Both the position numbers and the translations under genes were made by a program. From Candidatus Bathyarchaeia archaeon (GTDB taxonomy: Archaea; Thermoproteota; Bathyarchaeia; Bathyarchaeales; Bathycorpusculaceae), in contig JAVZLM010000002.1 in NCBI GenBank assembly GCA_038883775.1, positions 32,001 to 96,000 of the forward strand: DNA of 64,000 bases, in the 5' to 3' direction. The notes beneath the pieces are model-generated. The model made no database searches and was not told where the DNA came from. It was given only the letters and a program-made list of their open reading frames with translations. Of the stretch, positions 1-64,000 are shown piece after piece; within the stretch, counting starts at the first letter, position 1; the number at the start of each line of letters is the position of its first letter.

Positions 1-1
1 T

Positions 2-922
2 TATGGTGCGGAAATAAAAATTGGCGGGTTCAGCGGCTATCTATGCGAACTCCTAATTTTGTATTTTAAATCTTTTCTGAAAACCCTAGAGGCTTTTGCA
101 AGGCATAAGAAGAGAATAACCATTGATATTGAAAATCAATACAAGGGAAGAGAGAAGGAACTACAACTCCTCTTCCCAGAGCCACTATTAATTGTCGACC
201 CAGTGGATAAGGGAAGAAATGTAGCCTCCGCAGTGCAACCCCAAAAACTTTACACTTTCATAGCTGCTGCCAGAACCTTCCTAAAAAACCCGAATTTAAA
301 CTTCTTTTATCCGCCAGAAACAAAAGCCCTAACCCAAAAAGAGCTTAAAAATAAGTTGGCAAAACATGGCTCAACACTTATTTTCTTGAGTTTTCCAAAA
401 ATTGAAGCGGTTCCAGATGTTTTATGGGGGCAGCTTTACAAATCTCAACGTTCACTGCATAAACTTCTCAAACTTAACGATTTCATAATATTGAGAGACT
501 TGCCATGGAGTGACGAGAAAAGCATTAACATGTTCCTCTTTGAAATTGAAAAACGCTTCCTTCCGCCGGTTAAGAAGCATTTGGGACCGCCATTGGATAA
601 GGAAAGCGAATGCGAAAAATTCTTGAAAAAACATCTAAACAATCCCCGTACTATTTCTGGACCATATATTGAAGATGGACGGTGGGTTGCAAACATTAAA
701 CGAAAATATACAGATGCTGTGGCTTTGCTTAATGAAAAATTGAAGGATGGTGGTAGAAACGCTGGAATTGCCGAACAAATTGCGCAAACTCTTCTCAAAG
801 GATTCAAAATTTTTGTGGATGACGAAATAGTTGAGGTTTATGAGAAGAACAGGGATTTTGCGGTTTTTCTAACAGAATTTCTTTCTGGAAAGCCTAAATG
901 GCTAGAAAACACTAAAACCTAG
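2..922 (+). CDS. cca: Archaeal class I CCA-adding enzyme (tRNA nucleotidyltransferase), 5'-truncated by the window edge
   Basis: Frame is open from base 2 (YGAEIKIGGFSGYLCELLIL); also DPVDKGRNVASAV, PDVLWGQL and HLGPP motifs. Confidence 0.93.
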   Translation, partial: YGAEIKIGGFSGYLCELLILYFKSFLKTLEAFARHKKRITIDIENQYKGREKELQLLFPEPLLIVDPVDKGRNVASAVQPQKLYTFIAAARTFLKNPNLNFFYPPETKALTQKELKNKLAKHGSTLIFLSFPKIEAVPDVLWGQLYKSQRSLHKLLKLNDFIILRDLPWSDEKSINMFLFEIEKRFLPPVKKHLGPPLDKESECEKFLKKHLNNPRTISGPYIEDGRWVANIKRKYTDAVALLNEKLKDGGRNAGIAEQIAQTLLKGFKIFVDDEIVEVYEKNRDFAVFLTEFLSGKPKWLENTKT

Positions 923-1696
923 CGCAAGAGACAATAAGGCGACAAACCAACAATAGAAAGCAAAAAAGTAAAGCCTTTGCTTAGCAAGGATTTTCCACAA
1001 TAGTTTCAAAGCTAAATAGCCAACAACCATCGCCACAACTGAGCCTATTAAAACTTCTGTCCAGCCATATCCAACGGAGGTTAATGCTTTCGCTTGGGTA
1101 TAGGCTTTTAGACTAAAGGCTCCAAGAATTGCTGGAACTGAAAGTAGGAAAGAGAATTGGAAAGCTTTTTCACGTCTTATTCCCAACAAAAGCGCAACAG
1201 CGATGGTTGTTCCGCTTCGTGAAATGCCCGGTGCTATGGCTATGCCTTGGGCTATGCCTATCATTAAGGCGTTTAGATAGCTTATGCTTTCAGTTCTCTC
1301 TTTTCCAGCTTTTGTTGAGTAGAGGATTATTCCACATAAAATAAAAGCAGCAGCTATTGGTAGGGGGACTTGAAAAATCTTTTCGATGGCGTTGCCAAAT
1401 ATCAAGCCTATTAGGGCTGTTGGTATTGTTCCCACAATTATTAATGGTATTAACCTTCCATTTTCTGTTTTTAAATCAAAACGAAAAAGCGCTGAAATTA
1501 CTTCTTTAATTTCTTTTTTGAAGTAGATTAAAATGACTATTAACGTTCCAATATGTAATGCGATATCAAATAAGATTGGCACTTCTAAGCCTAAAAAATA
1601 TTCAAGAAGTCTTAGGTGCCCAGTACTCGAAATAGGAAGCCACTCTGTTAAACCTTGAATTACGCCGAGGATTATGGTTTCTATTAACTGCTCCAA
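902..1696 (-). CDS. uppP: Undecaprenyl-diphosphate phosphatase (BacA/UppP family)
   Basis: QGLTEWLPISSTGHL and PGISRSGTT motifs; multi-TM. Confidence 0.92.
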   Translation of the reverse strand: MEQLIETIILGVIQGLTEWLPISSTGHLRLLEYFLGLEVPILFDIALHIGTLIVILIYFKKEIKEVISALFRFDLKTENGRLIPLIIVGTIPTALIGLIFGNAIEKIFQVPLPIAAAFILCGIILYSTKAGKERTESISYLNALMIGIAQGIAIAPGISRSGTTIAVALLLGIRREKAFQFSFLLSVPAILGAFSLKAYTQAKALTSVGYGWTEVLIGSVVAMVVGYLALKLLWKILAKQRLYFFAFYCWFVALLSLALGFSVF

Positions 1697-1787
1697 AGCG
1701 GGTTCGCCACTTTTCCACTTTTATTTTCTGGTTAAGTTTAAAAGACTAATTCATATAGCATTATCCTCTAAGGTTGGTGTCTAATCC

Positions 1788-2330
1788 ATGAGCGAGTATC
1801 CGCCTGGAAGTGTTGAAGATCGTGAGATGCTGGCTAAAATGCCGATTGAAAAGTTGATTGACTACTTTTTCCTTCAAATCCGAAACCTATGGAGAGTTGA
1901 CGGCTTATATTTCTTGGGTATAGAAAAGAAGTTTGGAACCGAGGCGGCAACGGAAATTGATGCTGGAGTTTGGGAGGCCATGGCAGCCATAGAAGCCAAA
2001 AGCCTACAAAAAATGTTTCAGGTTGGCGAAAACCCAGACATACCGACGATAATGGAGCTTTTGCGAAAGTCAAGTTGGGCTTTAGACCAACCTTTCAAGA
2101 CAGTTGAAATAAGCAGTAAAAAGGCTGTTTTGAGCATTAACCGTTGTAGAACGCAGGAAACCCGTTTAAGTAAGGGATTAAATGAATTTCCATGCAAAAA
2201 AGTGCGGTTTGGCTATCTGAAAAATTTTGCAAAAACATTAAACCTAAAAGTGGAAGTAAACTGCCTAGTTTGTCCGCCAGACAAACATCCAAAAGATTTA
2301 TGGTGCAAATGGGAATTTACACTACCTTAA
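1788..2330 (+). CDS. DUF6125-like protein (V4R/ATC-hydrolase-like fold)
   Basis: W.VDGLYFLGIEKKFG..AA, CRTQ..R, FPCK, C..CPPD.HP..WC.WEF. Confidence 0.7.
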   Translation: MSEYPPGSVEDREMLAKMPIEKLIDYFFLQIRNLWRVDGLYFLGIEKKFGTEAATEIDAGVWEAMAAIEAKSLQKMFQVGENPDIPTIMELLRKSSWALDQPFKTVEISSKKAVLSINRCRTQETRLSKGLNEFPCKKVRFGYLKNFAKTLNLKVEVNCLVCPPDKHPKDLWCKWEFTLP

Positions 2331-2369
2331 AGTATGTATCACTGCTCGCTTGTTTTGCTGCTTTCTCTT

Positions 2370-2933
2370 TTACATGTGACGCGTTTTTGAATATGCTTCC
2401 CTTACACTAATTGGTTTCTGCTCTTCCGAAAAGGCTACTAAGGACAACAATAAAAGTACAAATCCGAACATTAAAAATCCAAAAGCTGTATTAAGTGATT
2501 GCTGTATTACCGCTAATATTAAAAATACTCCAATAAAGATCATGGATGCTATGAATAGAAAAATTGCTTTCGCTCTGGACGCTTGTGTTCGATTTTTGTG
2601 ACATCGGACACATAAATATAATTTTTCATTTTTAGTTTCGAAAATGTATAGGCAATTGTCGCAGTAACTTTTGTTGCAATCATTGCAAAGTCCTATGGCT
2701 AAAGTGTCTGGATGATTTGGACATCTTTGAATTAATCCTCCCAAACGTGGCGGAACAAGCATAGTGGCACCGCAATAATGACATTTTACCTGAACAACTC
2801 CTGCAGGAATTAACTCTTTATAGGGTGCTCCACAAAATGGGCATAAAAAAGCCTCCGTCTTCTCAGTTTTTGCTTGATTATTGTTTTGCATAAAACTAAA
2901 CTTCGCCCTCTTCTGGAATTGTGTTATCCACAA
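2370..2933 (-). CDS. Zinc-ribbon + B-box-like zinc-finger membrane protein
   Basis: CPFC..CHYC, then CPNH..C..C...YC..C..LC..C, and two C-terminal TM helices; true start may be the downstream ATG (MQNNN). Confidence 0.6.
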   Translation of the reverse strand: MWITQFQKRAKFSFMQNNNQAKTEKTEAFLCPFCGAPYKELIPAGVVQVKCHYCGATMLVPPRLGGLIQRCPNHPDTLAIGLCNDCNKSYCDNCLYIFETKNEKLYLCVRCHKNRTQASRAKAIFLFIASMIFIGVFLILAVIQQSLNTAFGFLMFGFVLLLLSLVAFSEEQKPISVREAYSKTRHM

Positions 2934-3279
2934 CTTTAATCCATCTTGTGGCTAGGATTTGGTTGAAGTCTTCGCTTTTTGGGTCAAGGTCGCTGGCAAC
3001 CAAGTGCCAGTGGTCGTTTATAGTGGCGAAGGTTGAATCCATAATCACAAATTTTGGAGTGTAACTGAAAACTTTTCGCCCTATTTTTGAAAGGATGTCC
3101 AAAGCCCTTTCAACAGCCTTATAGGGTATCGTGTGCTCATGCTTCCTATAAACTATCATAATCCTTTCTCTATGACCTTTCAAGGTTTTTGTTCTCAAAA
3201 CAATGAAGGACTGGTCTGCATAGAATATTTTCTCCTTGTCTAAGTCTAATTCGCATAGTGGACAGTTTAAGGCTTTCAC
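2896..3279 (-). CDS. HIT-like protein with N-terminal CxxC
   Basis: CPLC, KHEH and HWHL (degenerate histidine triad). Confidence 0.55.
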   Translation of the reverse strand: MKALNCPLCELDLDKEKIFYADQSFIVLRTKTLKGHRERIMIVYRKHEHTIPYKAVERALDILSKIGRKVFSYTPKFVIMDSTFATINDHWHLVASDLDPKSEDFNQILATRWIKVVDNTIPEEGEV

Positions 3280-3347
3280 GAAACTTTGCCCTCACAGTTT
3301 ATTTGTAACTTTCAAGATATAAACAAAACTCTTAATGTAAACATTGA

Positions 3348-3650
3348 GTGAAAGAGGAGCGAATAAAGTTGAAGATATTGCTTGATGAAATGTATGCTGG
3401 TTTGAAAGAGTATTTTGAAACTTTTGGCTGGAAAGTAGTTACGGTTCAAGAGGTGGGGCTTCAGGGAGCAAGGGATAGGGATGTGGTGGAATACGCTAAG
3501 AAAAACAATCTATTATTAGTCACGCAAGACCAGAAACCAGCAGACCTCGCAGAACTTATGGGAGTCAAATACGTGTTAATTTCTAATGCCATGATTGCGA
3601 AAATAGCAAATGAAAGGATAAAAGAAAAATATCCGGACATAAAACCTTAA
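3348..3650 (+). CDS. PIN-like protein (DUF5615/Mut7-C family)
   Basis: KILLDEM...GARDRDVVEYA...LLVTQD. Confidence 0.75.
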   Translation: MKEERIKLKILLDEMYAGLKEYFETFGWKVVTVQEVGLQGARDRDVVEYAKKNNLLLVTQDQKPADLAELMGVKYVLISNAMIAKIANERIKEKYPDIKP

Positions 3651-3664
3651 GGCAGTGACCATAC

Positions 3665-3925
3665 ATGTCCACAATAGAAGTTAAAGTTGTAAGCCAAAAG
3701 GGAAAATGTGCTTTCGGACATAAGGTAGGCGACAAAATAGTTTTTGATGGGAAATCCGTGAAAGGCGACATCTGCTATAGTGCGCTCATGGTTTTATTGC
3801 CAAAAGTCTATGCCATGCGTTACGGCGTCGAATTTCCATGGAGCAAAGACAAGGATGTTATATTCAATGCTTGTCCAGATGCAGAAAACCCCGTGGTTTT
3901 TGAAATTCGAAGAATAAGAAAATAG
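3665..3925 (+). CDS. TIGR04076-family small Cys protein
   Basis: GKC..GHKVGD, IC..A, ACPD..NPVVFEI. Confidence 0.75.
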   Translation: MSTIEVKVVSQKGKCAFGHKVGDKIVFDGKSVKGDICYSALMVLLPKVYAMRYGVEFPWSKDKDVIFNACPDAENPVVFEIRRIRK

Positions 3926-3932
3926 CCAATCT

Positions 3933-5006
3933 CTAAACGAGTGTCCTTTGTTTTTCCGCCGATGTGAAATTTGAAACCCTAACACCTATCAACCTCATTT
4001 TTCTGTCTTGCCTCAAATAGGTTTGTAACAATTCCTTTGATGTTTTCTTCAGTTCATCTAACTGATTTGTTATTAGGGGCAAGGTTTTGCTATGAGTGTG
4101 AGTTTCAAAATTTTCATAACGCACTTTTATTGTGACAGTTTTGAAGTAAAGATTCTGCCTCAAAACGTCTTTGTGCACTTCTTCTGAAAGCCCATCCAAA
4201 GCCTTTAGGACAAAATCGAAGTCTGATGTGTCTTCTTCAAAGGTTGTTTCGCGGCTTATTGATTTTATTTCGCCTCTTTCTTCGACCTTACTTCTGTCAA
4301 TGCCATGCGCCATCAAATACATTTGGGTTCCCATGCTGCCGAAAATTTCCGCTAATGCTGTAGGGTTATAGTGCGCTAATTCGCCTATGGTTTTTATTCC
4401 TATAGTCTTCAGTTTTTGTTCAGTTTTTCTTCCAACCCAAAGAAGTTTACGCACTGGTAATGGAGCAAGAAAATTTTCGGCTTCCTCTTCCCTAACAATG
4501 GTTAAGCCGTCTGGTTTTTTATAGTCGCTGGCGATTTTAGCAAGGAGCTTATTTGGACCGACCCCTATGGAACAGGTGAGCCCTTCGCTTTCAAAGATTT
4601 TTTTCTTAATTTCCCTTGCCAGAGCTTCTGCTTCTGTGTAGTCTTTCACTTTTGATGTTACATCTAAGAAGGCTTCGTCTATGCCCCACTGTTCAAACTT
4701 ATCCGCATATTTCCTCAGCAAACCCATTATTCTTTCTGAAACTTTCGTGTAAAGCTCATAGTTGACTGGAAGATAAACGGCTTGTGGACAGAGTTTCCAA
4801 GCCCTTGATATTGGCATTCCAGAGCGTACGCCATATTTTCTTGCCTCATAATTGCATGTGCTTACAACTCCTCTGCCCTTTCCAGCTTTTGGGTCAGCGC
4901 CAACAATTACTGGTTTTCCCTTGTATTCTGGATGTTCCCTTTCTTCGATTGCTGTGAAGAAGTGGTCCATGTCCACGTGGAATATTATTCGCCTTTTTTC
5001 GCTCAT
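3933..5006 (-). CDS. dinB: DNA polymerase IV (Y family)
   Basis: HVDMDHFF, STCNYEARKYGVRSGMP, IDEAFLD, AKIASDYKKPDG. Confidence 0.96.
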   Translation of the reverse strand: MSEKRRIIFHVDMDHFFTAIEEREHPEYKGKPVIVGADPKAGKGRGVVSTCNYEARKYGVRSGMPISRAWKLCPQAVYLPVNYELYTKVSERIMGLLRKYADKFEQWGIDEAFLDVTSKVKDYTEAEALAREIKKKIFESEGLTCSIGVGPNKLLAKIASDYKKPDGLTIVREEEAENFLAPLPVRKLLWVGRKTEQKLKTIGIKTIGELAHYNPTALAEIFGSMGTQMYLMAHGIDRSKVEERGEIKSISRETTFEEDTSDFDFVLKALDGLSEEVHKDVLRQNLYFKTVTIKVRYENFETHTHSKTLPLITNQLDELKKTSKELLQTYLRQDRKMRLIGVRVSNFTSAEKQRTLV

Positions 5007-5124
5007 AATTTCTTTTCCAAAAAAGTTATTCTAATTGGGTAATTTGAACCTATCGCAAAAATGAATGTGTACGAAATTAGGACTATGTTTAGCTACACTA
5101 ACGATTTTCCATTCATAACCCTTA

Positions 5125-5397
5125 ATGCCACCCAAACCAAAAAATAAAGAAAAGTTGGAGGAACCTGTCATGAAGGAAATATCCCATGAGGCTGCCCGTC
5201 AAATAGCCGTCGAATTCCTCAAACAAAGAAAAAAGACAGAGAAAATAGAAATTTCCACTGTGGAGCAGAAGGGCGACGGTTGGATTGTGAGGGGCACTTG
5301 CCCAATAGATTTGGAAGGTCATCCATGGGCTGAAAAATTCGAGGTTGTCGTTGACCAAAAGGGAAGAATTAAATCAACAGACTTTGCGCTTTTATAA
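5125..5397 (+). CDS. Small hypothetical protein (PepSY-like topology)
   Basis: 90-aa ORF: helix (EAARQIAVEFL) followed by beta strands (W.VRG..FEVVVD..G.I). Confidence 0.55.
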   Translation: MPPKPKNKEKLEEPVMKEISHEAARQIAVEFLKQRKKTEKIEISTVEQKGDGWIVRGTCPIDLEGHPWAEKFEVVVDQKGRIKSTDFALL

Positions 5398-5406
5398 GAT
5401 GTTTTT

Positions 5407-6081
5407 TCAGCTTTGAAGTTTTATTTTTCCGTCCTGGATCGTGTAAATTGAATCAGCAACATCAACTATTTTTTCGTCATGCGTCGCCACTATAACTGTT
5501 TTCTTTTCATCTCTATTTATGTCAAAAAGTAAAGTAATAATTTCTTTAGCGGTTTTTGAATCCAACTCGCCCGTGGGCTCATCTGCAATGATTACTTCTG
5601 GATTGTTGGCTAATGCTCTCGCAATGGCTACACGTTGCATCTCACCCATGCTCAACTCTTTGGGTCGATGATAAAGCCGATTACCTAAACCAACAATCTC
5701 TAAAAGCCTTTGAGCCCTTTCTCTTTGTTCTTTTTGGGGCTTACCAGCCAAAGCCATAGGCAACTCCACATTTTCTAAGGCGTTAAGCGTGGGCAACAAA
5801 TTGAAAGTCTGGAAAATAAAACCTAAACGAGAAAGGCGAATCTTTCTTCGTTCGCTGCGTGACAACGCTAAAACATCTTTGTCGTCAAAGAAAATTTTTC
5901 CAGAAGTTGGATAATCATTTAACCCTATAAGGTTTAAAAGCGTTGTTTTTCCAGAACCCGAGGGTCCGAGGATGGCTATGAAGCTTGCTTCGTTGATTTC
6001 CATGTTAACGTTGTTGACCGCTGTTATTGTTGATGAACCTAAAATGTATGTTTTTGTCAAGTTAACGGTTTTGATTTTCAT
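5407..6081 (-). CDS. ABC transporter ATP-binding protein (LolD/MacB type)
   Basis: GPSGSGKT, LSMGEMQRVAIARAL, ADEPTG, THD. Confidence 0.93.
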   Translation of the reverse strand: MKIKTVNLTKTYILGSSTITAVNNVNMEINEASFIAILGPSGSGKTTLLNLIGLNDYPTSGKIFFDDKDVLALSRSERRKIRLSRLGFIFQTFNLLPTLNALENVELPMALAGKPQKEQRERAQRLLEIVGLGNRLYHRPKELSMGEMQRVAIARALANNPEVIIADEPTGELDSKTAKEIITLLFDINRDEKKTVIVATHDEKIVDVADSIYTIQDGKIKLQS

Positions 6082-7274
6082 TAGTATTCAGCTCTCAGAA
6101 CTTCTGCTATGCGCATTCTAATCGCGTTTATTGCTGGAAGTATTCCTCCAAAGCAGCATACAAGAACAATGGCTACGAAAATTTCGATCATGTAAACTGG
6201 TGGAACAACTTCGAAAAGGCTTGGGAAAAACTGTTGAAGTGGTATGTTTGTGTAAAGGCTTGCAAGGACAATGGCGGAAAAAGAGCCTGAGGCTATGCCT
6301 AATATGCCGCCTAAAACTCCAATCAGCATTGCTTCAAAAACCACAACACGAAAAACATAGCTTAGGGGTGCGCCTATGGCGTCTAAAGTTGCAAAATCTC
6401 TTCGCCTTTCCGAGACACTCATAAGGGTTACGGTCATCACAAGTATTAGGCTCATGAAGAAAACTACAGTTTGTATGCCCACATTCCACATCTCAACTTG
6501 AGCAAGAATGGGCTGAATCATATCATTCCTTTCATCTTCCGTTAAAGCATTAATAGACTCCACTTGTCTCTCTATTTCATCTGCCAAATCCTTCTGCGAA
6601 AATCCTTGAACTGGTTTCGCAGTGATTATGTTAATTCTTCCTGGATAATAGATTGTTTGTGCAAGTTTGAGCGGCATTATTATGCTTCGAGTTAGTATGG
6701 CTAATCTTGTGTCTAAAATTCCCGTGACATTCAATTCATAACCGTTTACTTCTATTATTGAACCAACTGTAAAATTGTATTGTTCTGCTAAGGATGGACC
6801 TACAACAACCTCATAACTTGACTCGTTTGTGGGAAGACGCCCTCCTTTTTCTAGTGGGTTTGGTCCCAAGAGCATTTGCCAATCTTCTAATGGTATTCCA
6901 AACGTGAAGTTTGGTGGAACTGGAGTGATTATTCCTTCCAATGTTATGGATGTTATAAACAATATTGGAACAGCCTTCTCTACCTTATCCGTTTCGTTTA
7001 TTGTTTGGAGCAAATTTGGTGGGAGAAAGCCTCTTGTTATTGGAATTGCTTGAATAACTATTGTGTCTTTGCTGACAACCATAACTTGTCCACTGAATAA
7101 GATGTTCATTTCTTTAATTACTGTCGTATAACGCATTGTTGTGGCGCCCACGGCGATTACAAATGTTGTTGCTAATGCCACGCCTAAAATGCATAGTGAC
7201 ATTCGCATTTTTCTTCTGAACAGATTTCGAAAGCAGAATGTTAGCAGCCTCGTTTTCGAACGCTCCCTAACCAT
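6081..7274 (-). CDS. ABC transporter permease (FtsX/MacB type)
   Basis: N-terminal TM, extracellular domain, SVSERRRDFATLDAIGA, C-terminal TMs ending AEVLRAE. Confidence 0.9.
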   Translation of the reverse strand: MVRERSKTRLLTFCFRNLFRRKMRMSLCILGVALATTFVIAVGATTMRYTTVIKEMNILFSGQVMVVSKDTIVIQAIPITRGFLPPNLLQTINETDKVEKAVPILFITSITLEGIITPVPPNFTFGIPLEDWQMLLGPNPLEKGGRLPTNESSYEVVVGPSLAEQYNFTVGSIIEVNGYELNVTGILDTRLAILTRSIIMPLKLAQTIYYPGRINIITAKPVQGFSQKDLADEIERQVESINALTEDERNDMIQPILAQVEMWNVGIQTVVFFMSLILVMTVTLMSVSERRRDFATLDAIGAPLSYVFRVVVFEAMLIGVLGGILGIASGSFSAIVLASLYTNIPLQQFFPSLFEVVPPVYMIEIFVAIVLVCCFGGILPAINAIRMRIAEVLRAEY

Positions 7275-7349
7275 TCGATAATCTTATAAAATTATATATA
7301 AAACATTCACAATTAAGCAATGATTGATTCTTGTAAAAGGTGAAAATGA

Positions 7350-10300
7350 ATGAGAATGAAAAAGTTTTTAGCGCTATCGACAATAGGATTGATTCTTGCC
7401 GCAACCTTCGCCTCAATACTAATTAGTCCACCAGTAATGGCACAATATGTATCATTAACTAGAATCTTTGACTATGGAGAGGACACTGATGGGGACTCAC
7501 TTTACAATTTTTTGGTTGTTGACGTAGAACTTCAAGTGAATACTGCTGGAACATATAAGGTAAGCATAACTTCACTAAGAGATCAATACTATAATTCGTT
7601 GTATTATCAAGTTGAAAATGAAACGTATCTGGATGTTGGGCCGCATAATGTGAGTTTGTCATTCAATGGAATAGCGATTTACGGAAACAAAATTAACGTG
7701 AGCGTGATTAGTGCTATATCTCTCATTTACCGCGTTGGCAACACCTACATTACAGAACTTTTTCCCGAGAGACCTCTATCCCAAACTTACGAGTATACGT
7801 TATTTGATACTGGAGCGGTTTTGACTGGAACATTTTACGATGAGGGCATAGACACGGATGGCGATGGCTTATTAAATTACCTCCAGATTAGTGCAGAAGT
7901 GAATGCTGCTGACGAAGCAGTGTATCAACTCACTGTTTCAGGACTGCAAAAGGTGTCCGACTCTACCTACGAAACAATATACATCTCAAACTCCACACAA
8001 GATTATCTGCTGTTAGGCGTATGGAATTTGACGGTTTGGCTTTATGGACCAACAATTTACGCTTCCCACGCCACTAACATATCTATTGTCAACTGGATAG
8101 AGCTGTACTTTGTTGAAAACGGCAAACGATCGAAACTTGACTATACGTTTTATCAGTCATTAAGCAGACCATACCGTTATGACGAATTTGAAACACCTGC
8201 ATACTTTACTGGAACAATATTTGATGAAGGCGAAGATGAAGACGCTGATGGAAAATTTGACTATTTGAAAATAAGCGCTCAAGCCAATTTCACAGAGGCA
8301 GGTTTCTATTACTTGGAGGTTTCAGGTCTTCTGGATAGTGCTTTTCAGAAAATCCTTGTATTTGGCAATTTGTACGGTTATTTTGATGTTGGCGTTCAAC
8401 TTGTAAACTTGACCCTTTACGGACCACAAATCTACATGTCAAAACTCAACCCAAGATATATTGGAACACTGATTATAAGCACTTATATAGAAGGTTGGGG
8501 AGACTTGCCCACCGATCGCCTCTCCAATATTCCCTTATCTAAAGAGTATAATTACATGGATTTTGAATCCCACGCTTTCTTGACTGGCAACATTTCTGCC
8601 ATGGGCGTTGACACAGACGGCAATGGATTATTTGATTATTTGGCTGTTGGCGTTGAAATTAACGTTACAGAAGCGGGAATGTACGAGATTCACATCGGAG
8701 ATTTGATGGAAAAAACAGACGGCACATATCGCTATCTGCACTATCCTCAATGGGTGACAGACTATTTTGACGTAGGCGTACAAATAGTCTATTTGAACTA
8801 TTCTGGACCGAGACTTGCACATGAACATTTCAGCCCTACAAACGTTAGTGTTATAGAGCTAAACGAACAAGTGTATCCGTACACACAATTAGGCTATATT
8901 CCATCAGCTCCGCTTCCACAAAAATATGATTATACGCTTTTTGATGCTCCTTTGAATGATATACAATTAAACTTTGTTGTCTATCCGAATGGCACAATTG
9001 GCATGGATGGAACAGTCAACTTTACGCATATGTATCCGGAAAACATGGGACCCCAAATAAACGCTTCGATAGACATTTCAACAGCAGATGATCTAACAAC
9101 GGGTTCAGCTAACGGCAGAGTAGTCTTATCAAGCGGCATGTTCGGTTGGCCATTTAACTCTCTTATGGCGAATTTCTCATCAAAATATGATGAAGGCTTA
9201 GTAAATTCAACTTTCAAGGGCGTTCTGTGTGTTCCGCCAGAGGCAAGAAACACCTATCCAGCAAACGCCACAGACTTCAATTTTGTTAGTCTGTATAAAA
9301 ATGGAATGCTTAATGTGGAATTGTGGGGAAAAACCCAAATACCCTCATATGAAGCGGCAATGTTTCCATTTAACGCCACAGACTTGACAATACTCGCAGG
9401 CTACTTAAATGGTGAACTCTCTGGTAACATCACTTTCCACTTAATAGCTGGGGTTCCAGAGCTTGATGTGGTAGTTCATTTCAGAGGCAACAAAACAGAC
9501 CTCATCTTAACAGACGATGTCAACGTGACATATGGAAACTATTTTGGAATGATAATAAATGCTACAACCCTTGAAGGGTTACTTGCTGAATGGAACAGCA
9601 CAATTCCAGGCCCAACGGGCTTGTTGGCTAACATGACTTGGGGCTTGCTGGAATGCACCAGCCTAAACACAACAAAAACCGAATGGCTAGACGGAAAAGG
9701 TGCAGATGTTCAATACAACGCCACAATTCATGGAAACTTCACATTCTTCTTCGCAAGACTCTTAACACTGACATTTTTCGGAGGACCACACGAAGCGGAA
9801 CAAGCCATTTACGCTGCCTTAGAATCAATGTTTTCCTCAGTTGAAAAGGGCTCTTTGACGCTTTACTACTATAAAGATTATGGGATTGCAGAAATTGACA
9901 AGCTAAAGCTTACTTGCGACATTAAGAAATTATGGAATAAAGCATTAGAACTTGTTCCACCAACGCTTCCGCCAGAGTATAAAGCGCCAGTTGAAGCAAT
10001 ACTTATAACAGCGAACGCCACAGCATACGCCATTCAAGAAGCCAGTCTCAACGCAACCTATTCAAGCATAGAAAAAAGGCTGTATTTTGATGCTTATCTC
10101 TTGTCAAACGCAACCCAACTGGAAGAAGAATTAAAAACAATATTACCAGAAACCGTTCCACCAGAACTACTCCCAATATTTGAATCCTATCTCAGCGTCA
10201 CCTACTGTAATTTGACCTATTATGAAACAACAGTTAGATACATTAACGGAACTGCCGACTTCCAAATGAACTGGACCCTTGAAGGCGATTTCAAAGCCCA

Positions 10301-11216
10301 ACTAAACCATGTGAAACGCTTCTACATAGACTATTACAACGCAACAGAACCATCGATGATAGGCTGGCAACTTCGCATGCTCAACATGACAGAAATAGAC
10401 CTCGACAACTTTAACGCAGAGGTCAAAATGGGCAGAGACCAGTTTTACTTAGCCTTCAGCGGAGTTTTCGTGAAACCGCCAATGGATGAGATAGACTTCA
10501 TAAGATTCAAACTTTACAATTGGCTTGACATGACAACAGCCCCAGACGCACCGCCAAGAGAATTTGAAAAGCTAAAAATAACATTCAGCGGCGGTTTCAA
10601 TGGCACCCATACAATTCTGTTATATGTTCCAGGCACGGTACCCGCTCCAGACATGACGTCGTTAGATTATAAGAGTATGACATGGCAAAATGTCACTCTA
10701 AGCAGTTTGAAAGATATGCGGTTCCACATAGCCTACCAAGGAGTTATAGACTATCTTGCCAAAACCTATTACGTTCCAATATTCACAAACTCAACGGTGA
10801 ACAACTTTGCCTTTGACCCAGCAGCAAAAAGCATAAGCTTCAACGTAACTGGAACTAGTGGCACTGGCTTTTGTAACATAACAATTCCAAAGGCTCTTCT
10901 AAATGCTGCCCTAAATGATTGGGTTGTAAGAATTGATGGAGTAATCTTGTCTTCAGAGAGCTTTACTGTAACCGAAAACGCTGAGTATACCTTCATATAC
11001 TTGAATTATACGCATTCGGAGCACAGAATAGAAATAGTTGGCACATGGGTTATCACCGAATTCCCGCCGAACATGCTTACAATAATATTGATGATGATAA
11101 GCCTAATAGCCGCAATAATCGCAGTTAAACAAAGAAAGAAACTAAACGCATTAAAAACGAAATATCAAAGCACAATCAACGCATTCACAAATAGACTTCA
11201 TCAATTAAGAATCTAA
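7350..11216 (+). CDS. Large secreted surface glycoprotein with four Ca-binding Ig-like repeats and PEF-CTERM-like anchor
   Basis: Signal peptide, four DxDG[DN]G-type repeats, many N-x-S/T sequons, C-terminal ITEFPP + TM + basic tail. Confidence 0.8.
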   Translation: MRMKKFLALSTIGLILAATFASILISPPVMAQYVSLTRIFDYGEDTDGDSLYNFLVVDVELQVNTAGTYKVSITSLRDQYYNSLYYQVENETYLDVGPHNVSLSFNGIAIYGNKINVSVISAISLIYRVGNTYITELFPERPLSQTYEYTLFDTGAVLTGTFYDEGIDTDGDGLLNYLQISAEVNAADEAVYQLTVSGLQKVSDSTYETIYISNSTQDYLLLGVWNLTVWLYGPTIYASHATNISIVNWIELYFVENGKRSKLDYTFYQSLSRPYRYDEFETPAYFTGTIFDEGEDEDADGKFDYLKISAQANFTEAGFYYLEVSGLLDSAFQKILVFGNLYGYFDVGVQLVNLTLYGPQIYMSKLNPRYIGTLIISTYIEGWGDLPTDRLSNIPLSKEYNYMDFESHAFLTGNISAMGVDTDGNGLFDYLAVGVEINVTEAGMYEIHIGDLMEKTDGTYRYLHYPQWVTDYFDVGVQIVYLNYSGPRLAHEHFSPTNVSVIELNEQVYPYTQLGYIPSAPLPQKYDYTLFDAPLNDIQLNFVVYPNGTIGMDGTVNFTHMYPENMGPQINASIDISTADDLTTGSANGRVVLSSGMFGWPFNSLMANFSSKYDEGLVNSTFKGVLCVPPEARNTYPANATDFNFVSLYKNGMLNVELWGKTQIPSYEAAMFPFNATDLTILAGYLNGELSGNITFHLIAGVPELDVVVHFRGNKTDLILTDDVNVTYGNYFGMIINATTLEGLLAEWNSTIPGPTGLLANMTWGLLECTSLNTTKTEWLDGKGADVQYNATIHGNFTFFFARLLTLTFFGGPHEAEQAIYAALESMFSSVEKGSLTLYYYKDYGIAEIDKLKLTCDIKKLWNKALELVPPTLPPEYKAPVEAILITANATAYAIQEASLNATYSSIEKRLYFDAYLLSNATQLEEELKTILPETVPPELLPIFESYLSVTYCNLTYYETTVRYINGTADFQMNWTLEGDFKAQLNHVKRFYIDYYNATEPSMIGWQLRMLNMTEIDLDNFNAEVKMGRDQFYLAFSGVFVKPPMDEIDFIRFKLYNWLDMTTAPDAPPREFEKLKITFSGGFNGTHTILLYVPGTVPAPDMTSLDYKSMTWQNVTLSSLKDMRFHIAYQGVIDYLAKTYYVPIFTNSTVNNFAFDPAAKSISFNVTGTSGTGFCNITIPKALLNAALNDWVVRIDGVILSSESFTVTENAEYTFIYLNYTHSEHRIEIVGTWVITEFPPNMLTIILMMISLIAAIIAVKQRKKLNALKTKYQSTINAFTNRLHQLRI
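7470..8945 (+). repeat. Four tandem ~125-aa protein-level repeats
   Basis: DYGEDTDGDSLYNFL / DEGIDTDGDGLLNYL / DEGEDEDADGKFDYL / AMGVDTDGNGLFDYL, each unit ending Y.Y..F[DE]; spacing ~370-385 nt. Confidence 0.85.
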
Positions 11217-11280
11217 TTCTCCCTTTTTCTTCAAAAGTTATATCTTTAATCCGCTATAAAATATTAGGGATGTTAAAGCC

Positions 11281-11802
11281 TTGTTCGAGAAAATTCTTGT
11301 TCCATTAGACGGTTCTGAACATTCACTAAAAGCCCTAGAAATTGCCATACAAATTGCCAAAAAGTTTAGTGGAAAGATAACCCTAATTCACGTTTACTCT
11401 GTCGCTGTTAGACCAATAATAGTTCCTGAACCAGCCACTCTAACTCCTTCGGGCTTTCCAGTGATGACTTCAACAGAAGTTTCTCGGATAGCGGAAGCCG
11501 CCCGCAAAAGTGGAAGCAGCATTTTGGCTGATGGTGAGCAAAGGGTTAAGGCTGAAGGTGTTGAAGTTGAAACTTTGCTTAAGGAAGGACATACGGTGCA
11601 AGAGATTGTTAAAACGGCGAGGGAAGGCAATTTCGATTTAATAGTTATTGGCGCTAGGGGCATAAGCAAGATAAGAGAATTGCTTTTAGGAAGCGTGAGC
11701 GACGGAGTAATTCATCACGCCACATGCCCAGTTTTAGTTGTTAAATTGGCTCAGCAATCAGAAGATTGTGCTTGTTCGCCACAATCCTCGCCTTCAATTT
11801 AG
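11281..11802 (+). CDS. Universal stress protein
   Basis: KILVPLDGSEHS, DLIVIGARG, LLGSVS, CPVLVV. Confidence 0.93.
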   Translation: MFEKILVPLDGSEHSLKALEIAIQIAKKFSGKITLIHVYSVAVRPIIVPEPATLTPSGFPVMTSTEVSRIAEAARKSGSSILADGEQRVKAEGVEVETLLKEGHTVQEIVKTAREGNFDLIVIGARGISKIRELLLGSVSDGVIHHATCPVLVVKLAQQSEDCACSPQSSPSI

Positions 11803-12754
11803 CCCCAACAGGAATCTCTTCAGCATTAATTAGAGTTAAGCTTCTATCGCTTCTCTCCGTAACTGCTAACTTCTCCCTTTTAAGCCAGCCTGGTCCAACA
11901 ACTCTAACTTTTACTGTTTCATGTTTTTTGTAGGGAATTGGAAGCATAGCCCTTTTATGGATTCCAAAATCTTTAGGATTCAAAACAAGTTTAACCTTAA
12001 ACTGTTTTTCCCAAATCCTTAGTTGGTCATAAAAATTTTTCCATGAAAGGGGTTTGGTTCCCTTAACTTTTCTTCCATGTTTGTGGATTTCGTATTTCTG
12101 AATTCCTAATAGAGGAAAACGGAAACTTGTTTTGCACAAGTCCTTTGTTAAACTTATTATTTTCGGAATTTCCCCATCATTTATTCCGGGAACCCAAACT
12201 GGAGCGACTAGCAAGTGAATTTTAGTGTTTGAAACTATGTGCTGCATTAGCTCAACAATTTTTTCCACGTCATACCATTCTGTGTTAGCCAATTTTCTAG
12301 CCAAAGTTGAATCTAAAGCGTCTAGGGAGAGGTTTATGCGTTTTAAACCAGCCTCTGAAAGGGCATCTAAAAGCTTAGTGTTCAATGTGGAGCCGTGTGT
12401 TTGCATGGATATGGTTTCTACACCTTCTATTTGGCTTAACGATGAAACAAGCTCTACAATTTTTGGATATGTGATTGGGTCGCCCACGGTGTCTATGTGG
12501 GCTTCGATGTGGCGTCTCCCTTTAAAAATAACGATTTTCTTAAACTCCTCAACTAGATAGTCGTTGGATACTATATATTCTGTTTGGCGTATTTTTGATT
12601 TTGGACCCGCGTTTGTGGAGCAGAATATGCATGAAAGGGGACAAGTAGAAATTGGACGCACTTGAATTATGTTTGTTCCCCTATCGATTAGTCCAAAGGC
12701 TATACAGCCAACCAACGGGATGGAATCTGAAACCTCAAACAACTTCTTTTCCAT
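11741..12754 (-). CDS. Archaeal radical SAM protein with C-terminal TRAM-like domain
   Basis: CPLSCIFC motif; FGLIDRGTNIIQVRP. Confidence 0.88.
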   Translation of the reverse strand: MEKKLFEVSDSIPLVGCIAFGLIDRGTNIIQVRPISTCPLSCIFCSTNAGPKSKIRQTEYIVSNDYLVEEFKKIVIFKGRRHIEAHIDTVGDPITYPKIVELVSSLSQIEGVETISMQTHGSTLNTKLLDALSEAGLKRINLSLDALDSTLARKLANTEWYDVEKIVELMQHIVSNTKIHLLVAPVWVPGINDGEIPKIISLTKDLCKTSFRFPLLGIQKYEIHKHGRKVKGTKPLSWKNFYDQLRIWEKQFKVKLVLNPKDFGIHKRAMLPIPYKKHETVKVRVVGPGWLKREKLAVTERSDRSLTLINAEEIPVGAKLKARIVANKHNLLIAEPI

Positions 12755-12855
12755 TATGGGCTATATTCTCCGAAAGGTTTATCTTAAACTTTTAAGGCAA
12801 AATTTTGCTGCAAAATGGAGGCAAGCCGACTAAATAATGTTCGCATATAGTTTGA

Positions 12856-13443
12856 ATGGTGTATACGCTTTGCCCATGGGAGGGAGCGTGTATGCTAAAA
12901 TCTTCAGTGCTGCTCCTAATCGCCTTAAGCACTCTAAACTCTTTAGGAGTCGGCTTGCTAGGTCCAATTTATCCAATATTTGTTGTTAACCGTTTTTCAG
13001 CTTCTTTTGTTGACATAGGCTTGTTATATGCTGTTTTTTGTTTGGTTGCAGCAGTTTTTAAGACTCCTGCCGGAAAGCTTGTGGATGTGTATGGAGAGGA
13101 AAGAGTTTTCTTTATTGGCGTTATGGTTGGTGCTGCTTGTTCCTTAGCTTATATTGTTGCGTCTAATTTGATGCAACTTTATATTATCGAATTTTTCTTT
13201 GGAATATCCTATGCCCTTCAACGCCCATCCCTTCTCACTTTAGTTAGCAACCTTGGCGGTAAAGAAAGAAAAGGCTTGTTTTTGGGCGTTTTTGAATCCT
13301 TTTATGATGTTGCTGAAGCTATTGCTGCAGTATTATCCACACTAATAGCGAGCAAAATTGGATTTGAACCACTATTTCTATTATGCTCTGGGTTCCAAGC
13401 CACCACAGGATTTTTTGTTTTGAAAATTTGGAAATATGCTTAA
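12856..13443 (+). CDS. Half-size (about 6 TM) MFS-like protein
   Basis: Motif A-like GKLVDVYGEER; only ~185-195 aa. Confidence 0.7.
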   Translation: MVYTLCPWEGACMLKSSVLLLIALSTLNSLGVGLLGPIYPIFVVNRFSASFVDIGLLYAVFCLVAAVFKTPAGKLVDVYGEERVFFIGVMVGAACSLAYIVASNLMQLYIIEFFFGISYALQRPSLLTLVSNLGGKERKGLFLGVFESFYDVAEAIAAVLSTLIASKIGFEPLFLLCSGFQATTGFFVLKIWKYA

Positions 13444-13544
13444 AACATAAAATTGAGCGTAATTAACCGAAAGTTTGGATCTGTTGGCGGATGGAAAAAC
13501 TTTTCTTTAATTAGAGGTAATTATGTTTGGTGTGAAAATTTAAA

Positions 13545-14570
13545 ATGGAGAGGAAGGATTTTCTTCTGGAACCAGTGAAGCATATAAAAATCGATGGAAA
13601 AATGACTGTGGACGAATTAATTCAGCAGTTTAAAAATTCTGGTTCTTTCGGGGCTGGAAGACTTGCAACGGCATGCGACATATACGAGCGGATGCTTCAA
13701 GACAAAGATTGCACAGTTTTCTTAGCGTTGGCTGGCGCTCTTGTTCCCGCTGGAATGCGCTCCATAATTGCTGATCTAATTCGAAAAAGACTTGTTGACG
13801 TAATTGTAAGCACTGGAGCTAATATGGTTCACGATGCAATAGAAGCTATGGGTGGACATCATTACAAGGGGCACTGGAACGTGAACGATGAGCTGCTTTA
13901 CAAATATCACATATACCGCATATACGATGTCTTTGTGCCAGAAGAGGATTTCACAAGAACAGATTACAGACTTGCAGAGATGTTTGAGGAAATAGCGGCT
14001 GAAAATTTTGGGAAAGCTCTTTCTTCAAGGGATTTTGCATGGGAGTTGGGAAAAAGGCTTAGCGATCCAAACTCTATTTTAAGGGCTGCCTATGAGGCGA
14101 AGGTGCCAATTTTTCTTCCAGCGGTTCGAGATTCAGAGTTTGGTTATATGCATTGGCTTCATGCTTCAAAGGAGAAACGTCGAAACACGCTTTTGGTGGA
14201 CGCCTTCAAAGATGTGCCACAAATAACTGAAATCTGTATGCGCTCGCCCAGAAATGGCATGATAGTCCTTGGTGGAGGAGCACCCAGAAACACTGTTCAA
14301 TCCGCTGCCCTTGCATCAAAAAAGGGCATGGACTACGCCATAATAATAACCATGGACCGCCCAGAAACAGGTGGACTGTCAGGCTCAACTCTAGAAGAAA
14401 CAGTAAGCTGGGGAAAAGTGAAAAGCAAAGCCAACAAGGTTATGGTTATAGGCGACGCCGTGACCCTTTTCCCAATAATCGTCGCCTCCGTGATGGAAAG
14501 GCTAGGCGAGGATTTTAAGCGGACACCATCCCAAAGCATAGGGGCACTTATGACATTGGAGGTGCACTAA
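13545..14570 (+). CDS. dys: Deoxyhypusine synthase
   Basis: STGANMVHD, RIYDVF, GGLSGSTLEETVSWGK with active-site Lys. Confidence 0.93.
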   Translation: MERKDFLLEPVKHIKIDGKMTVDELIQQFKNSGSFGAGRLATACDIYERMLQDKDCTVFLALAGALVPAGMRSIIADLIRKRLVDVIVSTGANMVHDAIEAMGGHHYKGHWNVNDELLYKYHIYRIYDVFVPEEDFTRTDYRLAEMFEEIAAENFGKALSSRDFAWELGKRLSDPNSILRAAYEAKVPIFLPAVRDSEFGYMHWLHASKEKRRNTLLVDAFKDVPQITEICMRSPRNGMIVLGGGAPRNTVQSAALASKKGMDYAIIITMDRPETGGLSGSTLEETVSWGKVKSKANKVMVIGDAVTLFPIIVASVMERLGEDFKRTPSQSIGALMTLEVH

Positions 14571-14771
14571 ATGAAAGTGAAACAGAAGTTTTGCGGAAAC
14601 TGCGGCAACCACAACGCTTATGAATATCCAGAAAAAATCTTCTGCTCAAAACGCTACTCAAAAAACGAAGATCCAATAGTGGAAACCTTATGGTGCTGCC
14701 CAGAATGGAACCCAAGCAGCCAAGAATGTTACTGCGTAGAAGAAGCCCTAAACAGGCGAAACAAAAAATAA
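14571..14771 (+). CDS. Small Cys-rich hypothetical protein
   Basis: CGNCGNH, FC, WCC.EW, ECYC; GGAGGTG ribosome-binding site upstream. Confidence 0.65.
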   Translation: MKVKQKFCGNCGNHNAYEYPEKIFCSKRYSKNEDPIVETLWCCPEWNPSSQECYCVEEALNRRNKK

Positions 14772-14833
14772 CCTCCCACCTTTCTTTAATTTGACACTAA
14801 AGTTATTACGTAGATTTCAAAATTTTATAGCAT

Positions 14834-14909
14834 AGCCCGGTGGTGTAGCGGTCAAGCATGGAGGCCTCTGGAGCCTCTGACGAGAGTTCGAATCTCTCCC
14901 GGGCTACCA
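14834..14909 (+). tRNA. tRNA-Gln(CTG), CCA encoded
   Basis: AGCCCGG/CCGGGCT acceptor stem, GAGGC-CT-CTG-GA-GCCTC anticodon arm, TTCGAAT T-loop. Confidence 0.97.
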
Positions 14910-15202
14910 TTTCTAGGTGCGAGCTTGGATTTTTCTGGTTTTGTTTTGGGTTTAGTTTTTATACACTGTTGGTGGAGTGTGCGAAAATGGAATGTTTTCT
15001 CTTGTTATTTTCCTAACCCTACCCCTCTCTAGATTTTCAATAAAGGGTTTAGCCTTGCATTATTTGTTTGGTTAGGTTGGTAGAGATAATCTACTATTTG
15101 GTTGATTTTCTGTTTCGTTGAAGCCTAAAACTTTGAATTGCCTTATCTAACAATGACCACATTTAAATTTACACTTTCACTAATTATCGTTGAGGAACTC
15201 CC

Positions 15203-15772
15203 TTGCCAGAATTCATCCTATACTCCCGTTTGGGTAGAACAGATGCAAATTGGACAAGTTTGCATGATGCTGGACGCCTAGACATAGTTTACGAATGCGC
15301 CGTCGCCAGCCTCTTCCTTAGCCACGCCATACGAAAAAACGTCTTATTCCACGCCATCCTTAATGGTCCGCCAAACCCGCCACAGCACCTAAAAATTGAC
15401 GGTGCAACCCTCCACGATGTCCGCACAGACCAGGAAACATGGAGGCAAATCCTAAAAAAAGTGTTATCTGGCAAAGAGCATCCGGGCATAAGCCTATCTA
15501 AAAAAAGCTTCGAAGCCCTAATAAGGGCTAAGGCTGAAGCATCAAAAATTTACGTTTTAGAAGAAGGCGGAAAGGATATATTGGAAACAGAAATCGGCGC
15601 AAACCCAATTTTTGTTTTAGGCGACCATGTGGGTTTACCAAAAAAGGTTGAAGCCTTCGCTTTGCGTTATGGCGAAAAGGTTTCTCTTGGCAAAAAGCCC
15701 TATTTGGCAGCATCATGCATAACCATCCTAAACTATCTATTGGACAGACAACAAATCCATATTGAGACATAG
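15203..15772 (+). CDS. trmY: tRNA (pseudouridine54-N1)-methyltransferase
   Basis: AGRLDI, LFLSHAIRKNV, GPPNPP, FVLGDHVGL SPOUT motifs. Confidence 0.9.
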   Translation: MPEFILYSRLGRTDANWTSLHDAGRLDIVYECAVASLFLSHAIRKNVLFHAILNGPPNPPQHLKIDGATLHDVRTDQETWRQILKKVLSGKEHPGISLSKKSFEALIRAKAEASKIYVLEEGGKDILETEIGANPIFVLGDHVGLPKKVEAFALRYGEKVSLGKKPYLAASCITILNYLLDRQQIHIET

Positions 15773-15811
15773 CAATCCTTTAATTTGGCATGTGCCATTT
15801 CCTATTAAGTT

Positions 15812-16117
15812 GTGGTTGAAATGGCAGAACGCAAACAAAAACATGAAACCCAAAATTATATTGAAATGGAAGCTGAAGAATCTGGTTTTGTTTTGGAACC
15901 AACACAAGTTGAAGTTGGTTCGGGCTATACTGTTTCCGTAAGTTATGACGAAAATGAAAAACCCATAATAGACGTGAAAACTTATGGCGAAGTAAACATA
16001 ACAAAACTTCGAAGAGAAATCGAACGCATATTCCCAAACGCAAAAATTCGGCAACTAACCCAAACATCCACAGTAACACTTGTTAAGAAACGCAAAAGAA
16101 AAAGAAATAAGCCATAA
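15812..16117 (+). CDS. Hypothetical protein (distant paralog of 52843-53157)
   Basis: GYTVSVSYDENEKPIIDVKTYGEVN..LRREIE..FPNAKI; basic tail. Confidence 0.65.
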   Translation: MVEMAERKQKHETQNYIEMEAEESGFVLEPTQVEVGSGYTVSVSYDENEKPIIDVKTYGEVNITKLRREIERIFPNAKIRQLTQTSTVTLVKKRKRKRNKP

Positions 16118-16296
16118 AGCAATTTTTCGCCCAAAATTCTGAATCCCGAACCGAGATTGAAAAAACAAAAAGAACTTTCAAATATAATTTTCGCTCCCAA
16201 AACAACAAAAACAACATGCAAATCTTAGACTAAAAGACACGATTAGTTTTTAAGCGTCTTCTATGCATTACTGGAAATCTAACAAAAACTTACAGC

Positions 16297-17547
16297 GTGA
16301 AAACAAAAATGGAAAACGGCGACGAAAAAGAAGCAGATTTGAAGCCCCTTTACATACGTTCAGTAGTCAACTCTCTAGGCGCCGGAATGGTAAGCCCATT
16401 TATGGGAGCCTACGCCGTAAAACTTGGCGCTTCATCGGCAGAAATGGGATGGTACCAATCCTCATCAAACATATCCAACAATGTAATGCAGGTTTTCTGG
16501 GGGAGACTAAGCGACAAAGTAAAACGTAGAGTGCCCTTCATAATAGTAGGCACATTGGCAATGGCTTTGCTTTGGATTCCAATGGTTTTCGTGGCAAACG
16601 CAACCCAACTCATCATTTTAATCGCCATCCAAGCAGTTTTGGGTTCTATGGCAACCCCAGCCCTAACAGCCCTTATAGGCGATTTGGTTCCATCATCAAA
16701 GCTTGGAAGAGCAAACGCCAACATAAACCTGTGGGCATCCACTGGAAGCCTCATAGCAACCATGGCCTCTGGAGCGCTCATGATAAGCGTTGGAGGAACA
16801 CCACAAGAAATGATGTTTCTGCCATTGGTAATTGCGACAATTTGTGGCGTAATCTCGTGCTTGGCAATGGTGAATGTAAAAGAGGGGAAAAGCGGCGAAA
16901 AAATAAACTTAACAAGGGAATTTGCTTCAGACTTTATTAGTATGCTAAAATATGCAGGAAGAAGCCACACATTCGTAAAATATTGCACTGTTGTTGGCTT
17001 CTTCGAATTTTCCATGTCCATCTGCTGGCCCCTCATCCCAAGAACACAAGTGGATGTTTTGGGCGCTTCAATGCTGCAAATAGCCTTACTTTCCGTTGTC
17101 CAATCTTTGTTGACCATAATTTTTCAAGGATGGGCTGGAAGGTTCACAGATACCATGGGAAGAAGGCCAGCCTTAATCATTTACCGATTCAGTTTAATAA
17201 CAGTGCCCATAGCCTATGCCTTCGCACCAAACATAAACGCCCTAATAGCCATCGGCGCCTTCTGGGGCTTAGTCACAGCCCTTGGACAAGCAGGGATAAC
17301 CGCCTACCTCTTAGACATATCGCCTCCAGAATATCGCGGAAGCTTCACAGCTGTCTTCAATCTAGTTTTAGGCATAACTTCTTTCTTCGGTTCACTCATT
17401 GGAGGCTACTTATCCGCTTACACAATAGACGCTTTTGGCTTAGTTGTTGGATTGCAAATTGTTTACATGGTTTCTATGGTTGGCAGGGCAATCGGCGCAA
17501 TATTACACTTGACACTAAAAGAAACTTTAAGGGAAAATAAATTATAG
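16297..17547 (+). CDS. MFS transporter
   Basis: 12-TM pattern, WGRLSDKVKRR and GRFTDTMGRR motifs. Confidence 0.88.
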   Translation: MKTKMENGDEKEADLKPLYIRSVVNSLGAGMVSPFMGAYAVKLGASSAEMGWYQSSSNISNNVMQVFWGRLSDKVKRRVPFIIVGTLAMALLWIPMVFVANATQLIILIAIQAVLGSMATPALTALIGDLVPSSKLGRANANINLWASTGSLIATMASGALMISVGGTPQEMMFLPLVIATICGVISCLAMVNVKEGKSGEKINLTREFASDFISMLKYAGRSHTFVKYCTVVGFFEFSMSICWPLIPRTQVDVLGASMLQIALLSVVQSLLTIIFQGWAGRFTDTMGRRPALIIYRFSLITVPIAYAFAPNINALIAIGAFWGLVTALGQAGITAYLLDISPPEYRGSFTAVFNLVLGITSFFGSLIGGYLSAYTIDAFGLVVGLQIVYMVSMVGRAIGAILHLTLKETLRENKL

Positions 17548-18639
17548 GCGGAAGAAGTAAGACCGCACATATTTGCCTTTTATTGGTATGGGTATGCCGC
17601 ATTTCGGGCACCGCTTGCCTTTAGTAAGCGAATAAGCTATCACTTGTGGTCCAAGTCTTTTAATCAACTTTTCTCCACAGTTTGGGCAGTAAGTGTTTTC
17701 ATATTTGTGTCCGTTAACATTTCCGATGTATGGGTAGAGAACTCCAGCCTTCTTTGCCATTTCATACGCCCGTTCCAAAGTTTCAATTTTTGTTGGCGGA
17801 TTATTGAACTTGTAGGCTGGAAAGTAACGTGTAAAATGCAGTGGCGTTTCTGGTCCCACATTTTCCAAATGCTTTTCAATAACCCACCTTAAAGTTTCAT
17901 CATCATCATTAACGTCTCTAACAACTAAATTCACAATTTCCACATGTAAACCCAAATTTTTGGCTTCCCGCGCATTTCTCCAAACCTTCTCCGCATAGGC
18001 ACTTCCACAATATTGCATATAAGTTTCAGTTTTGCCCTTCACATCAATTTTTAATCCATCCATACCGGCTTCAAAAAGCGCTTTAAGCACTTCCAGAGTC
18101 ATGTAGCCGTTTGAAACGTAACAGCAATATTTTATTCCCTTTTCTTTGCCAAATTTGAAAAGTGAAAGCGCCCATTCAGAAAGAAGAGTTGGTTCTTGAA
18201 AGCTTGCGCATAAGCCCGCATCACCATTGTAAATGGCTGATTTAACAATTTCTTCAGGCGGATAATAAGCGGCTTTTGCTGGGTTTGGCTCCGTTTTGGA
18301 CAAGTGAAAGTTTTGACACCAGACGCAGTCTAGGTTGCAGGACCATGTGGAAAATGTGAGGGCTGTGGAGCCAGGCCAATAATGGAAGAAAGGTTTTATT
18401 TCGATTGGGCGGCTTTCTATTGCGCTTATGCTTCCATAAACAAGCGTGTGTAATTCGCCATTTACATTAACTCTTGTTTTGCAAAAGCCTTTAGCGCCTG
18501 GCGGAATTTCGCATCTTCTTTCGCAGAGACTGCATTTAACCTTCTCACCAGATAATTTTTCATAGAAAATTGCCTTTCGAACGGTTGGATAGCGTGTTAA
18601 ATCAGACATTAACACCAAAAATAATGCCGTACACTCCAA
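17542..18639 (-). CDS. amrS: AmmeMemoRadiSAM system radical SAM enzyme
   Basis: C.LC.RRC, PIEIKPFFHYWPG, CNLDCVWCQN, PLHFTRYFP, TYCPNCG; likely start 18609. Confidence 0.88.
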   Translation of the reverse strand: MECTALFLVLMSDLTRYPTVRKAIFYEKLSGEKVKCSLCERRCEIPPGAKGFCKTRVNVNGELHTLVYGSISAIESRPIEIKPFFHYWPGSTALTFSTWSCNLDCVWCQNFHLSKTEPNPAKAAYYPPEEIVKSAIYNGDAGLCASFQEPTLLSEWALSLFKFGKEKGIKYCCYVSNGYMTLEVLKALFEAGMDGLKIDVKGKTETYMQYCGSAYAEKVWRNAREAKNLGLHVEIVNLVVRDVNDDDETLRWVIEKHLENVGPETPLHFTRYFPAYKFNNPPTKIETLERAYEMAKKAGVLYPYIGNVNGHKYENTYCPNCGEKLIKRLGPQVIAYSLTKGKRCPKCGIPIPIKGKYVRSYFFRL

Positions 18640-18641
18640 AA

Positions 18642-19640
18642 TTAACCTTTAAGGCTTCTGAAGTGCTCCCAACCCCGAGGCTCAATAACACTCCTTTTAC
18701 CTTCAAATTCTAAAAGAATCTGCTCTTCAGCCGTAACTTTTCCTATGCGCAAAAGTTTTCCGCCCACCTCTCGGATGGCTTTTTCAGCCTTTTTCCAAAG
18801 TTTAGGCTTTAAAGTTAAAACAAGTTCATATTCCTCCCCACCATAAAGTGTCAACTCTAATGGGTCGAGGTTATGAATTTGAGCAAATTTTTCAGCCTCT
18901 TTGGCTATTGGCAATTTATCAATTAAGAAGCCAACTCCGCTTGCCTTTGCAATTTCATGCAGACTCCATGCCAAGCCATCGCTTGAGTCTATGGACGCCG
19001 TAACCGCTTTTGTCTGGCTTAGGGCTAAACCCTCTCTCAAACGTGCCCTTGGCATCAAAACCGACTCCATAAGCTCACGGCGAATTTTTGCTGACGCCTC
19101 AAAACTTTCAACAAGAATTTTTAACCCAGCGGCTGTCTTACCAAAAAACCCTGTAACCGCAACAATGTCTCCAGGTTTTGCTCCGTTCCGCAGCATGACT
19201 TCCGCCTTTTTGGCTGTTCCAAAGAGAGATATGCTTATCACAAGGTCTGAGGCTTCGTTTGTGTCTCCCCCAACAACATAAGCGCCATACTCACGGGCTC
19301 CAGCATTCAACCCGTTTCCAATGTCTTCTATGGCTTTTTTTGTTATTTTTCTTGGCAGTCCAAGGGATACCAACAGCGCTAATGGTTTGACGCCTTTTGC
19401 TGCAAAATCGCTGATATTCATGACAACAGCCTTGCGGGCTGCGTGCCACAAACTCATGCCGGATGGAACATCAGTTTTATCCACAAGCATGTCTGTTTTC
19501 AAAACTGCAAGTTTGCCATTTCCAATGTCATAGGCGGAAACGTCATCACCGAAGGGTATGGGCATTTTTGGCAAAGGTTCAAGACTGTTTTGTATAATTT
19601 CAATTATTCTTCTTTCACCTAATCTTTCATGCTTCTTCAT
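18642..19640 (-). CDS. thiL: Thiamine-monophosphate kinase
   Basis: GDD, NISDFAAKG, GGDTN, DSSDGL, GGEEYEL, GWEHF. Confidence 0.95.
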   Translation of the reverse strand: MKKHERLGERRIIEIIQNSLEPLPKMPIPFGDDVSAYDIGNGKLAVLKTDMLVDKTDVPSGMSLWHAARKAVVMNISDFAAKGVKPLALLVSLGLPRKITKKAIEDIGNGLNAGAREYGAYVVGGDTNEASDLVISISLFGTAKKAEVMLRNGAKPGDIVAVTGFFGKTAAGLKILVESFEASAKIRRELMESVLMPRARLREGLALSQTKAVTASIDSSDGLAWSLHEIAKASGVGFLIDKLPIAKEAEKFAQIHNLDPLELTLYGGEEYELVLTLKPKLWKKAEKAIREVGGKLLRIGKVTAEEQILLEFEGKRSVIEPRGWEHFRSLKG

Positions 19641-19739
19641 TAAATCGCTCCAAATATTATTTTACTCTCAACCCTTGATATAAATTAAATAATGTTTAAA
19701 TTCTACATTGATTGCTGATAAAGAGTTCGTGGTGAAATC

Positions 19740-20685
19740 TTGTTTAAAATTAGGACTTTCAAGAAAGATTTCGACGAAGAGCTTTTTGTTAATATTTTCA
19801 ACGCATGTTTTGGGGATTATGATGACATTAGAGCTATGACAATTAAAGAAATGAGGAAAATGGAAGAAGCGCCTACATTCAGCGGTGAAGGAATATTCAT
19901 AGCCGAATGGGATGGCGAAACAGCTGGAATGATAAGCGCTACCGTGGACAAGTTAAGAGAGGAGAGAAAAAGGTTTCATTCAAGGACTTGGAGTTCTTCC
20001 AAGGTTTAGAGGGAAGGGAATAGCCAAAAAACTTATGGAAAAAGCGTTAGAAAGTCTAAAAAGTAGAGGAATGGAGATCGCCGAGACTTGGGCGCAAACG
20101 GATAGAGAAGCATGCGTGCATATTTTTGAAAGTTTTGGGTTTAAGAATGTTCGAACCACAAGTTTGATGAAAAGAAGTTTAGCGAATATTCCGTTTAACA
20201 TTGGAGAAAACATGACAGTCACAATTAAGGATGCGAAAACAAACGATGAGGAAGATATCAAATTGATAAATAGACTCGAAAACGAAACTTTTAAGGAGCA
20301 TTTCAATTTTAGATCAAGAACCATTGAAGAAACCAAATATGCCCTCTTGGAGAGCCCATGGTTCCAAAAGCAAAAATGGTTCTTTGCAGTTTTAGGCGAT
20401 CAACTGGTGGGGTATGCTGGTGTTGGAGTTGATGAAAGATTAAATAAGGAAAAGAATTTGAAGTGGGGATGGATTTTAGACATAGGCGTTCTCAAACCTT
20501 TTAGACGAAAAGGAATAGGAAAAAGATTGATGCTTCATGGCATGCGGCTGCTAAAATCCTTTTGGATGGAAGATGTGCTCCTTTATGTGGATGATTTAAA
20601 TCCAACAAATGCCATAAAACTTTACGAAAGTTTGGGATTTAAAATACTGCGAAAAAATATCGTATATCAACTATCACTTGTTTAA
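19740..20685 (+). pseudogene. Tandem-domain GNAT acetyltransferase (MshD-like) with a 1-nt frameshift near 19967-19971
   Basis: Removing one A joins VDKLREERK to GFIQGLGVLPRFRGKGIAKKLME and on into ORF 20035-20685; second motif A GVLKPFRRKGIG. Confidence 0.8.
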
Positions 20686-20745
20686 TAATCTCCCACCATT
20701 GTAACCCAAGCAAATCATAATTTTATTTTGGATATCTAAAAACTG

Positions 20746-21591
20746 TTAATCCTTGAGAAAACCTTGCTTTCTAACAAATTCCATCAATTTTTTATTTGCT
20801 TTTTTAATAAATTCTTCCGTATAGTGACTTGAATATGATTTTCCATAACTTCTTTCTGAAACGATTTTTTCAAACCCTTCATCTGTTAACTTTTTTCCGC
20901 TACGTTTTAAGTCATTAAGCATGAGCTTTCTCCAGTAGACTGAAACATCCTCTGTTTCTATGTCCTTATAAGCGTCTTCGCAAACTATTACGTTGTAATC
21001 CCATTTTTCTCTTATTCCCAACTTCTTTCGCGGATACCCAACGCATAGAATGCTAAGCGCTAAGCAATGTTCTGGCAACTTCAGAATTTCCTTTGCTTCT
21101 TGTGGATGTTCAATTATTGATCCAATTATTACACTCCCCAATCCCAGAGCATCCGCGGCTATAACCATGTTTTCAAGTGATAGGGCTGCGTCTAAAACGC
21201 CGAAAGTGTATGGAAGAATGCCTGTGAAATCGTAATCCACTCCGGTTAGTTTTGCGGCTTTTAAATGGCGGTGAAGGTCGAGGCATATTACAATCCAAAC
21301 TGGAGCATCCTTCATAAACGCTTGATTTTCGCAAAGTTCATATAATCGCTCTTTAATTGTTTCATTTTTTATGACTATGAACGTTCTGGGTTGAATATTT
21401 CCAGCGGATGGGGCTCTAATCCCGGCAAGCAAAATTTTTTCGAGAATTTTTTTCGGCACTTTTCTTTTTTTATCGAAATGTCTAATAGAAGTTCTTGTCA
21501 AAATGATATTTAACAACCTGGAACCTTCCACAGCATCTTTCACCTTGAAGAGACTAATTCCGAACATCTTAAAAATAACAGTTTCCATCAT
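20746..21591 (-). CDS. Nitroreductase family protein
   Basis: RTSIRHF, APSAGNIQP, LGLGSVIIG. Confidence 0.9.
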   Translation of the reverse strand: MMETVIFKMFGISLFKVKDAVEGSRLLNIILTRTSIRHFDKKRKVPKKILEKILLAGIRAPSAGNIQPRTFIVIKNETIKERLYELCENQAFMKDAPVWIVICLDLHRHLKAAKLTGVDYDFTGILPYTFGVLDAALSLENMVIAADALGLGSVIIGSIIEHPQEAKEILKLPEHCLALSILCVGYPRKKLGIREKWDYNVIVCEDAYKDIETEDVSVYWRKLMLNDLKRSGKKLTDEGFEKIVSERSYGKSYSSHYTEEFIKKANKKLMEFVRKQGFLKD

Positions 21592-21603
21592 TAAATGGCG
21601 GGT

Positions 21604-21676
21604 GCCTCGGTAGCTCAGCTGGTAGAGCGACAGCCTCGTAAGCTGTAGGTCCCGGGATCAAAGCCCGGCCGAGGCT
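21604..21676 (+). tRNA. tRNA-Thr(CGT) with atypical T-loop ATCAAAG
   Basis: GCCTCGG/CCGAGGC acceptor stem, ACAGC-CT-CGT-AA-GCTGT anticodon arm, CCGGG/CCCGG T-stem. Confidence 0.93.
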
Positions 21677-21761
21677 TTTGTTGCGTATTTTTGTTGTACG
21701 TGTGGACAGAAATGTTTATTAAATATTAATATTAACGATTCAGACTGGAGGAAACTAAAAC

Positions 21762-22094
21762 ATGCCGCCTTTCCACATTCACGAAGAAAAACTTAAATGT
21801 CCATATAAAGGATGTGGAAAAACCTTTGACAAACCAACAATCCTAACAGATACCTCCACAATACCAAGAGAAACCTATTACGCTTGCCCCTACTGCATGT
21901 CAAAAATAGACATAACAGTGGAAAATATGAAAATAGTAAGCGTCAAACCAGCAGAATACCCAAAAGTTTTTGAAACACCAGCAAAATGCGCCCACTACTT
22001 TGGATTCCTAAACACTGTTCCAAAAGACATGCCAATCCCAGACGAATGCCTAATCTGCCCAAAAGTATTGCAATGCAGCATCAAAAAACACTAA
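21762..22094 (+). CDS. Zinc-finger hypothetical protein
   Basis: CPYKGCGKTF, CPYC, CAHYFG, IPDECLICP..LQC; GGAGG upstream. Confidence 0.7.
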   Translation: MPPFHIHEEKLKCPYKGCGKTFDKPTILTDTSTIPRETYYACPYCMSKIDITVENMKIVSVKPAEYPKVFETPAKCAHYFGFLNTVPKDMPIPDECLICPKVLQCSIKKH

Positions 22095-22172
22095 ACAAAT
22101 CTTTATTTTAAAGAGAATAATCTTAAATTCAGCCTTCAAAATTCTATTCTAATACAAGCCAAAAACAGAAGA

Positions 22173-22247
22173 GGGGCTGTCGGCTAGCTTGGTCTAGGCT
22201 TGGAGACTTGGGCTCTCTAGACCCCGGTTCAAATCCGGGCAGCCCCA
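22173..22247 (+). tRNA. tRNA-Pro(TGG)
   Basis: GGGGCTG/CAGCCCC acceptor stem, GGAGA-CT-TGG-GC-TCTCT anticodon arm, TTCAAAT. Confidence 0.95.
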
Positions 22248-22318
22248 TTCACGCTTTGTTAAGTATTTATTGCAGTTTTGTTATGCATTATATACAAGCA
22301 ATATAGGAGTCATAACAT

Positions 22319-23488
22319 ATGGAAAAAATTCCCGGATTGATTGTTGATAAAAAGTTTATTGCATTAATGTTTCTCGTCTGCCTAGTTTTGGGTGGAAGTT
22401 TCGCCTATATCTATTTGGATTTGAAGGCTGATTTTAAGGCTTTAAACGAAAAGTATGAAATTTTGGATAGTAAGTATGAAACTCTTTTAGACCAAATGCA
22501 GCAGCTTCAAGAACTTATTGAATACCAATATTATGGGCAAGTAATTAACTTAACAGCTGTTGATATTTACAATAGAACAAAATATTCTGTAGTGCTGGTT
22601 TCATGCACACTTCCAGACGGTTCTAAAGTTCAAGGTTCAGGTTTTGTCTATCGTGTTGGAGGATATATCATTACAAACAGCCATGTTGTCGGCGAAGTGA
22701 CCCAACAAGGCTTTGTAGAAGCTGTAAGCGTTAATGTTACGTTTTTTAATGGAACAACCCTTCAAGCAGAGGTTTGGGCATATGATGTTTACAGCGACTT
22801 GGCGGTGATAAAAATAAATGAAGTGGATAAAATACCTGAACTATCCCTTCCATTAATTGTTGGGAACTCAACCTTGCTAATGGTTGGAGAGCCAGTTTAT
22901 GCTATTGGGAATCCCTTCGGTTGGAGGGGTTCTATGACTGCCGGAATAGTCAGCCAATTGGGCAGAGTTATACGTCTAAGCGATTTGGGTGTTCCAGCGC
23001 CTTGGGGAAACTATTCTGTAGTTGACCTTATACAGTTTGATGCTGCTGTTAATCCTGGCAATTCCGGCGGTCCATTATTAAATGGCATGGGCGAAGTTGT
23101 TGGCGTAACCTTCGCAATAGAAACCGTAGAAGAAATTCCAGCTTTCATTGGAATTGGTTTTGCCATACCATCAGTTATCCTTAACAGGGTTGTTCCAGCC
23201 TTAATTGAAAACAAAACATACGCGCATCCTTACATGGGCATAGTGTGCGATATCCGATACTTGGGTGGAGCGTACTTATATGATATTGACCCACAGGGAC
23301 CAGCTTATGGTAAACTGATGAAGGGAGACATAATAATAGAAGTTGATAATCGCACAGTTACCTCCTTTGAAGACTTGATTATATATTTGGAGAGATACAA
23401 ATCCCCAAGAGACATCATACATTTAAAGGTTAGACGCAACGACACAATTTTGGAAGTGGAGTTAGAATTAGGCGAAAGAGAAGTTTAA
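22319..23488 (+). CDS. HtrA/DegP-like membrane-anchored serine protease with PDZ domain
   Basis: GSGF, ITNSHV, DLAV, QFDAAVNPGNSGGPL; N-terminal TM + coiled coil. Confidence 0.93.
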   Translation: MEKIPGLIVDKKFIALMFLVCLVLGGSFAYIYLDLKADFKALNEKYEILDSKYETLLDQMQQLQELIEYQYYGQVINLTAVDIYNRTKYSVVLVSCTLPDGSKVQGSGFVYRVGGYIITNSHVVGEVTQQGFVEAVSVNVTFFNGTTLQAEVWAYDVYSDLAVIKINEVDKIPELSLPLIVGNSTLLMVGEPVYAIGNPFGWRGSMTAGIVSQLGRVIRLSDLGVPAPWGNYSVVDLIQFDAAVNPGNSGGPLLNGMGEVVGVTFAIETVEEIPAFIGIGFAIPSVILNRVVPALIENKTYAHPYMGIVCDIRYLGGAYLYDIDPQGPAYGKLMKGDIIIEVDNRTVTSFEDLIIYLERYKSPRDIIHLKVRRNDTILEVELELGEREV

Positions 23489-24679
23489 CTAAACTTCTTG
23501 CATTGCGAAGGCAACAGATGCCAAAACTAAGGCTATCGCTATAGCGATCATAAAGGGATAATAAGCTGAAATGCCATAGAGAATGCCTCCTATATACGGA
23601 GCAATGAAAGAGGCAAACATGGTCACGGTCTGTGGCACAGAAACCCACCGTGCCCTAATGGATTCTGGCGCAAGTGGTCCAACAACAGCGCCTAAAAGGG
23701 ACCATGTTAGGTAGGAGCCGCCAGTTAGAAAGAATGTTACGGTTAAGATTTCAAAATTTCCAAACAATAGAAGAAGCGCGAGGGAAAGACTACACAAGAG
23801 CATAGAAGCCACTAACGCATAGGCTTTTCTCCATTTGTCTCCAATTTTTCCTATGATAATTCCTAAAACTGCGGAGCCGAAAAAGGATACTGAACCTAAA
23901 ACGCCAATTTCAAAGTCGCCATAACCATACACATCCGCAAGAAATTTTGGAACGAAGGGTCTAAACATCATTATTATGAACATCATCGAAGCAAAGAAAA
24001 CCGAAAGCTTCAGCAGCTTTCTGGTCTTTAACAACTGAAAAAATGAAGCGCCTTCTTCTGGAGAGCGAACAGCGTAGCCTTTTGCCTTTTGACTTTTAAT
24101 GAATGCAAGAATAATCGTGGCAATAGTGTAAAAGGTTGAGGCTAAATAGAAAACAGTGCGCATTCCAACAATCCTGGCTAAATAGCCGCCAAAGGCTGGA
24201 GAGAAAATGTATCCAAAAGACCATGATGAAGAAATCATGGCAAAAGTTAACGTCAACCTCTTCTCATCAGCAGCGCTTACAATGTAGGCTGTGCCCGTTG
24301 GACCGCCAAGCCAAACACCCCACAAAACCATTCCTGGCAACATTTCAATCCAGTTTCTGGCAAAAGAGAAAATTAGGGGAGCTGGCAGCCAAGCAAGCCA
24401 TCCAGCAAGCATAATCTTTTTGCGGTCATATTTGTCTGCAAGGGTTCCAGCAAAAAACAGTGTCGAGGCTGCTACCAAAGTCATTATTGCGTAGAGGATG
24501 CCAACTTCAACAGAACCCGCATTAAGCGTATTAGTCATATAATATGGTAGGAGATAAGCATAAAGTCCATCCCCAAAAGAGCCCACTAGATTGCATGCAT
24601 AAATTAGTTTCAAATCCCTACTTAACACATGAAAAGGAAAACTTGACTTTAAGGCGTTCTGCAGTCTGTTAAAGCTCAA
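23489..24679 (-). CDS. MFS transporter
   Basis: GTLADKYDRKK, GKIGDKWRK; 12-TM pattern. Confidence 0.87.
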   Translation of the reverse strand: MSFNRLQNALKSSFPFHVLSRDLKLIYACNLVGSFGDGLYAYLLPYYMTNTLNAGSVEVGILYAIMTLVAASTLFFAGTLADKYDRKKIMLAGWLAWLPAPLIFSFARNWIEMLPGMVLWGVWLGGPTGTAYIVSAADEKRLTLTFAMISSSWSFGYIFSPAFGGYLARIVGMRTVFYLASTFYTIATIILAFIKSQKAKGYAVRSPEEGASFFQLLKTRKLLKLSVFFASMMFIIMMFRPFVPKFLADVYGYGDFEIGVLGSVSFFGSAVLGIIIGKIGDKWRKAYALVASMLLCSLSLALLLLFGNFEILTVTFFLTGGSYLTWSLLGAVVGPLAPESIRARWVSVPQTVTMFASFIAPYIGGILYGISAYYPFMIAIAIALVLASVAFAMQEV

Positions 24680-24773
24680 ATTTGAACCTCATGCACTTAA
24701 GCAATTGAATAAGGATTTTGTTTTATGTCTTACTGTGGCATCTAAGAAAACAGAATTTGAATTTTAGTAAATT

Positions 24774-25772
24774 TTATTTTCTTCTGTCAATTATATCTAA
24801 CGCTTCAGGTCCCGTTCCAATAAGCACAATAGGTATGCCCGTTTGCCTTTCAATTTCCTTCACAAATTCCTTCGCCTCTTCTGGGAGCTCTTCATAGGTT
24901 TTTGCGCCTTTACATTTTGGATATACAGCATCAAGTTTCGTTAAAGCCGCTTGTGTAGCCCCATTAATTTTTACAGCTTTCTTTGCCAACTCAAAATTGA
25001 ATGGAGCTGAACGTCTGTCACGGCCTGTTCCAGCAGCTGTTTCAAACCATCCACGTTTCATGGCTTCTTCCTTTGTTAATTCTCCAGGTAATGGTCCCGC
25101 GCCAACCCTGGTCATGAAAGATTTGAAAACTATTAGGACGTCGTCTACTTTTGTTGGTCCTACGCCCGCTTCTGAGCATATGGCTGAGGCGCTTGTGTCC
25201 CTTCCCGTCACGTAGGGGTAGGTTCCATGATAAAGCGATAAGAGCAAGCCTTGTGTTCCTTCCAATAGGACTTTTTTGCCCAAGTCTATGGCGTTGTTAA
25301 CTTCTTCCGCCACATCAGTTAAGTATGACTTTAGTTCTGGAATGTCTTTTGCAATTTTTGCTGTTCTGCGAACACGTTCTTCTATGGCTGGTCCGACACC
25401 CCACCCCGTTGTTCCCAAACCTTTCAAGTGGGCGCTGGTCTTGTCTTGGGTTGAGTGTTTCTCTTCAATTATGGACGCTTGTTGGTCTATGCCTATGCGA
25501 TTTCTAACATTTGTTTCTTCAATTTCTTTAAGAAGTTGTGCGACATGAATGTTTGAGCCTGCGCCTATAAGCAAGCGACATCTCTCATAGATAAAGGCTG
25601 CTGGAACCATGTGTAAAGCATAACGTTTTCCCTCAATCCAAACAGTGTGGGCAGCGTTAACAGAACCAGTCCTTACACAAACATCCAATTTGTCTTTTAA
25701 GGCTAGATAGGAAATTATTTTTCCCTTGCCTTCATCTCCCCAAAAGGCTCCAGCTATGACTGTGCAAGGCAT
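24774..25772 (-). CDS. purA: Adenylosuccinate synthetase (short archaeal form)
   Basis: WGDEGKGK, NAAHT, EGTQG, GTYPYVT, TRVGAGP, TKLD; start MPCTV with GGTGA upstream. Confidence 0.96.
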   Translation of the reverse strand: MPCTVIAGAFWGDEGKGKIISYLALKDKLDVCVRTGSVNAAHTVWIEGKRYALHMVPAAFIYERCRLLIGAGSNIHVAQLLKEIEETNVRNRIGIDQQASIIEEKHSTQDKTSAHLKGLGTTGWGVGPAIEERVRRTAKIAKDIPELKSYLTDVAEEVNNAIDLGKKVLLEGTQGLLLSLYHGTYPYVTGRDTSASAICSEAGVGPTKVDDVLIVFKSFMTRVGAGPLPGELTKEEAMKRGWFETAAGTGRDRRSAPFNFELAKKAVKINGATQAALTKLDAVYPKCKGAKTYEELPEEAKEFVKEIERQTGIPIVLIGTGPEALDIIDRRK

Positions 25773-25838
25773 ATTATCACCAATGACAAAAATTATCATT
25801 CCTTATTTAAGAATTTTTGACAGTATTATGTAAAATCT

Positions 25839-26084
25839 TTAGTTTCTGTTTTCAGCCAAAATGAGGTTTAAGTTTAGGATTTCCGCCCATGCAATGTTCT
25901 TTAAGGGTATCCTGAACTCTTTTCGCTTCTTATATGGAACGCATTTAACGAAGATTTCTCTTCCAAACTCATCCTTCGAAATCTCTGAAAAGCAAACATT
26001 AACTATGACTGAACCATCTTTTAAATGTAGGTTAACATTTTTTCCGATGAAGGATTTAGCCGTGTTTAAGCCAAACCGTTCCAT
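25839..26084 (-). CDS. Small Sm/LSm-like hypothetical protein
   Basis: IGKNVNLHLKDGSVI...IPLKNIAW resembles Sm1/Sm2 motifs. Confidence 0.55.
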   Translation of the reverse strand: MERFGLNTAKSFIGKNVNLHLKDGSVIVNVCFSEISKDEFGREIFVKCVPYKKRKEFRIPLKNIAWAEILNLNLILAENRN

Positions 26085-26087
26085 CCT

Positions 26088-26225
26088 TCACCACTCCAAA
26101 TTTTTATCGGCTATTCTGCTCCAGCATCGCCTACAAATTGGCAGTTTTTCCCCTCTAAAGAGAATGTAAACTTCAATATCGTTATTTTTGCATTCCTTGT
26201 TCCATGGATTTTTGCAATGTTCCAT
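26088..26225 (-). CDS. 45-aa Cys microprotein absent from the ORF track
   Basis: MEHCKNPWNKECKNNDIEVYILFRGEKLPICRRCWSRIADKNLEW; GGAGGT upstream; ends 3 nt before the next start. Confidence 0.7.
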   Translation of the reverse strand: MEHCKNPWNKECKNNDIEVYILFRGEKLPICRRCWSRIADKNLEW

Positions 26226-26367
26226 CAAAGCGAACCTCCACTCACAAATCAATCAAGATGCTCAACCTCTTTCCCTTTTAAAACTCTCTGTGAAACAACT
26301 TTTGCATACTCTGGAGAGAGATAAGTTAAAGTGAAGCTAAATGCAACCCCTTTTTCGGGAGAGTTGA

Positions 26368-26805
26368 ATGCTAAACTCAGAAGCTTTGAGAAAAATTCTT
26401 TCAAAATATAAAACTGTGGCTGTTGTGGGATTATCAAAAGATCCATCAAAAGACAGTCATAGGGTTGCTAAATATTTGAAGGAAAACAGCTTCAGCATAA
26501 TTCCAATAAACCCCACGGCAGATGAGATTCTCGGCGAAAAAAGCTACAAGACCCTCTTAGACATGCCAGAAGAAGTTCAAAAAACCTTAGAGATTGTTGA
26601 CATTTTCAGACCTTCCGAAGAGGTTTTGCCCATAATCGAACAAGCCATCCAATTGCGAAAGCGTCATGGCTTGCCACATGTGGTTTGGATGCAGCTTGGA
26701 ATAATGAATGAAAAAGCAGCAGAAAAAGCGAGAAAAGCGGGGTTAACGGTTATTATGGACAAGTGCATGATGAGAGAACATAAACAACTCTTTTCAAGAC
26801 AATAA
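26368..26805 (+). CDS. CoA-binding protein (YccU-like)
   Basis: VAVVGLS.DP..DS, PINP, VDIFRP, WMQLGI, MDKC. Confidence 0.92.
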   Translation: MLNSEALRKILSKYKTVAVVGLSKDPSKDSHRVAKYLKENSFSIIPINPTADEILGEKSYKTLLDMPEEVQKTLEIVDIFRPSEEVLPIIEQAIQLRKRHGLPHVVWMQLGIMNEKAAEKARKAGLTVIMDKCMMREHKQLFSRQ

Positions 26806-26809
26806 TCTT

Positions 26810-27424
26810 TCAAATTTGGATTATTTCCGGTACAATTTTTTCTTTTGTTATTTTTAGCAAGGCTAAAGTTGGTTTTGTTATGAAAGGCGGGATGGGATTT
26901 GTGGGACTTCCAGGGTTTATGAAGAGGGTTTTTCCTTCCCATTTTACGCTTGAGTTATGGGTATGCCCATAAACCAAAACATCAAAACTGTTCTGTTTAG
27001 CGATTTCACGCATCTTTCCCATTCCGAAAAGGGCTCCAGGATCATGTATTACCCCAATTTTCCAATCAAAAACCTTAACAGAATTCATTTTCGGAAGTTT
27101 TCCCCGAATTTCAGGTCCATCCATATTTCCATAAACGGCTAAAACAGGCGCCAGCTGCTCCAACTCATCAATAACGGATAATTGCACCAAATCGCCGGCA
27201 TGAACTATAAAATCCACTTTCTCAAAAACTTCAAAAACCTTTTTCGGAAGACTCCTAGCCCTCAAAGGTATGTGGGTGTCAGAGATTAAACCCACAGTTT
27301 TCGCCACAGAATATTCAGGCGGTTTATAAAGGATTTTAGGCTGTTGATAAGCCATCGGCTTTTCCTCTATAAACAAGTTTAGCGTTTCAGAAATAAGAAT
27401 CTTAGCCAGAGGCTTTAGAGACAA
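26810..27424 (-). CDS. Metallophosphoesterase (YfcE/MJ0936 family)
   Basis: ISDTH, HAGD, GNMD, GHTH, NPGS; start probably downstream of 27424. Confidence 0.9.
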   Translation of the reverse strand: MSLKPLAKILISETLNLFIEEKPMAYQQPKILYKPPEYSVAKTVGLISDTHIPLRARSLPKKVFEVFEKVDFIVHAGDLVQLSVIDELEQLAPVLAVYGNMDGPEIRGKLPKMNSVKVFDWKIGVIHDPGALFGMGKMREIAKQNSFDVLVYGHTHNSSVKWEGKTLFINPGSPTNPIPPFITKPTLALLKITKEKIVPEIIQI

Positions 27425-27986
27425 ACTTGTTGCCTTTTATGAAAAATCTCAGCTCTTGTGGCAAATCAAACTTTACGCCTATCCTATGAGAAGAACAAAA
27501 CTCAAAACTTTCTACTTCTCCTTCAACCACCATTATTGGGCTGTTCTTTTTTGTAACGTAGACCCCATTTAGTTCATTAGTTATTGCCAAAGCCCTTGCT
27601 AATTTTCCAGGACCATTAGTCAAAAGGCGCATGTCCTTCACCTTCCTATTTTTCATCATAATCTCCACTCCGCAAAGTGGCTCCAAAGCCCTTATCAAAA
27701 CGGCTCCAACATCGCCCTTTGGATGCGCAACTATGTTTAGAAGCCAGTTTCCATGAACCATGTAGATAAAGGTTCTTCCAACATCCAAAAACATCAGTTC
27801 ATTAAAAACTTTCCTACCACTATAAGCTTTTGAGGCTGGATCCTTTTCTCCATAATAGGCTTCTGTCTCCACAATCTTCCCAGACACATGTATACCATTT
27901 AATTTTCTTACCAAAATTTTTCCAAGCAACTCTTTGGCTGCAATGTCTGGTGCTCTCTCATAGAAACTTTTAGGCAGCACTCGCAT
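27402..27986 (-). CDS. mpg: 3-methyladenine DNA glycosylase (MPG/AAG type)
   Basis: IVETEAY, AVLIRALEP, NGPGKL, RIGV. Confidence 0.92.
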   Translation of the reverse strand: MRVLPKSFYERAPDIAAKELLGKILVRKLNGIHVSGKIVETEAYYGEKDPASKAYSGRKVFNELMFLDVGRTFIYMVHGNWLLNIVAHPKGDVGAVLIRALEPLCGVEIMMKNRKVKDMRLLTNGPGKLARALAITNELNGVYVTKKNSPIMVVEGEVESFEFCSSHRIGVKFDLPQELRFFIKGNKFVSKASG

Positions 27987-28067
27987 TTTCTCAATCCTTA
28001 AAATAATATTTTGGAGCGATGAAATTTAAATTGTAAAAAAGGCTAAATTGTTTATAGTGAGTTCAGC

Positions 28068-28415
28068 ATGATAGAGTTTTATGATTTTGGTGTTATGGTT
28101 ATAAATGGCAAAAGATACACAAGCGACCTGATAATTTATCAATGGAAGGTTTTTGATGGCTGGTGGAGAAGGGAAAGTCACAGACTATACATGGAAGATT
28201 TAAATAGAATTTTCAGTTTTGAGCCTAAACCTCAAGTTTTGGTGGTGGGCACGGGATTTTCTGGACTTTTAAAGGTTTCAAGGGAAGTGGAAGAAACCCT
28301 AAGATCTCATAAAATCGAGTTGGTGGCGCAACCCACAAAAGAAGCAATTCAAACTTTTAACAAATTTTTGGCTTCTGGCAAGCGGGTTGCTGGAGCTTTT
28401 CACCTCACTTGTTAA
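28068..28415 (+). CDS. Mth938-like domain protein
   Basis: FG...ING..Y.SD, VVGTG, T.EA...FN, FHLTC. Confidence 0.88.
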   Translation: MIEFYDFGVMVINGKRYTSDLIIYQWKVFDGWWRRESHRLYMEDLNRIFSFEPKPQVLVVGTGFSGLLKVSREVEETLRSHKIELVAQPTKEAIQTFNKFLASGKRVAGAFHLTC

Positions 28416-28480
28416 AAGGAGGATAAAAACTTAAGTGGAATAAGCATTTAATACTCTGCCCTAAAAGGTGAACCATTAAA

Positions 28481-29839
28481 ATGGGCGGTCAAATATTAAA
28501 GGAAATAGAAGAGGAAATAACAAATCTTCTTAGCGACTTAATCCGCATAAACACAACAAATCCGCCTGGAAACGAAACAGAAGCAGCGAAATATTTAGCA
28601 AAAAATCTTGAAAAAGATGGCTTCAAATGTGAACTCTTCGAGTCTGCGCCTGGAAGAGGAAGCGTTGTAACAAGACTTAAAGGAGAAAAAGCAAAGCCAA
28701 GCTTACTTTTGTTATCCCATTTGGATGTGGTGGCTGCAAATCCAAAAGAATGGAGCGTAGACCCCTTCGGAGGCATAATCAAAGATGGCTTTGTTTGGGG
28801 ACGCGGCGCCATAGATATGAAATCCATGACAGCCATGGAAGTCATGGTCATGAAACTTCTAAAAAGGAATGGCGTAAAACCTAAAGGTGACATAATATTG
28901 GCTGCAACAGCAGACGAAGAAAAAGGCGGAGAAGCTGGAGCAGGATGGCTTGTGCGCAACTATCCCGAAAAGGTTCAGGCAGATTATGTCATAAATGAGG
29001 GGGGAGGACTCGCCATCCCAATAAACGGCAAAAACATCTACACGATTCAAACTGCGGAAAAGGGAGTTTTATGGTTCAAAGTTAAAGCTAAAGGCAGTCC
29101 AGGGCATGGTTCAGTGCCTGGCGCGGCGGACAACGCCATATTGCGCATGAATAAGGTTGTGGAAAAGCTTGGAAATCATAGGGCAAAAATTTCCATAGTG
29201 CCAACCATGAAAGGTTTCTTAAACGAAATGGCAAAGGAAAACCCAACTTTAAAACAAGGAGTTTCGCTTTTGTTCCAAAATCCAGATATGGGCGACCAAA
29301 TATTAGACATGTTAGCCCAGCAAGACAAAGCCATGGCTGAAGAGCTTCGAGCTATGCTCAGAATGACTATAGCCCCCACAGTAATCCATGGAGGCATTAA
29401 AGAAAATATTATTCCATCAGAATGCGAAGCCATTTTTGACTGCAGAATACTGCCGGGACAAAACACCAAAGAAGCGTTTGAGTATATTAAAAACTTGCTA
29501 AAGGATGTTGGTTTAGAAAAGTTGGATTTTGAAATAATTCAAGCTCATGACCCTTCAGAATCGCCATCAAACACGCCGCTTTATGAGCTAATTGTGAATG
29601 TTGTTAAAGAGTTTGAACCCAGCTGTTCTGCAGTGCCATTCTTGCTTACTGGTGGAACAGACTCTCGATTCTTTAGAAGGATTGGCAGCGTATGCTATGG
29701 TTTTGGACCGATGCGAGCTGATTTACCTTATGGGGAAATTTTGAAAATGGCTCATGGAATAGACGAAAGAATTTCCATAGAAAATCTCGTGTTTGGAACA
29801 AGCGTCCTCTACGCTATTGTTGAAAAATTTATTGGGTAA
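28481..29839 (+). CDS. M20 family metallopeptidase/amidohydrolase
   Basis: SHLDVV, GRGAIDMK, DEE, GGTDSR, HGIDERI. Confidence 0.92.
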   Translation: MGGQILKEIEEEITNLLSDLIRINTTNPPGNETEAAKYLAKNLEKDGFKCELFESAPGRGSVVTRLKGEKAKPSLLLLSHLDVVAANPKEWSVDPFGGIIKDGFVWGRGAIDMKSMTAMEVMVMKLLKRNGVKPKGDIILAATADEEKGGEAGAGWLVRNYPEKVQADYVINEGGGLAIPINGKNIYTIQTAEKGVLWFKVKAKGSPGHGSVPGAADNAILRMNKVVEKLGNHRAKISIVPTMKGFLNEMAKENPTLKQGVSLLFQNPDMGDQILDMLAQQDKAMAEELRAMLRMTIAPTVIHGGIKENIIPSECEAIFDCRILPGQNTKEAFEYIKNLLKDVGLEKLDFEIIQAHDPSESPSNTPLYELIVNVVKEFEPSCSAVPFLLTGGTDSRFFRRIGSVCYGFGPMRADLPYGEILKMAHGIDERISIENLVFGTSVLYAIVEKFIG

Positions 29840-29848
29840 AATGGATAG

Positions 29849-30880
29849 ATGTGGTATAACAATATGACGGATGTTATTCTAGAAAAACTTTATGCTCACA
29901 AGCAAAATTTGGAAACTCACTTTGAGAAAGCCTCAAAATTTTTGGTGAAATGTCAAATTATTGAACCTTACGTTGAAAAAGGAACCCTGCACGGTTGCAT
30001 TTGTCCTTGGGAAATTGGTGAATTCGCCGATGAGGGAGCTTTTCCGATATTAGAGGATTTCCATGATACCCTCGAAGCGATATGGGTTTGGTCCTACTAC
30101 ACGGAGGTTTCACGCAAACAAACTTTCAAACCCAACATAACGTGGGCATGGGAATACATAACCGAAAATTGGAAAAGATTCATAAAAGAAGAAAAAACGG
30201 ATGGAGGTTTATACGATTGCTCTTTTCTGTTGTTTAGTGGAGCTTTCTATGAAAAAGTCTTCAGCGATAATAAATATGAAGAACTGATTATAAAGGCGGG
30301 AAACCATTTAGAGAAATACCTCGAAAAGTTAGAATCCACAAAAGGCAGAGAATATCATGACCCCTTTTGGATGACATTTTGTTTAGGCTTGGTTGCAAAG
30401 CAATTAAAACAGGGAAAATGGTTCAGAACCGCAGAAACTTTTGTGAAAAATAAAATTGTTTCCACAGAAAAGCCCTTCTCAAACATCGAAAGGGAACCAC
30501 GCCATAAAGGACCAGGAAATCACGATTTCTTTTGCAAAAATGCAAACAAAGCTCTAGCACTCATAGTTTGTTTGGATCAAGAAGAGTTAACAAAACAAAT
30601 CCTTTTAAAGGAATTCTTGCCTTGTCTCCCGAAAAATTTTGTTTCACGGCATGTGGACGAAAACGCTTGGAATGCACATCTAGCCACTGCTATTGGTAAA
30701 GCCTATCTTCTTACAGGCAACACAGATTTTCTAAAGAGGTATTTTGCGATTATGGATGAGTTGAAAGTGAGAGATGTTCAAAAATCTGCTGCGCTCCCTC
30801 GTTCGCCGTCATTTTTACGTAGAGAATCTTGGGCTACTTTCTTTTATGCCCATGCTTACGCTTCAGTTTGCAATTATTAG
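29849..30880 (+). CDS. Hypothetical helical protein
   Basis: 343-aa ORF 9 nt after the M20 gene; DFHDTLEAIWVW; no family recognised. Confidence 0.6.
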   Translation: MWYNNMTDVILEKLYAHKQNLETHFEKASKFLVKCQIIEPYVEKGTLHGCICPWEIGEFADEGAFPILEDFHDTLEAIWVWSYYTEVSRKQTFKPNITWAWEYITENWKRFIKEEKTDGGLYDCSFLLFSGAFYEKVFSDNKYEELIIKAGNHLEKYLEKLESTKGREYHDPFWMTFCLGLVAKQLKQGKWFRTAETFVKNKIVSTEKPFSNIEREPRHKGPGNHDFFCKNANKALALIVCLDQEELTKQILLKEFLPCLPKNFVSRHVDENAWNAHLATAIGKAYLLTGNTDFLKRYFAIMDELKVRDVQKSAALPRSPSFLRRESWATFFYAHAYASVCNY

Positions 30881-31554
30881 GAGGCAATACACTCTTTCAT
30901 TAGGCTTCCGAGAAGCGTTTGTGGCAGTAAGACTGGCTTGTCGGTTAAGCGCTTAAATAGCTCTTTAACTTTTGGGGTGAACCCAATACAATCCAGAACA
31001 ATCAAATCAACATTATTTTTAGCCAAAAATTTGGCAGCCTCTTCAAAGGCCTTACTTTCGCCGTAAGGATTCGCATTAGTCATAACAATGGAGAAGCCCT
31101 TGCTTTCCCATTTTCTTTTAATTTTCGGTATCTGCTCCTTTTCTGGAACAACTATGCCAATCTTTCCGCCGCTTATGCATTTAACAATGTTGGAGATTAG
31201 TTTGTCTGGCATTAATAGAGGCCTTTTCGACTTTAAACTTGGAAATTCTCCAGTACACAAAAGCAAATTTAAATCAACACCCAAATCTTCAAGCTCTCTT
31301 ATGCATTTTTGAACTCTTGGAACAATGTGTTTTCTTGCCACCTTGACGGGTGTTCCATCACTTAATCGCGTAACCAACACATAATCTCGTGCTTTCGGAG
31401 CCAACTTTTCAATTTCCTTCTTTGTTAAGCCGTCTAAGGCTCCCTTCTCGATAAGCTCAACTTGTGAACTAAGCATATCTCTTAAAACCGGCGTTAGGTC
31501 TGTTCTGGGCGCTTGCCCAATGGTTATTAATCCTATCTTCAACTTTAACCACAC
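30877..31554 (-). CDS. AroM family protein
   Basis: TIGQAPRTD, GALDGL, LVTRL.DG, LCTGEF, LDCIGF. Confidence 0.88.
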   Translation of the reverse strand: MWLKLKIGLITIGQAPRTDLTPVLRDMLSSQVELIEKGALDGLTKKEIEKLAPKARDYVLVTRLSDGTPVKVARKHIVPRVQKCIRELEDLGVDLNLLLCTGEFPSLKSKRPLLMPDKLISNIVKCISGGKIGIVVPEKEQIPKIKRKWESKGFSIVMTNANPYGESKAFEEAAKFLAKNNVDLIVLDCIGFTPKVKELFKRLTDKPVLLPQTLLGSLMKECIAS

Positions 31555-31559
31555 ATAGT

Positions 31560-32036
31560 TTATGTTTTTATCAACGATTTCTCGTAATCTAAAACAACAT
31601 ATTTTTGCCCTTTTCTAATTACTTTATGTCCTTCCATTTCCAAAAGTTTCCTTTGTCCCTCAACTCCGCCTGGATATTTCTCGTTAATGACCCCTCCAGT
31701 TTTTAAAGTGCGCCAATAAGGCGTTATGTCCCTTTCGCCCTTTTGCCTTTTTTCTTCTGCAGCGTGTGCAGCCACCCATGCGAATATGCCAGTGGTTATG
31801 GGACAACCAATTGTTGCTTTATGTTTTTTTGCTAAGGCTTTTTGAATCTCGTTTATTGTTGTAAGCTTTCCATGCGGCACTTTCCTCATTATTTCGTCAA
31901 CTTCCATTGGCGCTGGAATAACCACAGTGCCTTCACCCCACCTCTTGCGCATTTTTCCACTAATCTCCTGCACTTTTGGCAACCCTTTGTCATTTTTCAA
32001 CTTTTCAGACCAAGATTTTCTCTTCGCCATAAACAT
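31560..32036 (-). CDS. MGMT/alkyltransferase-like DNA-binding protein
   Basis: VPHGKLTT, CPITTGIF, PYWR, KYPGG..Q..LLE.EG. Confidence 0.8.
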   Translation of the reverse strand: MFMAKRKSWSEKLKNDKGLPKVQEISGKMRKRWGEGTVVIPAPMEVDEIMRKVPHGKLTTINEIQKALAKKHKATIGCPITTGIFAWVAAHAAEEKRQKGERDITPYWRTLKTGGVINEKYPGGVEGQRKLLEMEGHKVIRKGQKYVVLDYEKSLIKT

Positions 32037-32145
32037 CCCAAATCCTAACCCTTAATTGAGCAGCAGACAAATATATATCTATAATAATGGTTTCAATATG
32101 TACTTTTCACACCTGAAAAATGTAAAGTAAAAGAGGAGTTTAACG

Positions 32146-33471
32146 TTAAAGAATTGTCAAAGGATCACGTATCGAATATTTTAACACTTTTCTCGTCTTT
32201 CTCAAATCTACCAGCGCAACAGCAAGAGCAACCAAACCCAGCAATGCGGCGACTATCAAAAACTGTAAGGGTGGAGCTAACTCCGATATTGGCGGTGGGG
32301 TCCCTGAAGTTGGCGCCCCGCTCAGATAAGCAACATACGTTGGATCATGTTTAAGGCTACACCCGTCCCATACAGGGTAGCAAACTCTGTAGAGAAAAGA
32401 GGATACGTTATAATCCAGGGTGATTGCTGTTTGCATACTACTTATTCTTGGAAATAGGTCAGATAAAACCTCTTCAAGATTAGAGAGCAACCACTCAATG
32501 GACATTCGTATGCCGCTCGAAACGCTTGTTCTCGCTACCGCAGCGGATTGTGACTCACGGCTTTCTTGTTGCGAATCCTTGAAAAGCGTGTAATTTTGTC
32601 CAAACACGAACTCATATACTTTAGCATCTTCTACCCTAATCTCGCCAACTTCGGTTGGCTCTGGTGAAGCTGCAGCAGTGGTGGAATTGTATGGTTTTCC
32701 ATTAACAAGTGTAGTGTATGACTTAGATGTGATAATAGTAGTTCCATAGAAAAGCGCGAGACTTAAACCATCTAACGTCACGTTGGTTCCCACAAACGAA
32801 GTAATCTCCAAAGGTTCCCCGACGCTAAAGTTTGTTTTCAAGTAAGAAACGTTATTTTGAATGTAGAAGTCATATGAAAATTCCATGTAACTAATCATAA
32901 CTCGTGCAGCTGGGGATTCATTCTCGAAAAGCAAAAAACCATCAATCGTTTCATAACGAATGCCCCATATGTAATGAGGTAAATCATTTATCATAGATTT
33001 TTCAATCGGCGTTATCACAAAACTCTCAGAACTGTTCACGACAAAATAATACACTATTTCGCTGGATTCCATAATAAAGTCCGCGTCGGGTACACCATTT
33101 TCATTTGTGTCATTATAAACTTCCATTGCAGATAAAGTGTTTCCAACGAATATTTCTGTGTCATTCTCAACATAGAAATGTTGACCCAAAAATGTTACGA
33201 CTGGCGGGTTCAAAATATAGGATTGATAGGCTAAGTAAATGATTTGAGTGCCGCTTGTGTTCACCCACGCATACCAAAGACTAAGACCTTGAAGCGGAGA
33301 GCCTATGCTTCCATTTGAATATTCTCCACTCACATCTATACTGGTGCCTTCTGATTCGAAGGCGCTCCTCACTACTGTTAAAAACGGTTTTGAAATCTGC
33401 CCAGAGGCTGTTAAGGTTATGATAAGTAATCCCATCATAATGACTGATGAAAAGCTTCTTCTCAATTTCAT
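32146..33471 (-). CDS. Secreted, C-terminally anchored surface protein
   Basis: Signal peptide, NDTNENGVPD loop, YPVWDG..LKHDP, Pro-rich linker + TM + basic tail. Confidence 0.7.
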   Translation of the reverse strand: MKLRRSFSSVIMMGLLIITLTASGQISKPFLTVVRSAFESEGTSIDVSGEYSNGSIGSPLQGLSLWYAWVNTSGTQIIYLAYQSYILNPPVVTFLGQHFYVENDTEIFVGNTLSAMEVYNDTNENGVPDADFIMESSEIVYYFVVNSSESFVITPIEKSMINDLPHYIWGIRYETIDGFLLFENESPAARVMISYMEFSYDFYIQNNVSYLKTNFSVGEPLEITSFVGTNVTLDGLSLALFYGTTIITSKSYTTLVNGKPYNSTTAAASPEPTEVGEIRVEDAKVYEFVFGQNYTLFKDSQQESRESQSAAVARTSVSSGIRMSIEWLLSNLEEVLSDLFPRISSMQTAITLDYNVSSFLYRVCYPVWDGCSLKHDPTYVAYLSGAPTSGTPPPISELAPPLQFLIVAALLGLVALAVALVDLRKTRKVLKYSIRDPLTIL

Positions 33472-33514
33472 TCACCATCTATTAAACCCTTATTGAGAGA
33501 TTTTAATCTACACA

Positions 33515-33523
33515 TTCGAACAT
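33515..33523 (-). promoter_or_regulatory. Candidate operator (TTCGAACAT on + strand) upstream of 32146-33471
   Basis: Identical 9-mer at 34073-34081; lies just upstream of a minus-strand TATA-like element. Confidence 0.45.
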
Positions 33524-33534
33524 TTTCAAAATTA

Positions 33535-33990
33535 TCAAACACGCTCTTTGAAAGAGGGTAAACTCCGCCACAATTTAACCGCTTCATACCAGAATATTCC
33601 AGATGCCACAATTCCAGGAGTTAAGGCAAGAACAACAGTTAATGTAAGGCTGTTCCAAAAAAGTGCCAAAAAGAATGTGGACATCATTGTTGTCGCTACT
33701 GCGTAGATGAATTGTTTCGGAAATACAAAACCGAAAATGATGAGGAAAGGGTTAATTAGTCCCACTTTCGCCGCCTCGTTGATCTTGTAATTGCCATAAG
33801 AATCCTTTAATAGAACACCTTTATCTGCCAGTTTTTCTAGATGGTAATGAGCAGTGCTAGAGCTTGAAAAACCCAACGCCCTTTGAATTTCTCTAACGCC
33901 GCATCCTTGCCTCTTTTTTAGAAGATAAAAATATACAAGTAATGTGTTTCCTGAAATTTCTACTCGTTCTTTTTCATCGTTAAGAGACAA
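33535..33990 (-). CDS. Winged-helix regulator with two C-terminal TM helices
   Basis: GNTLLVYFYLL...GVREIQRALGFSSSSTAHYHLEKL..G...D.YG.Y, then hydrophobic helices. Confidence 0.85.
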   Translation of the reverse strand: MSLNDEKERVEISGNTLLVYFYLLKKRQGCGVREIQRALGFSSSSTAHYHLEKLADKGVLLKDSYGNYKINEAAKVGLINPFLIIFGFVFPKQFIYAVATTMMSTFFLALFWNSLTLTVVLALTPGIVASGIFWYEAVKLWRSLPSFKERV

Positions 33991-34051
33991 GCATGCATAC
34001 CCTCAGTGCTAACACTAATTTCTTATCTAACTAGTCTAATTAAACCATACC

Positions 34052-34081
34052 GTCGAACATTAGTTCGAAAACTTCGAACAT
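34052..34081. promoter_or_regulatory. Triple TCGAA array in the divergent wHTH/rpl14e intergenic region
   Basis: GTCGAACAT-TAG-TTCGAAA-AC-TTCGAACAT. Confidence 0.5.
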
Positions 34082-34156
34082 GCTTTAACTCATGGAGTAA
34101 CCAATAAATATATGTCTATAACGGTTTCTTATACGCATGCTAAGGAGGCTTTGAGG

Positions 34157-34447
34157 GTGCCAGCAATAGAAGTTGGCAGAATCTGCGTTAAACTGAGTGG
34201 GCGAGAGGCTGGAAGAAAATGCGTCATAGTTGATATTATCGATAAAAGCTTCGTATTAATAACTGGACCAAAAAATCTTACTGGCGTGAAGAGACGGCGG
34301 GCTAACATCAACCACATTGAACCCCTTCAAGAAAAAATAGCCATTAAGCGTGGAGCTTCAGACGAAGAAGTAACGGAAGCCCTAAAAGCTGCTGGCAAGC
34401 TAGAAGAGATGGCGCAGATGGTTAAGCCAGCCATTGGCACAGTTTAA
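34157..34447 (+). CDS. rpl14e: 50S ribosomal protein L14e
   Basis: [35 protein letters not shown]...GVKRRR.N..H.EP; GTG start after GGAGG. Confidence 0.95.
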
Positions 34448-34502
34448 GCCTATTATACCCCTAAGCCTTTTCTCTACATTATTAGGAGTGTAGCATAAGC
34501 CT

Positions 34503-35533
34503 ATGCCAAGAACCGTTGCTCCTTGGGAAATTACACGCCAACTGTTAGTGAAGGCTGAGGATAAAACAAATCCACACTACGGGCACAAACCAGAAGAGAG
34601 ACCAGCAGAAGAGTACATAAAATATGGCGTCATAAACCTTGACAAGCCAGCGGGTCCAACAAGCCATGAAGTTGCTGCTTGGGTTAAACGCATCCTCAAC
34701 CTTCAAAGCGTTGGTCACGGCGGGACTCTAGAGGTTTAAAAGGCTTAAACCAGAGAAATCCCAAAGTGACCGGCGTCTTACCCATAACCATAGAAGAATC
34801 CAGAAAAGTCGTTCAAGCCTTACTCTATAGTGGCAAAGAATACGTTTGCCTAATGAAACTTCATGGAGACGTGACGGAGCAGAGGGTTAAAGAGGTCTTA
34901 AGCGAGTTTGAGGACACAATTTATCAGAGGCCACCCTTAAGGGCTTCTGTTAAACGTCAACTGAGAACGCGGAAAATCTATTACATAGACTTTCTTGAAA
35001 TGGATGGACGCAATGTCCTCTTCAAAGTTGGCTGCGAAGGAGGAACATACATAAGGAAACTGTGCTTTGACATAGGAGAAGTTTTGGGATGCGGGGCCCA
35101 CATGCAAGAACTCCGCAGAACAAGGGCTGGACCCTTCACTGAAAATGGGGATATTGTAACATTGCATGATGTGGCTTACTGGTTTATGGAATGGCAAAAA
35201 CAAAAAGACGAGCGGCTCCTGCGCAAATTTATCCAACCTATGGAGAAGGCTTTAGCGCTGATTCCAAAAATTTATGTTAGAGATTCGGCTGTTGACGCCA
35301 TCTGCCACGGAGCAAGCCTAACAGCGCCTGGAGTTTTATCCCTCGAAACTGGAATAAACAAAGATTCCATTGTTGCCATCCTCACCTTAAAGGGCGAAGC
35401 AGTCGCCCTCGCTAAAGCCACAACCTCAACAGAAGAAATCTTCAAAATGGAGCATGGAGTTGTCGCCAAAACTGAAAGAGTATTAATGAAGAGAGGCACA
35501 TATCCAAAATGCTGGAAAAGCGGCGAAATATAA
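34503..35533 (+). CDS. cbf5: H/ACA RNA-guided pseudouridine synthase Cbf5, join(34503..34731,34758..35533), 334 aa after splicing
   Basis: Exon 1 LDKPAGPTSHEV..GHGGTL; exon 2 PKVTGVLP, QRPP..ASVKR, GTYIRKLC, PUA domain; intron removal restores GHGGTLDPKVTG. Confidence 0.95.
34732..34757 (+). other. 26-nt BHB intron in cbf5 pre-mRNA
   Basis: GGGA CTCT AGA GGTTTAA AAGGC TTAAACC AGAG AAA TCCC folds into helix/3-nt bulge/4-bp helix/3-nt bulge/helix. Confidence 0.93.
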
Positions 35534-36145
35534 ATGCAAAAGAAAAGCGTAAACCACTATTTCCAAGAACACCCAAAATCTAAGCTTAAGCTTGGAAAAA
35601 TTTGCACAAACCTCCGCGGAATCCCTTTCCAATTTCTAACAGCCTCAGGAGTTTTTTCCAAAAAGCGTGTGGATTTGGGCACAAGATTGCTCATCGAATC
35701 CATGATTCTCCCCGAAAAAGGATATGTTTTAGATATTGGGTGCGGTTATGGTGCTGTTGGAATTGCAGCGGCAATTTTCAGCCCTCACCTTAAAGTGTTT
35801 ATGGTGGATGTAAACGAACGTGCCGTATGGCTTGCAAAACAAAATATAAAAATAAACAATGCCAAAAATGCAGAGGTTAAACAAAGTAACCTATATGAGT
35901 CTGTGAAAAATTTAACTTTCGACTGTATACTTTCTAACCCTCCAGTAAGCGCTGGAATGAAAACCGTCAAAGCGATAATTGGCGAAGCGCCCAAACACAT
36001 GGCACAAAAAGCTCTATTTCAAATAGTGGTGAAATCCAAAATTGGAGGGAAAAATTTCCAAAATTTCCTATATGAAACATTTGGTAACGTCAACATACTT
36101 GCCAGAAAAAGTGGTTATCGCGTATTTATTTCTGAAAAAAGGTAA
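35534..36145 (+). CDS. Class I SAM-dependent methyltransferase (RsmC-like)
   Basis: HYF, SGVFS..VD.GT.LL, LDIGCGYG, SNPP. Confidence 0.9.
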   Translation: MQKKSVNHYFQEHPKSKLKLGKICTNLRGIPFQFLTASGVFSKKRVDLGTRLLIESMILPEKGYVLDIGCGYGAVGIAAAIFSPHLKVFMVDVNERAVWLAKQNIKINNAKNAEVKQSNLYESVKNLTFDCILSNPPVSAGMKTVKAIIGEAPKHMAQKALFQIVVKSKIGGKNFQNFLYETFGNVNILARKSGYRVFISEKR

Positions 36146-36217
36146 CACAGCCAAGTTCAAGGAAATGTCTCAATAACGCTTCATGCATAGCAATTTATAT
36201 TAGCAACATCCTTTGTC

Positions 36218-37672
36218 ATGCTTATATTCTGGGTGTTTAATATGGCTAGCAAAGCAAAAGAAAAAGCTTTAGAATGGATTTCTAAAAACGAATCTCGAAT
36301 AACTGAAATCAGCGACAAAATTTGGGAATGGGCAGAACTCGGCCTCATAGAATTTAAATCCTCCGCTTTACTCGCAGACGAGTTAGAAAAGGCTGGCTTT
36401 AAAGTACAACGTGGAATAGCAGGAATGCCAACAGCCTTTGTTGCAAGCTACGGCTCAGGCAAACCAGCAATAGGCATTTTGGGCGAATACGACGCCCTTC
36501 CAGGGCTATCACAGAAGCCTATTCCTAAAAAGGAACCGTTAGTTCCAGGAGCTCCAGGTCATGGGTGTGGTCATAACATTTACGGTGCATCAGGTATAGC
36601 TGCGGCTATAGCAGTTAAAACGGCCATGGAGGCTACTGGACTTAAGGGTACAGTCAAATTTTTTGGATGCCCAGCAGAAGAAAATTTCAGCGGAAAAGCT
36701 TTCATGGTTCGAGATGGATTTTTCAACGGACTTGACGCCGTGTTTGGTCATCATCCCGGTGGAATGAACGCAGTAACTTTGAAGAGCTGTCTGGCTATCA
36801 ACTCAGCCAAGTTTAAATTTTACGGTGAGGCTGCTCACGCTGCGGGTTCTCCAGAACATGGTCGCAGCGCCTTGGACGCTGTTGAACTGATGAATGTGGG
36901 AGTGAACTATTTGCGAGAGCATGTCATACAAGAAGCTCGAATTCACTATGTAATTGATTCTGGCGGCGGTCAACCAAATGTGGTTCCAGCATTTGCCCGG
37001 TCATGGTATTACGTAAGAGCGCCAGAAAGGGAACAAGTCGAATCGATCTATAAGCGTATTCTTGATATAGCTAAAGGCGCAGCACTTATGACAGGGACCA
37101 CCTATGAAGTAGAGTTTCTAGAAGGACTTTACAATATCATACCCAACCGCCCACTAGCTGAGTTAGTGGTTAAGAATATGCGGGAAATAGGCACGCCCAA
37201 ATATACGGAAGAAGAACTAAGATTTGCACGGGAGATGGCGAAAACAATTTCTCCAGAAGAGAAAAGGGAACAGCTTCGAAAATCTAAGAGGCCTGGTTGG
37301 GAAAAACTTCTGGACGTTATCTTAGATGAAAGCGTGCCTGACCCTTGGGGAGAAGGAGAAGTAAGCCCTGGTTCAACAGATGTGGCTGAAGTTAGCTGGC
37401 AAGTGCCAACGGTAGAGTTTTCAACTGCTGCGTGTATGTTAGGTACGCCTGGGCACTCATGGCAATTTGCAGCTTTTTGTGGAATGAGTATAGGCCATAA
37501 ATCGCTGATTTTTGCGTCAAAAACCATCGCTGCTTCCGTTATCGATTTATTAGAAAATCCAAAATTACTAAAAGAAGCCAAAGAAGACTTCACAAAAAGA
37601 CTTCAGGGTCGTGTTTACAAGTCACCGCTACCGCCAGACGCAAAACCACCATTAGACATATGGAAAAAATGA
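36218..37672 (+). CDS. abgB: M20 amidohydrolase, p-aminobenzoyl-glutamate hydrolase subunit B-like
   Basis: GEYDALPGLSQ, GHGCGHN, GCPAEE, GRSALDAVELMN..VNYLREH, GSTDV, HSWQ; likely start 36242. Confidence 0.85.
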   Translation: MLIFWVFNMASKAKEKALEWISKNESRITEISDKIWEWAELGLIEFKSSALLADELEKAGFKVQRGIAGMPTAFVASYGSGKPAIGILGEYDALPGLSQKPIPKKEPLVPGAPGHGCGHNIYGASGIAAAIAVKTAMEATGLKGTVKFFGCPAEENFSGKAFMVRDGFFNGLDAVFGHHPGGMNAVTLKSCLAINSAKFKFYGEAAHAAGSPEHGRSALDAVELMNVGVNYLREHVIQEARIHYVIDSGGGQPNVVPAFARSWYYVRAPEREQVESIYKRILDIAKGAALMTGTTYEVEFLEGLYNIIPNRPLAELVVKNMREIGTPKYTEEELRFAREMAKTISPEEKREQLRKSKRPGWEKLLDVILDESVPDPWGEGEVSPGSTDVAEVSWQVPTVEFSTAACMLGTPGHSWQFAAFCGMSIGHKSLIFASKTIAASVIDLLENPKLLKEAKEDFTKRLQGRVYKSPLPPDAKPPLDIWKK

Positions 37673-37788
37673 ACAACAAATATCATAATTCACTTATTTT
37701 TTATTCTCTGTTTTATAAAAAGCGACTTAGTATTAACGAAAGCTTACTTATATTTAAATTGTTAGGGATGTGGCGAAGAAAGGCAATT

Positions 37789-38013
37789 CTAATCGGTGGT
37801 TAATTTTTCACGGTTCTCTGCACTATTTGAATTATAGCTAAAGACGTCGGAAGACCCCCAACAAAGCCTATGGCGAATCAAAAGCCACTTTTCAAAGTAG
37901 AAGCCTCTCAAATTTATTATGCTAATGACTAAAGATTGGGAAAAGGACATGCCCAACGACATGAAAACTCCAAACAAAACCGTCGCATACTTCTTATTAA
38001 CCATCAACGACAT
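37789..38013 (-). pseudogene. DUF2798-like small membrane protein, frameshifted
   Basis: LFGVFMSLGMSF..S.....IN..KWL continues in another frame as FAIGFVGGLPTSLAIIQIVQRTV. Confidence 0.6.
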
Positions 38014-38073
38014 TCACCATCATAATTATAAATATCGAAGTTTAAAATAGTAACCGCCCTAATTTGTTTATTT

Positions 38074-39081
38074 TCATGCTAAGAAAATTGTTTGAGCTAT
38101 GAAGCTTATTGCAGCGATTATTAACATTAAGATGCTTAATGGTTTAGTAATCCTTTGGTGCGCCCTACTCATAAAAAGCAAAAGAACCGTAACAAGCACC
38201 ATGAACGGCACCGTTGTGAGGATTTCTGGAAGCGCAACATCAAAGGAATGTCCCCTAAGCGGAACTATTATGGCAACTAAACCGAAAACCAAAGTTATAG
38301 TGATAATGTTGTCTCCAATAACGTTGCCAATAGAAATTTCTTGTTCCCCTTGTAAAGCAGCGAATATGGAAACCGCGGCTTCCGGAATTATGCATCCCAC
38401 GGCGGTTATTGTGAGCCCCACATAAAACTCCTTTAAACCAAAAACTTCGCTTATGAGTAAAGCGCTGCGGACAAGCAATACGGTGCCGCTTAAAAGGACA
38501 GCGCCACCAAAAATCATGTAAACCAAAGCCTTCTTTGGATTGCCATTTCCATTCCCTTCATGGTTGTTGTTTGACTTTCGAATCGAATAATAGATGAAAA
38601 GTGGATAAGCAAATAAGAAAATGAGACCCAACCACCATGTGACTTGACCAGTTAAGATTATAATTAATGCAAAAAGCGAACTTAAAATAATTATAAAAGC
38701 GCTTTCAGTCACAACCGAAGAATTTTTCATCTTAAACTCTCTTATTAAACCGCATAACCCAATAATTAATGGCACATTGTAAATATTCGAGCCTATGAGG
38801 TTTCCAAGCGCCAAATGTGAGGATTCCCAAAAAACAGCTACAAGTGAACTCATCAACTCAGGCAATGCAGTAATAGACGCAACAACAACGGTTCCAGTAA
38901 CCACTTTATTGATATATAGGCTGTTAGCTAAGCAAACGGCTCCCTGCAACGTTTTCTTAGCGCCAACATATAGGAGCAACAAACTTATGATGAAGGCAAT
39001 GGCGCCTAAAATCAAAGGCTCCATGGGCGACCCATTTTCCCACGCACATTCAAAACCCAAAATATAAACCTTTTCAAGCAC
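38074..39081 (-). CDS. Ca2+/Na+ antiporter (YrbG/CaCA family)
   Basis: Alpha repeats TALPEL..GNLIGSNIYN and IPE...GNVIGDN. Confidence 0.88.
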   Translation of the reverse strand: MLEKVYILGFECAWENGSPMEPLILGAIAFIISLLLLYVGAKKTLQGAVCLANSLYINKVVTGTVVVASITALPELMSSLVAVFWESSHLALGNLIGSNIYNVPLIIGLCGLIREFKMKNSSVVTESAFIIILSSLFALIIILTGQVTWWLGLIFLFAYPLFIYYSIRKSNNNHEGNGNGNPKKALVYMIFGGAVLLSGTVLLVRSALLISEVFGLKEFYVGLTITAVGCIIPEAAVSIFAALQGEQEISIGNVIGDNIITITLVFGLVAIIVPLRGHSFDVALPEILTTVPFMVLVTVLLLFMSRAHQRITKPLSILMLIIAAISFIAQTIFLA

Positions 39082-39137
39082 AAATGCTTAGAAACCATAA
39101 TAAACCAAGAAACCAAATTAAACATGAAACAAAACAT

Positions 39138-39248
39138 GCCGGGGTCTCCTAGTCAGGTATGGAGCAGGCCTGGAGACAAAAAAGCGTTAAAACGCCATTC
39201 AGCCTGTGGCCCTTCGGGGCCGCGTGGGTTCAAATCCCACCCCCGGCG
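39138..39248 (+). tRNA. tRNA-Ser(GGA) with a 25-nt intron (39176-39200) at position 37/38
   Basis: GCCGGGG/CCCCGGC acceptor stem, CAGGC-CT-GGA-G^A-GCCTG, long variable arm GGCCC-TTCG-GGGCC, TTCAAAT, G discriminator. Confidence 0.92.
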
Positions 39249-39345
39249 TTTTCTTGATACTTTTTGGACTTTACACAGCAATGTTTTAATTATCAGTGTG
39301 CTTTCCCTTAGGAAATATGGCAAGATCGTATTCAAGGTGAATTGA

Positions 39346-40011
39346 ATGGTCAATGCTATAATTTTCGGCGCACCAGGTTCAGGTAAAGGTACTTATGCTT
39401 CACGGTTGCAATCTAAGCTCGATGTTGAAGTGATTGCTATGGGCGACATTTTCCGAGAAATAATAAAAGAGGACACGCCTTTAGGGAAGAAGGTTAAGAG
39501 TTTTGTGGAGAAGGGTCTGCTCGTTCCAGACAATGTTGTAGTGGAGGTTTTAAAGCAACGCTTAGCAAAAATTCCACCAGGAAAAGGCTTCATTTTGGAT
39601 GGTTACCCCCGCAATCTGGACCAAGCAAAATTCCTTGAAACCCTTGCAAAAATAGACGTAATCATCCAATTGACTGTGCCAGAATGGATAATAATTGAAC
39701 GCTTATCCACAAGAAGAATTTGCAAGAACTGCGGCGAAGTCTACAATATACGCTATTTAAAACCCAAAGTAGACATGATATGCGACAAATGCGGAGGAAA
39801 CCTTTACCAACGCCCAGACGACACACCAGAAGTCATAAAGAAAAGAATCCAAGTTTATGAAGAGCAAACGCAACCCATCCTACAATATTATAGGGAAAGG
39901 GGAACTCCATTCGTAGAGTTTAAATGCGAAAGTGTAGATATATCGCCAGAAGTGGCTGTGGAAGAAATTCTTAATGGTTTGAGAAATTTAAAATTAGTCC
40001 AAAATAGTTAG
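39346..40011 (+). CDS. adk: Adenylate kinase with zinc LID
   Basis: GAPGSGKGT, LDGYPR, C..CG...C..CG LID, QRPDD. Confidence 0.95.
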   Translation: MVNAIIFGAPGSGKGTYASRLQSKLDVEVIAMGDIFREIIKEDTPLGKKVKSFVEKGLLVPDNVVVEVLKQRLAKIPPGKGFILDGYPRNLDQAKFLETLAKIDVIIQLTVPEWIIIERLSTRRICKNCGEVYNIRYLKPKVDMICDKCGGNLYQRPDDTPEVIKKRIQVYEEQTQPILQYYRERGTPFVEFKCESVDISPEVAVEEILNGLRNLKLVQNS

Positions 40012-40014
40012 CGT

Positions 40015-40452
40015 TTATATGTCAAGGATGAACTTTAATGTGACTTTTTCTGGCTCTTTAATTATTTCCATGCGGTGGTATGTGACAGCTTTGACACCGA
40101 CTTTTTGTGGATGCCTTTTTGGATTAAATTTTTCTCCCCAAATTTCAGCCTCAAGTCTAAAACCATAAGAATTGTGGTCTAATTTTGAAACTTTAAATTT
40201 TGAATATAGCATTTCTTCAATTTCGAATTTTACAAGCAAGGCCTCAAGCCAATTGTAAAGAAGCGCATGCTCATCCTTCGCCTCAACTTCGATTTCATCT
40301 TTAATTTTGGGGTTAACCTTCTCCACTTCAGTCATAACATCAAACATTGCAAGGGCAGCATTCTCAAAGGCTTCTGCTAAATTCTTTCCATAAGCGGCAA
40401 TGTAAGCATCCGCCATATGCTCTAAAAACTCGTAGCCTTTCTTATCTGTCAT
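40015..40452 (-). CDS. Archease (RtcB ligase cofactor)
   Basis: YEFLEHMAD, AFENAALAMF, VKAVTYH, C-terminal LDI. Confidence 0.95.
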   Translation of the reverse strand: MTDKKGYEFLEHMADAYIAAYGKNLAEAFENAALAMFDVMTEVEKVNPKIKDEIEVEAKDEHALLYNWLEALLVKFEIEEMLYSKFKVSKLDHNSYGFRLEAEIWGEKFNPKRHPQKVGVKAVTYHRMEIIKEPEKVTLKFILDI

Positions 40453-40541
40453 AGGTTCAAGCCTTGTAAATCTTAGACGTTTTGTTTTAAAACGGTTTTG
40501 TTTACATAAATTGTTAAAGTCGAAAATTTTAGTGAAGGAAA

Positions 40542-40991
40542 TTAATGTTCACTAAGCTCTAATAAGATTTCAATGGCGCCCTTCACAAAGTTTAGACATT
40601 TTTCTTCAAAAACCTTTGCTTTATTGGCTTTCTCCAATTCTTTAGGATTAGAAAGGTCATATCCAATTAGTTTTCGGCAGAAAATGCTTCCATGTTGACT
40701 CTCAAATTGTTTGTAAAATTTTTGCGCCTTTTCGTATGCTTTTAATCGTTTTTCTAGGGAAGGCTCATTGGTTCCATACTTAATTCCTAAAGCCATAACG
40801 CCACCAGTTAGGGCTCCACAAATGGAACTACATCTTCCAATTCCTCCACCAAAGGCGGTTGCTATTTTTGGAATTAGCTCGTTTTCTCCATTCCAATACT
40901 CAAACATGGTTGATAAGACGCTTTGGGCGCAGTTATAGCCATCAAGAAACCGTTTCACTGCCTTTTCACAAAGCAAATTTTTCTGAGACAT
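40542..40991 (-). CDS. C-GCAxxG-C-C family protein
   Basis: NCAQSV, FGGG, CGALTG, GSIFC, KC. Confidence 0.88.
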   Translation of the reverse strand: MSQKNLLCEKAVKRFLDGYNCAQSVLSTMFEYWNGENELIPKIATAFGGGIGRCSSICGALTGGVMALGIKYGTNEPSLEKRLKAYEKAQKFYKQFESQHGSIFCRKLIGYDLSNPKELEKANKAKVFEEKCLNFVKGAIEILLELSEH

Positions 40992-41038
40992 AGTTTTTCA
41001 TACCCGCTTAATTTTAAAAAATGGGAAGTTTGAAGATG

Positions 41039-42082
41039 TCAGAAGTATTTTGGAATTTTTTGAAGACCTGCAACAGTCAGCTTCACGGCGTATTCTGTAT
41101 CCTTCAAACTGAGTAAGGATGTTGGACTGTGAATGTAACGTGTTGGCACACATATAACGCCGCTTGGAACGCCTTCCCTTGTCAATGATATGCGCGCTGC
41201 ATCTGTTGAGCCTGCCAAACCGGCTTCCAGCTGGTATGGAATCTTGTTTTCTTCGGCTGCCTCTACCAACAAGCGTAAAACTTTCGGATGTGTAATCAAG
41301 CCCATATCCATAATTCCTATCGTGGGCCCCTTCCTAAGTTTTATTGGAGTTTCAACCTCCTTTACTCCAGGCATGTCGCCAGCAACGGTCACGTCGAGGG
41401 CTATGCCAACGTCTGGATATATTCCGAAGGCGGCTGTTGTGGCACCTCTTAGGCCAACTTCTTCCTGCACTGTCCCTACGGCATATATTGTACATTCGGT
41501 TTTCTTCAATTGTTTCATTGTTTCAATCATTACAGTGCATCCGACCCGATCATCAAAGGCTTTGCCGATAACAATGTCCTTTCCAACTTTGGCGAATTTT
41601 ATGTCGAAGCCCACTGAGTCTCCAATTTTTACTCCCATTTTTTTGGCTTGTTCTTCATTTTCAGCTCCAATGTCTATAAAAAGTTCATCGTAGGTGAGGA
41701 CTTTTTTGCGTTCTTCTTCTTTTTGGATGTGGGGCGGCTTGGAACCTATTATTCCATGTAATGGTCCTTTTTCCGTGTAGACTATTACTTTTTGGGCTAA
41801 AAGTATTCGGTCGTCTATTCCGCCTATCTTTGTGAATTGCAAGTAGCCATCTTTGGAAATTGTTTTCACTAGCAAGCCTATTTCGTCCATGTGGGCTGCA
41901 AGCATAACCTTTGGTGCATTTTTCTCACCCTTTTTCACTCCAATAACGTTTCCAAGTTTATCCTCTCTGACCTCATCCACGTAGGGTTTTAGGAAAGTTT
42001 TCATCAAACTTCTAACTTCATCTTCTCTGCCAGCAACACCACAAGCGTTGGACAATTTTTCTAAGGTTTCGACAAGCACCAT
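41039..42082 (-). CDS. M42 family aminopeptidase (TET-like)
   Basis: AAHMDEIG, KAFDDRVG, QEEVGLRGA, TDA, RYIHSP. Confidence 0.94.
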   Translation of the reverse strand: MVLVETLEKLSNACGVAGREDEVRSLMKTFLKPYVDEVREDKLGNVIGVKKGEKNAPKVMLAAHMDEIGLLVKTISKDGYLQFTKIGGIDDRILLAQKVIVYTEKGPLHGIIGSKPPHIQKEEERKKVLTYDELFIDIGAENEEQAKKMGVKIGDSVGFDIKFAKVGKDIVIGKAFDDRVGCTVMIETMKQLKKTECTIYAVGTVQEEVGLRGATTAAFGIYPDVGIALDVTVAGDMPGVKEVETPIKLRKGPTIGIMDMGLITHPKVLRLLVEAAEENKIPYQLEAGLAGSTDAARISLTREGVPSGVICVPTRYIHSPTSLLSLKDTEYAVKLTVAGLQKIPKYF

Positions 42083-42207
42083 TTAATTCACCTTTAGAGT
42101 TTAGTTGGAATTCTAAAACTTTATATTAAACAATTGTGGTATAAAAGAACCAGATTTAAACATGGACAAAGGGTTTCACCCCGTTTTCAAAGGTGAAGAG
42201 ATAACAG

Positions 42208-42807
42208 TTGAGTAAAATTTTGAAAAGGCTCTCCGAGAAGGTTAGGGTCTACCTCCATATTACGAAGGCAAGCGGCATAGCCAGAAGATACTTTGTAATG
42301 AACGGTTTTGACGGAGCCATGACAGCCTTCGGAATAGTTTTGGGCTCATGGATAGCCAACGTTTCAAAACCAGAAATCATCTTGCTTGCTGGTTTAGGAG
42401 CAAGCTTTGCCATGGGATTTTCAGGCTTTTTCGGAGCTTTTATGGCTGAGAATGCCGAAAGAAAACGCCACCTGCGAGAGATGGAAGACGCAACAAAAAA
42501 CAAGGTTGACCCAATACATTATGAAGCTGCACGTTTCGTCACGTTCTACGTAGCCCTAATTGATGGATTATCACCAGCATTAACAGCAGTTATCTCGCTT
42601 ACGCCCTTCATTCTTGCTATAGCTGGATTAATTTCGATATCAAATGCTTACATAATTTCATTAGCATTATCATTAATCACACTTTTCTTGCTGGGCATAT
42701 ACCTTGGAAAAGTGGCAAAAGAAAACGGCTGGTTTTATGGCGTAGCAATGCTGACAGTAGGCGCCTTCACAGCACTAATAATCTTTCTTATTCAACTCTT
42801 CGCATAA
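42208..42807 (+). CDS. VIT1/CCC1-like membrane protein
   Basis: RRYFVMNGFDG, GAFMAENAER, DGLSP. Confidence 0.8.
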   Translation: MSKILKRLSEKVRVYLHITKASGIARRYFVMNGFDGAMTAFGIVLGSWIANVSKPEIILLAGLGASFAMGFSGFFGAFMAENAERKRHLREMEDATKNKVDPIHYEAARFVTFYVALIDGLSPALTAVISLTPFILAIAGLISISNAYIISLALSLITLFLLGIYLGKVAKENGWFYGVAMLTVGAFTALIIFLIQLFA

Positions 42808-42867
42808 TTTTAAAACTTATAACCAAAAGCAAAGTTTACTCTTTTCCAATTTGCTGAGAGTGATTAT

Positions 42868-43578
42868 GTGCGAAAGAGTTTACAGTTAAGCCTTGCTTCC
42901 CTATTTGCGGCTTTGCATGCGGTTCTCTACTTTATATCTTTTGGGCTTTGGCGAAACTGGGGAATCTACTTAGAATCCATAGAAGGAATAATTTTAGGTC
43001 CAAAAGTGGGATTCATAGCCGCATTGATTGGCTCTTCAATTGCACGGATTATTAAGCCAATTGATTTTTGGATGTTTGGAATAATAGCTGAACCACTAAG
43101 CGTCTTCGTTGCTGGTTTACTAGCAAAAACGAAATGGAAGCCAGTTATAGGGTTATACGTAATAACCTTGTCAGCCTATTTCCTACATCCTTATGGAAAC
43201 CCTTTTGGGCAAAGTCTTCCACTATGGACAATTCTTGATGTGATTTTTGCGTTTTTACTTATTTATCCAGCAGCCAAGTTTGGTGGAAACTTGTTTGATA
43301 TGAATTTTAAGCGTCTACCTATTAAGTTAGTCTTGATTTCTTTTGTTTGCATAGCCACAGACTCGCTTGTTAGGGTTTTCTTACTTATTCCATGTGGTTT
43401 GCATGGCTTATTCTTTCAAGATTTTGGGACACTTTACACGGTATTTGTGGAAGCTGCTGTTTACTCTTACATTGAAGATTTGATTGTGGTTTTAGTTTCG
43501 TTTGTTGTGGGCGTGCCCTTACTGGTAAGCGTGTTAAAGTTTAATTTGTTAGAAGTAGAAACCGAAAAGAAAAATTGA
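42868..43578 (+). CDS. Membrane protein, possibly ECF S-component-like
   Basis: FAALHAVL, GIILGP..G..AALIG; about 7 TM. Confidence 0.5.
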   Translation: MRKSLQLSLASLFAALHAVLYFISFGLWRNWGIYLESIEGIILGPKVGFIAALIGSSIARIIKPIDFWMFGIIAEPLSVFVAGLLAKTKWKPVIGLYVITLSAYFLHPYGNPFGQSLPLWTILDVIFAFLLIYPAAKFGGNLFDMNFKRLPIKLVLISFVCIATDSLVRVFLLIPCGLHGLFFQDFGTLYTVFVEAAVYSYIEDLIVVLVSFVVGVPLLVSVLKFNLLEVETEKKN

Positions 43579-43581
43579 AGC

Positions 43582-43803
43582 TTATGATTGTGTTGGTGAA
43601 GGCGTTGGTTGTTGTTTTCGAAGTTCTAGGTATTCTGTCAGCAGCAGAACCCCTTCGATTATTAAGAAAATGCCTACTATGATTCCAATAAGGGCTGGTA
43701 TAGCTATTACGAGAATGCCAAAGATTATGCAGAGAATAGCCAGAACAGGCTTCGAAACTGTTATGCCAATTTTCTTTAATCCTTTTTCAACAACCTCTGT
43801 CAT
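43582..43803 (-). CDS. Small membrane protein (DUF3096-like)
   Basis: ILCIIFGILVIAIP.L...IVGIFLII.G. Confidence 0.65.
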   Translation of the reverse strand: MTEVVEKGLKKIGITVSKPVLAILCIIFGILVIAIPALIGIIVGIFLIIEGVLLLTEYLELRKQQPTPSPTQS

Positions 43804-43923
43804 TTTATGTCCATCCTCTTACACATAGGTTTAGCCGTTAATATTTAAGGCATTCGCAACCCATGCCCCGTACAATGGCAATTTTTAAACGTTAAAGTAA
43901 CAATAATAATAAGCTAAAGAGGT

Positions 43924-44895
43924 TTGATCTTGCCAGAACAGAAACTTAAGAAGGTGTTTATTTTTTTGGACACTGACAAACATGCAAGTCCCTTTGACGT
44001 ATTGACAACCATAGACGTTTTCCCAGACGCTCAAATATTGAAATATGAAGACGTAACGGTTGAAGATGCTGAAAAAATAGTTTATGACGCCATGTTTCCA
44101 AGAGGCCCCGAGGGCGCAAAACACACAAAAATTTTCATTAACGGACGTGACTTTAAACGGGTGAACGAAATTTTGGAAAAAGCCAAAAAATGTATGTTTC
44201 CACCCTTTGAACTTTCAATAATAGTTGACCCAAGAGGAGCCTACACCACAGCTAGCGCTGCGGTTGCAAAAACCATGGAGCTTTCCATGGAAAAGGGCTT
44301 TGGCGGATTAGAAAATAAAACTGTTACAGTATTAGCTGGAACTGGACCTGTAGGGCAAACTGCTGCGAGACTTTACGCTTCTGAAAAAGCTAAGGTGGTT
44401 ATTACTTCACGCGACCTTCAAAGGGCATCCGCCTTAGCAACAAAGATAAACGAAGAGTTTGGAGAGGAGAAAGTTCTTGGCGTCAAAGCGCAAACTCCTA
44501 ACGAAATTGGAAAAGTCATCCAAAATGCAGAAATAATTCTCTCTGCAGGAGCTGCTGGAACTCAACTTCTTCCATTTAATGTGCTTAAAGAATATGGAAA
44601 AAATTGTAAAATTGTGGCAGACATTAATGCCATACCACCCTTAGGAGTCGAAGGATTAAAATCGAAAGCTGAAGGCGAAGAGATCCTGCCAAACATTTTC
44701 GGAATAGGTGCATTAGCCATAGGGAAACTAAAAAACAAGATTGAAATCGAACTAATTAAAAGGGCTGCAGAAGAACCAAAAGGAATATTTGATTATAAAA
44801 CAGCCTATGAAATAGCCAAAAAAATAATATCTAAAAAAATGGATGAGGAAAAGACGCCTAAAAAAGAAACAGAAAAACAGTGGTTACCTTCATAA
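43924..44895 (+). CDS. NAD(P)-dependent methylene-H4MPT dehydrogenase (MtdA/MtdB family)
   Basis: HASPFD, FPRGP, DPRGAYTTASAAV, LAGTGPVG, GAAG, DINAIPPLG, GALAIG.LK. Confidence 0.88.
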   Translation: MILPEQKLKKVFIFLDTDKHASPFDVLTTIDVFPDAQILKYEDVTVEDAEKIVYDAMFPRGPEGAKHTKIFINGRDFKRVNEILEKAKKCMFPPFELSIIVDPRGAYTTASAAVAKTMELSMEKGFGGLENKTVTVLAGTGPVGQTAARLYASEKAKVVITSRDLQRASALATKINEEFGEEKVLGVKAQTPNEIGKVIQNAEIILSAGAAGTQLLPFNVLKEYGKNCKIVADINAIPPLGVEGLKSKAEGEEILPNIFGIGALAIGKLKNKIEIELIKRAAEEPKGIFDYKTAYEIAKKIISKKMDEEKTPKKETEKQWLPS

Positions 44896-44904
44896 AAATG
44901 ATTA

Positions 44905-45054
44905 CTAACTCATGTAAAACATCCTAACAATGTTTCGGATGGCTTTCCTTTGAGAAAATGTTCTTCATCTCCCTTTTTAAGCCATTAAGTTGCACCCAAT
45001 GCTTTGGAAGGATACTACAAGGGATCTGCCTAAAGGCATGATTTTGCGTTCCAT
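44905..45054 (-). pseudogene. Degraded remnant of an AbrB-PhoU phosphate uptake regulator
   Basis: MERKIMPLGRSLVVS-(frameshift)-PKHWVQLNGLK-(frameshift)-GDE followed by QRKAIRNIVRMFYM. Confidence 0.6.
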
Positions 45055-45113
45055 ATTTTATTCGCGTAAAATAACTTATACATATACTAGGAAATATATA
45101 TTAAGTTTAGAAG

Positions 45114-45650
45114 TCAAAAGTTATTCTTTATAAGGGAGGAAAACGTCTTTTTCAAGGTTTTATATATTGAGTAGCTGCCAAAGATGGTTGTGGCGCCTTG
45201 CAGTATGTTAAAAACCCATGTTAGTGGAATGATCTCCAAAGGGAACATTAACATGTTGAAAGGCGTCATAATTGCTACTCGCATCAAAACTCCCATCACA
45301 AAAGTGAACGCAAGCCTAAATTTTTTGCTTATCTTTAAGCCCATAGCCATCCCAAGAATGGTTGCTAGTTCTGCAAGGGCTTTCATTAAAGAGCTAATAA
45401 AGTTTCCACTCCGCGCCATTATTGCCACAAAAGCGATAAAGGATGTAAAAACTCCTGGTATCAAACCAAAAAGTAACATGGATAAAGCAACGGGTATTCC
45501 TGTAAAGTCAAATTTCAATGTTGTTAGCAATGGGAAAGGGATTTTCAAATTTGAATACTTTACTGCATAATCAAAAACGACGACCAATGCCGCTAAAAGT
45601 GCCGTGCCTGATAATGTTGTAGAATTTACTTTTATATGCATCATATTCAC
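45114..45650 (-). CDS. ECF transporter S component
   Basis: ALLAAL, KIPFP..LKFDFTGIP, FNILQG. Confidence 0.8.
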   Translation of the reverse strand: MNMMHIKVNSTTLSGTALLAALVVVFDYAVKYSNLKIPFPLLTTLKFDFTGIPVALSMLLFGLIPGVFTSFIAFVAIMARSGNFISSLMKALAELATILGMAMGLKISKKFRLAFTFVMGVLMRVAIMTPFNMLMFPLEIIPLTWVFNILQGATTIFGSYSIYKTLKKTFSSLIKNNF

Positions 45651-45656
45651 CGAACG

Positions 45657-46697
45657 TTATTTTTGTCTCTTTTTTAGTGAAAGTTTACGCAAAAGATTTA
45701 TGGCATTTATCTCTTCATCCGCACTTCTAGTTTTTATTGCTCCTTCCTTCTCCGCTGCAGAAAATATTTCACCACCACGTTCTGTTCTTATGATTGTTAA
45801 AGTCCAATTTTCTAATCCCAATCCACCTACGGAAATATCAGCGAGTTCGGAGCTAAAGTCTGGGCAAAAGTGGCAGCTTTGTCTTGCGTACTGTTTTGTT
45901 TCCGCAAGCGGTATGGATACAGTTTCAGATTCCAGGGTAACCAGCATTTTCCCTTTAATATTAATTTTCTTGACATCATTTGGATTTATGCCTAATTTTT
46001 TGTGGATATGGTTTTCCATAAGTCCTTCGTATGAGAAACATTCGGAACATGCCAGTCCAATTAAAAATTTTATGGGTGCAACATATTTTTTCAGTCCAGC
46101 CATTTGCATTTTTCTGATGGCGCGAATTTGGCATGGCGTCCCAACGAAGGCTATGTTGTTTTTCTTTTGTTTTATTGCTTCTGTTAGGGCGAGGATGTTA
46201 GGCGAGTAGAAGTATTTTGTTCCAGCGGATTGCAAAATTCGCTCGGCTGTTGTGGCTAGGGTTGGACGTGGATAAAATGGCTTTTCCTTATCTTTCAGTG
46301 TAACTATTGCGCCGTCAACAATCCCATTTTCTAAAGCAAAAAGCAGTAAAGCTGTGACTGCTCCCCCATCTTGACAGACGTTAAGGATTTGGCTGTTTGC
46401 CGCTTGAGTTATGGCGAGTTTACGGTAAATTCCAAATTCCTCTTCAAGTTTTCTTTCTCTTCCAAAAACGAAGCTTTCAACTTTTAGTGAGAGCCATTCA
46501 TATTGTGGGCAAGCTTGGGCGCATATACCGCAAATTTTGCATTCCTTTACTAAGCAAGGTTTTTCATCAACGTATTTTAGACAGCCAAAGGGGCAAACAA
46601 CAACGCATGTGCCGCAACCAAGACATTTCCCTGTGCTAATAACGTTTTTGTCTATGGAATCTTCGAAGCTTATTTTGATGGGACTCATGGTAAGCAC
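45657..46697 (-). CDS. Coenzyme F420 hydrogenase/dehydrogenase beta subunit (FrhB/FpoF-like) with 2x[4Fe-4S]
   Basis: CLGCGTCVVVCP, CKICGICAQACP, QDGGAVTALL, VGTPCQI, GLAC, C.FC.DF..ELADISVG. Confidence 0.92.
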   Translation of the reverse strand: MLTMSPIKISFEDSIDKNVISTGKCLGCGTCVVVCPFGCLKYVDEKPCLVKECKICGICAQACPQYEWLSLKVESFVFGRERKLEEEFGIYRKLAITQAANSQILNVCQDGGAVTALLLFALENGIVDGAIVTLKDKEKPFYPRPTLATTAERILQSAGTKYFYSPNILALTEAIKQKKNNIAFVGTPCQIRAIRKMQMAGLKKYVAPIKFLIGLACSECFSYEGLMENHIHKKLGINPNDVKKINIKGKMLVTLESETVSIPLAETKQYARQSCHFCPDFSSELADISVGGLGLENWTLTIIRTERGGEIFSAAEKEGAIKTRSADEEINAINLLRKLSLKKRQK

Positions 46698-46772
46698 TTA
46701 ATATATTTAAAGGATAAATGATTTAGGTTTAGCTTAGTAAAGCATATCTGTCCCTAAAATGGAGCGTTTTGA

Positions 46773-47531
46773 ATGAACGTTATTCAGATAATTGGAATTG
46801 AAGGCTTACCCATAATAAAGGCTGGCGACAACCTCGCCGAACTCATTTGCAGTGCTGCAGAAAGACAGAAAACTCCCATCCAAAATGGCGATATAATAGT
46901 GGTTACTCATGTTGTTGTCTCTCGTGCTGAAGGCAAAATTGTAAACCTTGATGATGTAATGCCTTCTGCTTTTGCAAAAAGCATTGCTGAACAATATGGG
47001 AAAGACCCAGCTTTGGTTGAAGTTGTTTTAAGAGAGTCAAAAAGCATGGTGCGCATGGACAGAGGAATATTGATAACAGAAAGCAAACATGGATTTGTTT
47101 GTGCCAACTCTGGCGTCGATAAGTCAAACGTTCCAGGAGAAAAAATAGTTGCGCTGCTGCCAGAAAATCCCGACGAATCAGCAGAAAAAATTAGAAAGGA
47201 AATAAAAAGGCTGACGGGTTGTGATGTTGCGGTTATAATTTCTGACACTCATGGACGCCCATTGAGGGAGGGCGAAATAAATGTGGCAATAGGCGTGGCG
47301 GGAATAAAACCAATAAGGGACAGAAGGGGAGAAAAGGACCTTTTCGGATATGTTTTAAGAATTAAAAAAACCGCAATTGCTGATGAGTTAGCTTCTGCCG
47401 CTGAACTTGTAATAGGGCAAGCGAATGAAGGAATTCCCGTTGCTATCATTCGCGGATATAACTACCCAAAATCTGAATCTGCTAGGGCCACAGAACTGAT
47501 AATGTCTAAAGAAAAAGACTTATTCCGTTAA
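46773..47531 (+). CDS. cofE: Coenzyme F420-0:L-glutamate ligase
   Basis: VSRAEG, CANSGVDKSN, LLPENPD.SA, SDTHGRPLREG, DELASAA. Confidence 0.93.
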   Translation: MNVIQIIGIEGLPIIKAGDNLAELICSAAERQKTPIQNGDIIVVTHVVVSRAEGKIVNLDDVMPSAFAKSIAEQYGKDPALVEVVLRESKSMVRMDRGILITESKHGFVCANSGVDKSNVPGEKIVALLPENPDESAEKIRKEIKRLTGCDVAVIISDTHGRPLREGEINVAIGVAGIKPIRDRRGEKDLFGYVLRIKKTAIADELASAAELVIGQANEGIPVAIIRGYNYPKSESARATELIMSKEKDLFR

Positions 47532-47620
47532 AAACACGGCATCGCAAAAAGAAGAGTCAAAGCATTTAAATTTATTCGGTCTTTGTATAATAAAATCCAA
47601 CAGCGGTAGGAAGAGCGAAG

Positions 47621-48550
47621 ATGAGCGGGATATTTACCTATAAAGCGGAAAACGGAAACACATGCGAAATTGTTGACACTTTTGCGGAAATGTTTCCAAT
47701 GTGGGCTGGAAGAGTACTCATAACAGCGGACAACGAAAAATGGGCATTAACAGCAGCTTCTGTCGCCACAGGCTTAGCAACAAGCGTTATTATGTCGCCA
47801 GCTGAAGCCGGCATAGAAGGCACTGTGTCACCTGATAAGACTCCGGACAAGCGTGTTGGTGTTTTAATACAAATTTATAATCGTAATAGGTTTGAGTTGA
47901 AGAATCAGATGATCCTTCGCATAGGACAATGCATCATGACTTGTCCCACAACATCGGCTTTTGACGCCATGCCAAACGCAAAAAGAAGATTGAAAGTTGG
48001 CAGGAGCATAAGATTGTTTGGCGATGGCTTCCAAAAGAAGGGAATTGTTGGAAATAGGAAGGGATGGAAGATTCCAGTCATGGAAGGCAGCTTCTTTGTT
48101 GAAGACTCCTTCGGCGCAGTGGAAGCCATAGCTGGCGGAAACTTCCTAATCTTGGCCAAAGACAAAATTTCTGGACTAATGGCAGCAGAGGAAGCAGTAA
48201 AAGCCATAAAAAGCAAGGCAAGCGAAGTTATATTGCCATTTCCGGGTGGAATCTGCCGTTCAGGTTCAAAGGCTGGCTCATTAAAGTATAAGCTTAAAGC
48301 TTCAACAAATCATCCATTCTGTCCAGAACTGAAAGCGTTAGTGCAAGATTCGCAGGTGCCGGAAAACGTGAACTGCGTTTACGAGATAGTTATTAATGGG
48401 TTGACTGTTGAAGCTGTTAAGAAGGCTATGGGTGAAGGCATAAGGGCTGCTGCGAGCGTTCCTGGCGTTGTTAGGATTTCAGCTGGAAATTATGGTGGAA
48501 AATTGGGTCCTTACAAGGCATTTTTAAAAGAAGTTATTGGAGCAACATAA
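47621..48550 (+). CDS. ftr: Formylmethanofuran:H4MPT formyltransferase
   Basis: DTFAE.F, TPD.R.G, RIGQC..TCPT, FGDGFQ, GGN, FPGGICRSGSK, ISAGNYGGKLG. Confidence 0.95.
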   Translation: MSGIFTYKAENGNTCEIVDTFAEMFPMWAGRVLITADNEKWALTAASVATGLATSVIMSPAEAGIEGTVSPDKTPDKRVGVLIQIYNRNRFELKNQMILRIGQCIMTCPTTSAFDAMPNAKRRLKVGRSIRLFGDGFQKKGIVGNRKGWKIPVMEGSFFVEDSFGAVEAIAGGNFLILAKDKISGLMAAEEAVKAIKSKASEVILPFPGGICRSGSKAGSLKYKLKASTNHPFCPELKALVQDSQVPENVNCVYEIVINGLTVEAVKKAMGEGIRAAASVPGVVRISAGNYGGKLGPYKAFLKEVIGAT

Positions 48551-48618
48551 TTTTAATCCCAAACTCTTATTTAATGCCATGTCAAGTAGCTTTACGGCTA
48601 AAACAACAGTGAAAACAA

Positions 48619-49884
48619 TTGAGCAGCAAAAAAAGGACATCCCTTGAACTGTTCAGGTTAAAAAAGACATTGAATATGCTAGCTAGCAAAGAGGGAAGAG
48701 GAACGGAGCTTATTTCGCTTTATGTTCCGCCTGGAAAACAGATAAGCGAAGTCATGAACATGCTTAGAGACGAGTATGGCACTGCATCAAACATAAAATC
48801 CACAACTACTCGCAAAAACGTTCAAGATGCCATTGTTAAAACCCAACAACGCCTCAAACTGTTCAAAGAAACTCCAGAAAATGGACTTGTAATCTTTTGC
48901 GGGGCGGTTCCCCAAAACGGGGCTGGAAGCGAAAAAATAGAAACCTACGTTATTATTCCGCCAGAACCAATAAATATATACCTTTACAGATGCGACTCCA
49001 GATTCCACACAGAGCATTTGCAAGAACTTTTGAGGGAAAAAGAAAGTTATGGAATAATCCTCATAGATTCCACAGCAGCCACACTCGCCACACTCCAAGG
49101 CAGAAGACTTGAAATAGTTAGACAAATAACTTCGGGCGTGCCTGGAAAAACCCGCGCCGGAGGACAATCAGCCAGAAGATTTGAACGCCTAAGAGAAATG
49201 CGCCTTCAAGAATATTTCAGAAGAGTTGGCGAACACGCAAACGAAACATTTCTGCCAATTGAAAACCTTAAGGGTTTGATAATTGCTGGACCTGGACCAA
49301 CAAAATACGACTTTGAAAAGGGCGATTACCTAAATTACATGTTGAAAGAGAAGATTTTGGATACGGTTGATACGGCGTATGTGGATGAGCAAGGTGTAAA
49401 GGAGGTTGTGGATAAGGCGCCGGAAATAATGCGGAAAGTGCGTTACATAGAAGAAAAACAGATAATGCAACAGTTTCTCTACGAGATTGGACATGACACG
49501 GGAATGGCAACATATGGCGAACAAGAAGTTAGAAAGGCTTTGGAGGCAGGCGCCGTCAAAACTTTGCTGCTTTCTGAAGGGCTCGACATTGTAAGAGTTA
49601 AGGTGAAATGTAATGCTTGCGGCTATGAAGAACAACAAACAATGAAAAGCCAAATGCTAACAAGCTTTGAACAGAATCTTTACGGAAAGCCCTGTCCAAA
49701 ATGCAAGTCCCCAACCTTACAAATACTGGAGACACAAGAGCTTGTAGAAAATTTCGCTCAAATTGCAGAATACACGAATACGGAAGTTGAGATGATATCT
49801 GGCGAGACTGAAGAGGGACAGATGTTGAAGAATTCTTTCGGCGGAATAGCGGCAATCCTCAGATTTAAACTGCAAAACCAGTAG
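48619..49884 (+). CDS. prf1: Peptide chain release factor aRF1
   Basis: GRGTELISLY, TASNIKS, YRCD, GGQSARRF, FGGIAAILRF; zinc ribbon in domain 3. Confidence 0.97.
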   Translation: MSSKKRTSLELFRLKKTLNMLASKEGRGTELISLYVPPGKQISEVMNMLRDEYGTASNIKSTTTRKNVQDAIVKTQQRLKLFKETPENGLVIFCGAVPQNGAGSEKIETYVIIPPEPINIYLYRCDSRFHTEHLQELLREKESYGIILIDSTAATLATLQGRRLEIVRQITSGVPGKTRAGGQSARRFERLREMRLQEYFRRVGEHANETFLPIENLKGLIIAGPGPTKYDFEKGDYLNYMLKEKILDTVDTAYVDEQGVKEVVDKAPEIMRKVRYIEEKQIMQQFLYEIGHDTGMATYGEQEVRKALEAGAVKTLLLSEGLDIVRVKVKCNACGYEEQQTMKSQMLTSFEQNLYGKPCPKCKSPTLQILETQELVENFAQIAEYTNTEVEMISGETEEGQMLKNSFGGIAAILRFKLQNQ

Positions 49885-49893
49885 GCGCTCAAT

Positions 49894-50994
49894 ATGAAGT
49901 ATTCATCTTTATATTTAGATTGGTATACTCACGTTCTAAACCTAAAATATGATTTCCGTTCCAGCGGAATACTTCCCTTTAGGCATAATCTAATGCTTGG
50001 CGAAGTTAATTTAAATGCTAATTATGGGCTTTACATATCACAAATGTTAGCCCAAAGATATAACGTAAAGCAAGAGAACATTTTTCTTTCAAGTGATGGT
50101 GCTTCAGGTCAAAATTCAAGGATAATTCGGTATATAGCGGAAAAAGACAAAAAGAAAAACGAGGCAATAGTAGAGTATCCAACTTATGAACCGCTGCTTC
50201 GTCAAACTCAGAAAAATTTTCCACGCATAAAAAGACTGGAAAGAAAAGAGAACGAATCGTTTAAACTGGATGCAGATGCTTTAAGAAAGATTGTTTCAGA
50301 AAAAACGGGATTACTTGTTATAACGAATCCGCACGCCCCAAGTGGAGCAACCGCCAAAAAAAGCGAATTAAAAGAGGTTATGGCTGTAGCCCATGAGTGT
50401 GGCTTTTACGTTTTATGTGATGAGATATACGCTGAATTTGAAAGAGATTCCATACCCACGCTTTTCTCCGTGGACGACGAATTAGGCATAGTTACAACCA
50501 GCTTTACCAAAGCCTATGGTTTGGGAGGATTAAAGCTTGGCATAGCATTAGCGGATGAAAACATCGTTAACGATTTGCATGCAGATTTAATTAATACCGT
50601 TGGAGGAGCCTCAAACATTGTCTATCTCGTCGCTTGGGAACTTTTAACCAAGGACAGAGAAATTCTTGAAAAGCACAAGCAGAAGTGGATGAGCCTAAAA
50701 AGGGAAACAGAAGAGTGGCTAAATGAAAAGGGTTTTGAATTTTTCCGAAACAAAATTAGCATAACCTATTGGATGAAAACGCCCATAAAAGATACTTATC
50801 AGTGGACAAACGATCACGCAATACCTCGTTATAGTTTAGCACCAGTACCCGGAACATTCTTCCTTTTCAAAAATAACTATGAAATTGTGAAGTCAAACAT
50901 GGTGCGGTTGGGTCTTGGCAACTTAAATCCCTACAGCCAAATCCTACAAGAAGCTTTAGAAACCCTCGAAAAAGCCATAAAAACATACTGTTAA
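49894..50994 (+). CDS. PLP-dependent aminotransferase class I/II
   Basis: PTYEP, TNPHAPSG, DEIY, SFTKAYGLGGLKLG. Confidence 0.85.
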   Translation: MKYSSLYLDWYTHVLNLKYDFRSSGILPFRHNLMLGEVNLNANYGLYISQMLAQRYNVKQENIFLSSDGASGQNSRIIRYIAEKDKKKNEAIVEYPTYEPLLRQTQKNFPRIKRLERKENESFKLDADALRKIVSEKTGLLVITNPHAPSGATAKKSELKEVMAVAHECGFYVLCDEIYAEFERDSIPTLFSVDDELGIVTTSFTKAYGLGGLKLGIALADENIVNDLHADLINTVGGASNIVYLVAWELLTKDREILEKHKQKWMSLKRETEEWLNEKGFEFFRNKISITYWMKTPIKDTYQWTNDHAIPRYSLAPVPGTFFLFKNNYEIVKSNMVRLGLGNLNPYSQILQEALETLEKAIKTYC

Positions 50995-52604
50995 GCATAA
51001 AATTTAATCAGTTTCTTCAATGCCCAACTGAACTTTTTCCTTAAGGCTTTAGAATAAATTTTATCAATGGGTGCTTCCACCATGGCAGCCCATTTCGCAT
51101 AAACTCTGGGGTCAATGTAGGATTTTAACGAAGTTGTTAAATTGTATTCTTTCGTGTTTTTCATCAACTCAATATCTAACTTGATTTTTTCAATTCTTTT
51201 GAGAATTGCCTCTGTTTTCTTGCCCTGTGTCCTTTTTTTCTCTAACTCAAGTTCTAACTCTTTAAGCCTAGCTTCTTTTTTGGTTAATCTCTCTTCAAAA
51301 TTATTAGGAACTTTCCTCTTGTGGTTGGCAATTTCAGCTCCCTTTAAGTTAGCCATTTTTGCATGGAAAACCTTAACATGCTCGGAATCTTCTTTTTTGA
51401 CAGGGCATTTGTCCAAGTATTCCTCAACAGCCTTTGTGGTTCTCCATGTTCTGAAAACTTTGGCTGTTAATCCACTCATTTTTGCTGAAAGGAATTTGGA
51501 TACTTTTCTTGAATCTATTCCTTCAAAAAGGTATTCTCTACATGTTTTAGCGTAATGTTCGATATTTTTGATAACGCTTGGCGGCGCTTTCGCTTGCTTA
51601 ATCCATCTTACAGAGTCTTTTCCCAAAAAGTCAAAATGCAGCGTATCGCCCTCTATCCGTATGTGTTCTGGTCTTAGGGTTATGGCTCCAACAGTGTCCG
51701 CTTCTTCTGGATCTTTTTCGTCGCCGACCCTCATGTTTAGGGCGTGAATAAGCCAACAAACCGTTGCTATCTTTCTTCTTTCATCATTTTTTGATTCTAG
51801 GTTTTTCAGGATGTGAGCTTCGATTTTTGGGATGAATTTGTCGAGCTTTTCAGCCTTCTTATATTTCTCCTTCTCCTTTTTCTGTTTCAGATAGGCTGAG
51901 TCGGAAAACCAAACATACTTTATTTTCCCAGTAAGTTTGTCTTGCCATTTAGCGATATACATTTTATTTGGCTCCCAAATAATGGCTTTCCATTTTCCCT
52001 CTGGTTTTGGGCTGTCTGGAGAAAGGTTTAGAATTATGTCTTCTTCTCTTGGTCCTTCTTTCCATCTTCCCCTTTTCGGATGGTCACCCCTTCCTGAGAA
52101 TAAGCAGGATGGCTCTGCTGTCCAGTTGGCTATTTCTATCTTTTTTCCATCCACAAAGGCGTATCCAAACTTTTTCTTTAATGCCTCCCTTTGTGCTTTC
52201 CTTTGTTTTGCCAGTTTCTTTTTCTCCCATTCGGTCAGACTTAGCTTTTTTTGGTTTTCCTTGTCTAAATACTCGAAAATTTCGGAAAAATCTACGCCGC
52301 CAAGATGCGTGCAATTCAAAGATCCAAGAGTGTCATTTTCTATATTCTTTAAATGTTCAGTGAAAAACGAATTCAAAAAATCTGCAGAGGGATTTTCCAA
52401 CCTCAACTGGTTAAGGAAATCTTGCATGAAATTTTTGTAGAAAACCTTGTCTGGTGAAGTTGGAGAGCGCAACTTCTTTGCCCACGCCAAAGCCATTTCC
52501 TCACTTTTTGGACCCAATTTTATCGTGTGCCCTTGAATTTTAATTGTAAAACCCTTGAAATCGTATTGTGGAACATAGATTCCATTATGCCTCAAAGTTT
52601 TCAA
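50991..52604 (-). CDS. DNA topoisomerase IB (eukaryote-like, single chain)
   Basis: LRHNG, F.GRGDHPKRG, MRVGDEKD, DTVG, FDFLGKDS, TAKVFRT, NHKR, TSLKSYIDPR (catalytic Tyr). Confidence 0.95.
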   Translation of the reverse strand: MKTLRHNGIYVPQYDFKGFTIKIQGHTIKLGPKSEEMALAWAKKLRSPTSPDKVFYKNFMQDFLNQLRLENPSADFLNSFFTEHLKNIENDTLGSLNCTHLGGVDFSEIFEYLDKENQKKLSLTEWEKKKLAKQRKAQREALKKKFGYAFVDGKKIEIANWTAEPSCLFSGRGDHPKRGRWKEGPREEDIILNLSPDSPKPEGKWKAIIWEPNKMYIAKWQDKLTGKIKYVWFSDSAYLKQKKEKEKYKKAEKLDKFIPKIEAHILKNLESKNDERRKIATVCWLIHALNMRVGDEKDPEEADTVGAITLRPEHIRIEGDTLHFDFLGKDSVRWIKQAKAPPSVIKNIEHYAKTCREYLFEGIDSRKVSKFLSAKMSGLTAKVFRTWRTTKAVEEYLDKCPVKKEDSEHVKVFHAKMANLKGAEIANHKRKVPNNFEERLTKKEARLKELELELEKKRTQGKKTEAILKRIEKIKLDIELMKNTKEYNLTTSLKSYIDPRVYAKWAAMVEAPIDKIYSKALRKKFSWALKKLIKFYA

Positions 52605-52842
52605 TAATTCTCACGCTTGCCATGTGAAGGTTTTCTTTATTCACTATCTCGCTTACTTAAAAACTTCGCTGCTTCAACTTTAAACCTTAACAAGCGTTAT
52701 AATACACACTGTCACTCTGAAAACATAGATTGTTTGAAAGAGGCGATGTCCATTATGCTTGGTTATTTTAAACATGAAAAAAGGGTTTATTGAAATTAAA
52801 TTTTTAAGTATGATTTTTTCAATCATTAAAAGGTGAAAGACC

Positions 52843-53157
52843 ATGTCCTTCAAAAGGAAGCAGAGAAGAAGCATAATTGACGAATTGTTTGGAAACTCGT
52901 TATTTGAAGACACGGAAAGATTCTTTGAAGAATTCCCAAAAGAATTAGAGGGCGGATACTCAATAAACGTGGTGCAAACGCCAGAAGGAACAAAGGTTCA
53001 TGCAAAAGTTGGAAAGAACGTAGATGTGGATGCGCTTAAGAGACAACTTCAAAAGGAATACCCCCACGCAAAAATAGAAATTGAAGGCGGCAAAAAAGAA
53101 CCCCTAATAAGGGAAATATCAACAAAAAACATCAAAGAAGAAAACCAAAAAACCTAG
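52843..53157 (+). CDS. Hypothetical protein resembling the archaeal Hsp20 N-terminal region, without an alpha-crystallin domain
   Basis: RRSIIDELFG..FED..RFFEE then GYSINVVQTPEG..V; AGGTGA upstream. Confidence 0.6.
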   Translation: MSFKRKQRRSIIDELFGNSLFEDTERFFEEFPKELEGGYSINVVQTPEGTKVHAKVGKNVDVDALKRQLQKEYPHAKIEIEGGKKEPLIREISTKNIKEENQKT

Positions 53158-53277
53158 AGAGGCTTATCCCCTATTGGTTGCACAGCAATCCAAAAAATGA
53201 TCAAAACCAAGGACTTTTTAGAAAAAGAAAATAGGCTGCTCAACATAAAATTTCATCATCTCCTTATCAAAGTTTGC

Positions 53278-53356
53278 GGGGTAGTCGTCTAGCTTGGTCA
53301 AGGATACCAGCCTGGGGCGCTGGCGATCCTGGGTTCAAATCCCAGCTACCCCACCA
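53278..53356 (+). tRNA. tRNA-Pro(GGG), CCA encoded
   Basis: GGGGTAG/CTACCCC acceptor stem, CCAGC-CT-GGG-GC-GCTGG anticodon arm, TTCAAAT. Confidence 0.96.
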
Positions 53357-53390
53357 CAAGCATTAAATGCCAACGGCATTATGTTTAATC

Positions 53391-53960
53391 ATGGGTTACG
53401 AAGACAAAAAAGTGGCTGGATTCCTCTTGCTTGTTGGCGCTGTCCAACTTGTTTTGGGAATGATTGTTTCAGAGGCGCTTTATCCAAATTATAGCACTTC
53501 AGGCAATTACATAAGTGATCTTGGTGTTGGGCCTTCTGCTTTAATCTTTAACTCTTCAATTATATTGTTGGGCGTATTCATTGCTGTTGGCGCTTATTTC
53601 GTGTTGCGGGCTTTCAATTCTAAGCTTTTTTCTCTTTTGTTGGCGGTAACGGGTATTGGCGCCATAGGCGTAGGCATATTCACAGAAGATTATCCACCTT
53701 TACATGGGATTTTTTCTTTAATAACGTTCTTATTTGCTGGAATCTCCATAATAGTTTCAAGCAAATTCGAAAAACCGCCCCTATCATACCTTTCCATCAT
53801 ATTAGGCGCAACATCCCTTGTTTCGCTTGCCCTATTTGGTTCTGGCGTTTATTTGGGTTTGGGCAAGGGCGGAATGGAGCGCATGATTGCCTATCCAGTC
53901 TTGCTAGGCGCCATAGGTCTCGGCGGCTACTTCATTGGCAATTCCCAAAATGACAAATAA
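53391..53960 (+). CDS. DUF998 family membrane protein
   Basis: EALYPNYS...NYISDLG, GVGIFTED..LH, GGMERMIAYP; start MGYEDKK. Confidence 0.85.
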   Translation: MGYEDKKVAGFLLLVGAVQLVLGMIVSEALYPNYSTSGNYISDLGVGPSALIFNSSIILLGVFIAVGAYFVLRAFNSKLFSLLLAVTGIGAIGVGIFTEDYPPLHGIFSLITFLFAGISIIVSSKFEKPPLSYLSIILGATSLVSLALFGSGVYLGLGKGGMERMIAYPVLLGAIGLGGYFIGNSQNDK

Positions 53961-54027
53961 GCTATTGCGGGAATTTAGGCAAGTTTAATATAAGAAGAGA
54001 AAGGATAAAAATAAATATAATGTATAG

Positions 54028-54459
54028 GTGAAAAGGGGTATGGCGTCAAAGAAACTTTTGGAAATGTTAAATGATGCAATAGCAAGAGAAATGCAAGTTT
54101 CAATACAGTATATGTGGCAACATGTCCAATGGGGCGGCGTTAAAGGCTTTGCGGTTCAAGATGAGTTAAAGAAGATAGCCATAACTGAAATGAAGCATGC
54201 AGAAACTATTGCCGAAAGACTCTTCTATTTGGGCGGCACCCCAACAACAAAACCAACAGAGATTTTTGTGGGTAAAAACCTTAAGGAAATGATAACCCGA
54301 GACGTGAAAGATGAGGAAAATGCGATAAAGCTTTACAAGGAAATTATAGCCCAAGCGCAAAAGGAAAAGGATGAAACCACAGCCTTCCTATTCATGGAAA
54401 TTCTAAAAGACGAGGAAGAGCATCACGACACTTTCACAACACTCCTTGAAGAAATATAG
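54028..54459 (+). CDS. Ferritin-like (bacterioferritin-type) protein
   Basis: AREMQVSIQY, EMKHAE..AER, E..AI.LY, DEEEH di-iron ligands. Confidence 0.9.
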   Translation: MKRGMASKKLLEMLNDAIAREMQVSIQYMWQHVQWGGVKGFAVQDELKKIAITEMKHAETIAERLFYLGGTPTTKPTEIFVGKNLKEMITRDVKDEENAIKLYKEIIAQAQKEKDETTAFLFMEILKDEEEHHDTFTTLLEEI

Positions 54460-54526
54460 CATATAAAAACTATACGCATCACAATTCCCTATTTTTATCT
54501 CTAATAAAATGAGGTAATGGCGAGAA

Positions 54527-54952
54527 TTGAGCTTAGACGAGTATTGGAGAAAAAGAAACTTCACGAAAACAACAGAGCCGAAAGGCGAAAAGAAAATTTA
54601 CGTGATTCAGAAACATGCAGCCACCCACTTGCATTATGACTTACGCTTAGAAATGAATGGTGTATTAAAAAGCTGGGCAATCCCCAAAGAGCCACCAACT
54701 ACGCCGGGCGTTCGAAGATTGGCTGTAGAGGTGGAAGACCATCCAATTGAATATGCAAACTTTGAAGGAATAATCCCAGAAGGTGAATATGGGGCGGGCG
54801 CTGTGGAAATTTGGGATAGAGGAACATATAGACTTTTAGAGCGAAAGGAGGGCAAGCTTATTGTGGAAATTGATGGTAATAGGCTTAGCGGCGTTTATGT
54901 GCTTATGAGATTTAAAGATAAGAAAAACTGGCTTTTCTTCAAAAAGAAGTAA
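54527..54952 (+). CDS. Stand-alone LigD 3'-phosphoesterase domain
   Basis: [49 protein letters not shown]. Confidence 0.92.
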
Positions 54953-54964
54953 GAATAAATGTCT

Positions 54965-55267
54965 TTATTCTTCTTCTTTTTCGGCTTCTCCCTTTCCTAC
55001 AACTTCTGCTTCGGCGAATCTTCTGCTTATTCTCGTTATTTTTATTTTGACATGGTCGCCTGGTTTAGTGTTTGGTATGAAAGTTACTAAGCCTTGGATT
55101 CTGGCTATGCCTTCTCCACGGCGGCTCGTTTCTTGAACATCAACATCGTATTCTTTTCCAAGCTCCACTGGTTTTGGAGGGAATCTTCCTTCGCCTCTTC
55201 CTCGTCCTCTGAATCCTCTTCTTTGGCCGAAGCTTCTTCTTTCTTCCATACCGTTTTCACCTCTCAT
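54965..55267 (-). CDS. Single TRAM-domain protein with RG-rich N-terminus
   Basis: RRGFRGRGRG, PKPVELGKEYDVDV...RRGEGIARIQGLVTFIP. Confidence 0.9.
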   Translation of the reverse strand: MRGENGMEERRSFGQRRGFRGRGRGEGRFPPKPVELGKEYDVDVQETSRRGEGIARIQGLVTFIPNTKPGDHVKIKITRISRRFAEAEVVGKGEAEKEEE

Positions 55268-55296
55268 CTCATTAATATTAAATGGTTTTCCGCGGT

Positions 55297-55587
55297 TTAC
55301 TCAACTGTCAGTTTCCCATGTTTTCCAACGTTTAGCTGGATTTCTCCCCTGAAACTTGTGATGTAGCCGTTTTCCACTTTGACTGTGTCGTTGACGTTTA
55401 CTTGGTTTATTTGCTCGTTCCATAGGGTCATCTTTATTTTTCCTGTTTCGTCGGCGATTATGGCTGTTGCCACTTTGTATGTTTCATCTTTGAACCTTGA
55501 CAAAACCTCATGCGTTTCAGACTTCTCTAAGACTTTAGCTTCTATGCTGACGTTTTTCATTCCGTTTCGCAAATCCTTTATTTTCAA
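55297..55587 (-). CDS. Single OB-fold ssDNA/RNA-binding protein (crenarchaeal SSB-like)
   Basis: KIKDLR.GM.NV, ADETG.I..TLW, ENGY..SFRGE.QLNVG. Confidence 0.9.
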   Translation of the reverse strand: MKIKDLRNGMKNVSIEAKVLEKSETHEVLSRFKDETYKVATAIIADETGKIKMTLWNEQINQVNVNDTVKVENGYITSFRGEIQLNVGKHGKLTVE

Positions 55588-55599
55588 TTTTGTCCTCCG

Positions 55600-55884
55600 T
55601 TAAGCTATTTTCTCCGCGACGGCAAACTTTTCCCGAACTGTTAAAATTCTAACTTTAACCCGTTCGCCTATTTTGCTGCGGGGCACGAAAATCAAATAGC
55701 TTTGGATTCTTGCTATTCCGTCGCCTCTGCTTCCAATATCGTCTATGACAACTTCCAGTTCCTGGTTTTCTTTCACCGGCGCCATCTGGAAAAATGGTCT
55801 TGATGTGCGGAATCTACTATGGCTTCCATATCTCCTCGGTTTTCTTGGAGCGTTTTTTGTTTTTTCCGGTAGCCTTCTTGGCAT
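55600..55884 (-). CDS. Single TRAM-domain protein with basic N-terminus
   Basis: APVKENQELEVVIDDIGSRGDGIARIQSYLIFVP..GERVKVRI..FAVAE. Confidence 0.9.
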   Translation of the reverse strand: MPRRLPEKTKNAPRKPRRYGSHSRFRTSRPFFQMAPVKENQELEVVIDDIGSRGDGIARIQSYLIFVPRSKIGERVKVRILTVREKFAVAEKIA

Positions 55885-55908
55885 ATTTTGTTTTCGTCCT
55901 TATCGCGG

Positions 55909-55972
55909 AACCAGCCTAGAACCATTAAGCTCAAGTGCCCTTGATGACACCGAGTTTTGGCTAAAGCTGGTT
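55909..55972 (-). promoter_or_regulatory. Long hairpin in the 5' leader of the TRAM-OB-TRAM cluster
   Basis: Minus-strand pairings AACCAGC/GCTGGTT, TTAG/CTAG, CCA/TGG, CTC/GAG, GGTGTC/GGCACT; TTTATATT box at 56002-55995. Confidence 0.6.
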
Positions 55973-56116
55973 ACAACAGAGAAAAGCTTCCAATAATATA
56001 AAGATTGCGAACAATGTAAATTGTTTTACTCTAGAAATTTTGAAGAGTTAAATTATGTACAGAGCTGGATGCTATTTTTATGGAAGTCTATCAAATAATA
56101 ATGATGAGGATCAAGC

Positions 56117-56836
56117 GTGCACGAACCCATAATTCAGCTTATAGATGTGTATAAAGAATATCGTATTGGAAATGCTTACACAAGCGCCTTGAAAGGCGTA
56201 AACTTTAAAGTATACGGAGGACAACTTATTGCCATAATGGGGCCTTCTGGTTCGGGAAAAACAACGCTCTTAAACATGATAGGCCTTCTGGATAGACCAA
56301 CTAAGGGTTTTGTCTTCTTCGATGGATTTGACGTTTCAAAGCTTGATGACAAAACTTTGGCTGACTTGAGAAATAGCAAACTTGGGTTTGTCTTTCAGAC
56401 GTTTAACCTTATCAGCAGACTTACGGTTTTTGAAAACATAGAGTTACCATTAATACCTAAAGGAATTCCCAAAAACATGAGGGTTGAAATGGTTAAAGAG
56501 GCTTTGACTAAAGTTGGAGGAGATGAAAAGTGGCTTAATAAAAAGCCAACTCAGCTTTCCGGAGGCGAACAGCAGCGTGTTGCAATCGCAAGGGCTATAG
56601 TTGGAAAACCAGTTGTTGTGTTGGCTGACGAACCTACGGGCAATTTGGATAGGGCTTCGGCAAAAGTTGTTGTTGAAACTTTTCTTAACCTTAACAAGGT
56701 GGGACACACGGTGATAGTTGTGACGCATGATCCGGAAGTTGCAAACTGCATGGAACAAATATACGTTATTAGAGATGGAGCTATTGTTGGAGAATTTATG
56801 CCTAATAAAGCAGAGTCACTTATTAATAAGGAATAA
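56117..56836 (+). CDS. ABC transporter ATP-binding protein (LolD/MacB type)
   Basis: GPSGSGKT, LSGGEQQRVAIARA, ADEPTGNLD, THD. Confidence 0.94.
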   Translation: MHEPIIQLIDVYKEYRIGNAYTSALKGVNFKVYGGQLIAIMGPSGSGKTTLLNMIGLLDRPTKGFVFFDGFDVSKLDDKTLADLRNSKLGFVFQTFNLISRLTVFENIELPLIPKGIPKNMRVEMVKEALTKVGGDEKWLNKKPTQLSGGEQQRVAIARAIVGKPVVVLADEPTGNLDRASAKVVVETFLNLNKVGHTVIVVTHDPEVANCMEQIYVIRDGAIVGEFMPNKAESLINKE

Positions 56837-56862
56837 ACTCAACTGTTAAGATGTGATGACGC

Positions 56863-59800
56863 ATGAAAGCCCTTAGGAAGATTTCAACCATCATATTGGT
56901 TACAATATTGGTTTTACAGTGCATAGCCATTTTCACGCAGAACGTGGCTTTTGGAAATGCTGAAGACTTCGCCATTAAGAATGTTAATGTTAGGTCTTCT
57001 GTTGATACTGCATACATCTATCCTGGAAGCAGCAGAGTAAACTTGAAAATTGAAGCAGCATACCAGAATGGCACTCCAGCCCAAAACGTGATTGGATGGC
57101 TTAAAACAACTGCAGGTATAGGCTTCAGCTCCCAGAGTGGTTCGTGCTCCCCTGCGAGGCTTCTCAATGGGAGCATAGCAGAAAACGTCACGCTTAACAC
57201 TTATGTAACGTTTGAATATTTACTTGACATAAACAACTCCATCGAACCAAGCAGTTATGAACTTAAACTTAACATAACATACGTTAAAGAGGATAAAGTA
57301 ACATTTGAATTACACTCGATAATCCTGACAATTTCGCCTTATCCCGCAATTTCTTTAAGAGTTGTGAACGCTTATTTTTCGCCAGCTTCTTATCCAGGGT
57401 CTGTTGATACAAACCTTTATGTCGTATTAGAGAATAATGGCAGTTGCGCCATTAACTCGGCGAACTTCAATGTTACGCTTCCAGAAAACTTTACAGTTAA
57501 AAATCCAAGGGCAAACGTTGGATTTGTTGACGTTGGAGACCGTTTCACATTAACGTTTACGGGGATAACCATCCCAGTAAACGCTAGTCTTGGCGCATAC
57601 AGCGTATCCCTTTATGCTGATTGTAGTGCGAGAACAGAGGACGGAGTAACCTACAGCAGCTCAACATCCATCGAAGCTTTAGTTGTTGTAGAGAATCCGC
57701 CTCCAGAAGAACCAATAATAGTTGCAAATGTAAACACGCTTTACAACGGTATTCCAGCGCCGCTACTGCCATCAGCAAGAAACATTGTTTTACGAATCTA
57801 CCTCATTAATAGGCTTCCGGACACCATAAGCGCCATGTCCGTGAACGCCATACTTCCAAGCGGAATCTTTGTCAGAGCCATTTCGGGGACATACATTAAC
57901 GGGATGGCGTCGGGCGGAACATGCTATGTTGACCTAACTTTGGATGTTGAGTCGGAAATCGAAATAGGATTAGAAACGGGCGTTTTGGACATAACCTATT
58001 TGCGAATAGTTTCTGGATCCTCCTTTCTCATGAATCAGATTGTGAGCTTTTCGATAAACGTAGAAAGCGTCCACAGTTATTTATCCGAGTTGGCTTTTGT
58101 TGAGGCTTATTGGGGTTATCCAGATCCAGTGCCCGCTTACTCCACTTCGCGGTATGTGCCTCTGACAATCAGGCTTATCAACAATGGGCGTTTTGATGTT
58201 CATGGTGTTGTTGTAAACGCTTCATCACTGTACCTTATGCCAATAAAAGATTCTGAAGCAAGCGCAACTACGGTTGCCAGCGGAGGATATTGCACAGCAG
58301 TCCTTTACTTTGACATAAACACGGATGCTCCAACCGTTCCGGTGGAAATCCATGTAAATTACATATTTACGGAGTTCGGGGCTCACATCAACGTGTTTAG
58401 GAACTTCACAGCGTCCATGTCGGTTGAGAGTTATCCAGCGTCAAAGAGCATCTTATGGCTTGTTGGTGCTGGATGGCAAAACAACGTAAACGTTTTCCCA
58501 AGAACCAGCAACGCAACTTACCAAATAACCTTGGCGAACAGGTCGCCGTTCTCAATAAGCGGAGTAAACTTAAAGCTGAAACTTCCATCCGGGATGAGTT
58601 CAAAAGGACTTAGCGAAGCAATAGCATATGTAGAAGGACCGCTGAGGAGTCTAGCTACATTCACCGCTTCATTTACAGTTTCAGTCGGCGACGTATCTCC
58701 TGGAAACCATGATGCGGATTTAATTGTTGACTGTATATTGCTTTCCGGCGGACCAGGTGTTAGACGTGTCGAAGAGTTCACGTTACAAATGGGCGTTAAT
58801 GATGACAGATCTGCTTTGGAAGTCGTGGATACAAGATGGTATGAAGGTTCTGTTGGACCAAGCACCTACGGAGCTCACCTAATAATTCTAGTTAGGAACG
58901 TTTATGTTGATGGACTTCATGGCGCTTTACTTAAACTCGAATTGCCAGATGGAATTTACAATTCCGCAGACAATGCAAGTAGTGCTAATGCTGCGCCACT
59001 CTCAGTGCAGTTGCAACTACCACTACAAACGCAGAACCTCGCCGAAATTCTAAACGCCTTCTTAAGCGCTCAACAGGCTAGTCCCGCGCAAGTCTACGGT
59101 AGAGGTGACATTTTAACTTTCATGTTCAGCTTTAACCTTTTCGATGTAGAAGTGAGAAATTACATATTTGATGGAAAGCTTTCTTACATTGATGCTTGGA
59201 ACGGCAACAGAGAAATTTCTTTGGCAATTCCAGTTGCGGTGCTTGGTAAGGCGGGATACATCGCCTTAATCATGGATGAAAGCATCAGCGTGAGAAGTCG
59301 CTATGTCAACACTTCGCTTACGCTGGTGAATCATGGCAGCTCGCCAGTTTACGACGCTTACGTTGTTGTTTCGCCTTATCAAGGAATGCCAATTCTAATA
59401 GCATCGCCGATGGTTAACTACGTTGAAAAGATACTTCCCGAAGAAAGCCTCCAAATTCCTTTATCACTAGCTTATAATCCTCTTGGCTTTTATTCACAAA
59501 CTGGCGGAGTTCCCTCAATAACTTATGGCCCAGTCCCCCTTATAATATCAATCTTTTATAGAGACTCTTGCGGCTACTCTCAAGTATTCAACAATTCAAT
59601 AGTTGTGGTTGTTGAGCCTTTTATAGACATTATAATAAGAAATGTTAGAGCAACAGGCACAAATGCATCATCCACGGTGACCGGGATTATCGTTAATTAT
59701 GGGTCCTCAACAGCCTATCGTGTCGAGGCAGAACTAAAAATTGGCGAAACCACAGAATCCTCTTTTATAGGCGACGTCGACCCAGGTTCAGAAGTAGCCT

Positions 59801-60060
59801 TCAGAGTGGACATAAACAAGTATGCAAGCTCTGCCATTTTAACAGTGAAATACTACGACGTGTTCAACAAGTTGGAGTCAAAACAGATAAATGTCAACGT
59901 AACGTTACAAGAAGCGCTTGTGCCTCCACAAACTCCAGCCGAGCAACTCCAAATTGAAAAATGGATTATTGTGGTCGGCGTGCTTGTCTTTCTAGCGGTG
60001 TCGACTGTTTTAATTTATAGAATGGCAAAGAAAACGAAAATCGAAAGTAGCAGCTCTTGA
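56863..60060 (+). CDS. COG1361-like multi-Ig-domain S-layer-type membrane protein
   Basis: Signal peptide, repeated PG...L.V.L.N.G Ig-like units, C-terminal TM; lies between ABC ATPase and permease. Confidence 0.78.
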   Translation: MKALRKISTIILVTILVLQCIAIFTQNVAFGNAEDFAIKNVNVRSSVDTAYIYPGSSRVNLKIEAAYQNGTPAQNVIGWLKTTAGIGFSSQSGSCSPARLLNGSIAENVTLNTYVTFEYLLDINNSIEPSSYELKLNITYVKEDKVTFELHSIILTISPYPAISLRVVNAYFSPASYPGSVDTNLYVVLENNGSCAINSANFNVTLPENFTVKNPRANVGFVDVGDRFTLTFTGITIPVNASLGAYSVSLYADCSARTEDGVTYSSSTSIEALVVVENPPPEEPIIVANVNTLYNGIPAPLLPSARNIVLRIYLINRLPDTISAMSVNAILPSGIFVRAISGTYINGMASGGTCYVDLTLDVESEIEIGLETGVLDITYLRIVSGSSFLMNQIVSFSINVESVHSYLSELAFVEAYWGYPDPVPAYSTSRYVPLTIRLINNGRFDVHGVVVNASSLYLMPIKDSEASATTVASGGYCTAVLYFDINTDAPTVPVEIHVNYIFTEFGAHINVFRNFTASMSVESYPASKSILWLVGAGWQNNVNVFPRTSNATYQITLANRSPFSISGVNLKLKLPSGMSSKGLSEAIAYVEGPLRSLATFTASFTVSVGDVSPGNHDADLIVDCILLSGGPGVRRVEEFTLQMGVNDDRSALEVVDTRWYEGSVGPSTYGAHLIILVRNVYVDGLHGALLKLELPDGIYNSADNASSANAAPLSVQLQLPLQTQNLAEILNAFLSAQQASPAQVYGRGDILTFMFSFNLFDVEVRNYIFDGKLSYIDAWNGNREISLAIPVAVLGKAGYIALIMDESISVRSRYVNTSLTLVNHGSSPVYDAYVVVSPYQGMPILIASPMVNYVEKILPEESLQIPLSLAYNPLGFYSQTGGVPSITYGPVPLIISIFYRDSCGYSQVFNNSIVVVVEPFIDIIIRNVRATGTNASSTVTGIIVNYGSSTAYRVEAELKIGETTESSFIGDVDPGSEVAFRVDINKYASSAILTVKYYDVFNKLESKQINVNVTLQEALVPPQTPAEQLQIEKWIIVVGVLVFLAVSTVLIYRMAKKTKIESSSS

Positions 60061-61289
60061 AAGCGTGTGTGAACTTAATGCTCGTTGACTTTGTTAGGTT
60101 GTCATTGAAAGCCTTAAGCGAAAGGAAAACCAGGGCAACCCTCACCATAATAGGAATAGCTATCGGTCCACTAATGCTTGTCATGATGAGTTCTGTTGTT
60201 GGAAGCTATTCAAAATACATAGTTGAAAGGGTCACATCTTTGGGTCAAAACGCCATCGCTATTTTCCCTACTGAAAATTATCAGTTAGATGATGAAGACC
60301 TGGATTATATCAGAGCAATTTCAATGATCAAAAGAGCCGAGCCGTTCTATAATACGCCAGGGGTTTTAAAAAGGGGGAATGAGGAGCTTAAAGTGTCAAT
60401 ATTTGCTGTAAACTATAATTTGCTTTTTGAGGCGATAGGAAGTCTAGAAATCGCAGAAGGTGAAATTCCCCCAGAATCCAACATAATATACTCAATTATA
60501 GGAACAAAAATAGCCAATAAAGATAATGTAAAATATTTCAGTTTAGAAGACGTTTTGACGCTAACCATACCAAAAATTGAAGGTGGAAAAATAACTGGCA
60601 AAAAAACCATAAACGTGATTGCCGGAGCCATCCTCAAAGAATACGGCGGTGCTCTAATTGTTGACCCAGATTCAACGGTTTTTATGTGTTTAGAATCTGG
60701 AAGAAGACTTTTAGGGTTAAGTAAATGGTCTGGAATCCTCGTTCTGGTGGACAACCCAGCAAATGTAAAGCCCACTGTTTCAACTTTAAGGCAGCATTAC
60801 GAGGAGAAAGTGCAGATAATCGCCTTCAGCTCAATCGCTGAAGCCATATCCAGCGTAACTAGAGCAATAGACTTCATAAACTTCTCCACATCGCTTTCAG
60901 CATTTGCCGTAGCAGTGGCTGGAGTAGCAGCTACGATGATAACGTCTGTGATGGAACGTACAAAAGAAATAGGAGTTATGAAAGCCATAGGCTACAGGAA
61001 TGGGCAAATTCTTCTCTTAATACTAATGGAGTCAATAGTTATGAGTCTAGTCGGTGGGGCAGCGGGAATATCAATGGGCGTGGTAGGCGCCTATATCCTT
61101 TCATCAAGAGGATTTACGATAGGCGGCATAGGCGAAAGCGGAATTGCCTTACGACTAAGCCCACTGATAACACCATACCTAATAATTCAAACACTAACAC
61201 TCACAATCCTGATAGGATTAGCCGGCGGAGTCCTCCCAGCATACAGAGCATCAAAAATACCGCCAGTAGTAGCCCTGAGATATGAATAG
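60057..61289 (+). CDS. ABC transporter permease (FtsX/MacB type)
   Basis: RATLTIIGIAIG, SVMERTKEIGVMKAIG, PAYRASKIPPVVALRYE. Confidence 0.93.
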   Translation: MKACVNLMLVDFVRLSLKALSERKTRATLTIIGIAIGPLMLVMMSSVVGSYSKYIVERVTSLGQNAIAIFPTENYQLDDEDLDYIRAISMIKRAEPFYNTPGVLKRGNEELKVSIFAVNYNLLFEAIGSLEIAEGEIPPESNIIYSIIGTKIANKDNVKYFSLEDVLTLTIPKIEGGKITGKKTINVIAGAILKEYGGALIVDPDSTVFMCLESGRRLLGLSKWSGILVLVDNPANVKPTVSTLRQHYEEKVQIIAFSSIAEAISSVTRAIDFINFSTSLSAFAVAVAGVAATMITSVMERTKEIGVMKAIGYRNGQILLLILMESIVMSLVGGAAGISMGVVGAYILSSRGFTIGGIGESGIALRLSPLITPYLIIQTLTLTILIGLAGGVLPAYRASKIPPVVALRYE

Positions 61290-61385
61290 TAAAATTAAAA
61301 ATCTATCGATGCTGTTATCTAAAAGGAAGTTCATGATTATGTGCTTGCAGAACAAGCTAACGGCACAGCTTTTATAACTTCACTT

Positions 61386-62567
61386 TTAGATTCCAAACAG
61401 CATGCTCACTAGAAATATGTCAACAAAATAAGATAAAGTTCCTATGAAAAAGCTTTTTGTCCAAGAAAACTGAGTTAGCGATTGAGTGGCAATCACGCAT
61501 AATCCCATAGTCCATAAGTATATAGCTATTTGGACGTACCAGTAAATTTGATTGAGAAGCCAAATATCCTCTAACAATTTGGCGATGGCATTCTCTGCTT
61601 CTCCATTAACGCCGCCGAGCAAATCGAAACCATAATAAAGCGTTGGCAAATTTGAGAAGGTTATAGCGTTTATTGCAGCTTGTATAAACATGGTTATAAG
61701 TGTGAATCCAATCAAAATCAGCGCAGTTTTCCATAAAATTTTTGCTCCAAAAGCCCTAACCAGTATGTAAAATAATCCTCCAAGAATAATCCATTTAATA
61801 ACAAACTGTGTGAAGGCAGAAAACAGAAGACTTAGCATGTCGCTAACAACATTTGTCATGGAAGATTTGAAAATACCTCCAAAAAACAATCCGTCAACCA
61901 ATAAAGTTATGTTCCAGTTTCCACTCCATTTAAACTCTAATTTCAGACCCGTAATATTAGCCCAGCTTGCAGCGACACTATTATTTAACCAGTTTTTCCC
62001 AAGCGGGATTGTTAAGTTATTCCAAACATTGAAAGCGGAGCTCGAAAAATTCTCTGTTAAGTCATAATAAAAGTAATCAGAGGATGTGGACGAAAATAGG
62101 AAGATAGTTACATTTTCTGGGCTTTGCTCGGGACTTGTTCGTTTTATTCTTAAGTATAAAATTTTGTAACCATAAGGTCCAGAGCAGTTTATGTTTCCAA
62201 TATCAGTTAGCTGCATCCAGATTTGGTTGCTATCATTAATGGAGAATTGGATACTTTTAGTTCCGTAGTAGCTTTCGCTTCCGCTTATATAATCGGTGAA
62301 ATTTTCCTCGCGGATTGTTCCATTTGGAGCGGTCCATAAAGTGAAGTTTTCCGTCCACATATCCAATTGTTGTGCCGTTGGCAAAGTCTGTTCAAAATAT
62401 TGTTTAGATAATACGGCGTAGGCAAATCCCACATCTGCTGCGACGAAAAGGATCATTATTAAAATTGGTCCTATATATTTTGGGTTTTGAATTATTTCTT
62501 TAAACGCTTTGTGTGGCGCATATATAACTTTGAATATTCCGTAGGCAAACAATTTTTTGCTCCGCAA
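61386..62567 (-). CDS. Yip1-like membrane protein with a large extracellular beta-domain insert
   Basis: IFKVIYAP.KAFKEI, TM, sequon-rich domain ending LLVDGLFF, then 4 TMs. Confidence 0.7.
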   Translation of the reverse strand: MRSKKLFAYGIFKVIYAPHKAFKEIIQNPKYIGPILIMILFVAADVGFAYAVLSKQYFEQTLPTAQQLDMWTENFTLWTAPNGTIREENFTDYISGSESYYGTKSIQFSINDSNQIWMQLTDIGNINCSGPYGYKILYLRIKRTSPEQSPENVTIFLFSSTSSDYFYYDLTENFSSSAFNVWNNLTIPLGKNWLNNSVAASWANITGLKLEFKWSGNWNITLLVDGLFFGGIFKSSMTNVVSDMLSLLFSAFTQFVIKWIILGGLFYILVRAFGAKILWKTALILIGFTLITMFIQAAINAITFSNLPTLYYGFDLLGGVNGEAENAIAKLLEDIWLLNQIYWYVQIAIYLWTMGLCVIATQSLTQFSWTKSFFIGTLSYFVDIFLVSMLFGI

Positions 62568-62600
62568 CTAAATTTCTTTTAAGTGTTTATTAAGGGTTTG

Positions 62601-64000
62601 CTACATTCCCACTTTCAATCGCCTATAAGTCGTATAATCCACATAGTTCAAGAATGGATTTTCAGCTTGATATTTGACTGTCAGTTTTTGGCGTTTCCGC
62701 TTCTCAAGTATTTGGCTTGTAGTAGTAAGCGAGTAAGCGTCGCTTCCCGCTCCCGAACCGTAACTTATGATGAGAATGCGTTCATCTGGTTTAGCTATGT
62801 CGAGAACAGATGCTAATCCAAGAGGTGAAGAACCAGAGTATGTGTTGCCGAATTTTGCTACTTGAATTGATGGCAGATATTGTTCTTCTCTAAAGCCAAG
62901 TTCTTTGGCAACTTTTATCGGAAATTGAATGTTGGGCTGGTGGGCAACAAAATAATTGATATCTTCAACTTTGAGATTAAGCCTTTCCATAAGCTTTTTT
63001 GCGGCTTTACGGATATGCTTAAAATAGGCTGGTTCTCCCGTGAATCTTCCACCATGCATTGGATAAGGCTCGCCGTCTCTGCGCCAAAAGTCTGGCGTGT
63101 CCGAAGTGCATGAATACCATCCTTCAACCTCAGCAATAACATCATTTTTTCCGAAAATGTAGGCGCATGCACCGAATCCAACGAAGAGGTCTAATTCTCC
63201 GCCTGGGCAGTCTCTTGGAGCGGCTTGGGAATTGTCTGTGCCTATTACCATTGCGTATTGAATGTTTGATTTCGGATAATTAACCAAGGAGGCTGCGTCC
63301 TTGAACATGCTTGTGGCAGCTTTACATGCAAATTCTGTGTCTACAGCATCCACTCCTTGAACGTCTTCGTCTTCCTCGCCGAGTTTCAGAACCTGCGCAA
63401 CTTTTGAGGCTATGGGTTTAACAGCGTAGGGGTTGGATTCTGAGCCCACGTAAATCTTTCCTACAAGGGTGCTGTCTACTCCAGAATGAATTAGGGCGAG
63501 TTTTCCAGCTTCCACAGCCGCCGTTATAGAATCTTCGTCGATGAATGGTACTGAACGTTCCATGTTGCTCTCTTTAATCCTGAATCTTGAAAGGTAAACT
63601 CCATAACCCACTATTCCAGGCGTCTCATACATTTTGTTTGGCTTAACAACATTGTATTCTTGATGTGGATAATATTCATCGGCGAATGTGAAGGCTAAGG
63701 AGATTGTTGGGATTACGTCGCTTCTGTCAACGGAATAGCGTCTCCTAAACCTTGGAACCACTTCCCTTCCTTCAAAAACTGAAAAGTCAATTTCTTCATC
63801 ATCTTTCATTATTTTGTCAGTTAATCTTCCTGGAACGCGGATTTTGCCATTGTGAAAGGAAACAATGCCGTAAACGTATTTTCCAAGTTTTGTGAACTTG
63901 TTTGTGGGTTCGTTGATGAGTGTGCATATTTCAATCTTGCCCTTCTCGTAGAATAGGTCTATGTCAACCATTTTTCCGAAGCTTTTTCTTCCGCAAACTC
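62601..64000 (-). CDS. DUF35 (zinc ribbon/OB)-hydroxymethylglutaryl-CoA synthase fusion, 5'-truncated by the window edge
   Basis: HMGCS motifs GIVGYG.Y, DEDSIT.AVEA, GSES.PYAVKP, EFACKAAT, HQPN, GNTYSG, SYGSGAGSDA; frame stays open upstream of 63971 (VCGRKSFGKM). Confidence 0.9.
   Translation of the reverse strand, partial: VCGRKSFGKMVDIDLFYEKGKIEICTLINEPTNKFTKLGKYVYGIVSFHNGKIRVPGRLTDKIMKDDEEIDFSVFEGREVVPRFRRRYSVDRSDVIPTISLAFTFADEYYPHQEYNVVKPNKMYETPGIVGYGVYLSRFRIKESNMERSVPFIDEDSITAAVEAGKLALIHSGVDSTLVGKIYVGSESNPYAVKPIASKVAQVLKLGEEDEDVQGVDAVDTEFACKAATSMFKDAASLVNYPKSNIQYAMVIGTDNSQAAPRDCPGGELDLFVGFGACAYIFGKNDVIAEVEGWYSCTSDTPDFWRRDGEPYPMHGGRFTGEPAYFKHIRKAAKKLMERLNLKVEDINYFVAHQPNIQFPIKVAKELGFREEQYLPSIQVAKFGNTYSGSSPLGLASVLDIAKPDERILIISYGSGAGSDAYSLTTTSQILEKRKRQKLTVKYQAENPFLNYVDYTTYRRLKVGM

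What the first reader, a model, noticed from the sequence alone, without database searches (positions are those of the whole stretch)
34722..34762. tRNA-type BHB intron splitting the catalytic Asp codon of cbf5 mRNA
Seen: cbf5 appears as two ORFs (34503-34739, 34766-35533). The junction folds into a canonical BHB: outer helix GGGA/TCCC, central 4 bp CTCT/AGAG, 3-nt bulges AGA and AAA, inner helix GGTTTAA/TTAAACC with an AAGGC loop. Cutting after the second base of each bulge removes 34732-34757 (26 nt) and joins G+AT, giving GHGGTL-D-PKVTG and a 334-aa protein. Unspliced RNA hits an in-frame TAA in the intron and lacks the catalytic Asp. Known: BHB introns at this cbf5 position occur in several Crenarchaeota and are removed by the tRNA splicing endonuclease. 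Inference: pre-mRNA splicing operates in this probably bathyarchaeal lineage, pseudouridylation depends on it, and annotation pipelines would miscall the gene as a pseudogene.
Basis: partly seen in the sequence, partly recalled or inferred. Interest (0 to 1): 0.9.

Follow-up and report, generated by a model that had tools for sequence, protein, structure and literature searches.

The report
tRNA-type intron splitting archaeal cbf5
The pseudouridine synthase gene cbf5 of this Bathyarchaeia genome is interrupted, inside the codon of its catalytic aspartate, by a 26-base intron of the kind that the tRNA-splicing enzyme removes; the same intron turns out to be spread across most of the phylum, far beyond the few hot-spring archaea in which it was known.

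Summary
cbf5 lies in two ORFs (34503-34739, 34766-35533). The junction folds as its minimum-energy structure into an exact helix-bulge-helix-bulge-helix motif (z -5.0; 0 of 200 shuffles as stable). Removing 34732-34757 rebuilds the Asp codon and gives a 334-aa Cbf5 with no gap against an intronless relative.

It is a real, conserved element. 134 of 150 Bathyarchaeia loci carry an 11-41 nt insert at exactly this place. The central helix is 99% paired with compensatory changes. The genome encodes a catalytic and a non-catalytic EndA paralogue, RtcB and intron-bearing tRNAs, and has no second TruB-family gene.

The kind is known: Sulfolobales and Desulfurococcales carry a cbf5 intron between bases 1 and 2 of the same codon (Yokobori 2009). 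What I found reported nowhere is its range. Members of eight classes of the phylum carry it, one class lacks it (0 of 21 loci), and losses are many and precise.

Public gene callers report only the 255-aa tail. No RNA data were available, so splicing itself is inferred. Verdict: new member of a known kind, with a much wider and probably older distribution than published.

The parts
34503..34731 (+). cbf5 exon 1: 76 codons plus the first base (G) of the catalytic Asp codon
   Evidence: ORF list. Pfam DKCLD E 1e-21. Aligns to residues 7-81 of the solved Cbf5 chain 2aus_C, ending at the GHGGTL motif.
34732..34757 (+). 26-nt BHB intron; contains the in-frame TAA at 34737-34739
   Evidence: An insert at the same place occurs in 134 of 150 Bathyarchaeia loci and 48 of 89 loci of other classes.
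34758..35533 (+). cbf5 exon 2: last two bases (AT) of the Asp codon, 257 further codons and the stop
   Evidence: Pfam TruB_N (profile positions 20-149), TruB_C_2 and PUA. The spliced product is 334 aa, 256 of 336 alignment columns identical to the uninterrupted gene of L012, with no gap at the junction.
34722..34725 (+). outer helix, 5' strand (GGGA); pairs with 34759-34762 (TCCC)
   Evidence: MFE fold. 83% of cells paired in 99 sequences. RNAalifold prefers a register shifted by one.
34726..34729 (+). central 4-bp helix, exon strand (CTCT); pairs with intron bases 34752-34755 (AGAG)
   Evidence: 99.2% of cells paired; the pair at alignment columns 18-58 is CG in 70 and UA in 26 sequences. 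Also predicted by RNAalifold.
34730..34732 (+). 5' bulge AGA; predicted cut after 34731
   Evidence: The bulge is AGA in 104 of 120 distinct junctions. The cut position follows the rule quoted in Yokobori 2009.
34733..34751 (+). inner helix 34733-34739/34745-34751 with loop 34740-34744
   Evidence: All 4 anchored inner-helix pairs show changes on both sides and 92% of cells are paired.
34756..34758 (+). 3' bulge AAA; predicted cut after 34757
   Evidence: The bulge is AAA in 95 of 120 distinct junctions.
34759..34762 (+). outer helix, 3' strand (TCCC)
34713..34718 (+). extra outermost helix (GGTCAC) pairing with 34766-34771 (GTGACC); weakly supported outside close relatives
   Evidence: In the MFE of this window. 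Across 99 sequences only 78.5% of cells are paired and there is little covariation. RNAalifold does not predict it.

Best explanation
This is a bulge-helix-bulge (tRNA-type) intron in the cbf5 pre-mRNA. The transcript folds so that exon bases (GGGA, CTCT) pair with the 3' part of the intron and with the start of exon 2. This presents two 3-nt bulges separated by a 4-bp helix. The splicing endonuclease EndA, here most likely an (alpha-beta)2 enzyme built from the two paralogues on contig C5, cuts after the second base of each bulge. RtcB then joins the exons, and probably circularises the 26-nt intron. That rebuilds the GAT codon of the catalytic Asp and gives a 334-aa Cbf5. Unspliced RNA can yield only a 78-aa stub, and any product from the GTG at 34766 lacks the Asp. 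So H/ACA-guided and Cbf5-dependent pseudouridylation in this organism depends on tRNA-splicing enzymes. Shown here: the anatomy, the conservation and covariation, the enzymes in the genome, and the absence of a second gene copy. Inferred: the cleavage, the ligation and any regulatory use.
For: The structure is the exact MFE, z -5.0. The splice restores the frame and the Asp, giving 334 aa with no gap against an intronless homologue. The same insertion point is found in 25 of 30 same-order loci. It is found in 133 of 149 Bathyarchaeia loci, which left out L134 for a run of N; one search added one more (L249). These give 120 distinct junctions. Intron lengths are 11-41 nt and only 31 of 120 are multiples of 3. 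Anchored BHB pairs are 1407 of 1504 cells paired, against 36-56% when the partner is slid. On 99 sequences from nine classes, 87.1% of cells are paired against 29-52% slid, and 0 of 500 shuffles reach the covariation score; the central helix is 99.2% paired with CG/UA exchange, and 4 of 4 inner-helix pairs change on both sides. RNAalifold independently predicts the central helix, both 3-nt bulges and the inner helix. Synonymous sites in the exon are constrained. Among 132 intron-bearing Bathyarchaeia genes listed, the Leu codon is CTA or TTA in 125 and CTT in 7, never CTG or CTC; intronless genes use CTG, CTC, CTT, CTA, TTA and TTG. G000 has two EndA genes. One is closest to the 3p1z_B EndA chain (E 2e-43) and keeps Tyr, His and Lys. 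The other has no His at the aligned position. G000 also has RtcB and 10 of 44 tRNA calls with introns. The only TruB_N match in the genome is this split gene. The precedent is experimentally supported for the same codon in Crenarchaeota (Yokobori 2009).
Against: There is no RNA-level evidence. No RNA holder of the stretch was listed, and the contigs laid showed no 26-nt skip, which says nothing either way. That the two EndA paralogues form a heterotetramer, and that this enzyme cuts this RNA, is inferred from sequence alone. Nop10 was not found with PF04135 in this 91%-complete genome, so the complete H/ACA set is not shown; Gar1 was found. The outer helix is imperfect in part of the family: 77 of 99 sequences pair at the position next to the 3' bulge.
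Confidence: 0.9

Rival explanations
1. The BHB is mainly a cleavage switch. EndA cuts the cbf5 mRNA and most of it is destroyed rather than ligated, so the element works chiefly as a negative regulator that couples Cbf5 level to EndA/RtcB activity. Productive splicing would be a minor or conditional outcome.
For: Yokobori 2009 recalls an earlier proposal that the intron down-regulates the synthase. The JBC 2023 review describes endonuclease-initiated mRNA decay by the yeast enzyme. Retention of the intron in eight classes suggests a benefit beyond neutrality.
Against: It needs productive splicing as well, since this is the only TruB-family gene in the genome. Both exons are under strong protein-level conservation, 60-96% identity among relatives. 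Many lineages lost the intron precisely and keep an intact gene, so it is dispensable.
Confidence: 0.2
2. No RNA splicing takes place. The gene is a pseudogene or a two-piece gene whose 78-aa and 255-aa products are made separately, as public gene calls imply.
For: Two ORFs with a usable GTG start. 130 of 171 intron-bearing loci have ATG, GTG or TTG within the first six codons of exon 2. Databases hold many 255-aa models.
Against: Neither piece would contain the catalytic Asp, whose codon is rebuilt only by the exact BHB cut. The GTG is simply the conserved Val codon of the PKVTG motif. The insert covaries as an RNA structure. A pseudogene would not be conserved across classes, and no intact copy exists elsewhere in the genome.
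Confidence: 0.03
3. The ribosome bypasses the 26 nt (translational hop or frameshift) instead of the RNA being spliced.
For: The insert is short and structured, and the frame must change by 26 nt.
Against: Insert lengths range from 11 to 75 nt with no conserved take-off and landing codons. What is conserved is the BHB geometry that EndA recognises. Splicing has been shown at this codon in Crenarchaeota.
Confidence: 0.02
4. Assembly or sequencing artefact of this MAG.
For: MAG with 5% contamination. One relative (L134) shows a scaffolding duplication at this very place.
Against: Independent assemblies from many studies carry an insert at the same base, with lineage-specific sequences that keep the pairing.
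Confidence: 0.01

Closest known systems
cbf5 pre-mRNA intron of Sulfolobales and Desulfurococcales (Watanabe 2002 and Yoshinari 2006, as cited in Yokobori 2009, PMC2738675)
   Same: Same gene and same insertion point, between bases 1 and 2 of the catalytic Asp codon. Same size class (16-44 bp reported; 26 nt here). BHB-type boundaries cut between bulge residues 2 and 3. A genome with two EndA paralogues. Lineage-specific precise losses.
   Different: The host is a Bathyarchaeia MAG, outside the two orders to which the paper assigns the intron's origin. Here the motif is a strict hBHBh', whereas most crenarchaeal cases were described as unconventional BHB. Splicing is not demonstrated here.
Archaeal pre-tRNA introns at position 37/38
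   Same: Identical geometry: exon helix, 4-bp exon-intron helix, two 3-nt bulges and an inner intron helix. After splicing, a 7-nt loop is closed by the outer helix. EndA plus RtcB is the presumed machinery, and the genome has intron-bearing tRNAs.
   Different: It sits in a protein-coding frame. The exon strand of the helices is also constrained by the GGTLD codons, visible as restricted synonymous codon choice.
HVO_1309 5'-UTR BHB intron of Haloferax volcanii (Schwarz 2020, PMC7714728)
   Same: The other described mRNA substrate of archaeal EndA (passages read).
   Different: It lies in an untranslated leader and does not interrupt a codon. It occurs in a euryarchaeon with a homodimeric enzyme, per the JBC 2023 review.
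HAC1/XBP1 unconventional mRNA splicing in eukaryotes
   Same: Non-spliceosomal removal of a short intron from an mRNA by a dedicated endonuclease followed by a tRNA ligase. RtcB's role in XBP-1 splicing is stated in an abstract seen only in the search listing (PMC8718801). The rest is my own knowledge.
   Different: The endonuclease is Ire1 rather than EndA, the stem-loop motifs differ, and the process is stress-regulated.

Membership tests
Archaeal BHB (EndA-dependent) intron | Two 3-nt bulges on opposite strands separated by a 4-bp helix | tested here: met
   MFE fold. The central helix is 4 of 4 paired in 118-120 of 120 distinct junctions. RNAalifold predicts it.
Archaeal BHB (EndA-dependent) intron | Flanking helices h and h' (strict hBHBh') | tested here: met
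   A 4-bp outer and a 7-bp inner helix in the window. Among 120 distinct Bathyarchaeia junctions, 78 are strict, 36 have one weaker helix and 6 are relaxed by my anchoring.
Archaeal BHB (EndA-dependent) intron | Structure maintained by compensatory change | tested here: met
   141 cells with a change on both sides against 38 in shuffles; 0 of 500 shuffles reach the covariation score; slid controls give 29-52% paired against 87%.
Archaeal BHB (EndA-dependent) intron | EndA and an RtcB-type ligase encoded by the host | tested here: met
   PF01974 twice over cut-off. PF01139 twice over cut-off.
Archaeal BHB (EndA-dependent) intron | Cleavage at the bulges and exon ligation observed in RNA | not testable with these tools
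   No RNA holder listed, and the contigs laid gave no joint of 26 nt.
cbf5 mRNA intron (Watanabe/Yokobori type) | Boundary between the first and second base of the catalytic Asp codon of cbf5 | tested here: met
   G|AT is rebuilt. Exon 1 ends at residue 81 of 2aus_C, just before the Asp. The definition is quoted.
cbf5 mRNA intron (Watanabe/Yokobori type) | Short intron without an ORF (16-44 bp reported) | tested here: met
   26 nt here. The range is 11-41 nt in Bathyarchaeia and up to 75 nt in L167.
cbf5 mRNA intron (Watanabe/Yokobori type) | Host with a hetero-oligomeric (alpha-beta)2 EndA | tested here: inconclusive
   Two paralogues are present. One keeps the catalytic Tyr, His and Lys; the other lacks the His. 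Their assembly is not testable here.
cbf5 mRNA intron (Watanabe/Yokobori type) | Restricted to Desulfurococcales plus Sulfolobales (published distribution) | tested here: not met
   Present in Bathyarchaeia and in members of seven further classes of the phylum. This is a statement about range, not about mechanism.
Cbf5 / TruB-family pseudouridine synthase | DKCLD, TruB_N, TruB_C_2 and PUA architecture with the GHxGTLD catalytic motif | tested here: met
   Pfam on the two pieces, solved Cbf5 chains as best matches, and the motif rebuilt only after splicing.

The most novel reading that the evidence does not exclude
The cbf5 intron is a single ancient insertion that predates the split of at least eight classes of Thermoproteota (the TACK lineage). 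That would make it one of the oldest mRNA introns known in Archaea. It would have been kept at the catalytic codon because it ties production of the rRNA/tRNA pseudouridine synthase to the activity of the tRNA-splicing enzymes, and it was lost precisely many times, for example in the ammonia-oxidiser-like class and the Thermoproteales-like families. The published view, a gain in the ancestor of Desulfurococcales and Sulfolobales, would then be a sampling artefact.
Probability: 0.35. Interest if true: 0.75.

Novelty: new member of a known kind. Interest (0 to 1): 0.55.

Why it matters
1. It extends the one well-documented coding-region intron of Archaea from two orders of cultured thermophiles to Bathyarchaeia and to members of eight classes of the phylum. 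This revises where and when the intron arose and gives a large natural data set of gains, losses and covariation (about 180 junctions here) for studying EndA substrate rules.
2. It makes an essential RNA-modification enzyme dependent on the tRNA-splicing machinery in some of the most abundant sediment archaea.
3. It exposes a systematic annotation error. All 120 best database relatives of exon 2 are 255-258-aa truncated models without the catalytic Asp. Marker-gene sets, pangenomes and structure predictions that use Cbf5 from these lineages are working with a truncated protein.

Tried and rejected
RNA evidence. The look-up of sequencing runs listed no holder on record as RNA. Two hot-spring runs labelled metatranscriptomic but probably DNA held 0.19 and 0.12 of the words. 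Laying X1-X3 gave short contigs of relatives, no joint skipping 26 nt, and a loose end resembling a relative's intron. This is no evidence for or against splicing.

Other split genes. A strict hBHBh' scan of both strands of G000 (introns 14-150 nt) gave 15233 motif hits. 289 passed a loose test of at least 60 open codons on both sides. Ranked by structure energy, cbf5 is first. I inspected three others: ranks 2, 8 and 17, chosen because their inserts are short. All three are false. One lies inside a continuous 457-aa ORF, one joins two neighbouring genes, and one joins an Sm-like ORF to an unrelated frame. I did not check the remaining 285 by homology. Relaxed motifs and longer introns were not searched, so I claim only that no second convincing case was found.

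Open-frame length as a proxy for the intron. It is useful but undercounts. G071 (390 aa), G188 (412), G353 (337) and G562 (319) have long frames yet carry an insert. Class statements therefore rest on junctions read at sequence level.

Outermost helix 34713-34718/34766-34771. It is present in this window but not supported as a conserved feature.

Nop10. Not found with PF04135. I draw no conclusion from this, because the protein is short and the genome is 91% complete.

Outside the phylum.

Literature. Searches found no paper reporting a cbf5 intron outside Crenarchaeota sensu stricto. Subscription journals are not covered. Supplementary files, including Additional file 1 of Yokobori 2009 with species and intron sizes, were not seen. 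Watanabe 2002 and Yoshinari 2006 were not read; they are cited through Yokobori 2009.

Names of the other classes. 

Full report
**What is in the window.** Bases 34503-35533 (+) hold cbf5 in two open frames, 34503-34739 (78 aa) and 34766-35533 (255 aa). Pfam places DKCLD in the first piece. It places TruB_N from profile position 20 onward, TruB_C_2 and PUA in the second. The first piece aligns to solved archaeal Cbf5 chains up to residue 81 of 2aus_C, which is the Leu of the GHGGTL motif. The residue that follows it in that family is the catalytic Asp; its numbering is recalled, not taken from a call.

**The fold.** The stretch 34712-34772 folds, as its minimum-energy structure, into a helix-bulge-helix-bulge-helix motif.
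- Outer helix: GGGA/TCCC.
- Central 4-bp helix: CTCT/AGAG.
- Bulges: AGA and AAA.
- Inner helix: 7 bp with a 5-nt loop.
- A further 6-bp helix lies outside these.

The energy is -25.2 kcal/mol, z = -5.0, and 0 of 200 shuffles fold as well. Removing 34732-34757 gives a 1005-nt frame of 334 aa with Asp at residue 77. The unspliced frame stops at codon 79. The spliced product is identical in 256 of 336 columns to the uninterrupted gene of a relative (L012), with no gap at the junction.

**Lineage.** The closest named public records, 72-95% identical in exon 2, are all titled Candidatus Bathyarchaeia, Bathyarchaeota or Bathyarchaeales MAGs, except one titled 'uncultured archaeon'. The window is G000:C2:32001-96000. 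The genome has 1.69 Mb in 28 contigs and is 91% complete with 5% contamination.

**Conservation in Bathyarchaeia.** I read the junction at sequence level in three sets of loci.

| Set | With insert | Source |
|---|---|---|
| Same-order relatives | 25 of 30 | |
| Named MAG contigs | 77 of 80 | |
| Other families of the class | 32 of 40, counting L134, where the insert flanks a run of N | |

In one search, 149 loci were analysed (L134 left out): 133 had an insert and 16 had none. One search added one more locus with an insert (L249). The first two sets overlap in part, so I also counted distinct sequences: 120 distinct intron-bearing junctions. Inserts are 11-41 nt, and only 31 of 120 are multiples of three. 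In the loci without an insert the Asp codon is an ordinary GAC or GAT, so loss has been precise.

**Covariation.** With pairs anchored on the two splice sites, 1407 of 1504 cells form standard pairs, against 36-56% when the 3' partner is slid by one or two bases. I aligned 99 junctions drawn from 162 distinct ones: every third of the closer Bathyarchaeia loci plus all from other families and classes, leaving out the 75-nt intron of L167. On that alignment count of structure pairs gives:
- 87.1% of cells paired, against 29-52% when slid.
- 141 cells changed on both sides, against 38 in shuffles.
- 0 of 500 shuffles reaching the covariation score.
- The central helix 99.2% paired, with one pair CG in 70 sequences and UA in 26.
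- All four anchored inner-helix pairs with double changes.

RNAalifold, which was not given my structure, predicts the central helix, both 3-nt bulges and the inner helix. It shifts the outer helix by one base. The exon strand is constrained too. Among 132 intron-bearing Bathyarchaeia genes listed, the Leu codon before the splice site is CTA or TTA in 125 and CTT in 7, never CTG or CTC. Intronless genes use CTG, CTC, CTT, CTA, TTA and TTG.

**Machinery and dependence.** G000 encodes two EndA-family proteins. The 204-aa one is closest to the 3p1z_B, 2cv8_A and 3ajv_B endonuclease chains (E 2e-43 to 6e-42) and keeps the Tyr, His and Lys of the catalytic site. The 184-aa one has Thr where the aligned chain has His. 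This is the pattern of an (alpha-beta)2 enzyme. An abstract seen only in a search listing says that this type and the epsilon2 type alone cut non-canonical introns (PMC5829648). RtcB is present, with two hits. The only TruB_N match in the genome is this split gene. Gar1 is present, and Nop10 was not found.

**Beyond Bathyarchaeia.** A sample of 301 genomes of the phylum has cbf5 in 297. I fetched 89 junctions from other classes. I chose them partly by open-frame length, so they are not a random sample. Of these, 48 carry an insert at the same base and 41 do not. I grouped families into classes by centring searches on other genomes. The sequence-level tally is:

| Class (centre genome) | With insert | Without | Note |
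|---|---|---|---|
| G255 | 6 | 5 | Its intronless families fit the Pyrodictiaceae and Ignicoccus pattern of the literature |
| G235 | 3 | 0 | |
| G237 | 6 | 0 | |
| G245 | 8 | 2 | |
| G306 | 10 | 4 | |
| G239 | 12 | 9 | The intronless ones look like Thermoproteales |
| G233 | 1 | 0 | The class holds a single genome |
| G231 | 0 | 21 | Ten families; ammonia-oxidiser-like |

Two loci with an insert stand outside this table. One is from an unassigned family (L199). The other sits on a probable contaminant contig (L190). Counting Bathyarchaeia, members of eight classes carry the intron. Open-frame length in the wider samples agrees but undercounts, as noted under Tried and rejected.

**What is known.** I read the abstract, Background, and Results and discussion of Yokobori et al. 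2009, plus found passages. The paper:
- gives sizes of 16-44 bp;
- gives cleavage between the second and third bulge residues by a hetero-oligomeric EndA;
- mentions cDNA support, some of it unpublished;
- reports absence from Thermoproteales, Cenarchaeum, Nitrosopumilus and Korarchaeum;
- concludes that the intron arose in the common ancestor of Desulfurococcales and Sulfolobales, with at least two losses.

[quoted passage not shown] Seven literature searches found no report for Bathyarchaeia or other classes. So the element is a member of a known kind, and its range is what is new.

**Annotation.** The 120 best of 7548 database relatives of exon 2 are all 255-258 aa. Where they are named, they are called 'H/ACA ribonucleoprotein complex subunit 4'. 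Gene callers start at the GTG, which is the Val codon of the PKVTG motif, and drop exon 1 and the Asp.

**Mechanism and rivals.** The best-supported reading (0.9) is EndA cleavage at the two bulges followed by RtcB ligation. A mainly regulatory cleavage switch is compatible with that reading and untested (0.2 as the main role). The remaining rivals explain neither the exact rebuilding of the Asp codon nor the covariation across independent assemblies: a two-piece gene or pseudogene, ribosomal bypass, and an assembly artefact.

**Origin.** Whether the wide range reflects one ancient insertion with many precise losses or repeated insertion at a favoured site is open. The identical phase, similar sizes and presence in eight classes favour antiquity. 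I put this at about 0.35 for the full 'ancient and functionally retained' version.

**Verdict.** It is a new member of a known kind, with a distribution that changes the published evolutionary account and has a practical annotation consequence. RNA-level proof is missing.

Noticed in passing
L206:301-2919 (G032, same order) and L207:3-2354 minus strand (G496, class of G255): cbf5 in these genomes carries an in-frame intein (Pfam Intein_splicing plus LAGLIDADG_3) between TruB_N and TruB_C_2, giving open frames of 873 and 784 aa. In G032 the gene has no BHB intron (TruB_N 1-149 is in one piece). In G496 the frame opens only at TruB_N position 17, as in intron-bearing genes, so that gene may hold both an RNA intron and a protein intein. 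G048 (797-aa frame) may be a third case.
   Followed up: partly
The default tRNA scan of the window, which listed four tRNAs, did not report it.
   Followed up: no
G000:C4:30187-31497 and G000:C13:11400-12710: Two full-length RtcB matches with nearly equal scores (595 and 593.5 bits) on different contigs. They could be a true duplication or a second strain in the bin, which has 5% contamination.
   Followed up: no
L116 (G043) and L153 (G233): Mini-introns of only 11 nt with no room for an inner helix. The 5' cut site would then lie in a hairpin loop (a bulge-helix-loop form). These are the shortest inserts seen.
   Followed up: partly
L167 (G328:C10): The longest insert at this site, 75 nt, more than the 44 bp maximum quoted by Yokobori 2009.
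   Followed up: no
L134 (G064:C10): A run of N flanked on both sides by the same exon-intron junction: a scaffolding duplication exactly at the intron.
   Followed up: no
L190 (G256:C32, a 2.6-kb contig): A genome of another class holds a second cbf5, 65% identical to the query and far closer to Bathyarchaeia than its own copy on C10. It is probably a contaminant contig.
   Followed up: no
window 34112-34447 and 35534-36145: cbf5 is flanked upstream by a KOW-motif protein of 111 aa (ribosomal-protein-like). Downstream lies a small-domain methyltransferase (Pfam MTS, E 3e-43) whose start codon directly follows the cbf5 stop.
   Followed up: no
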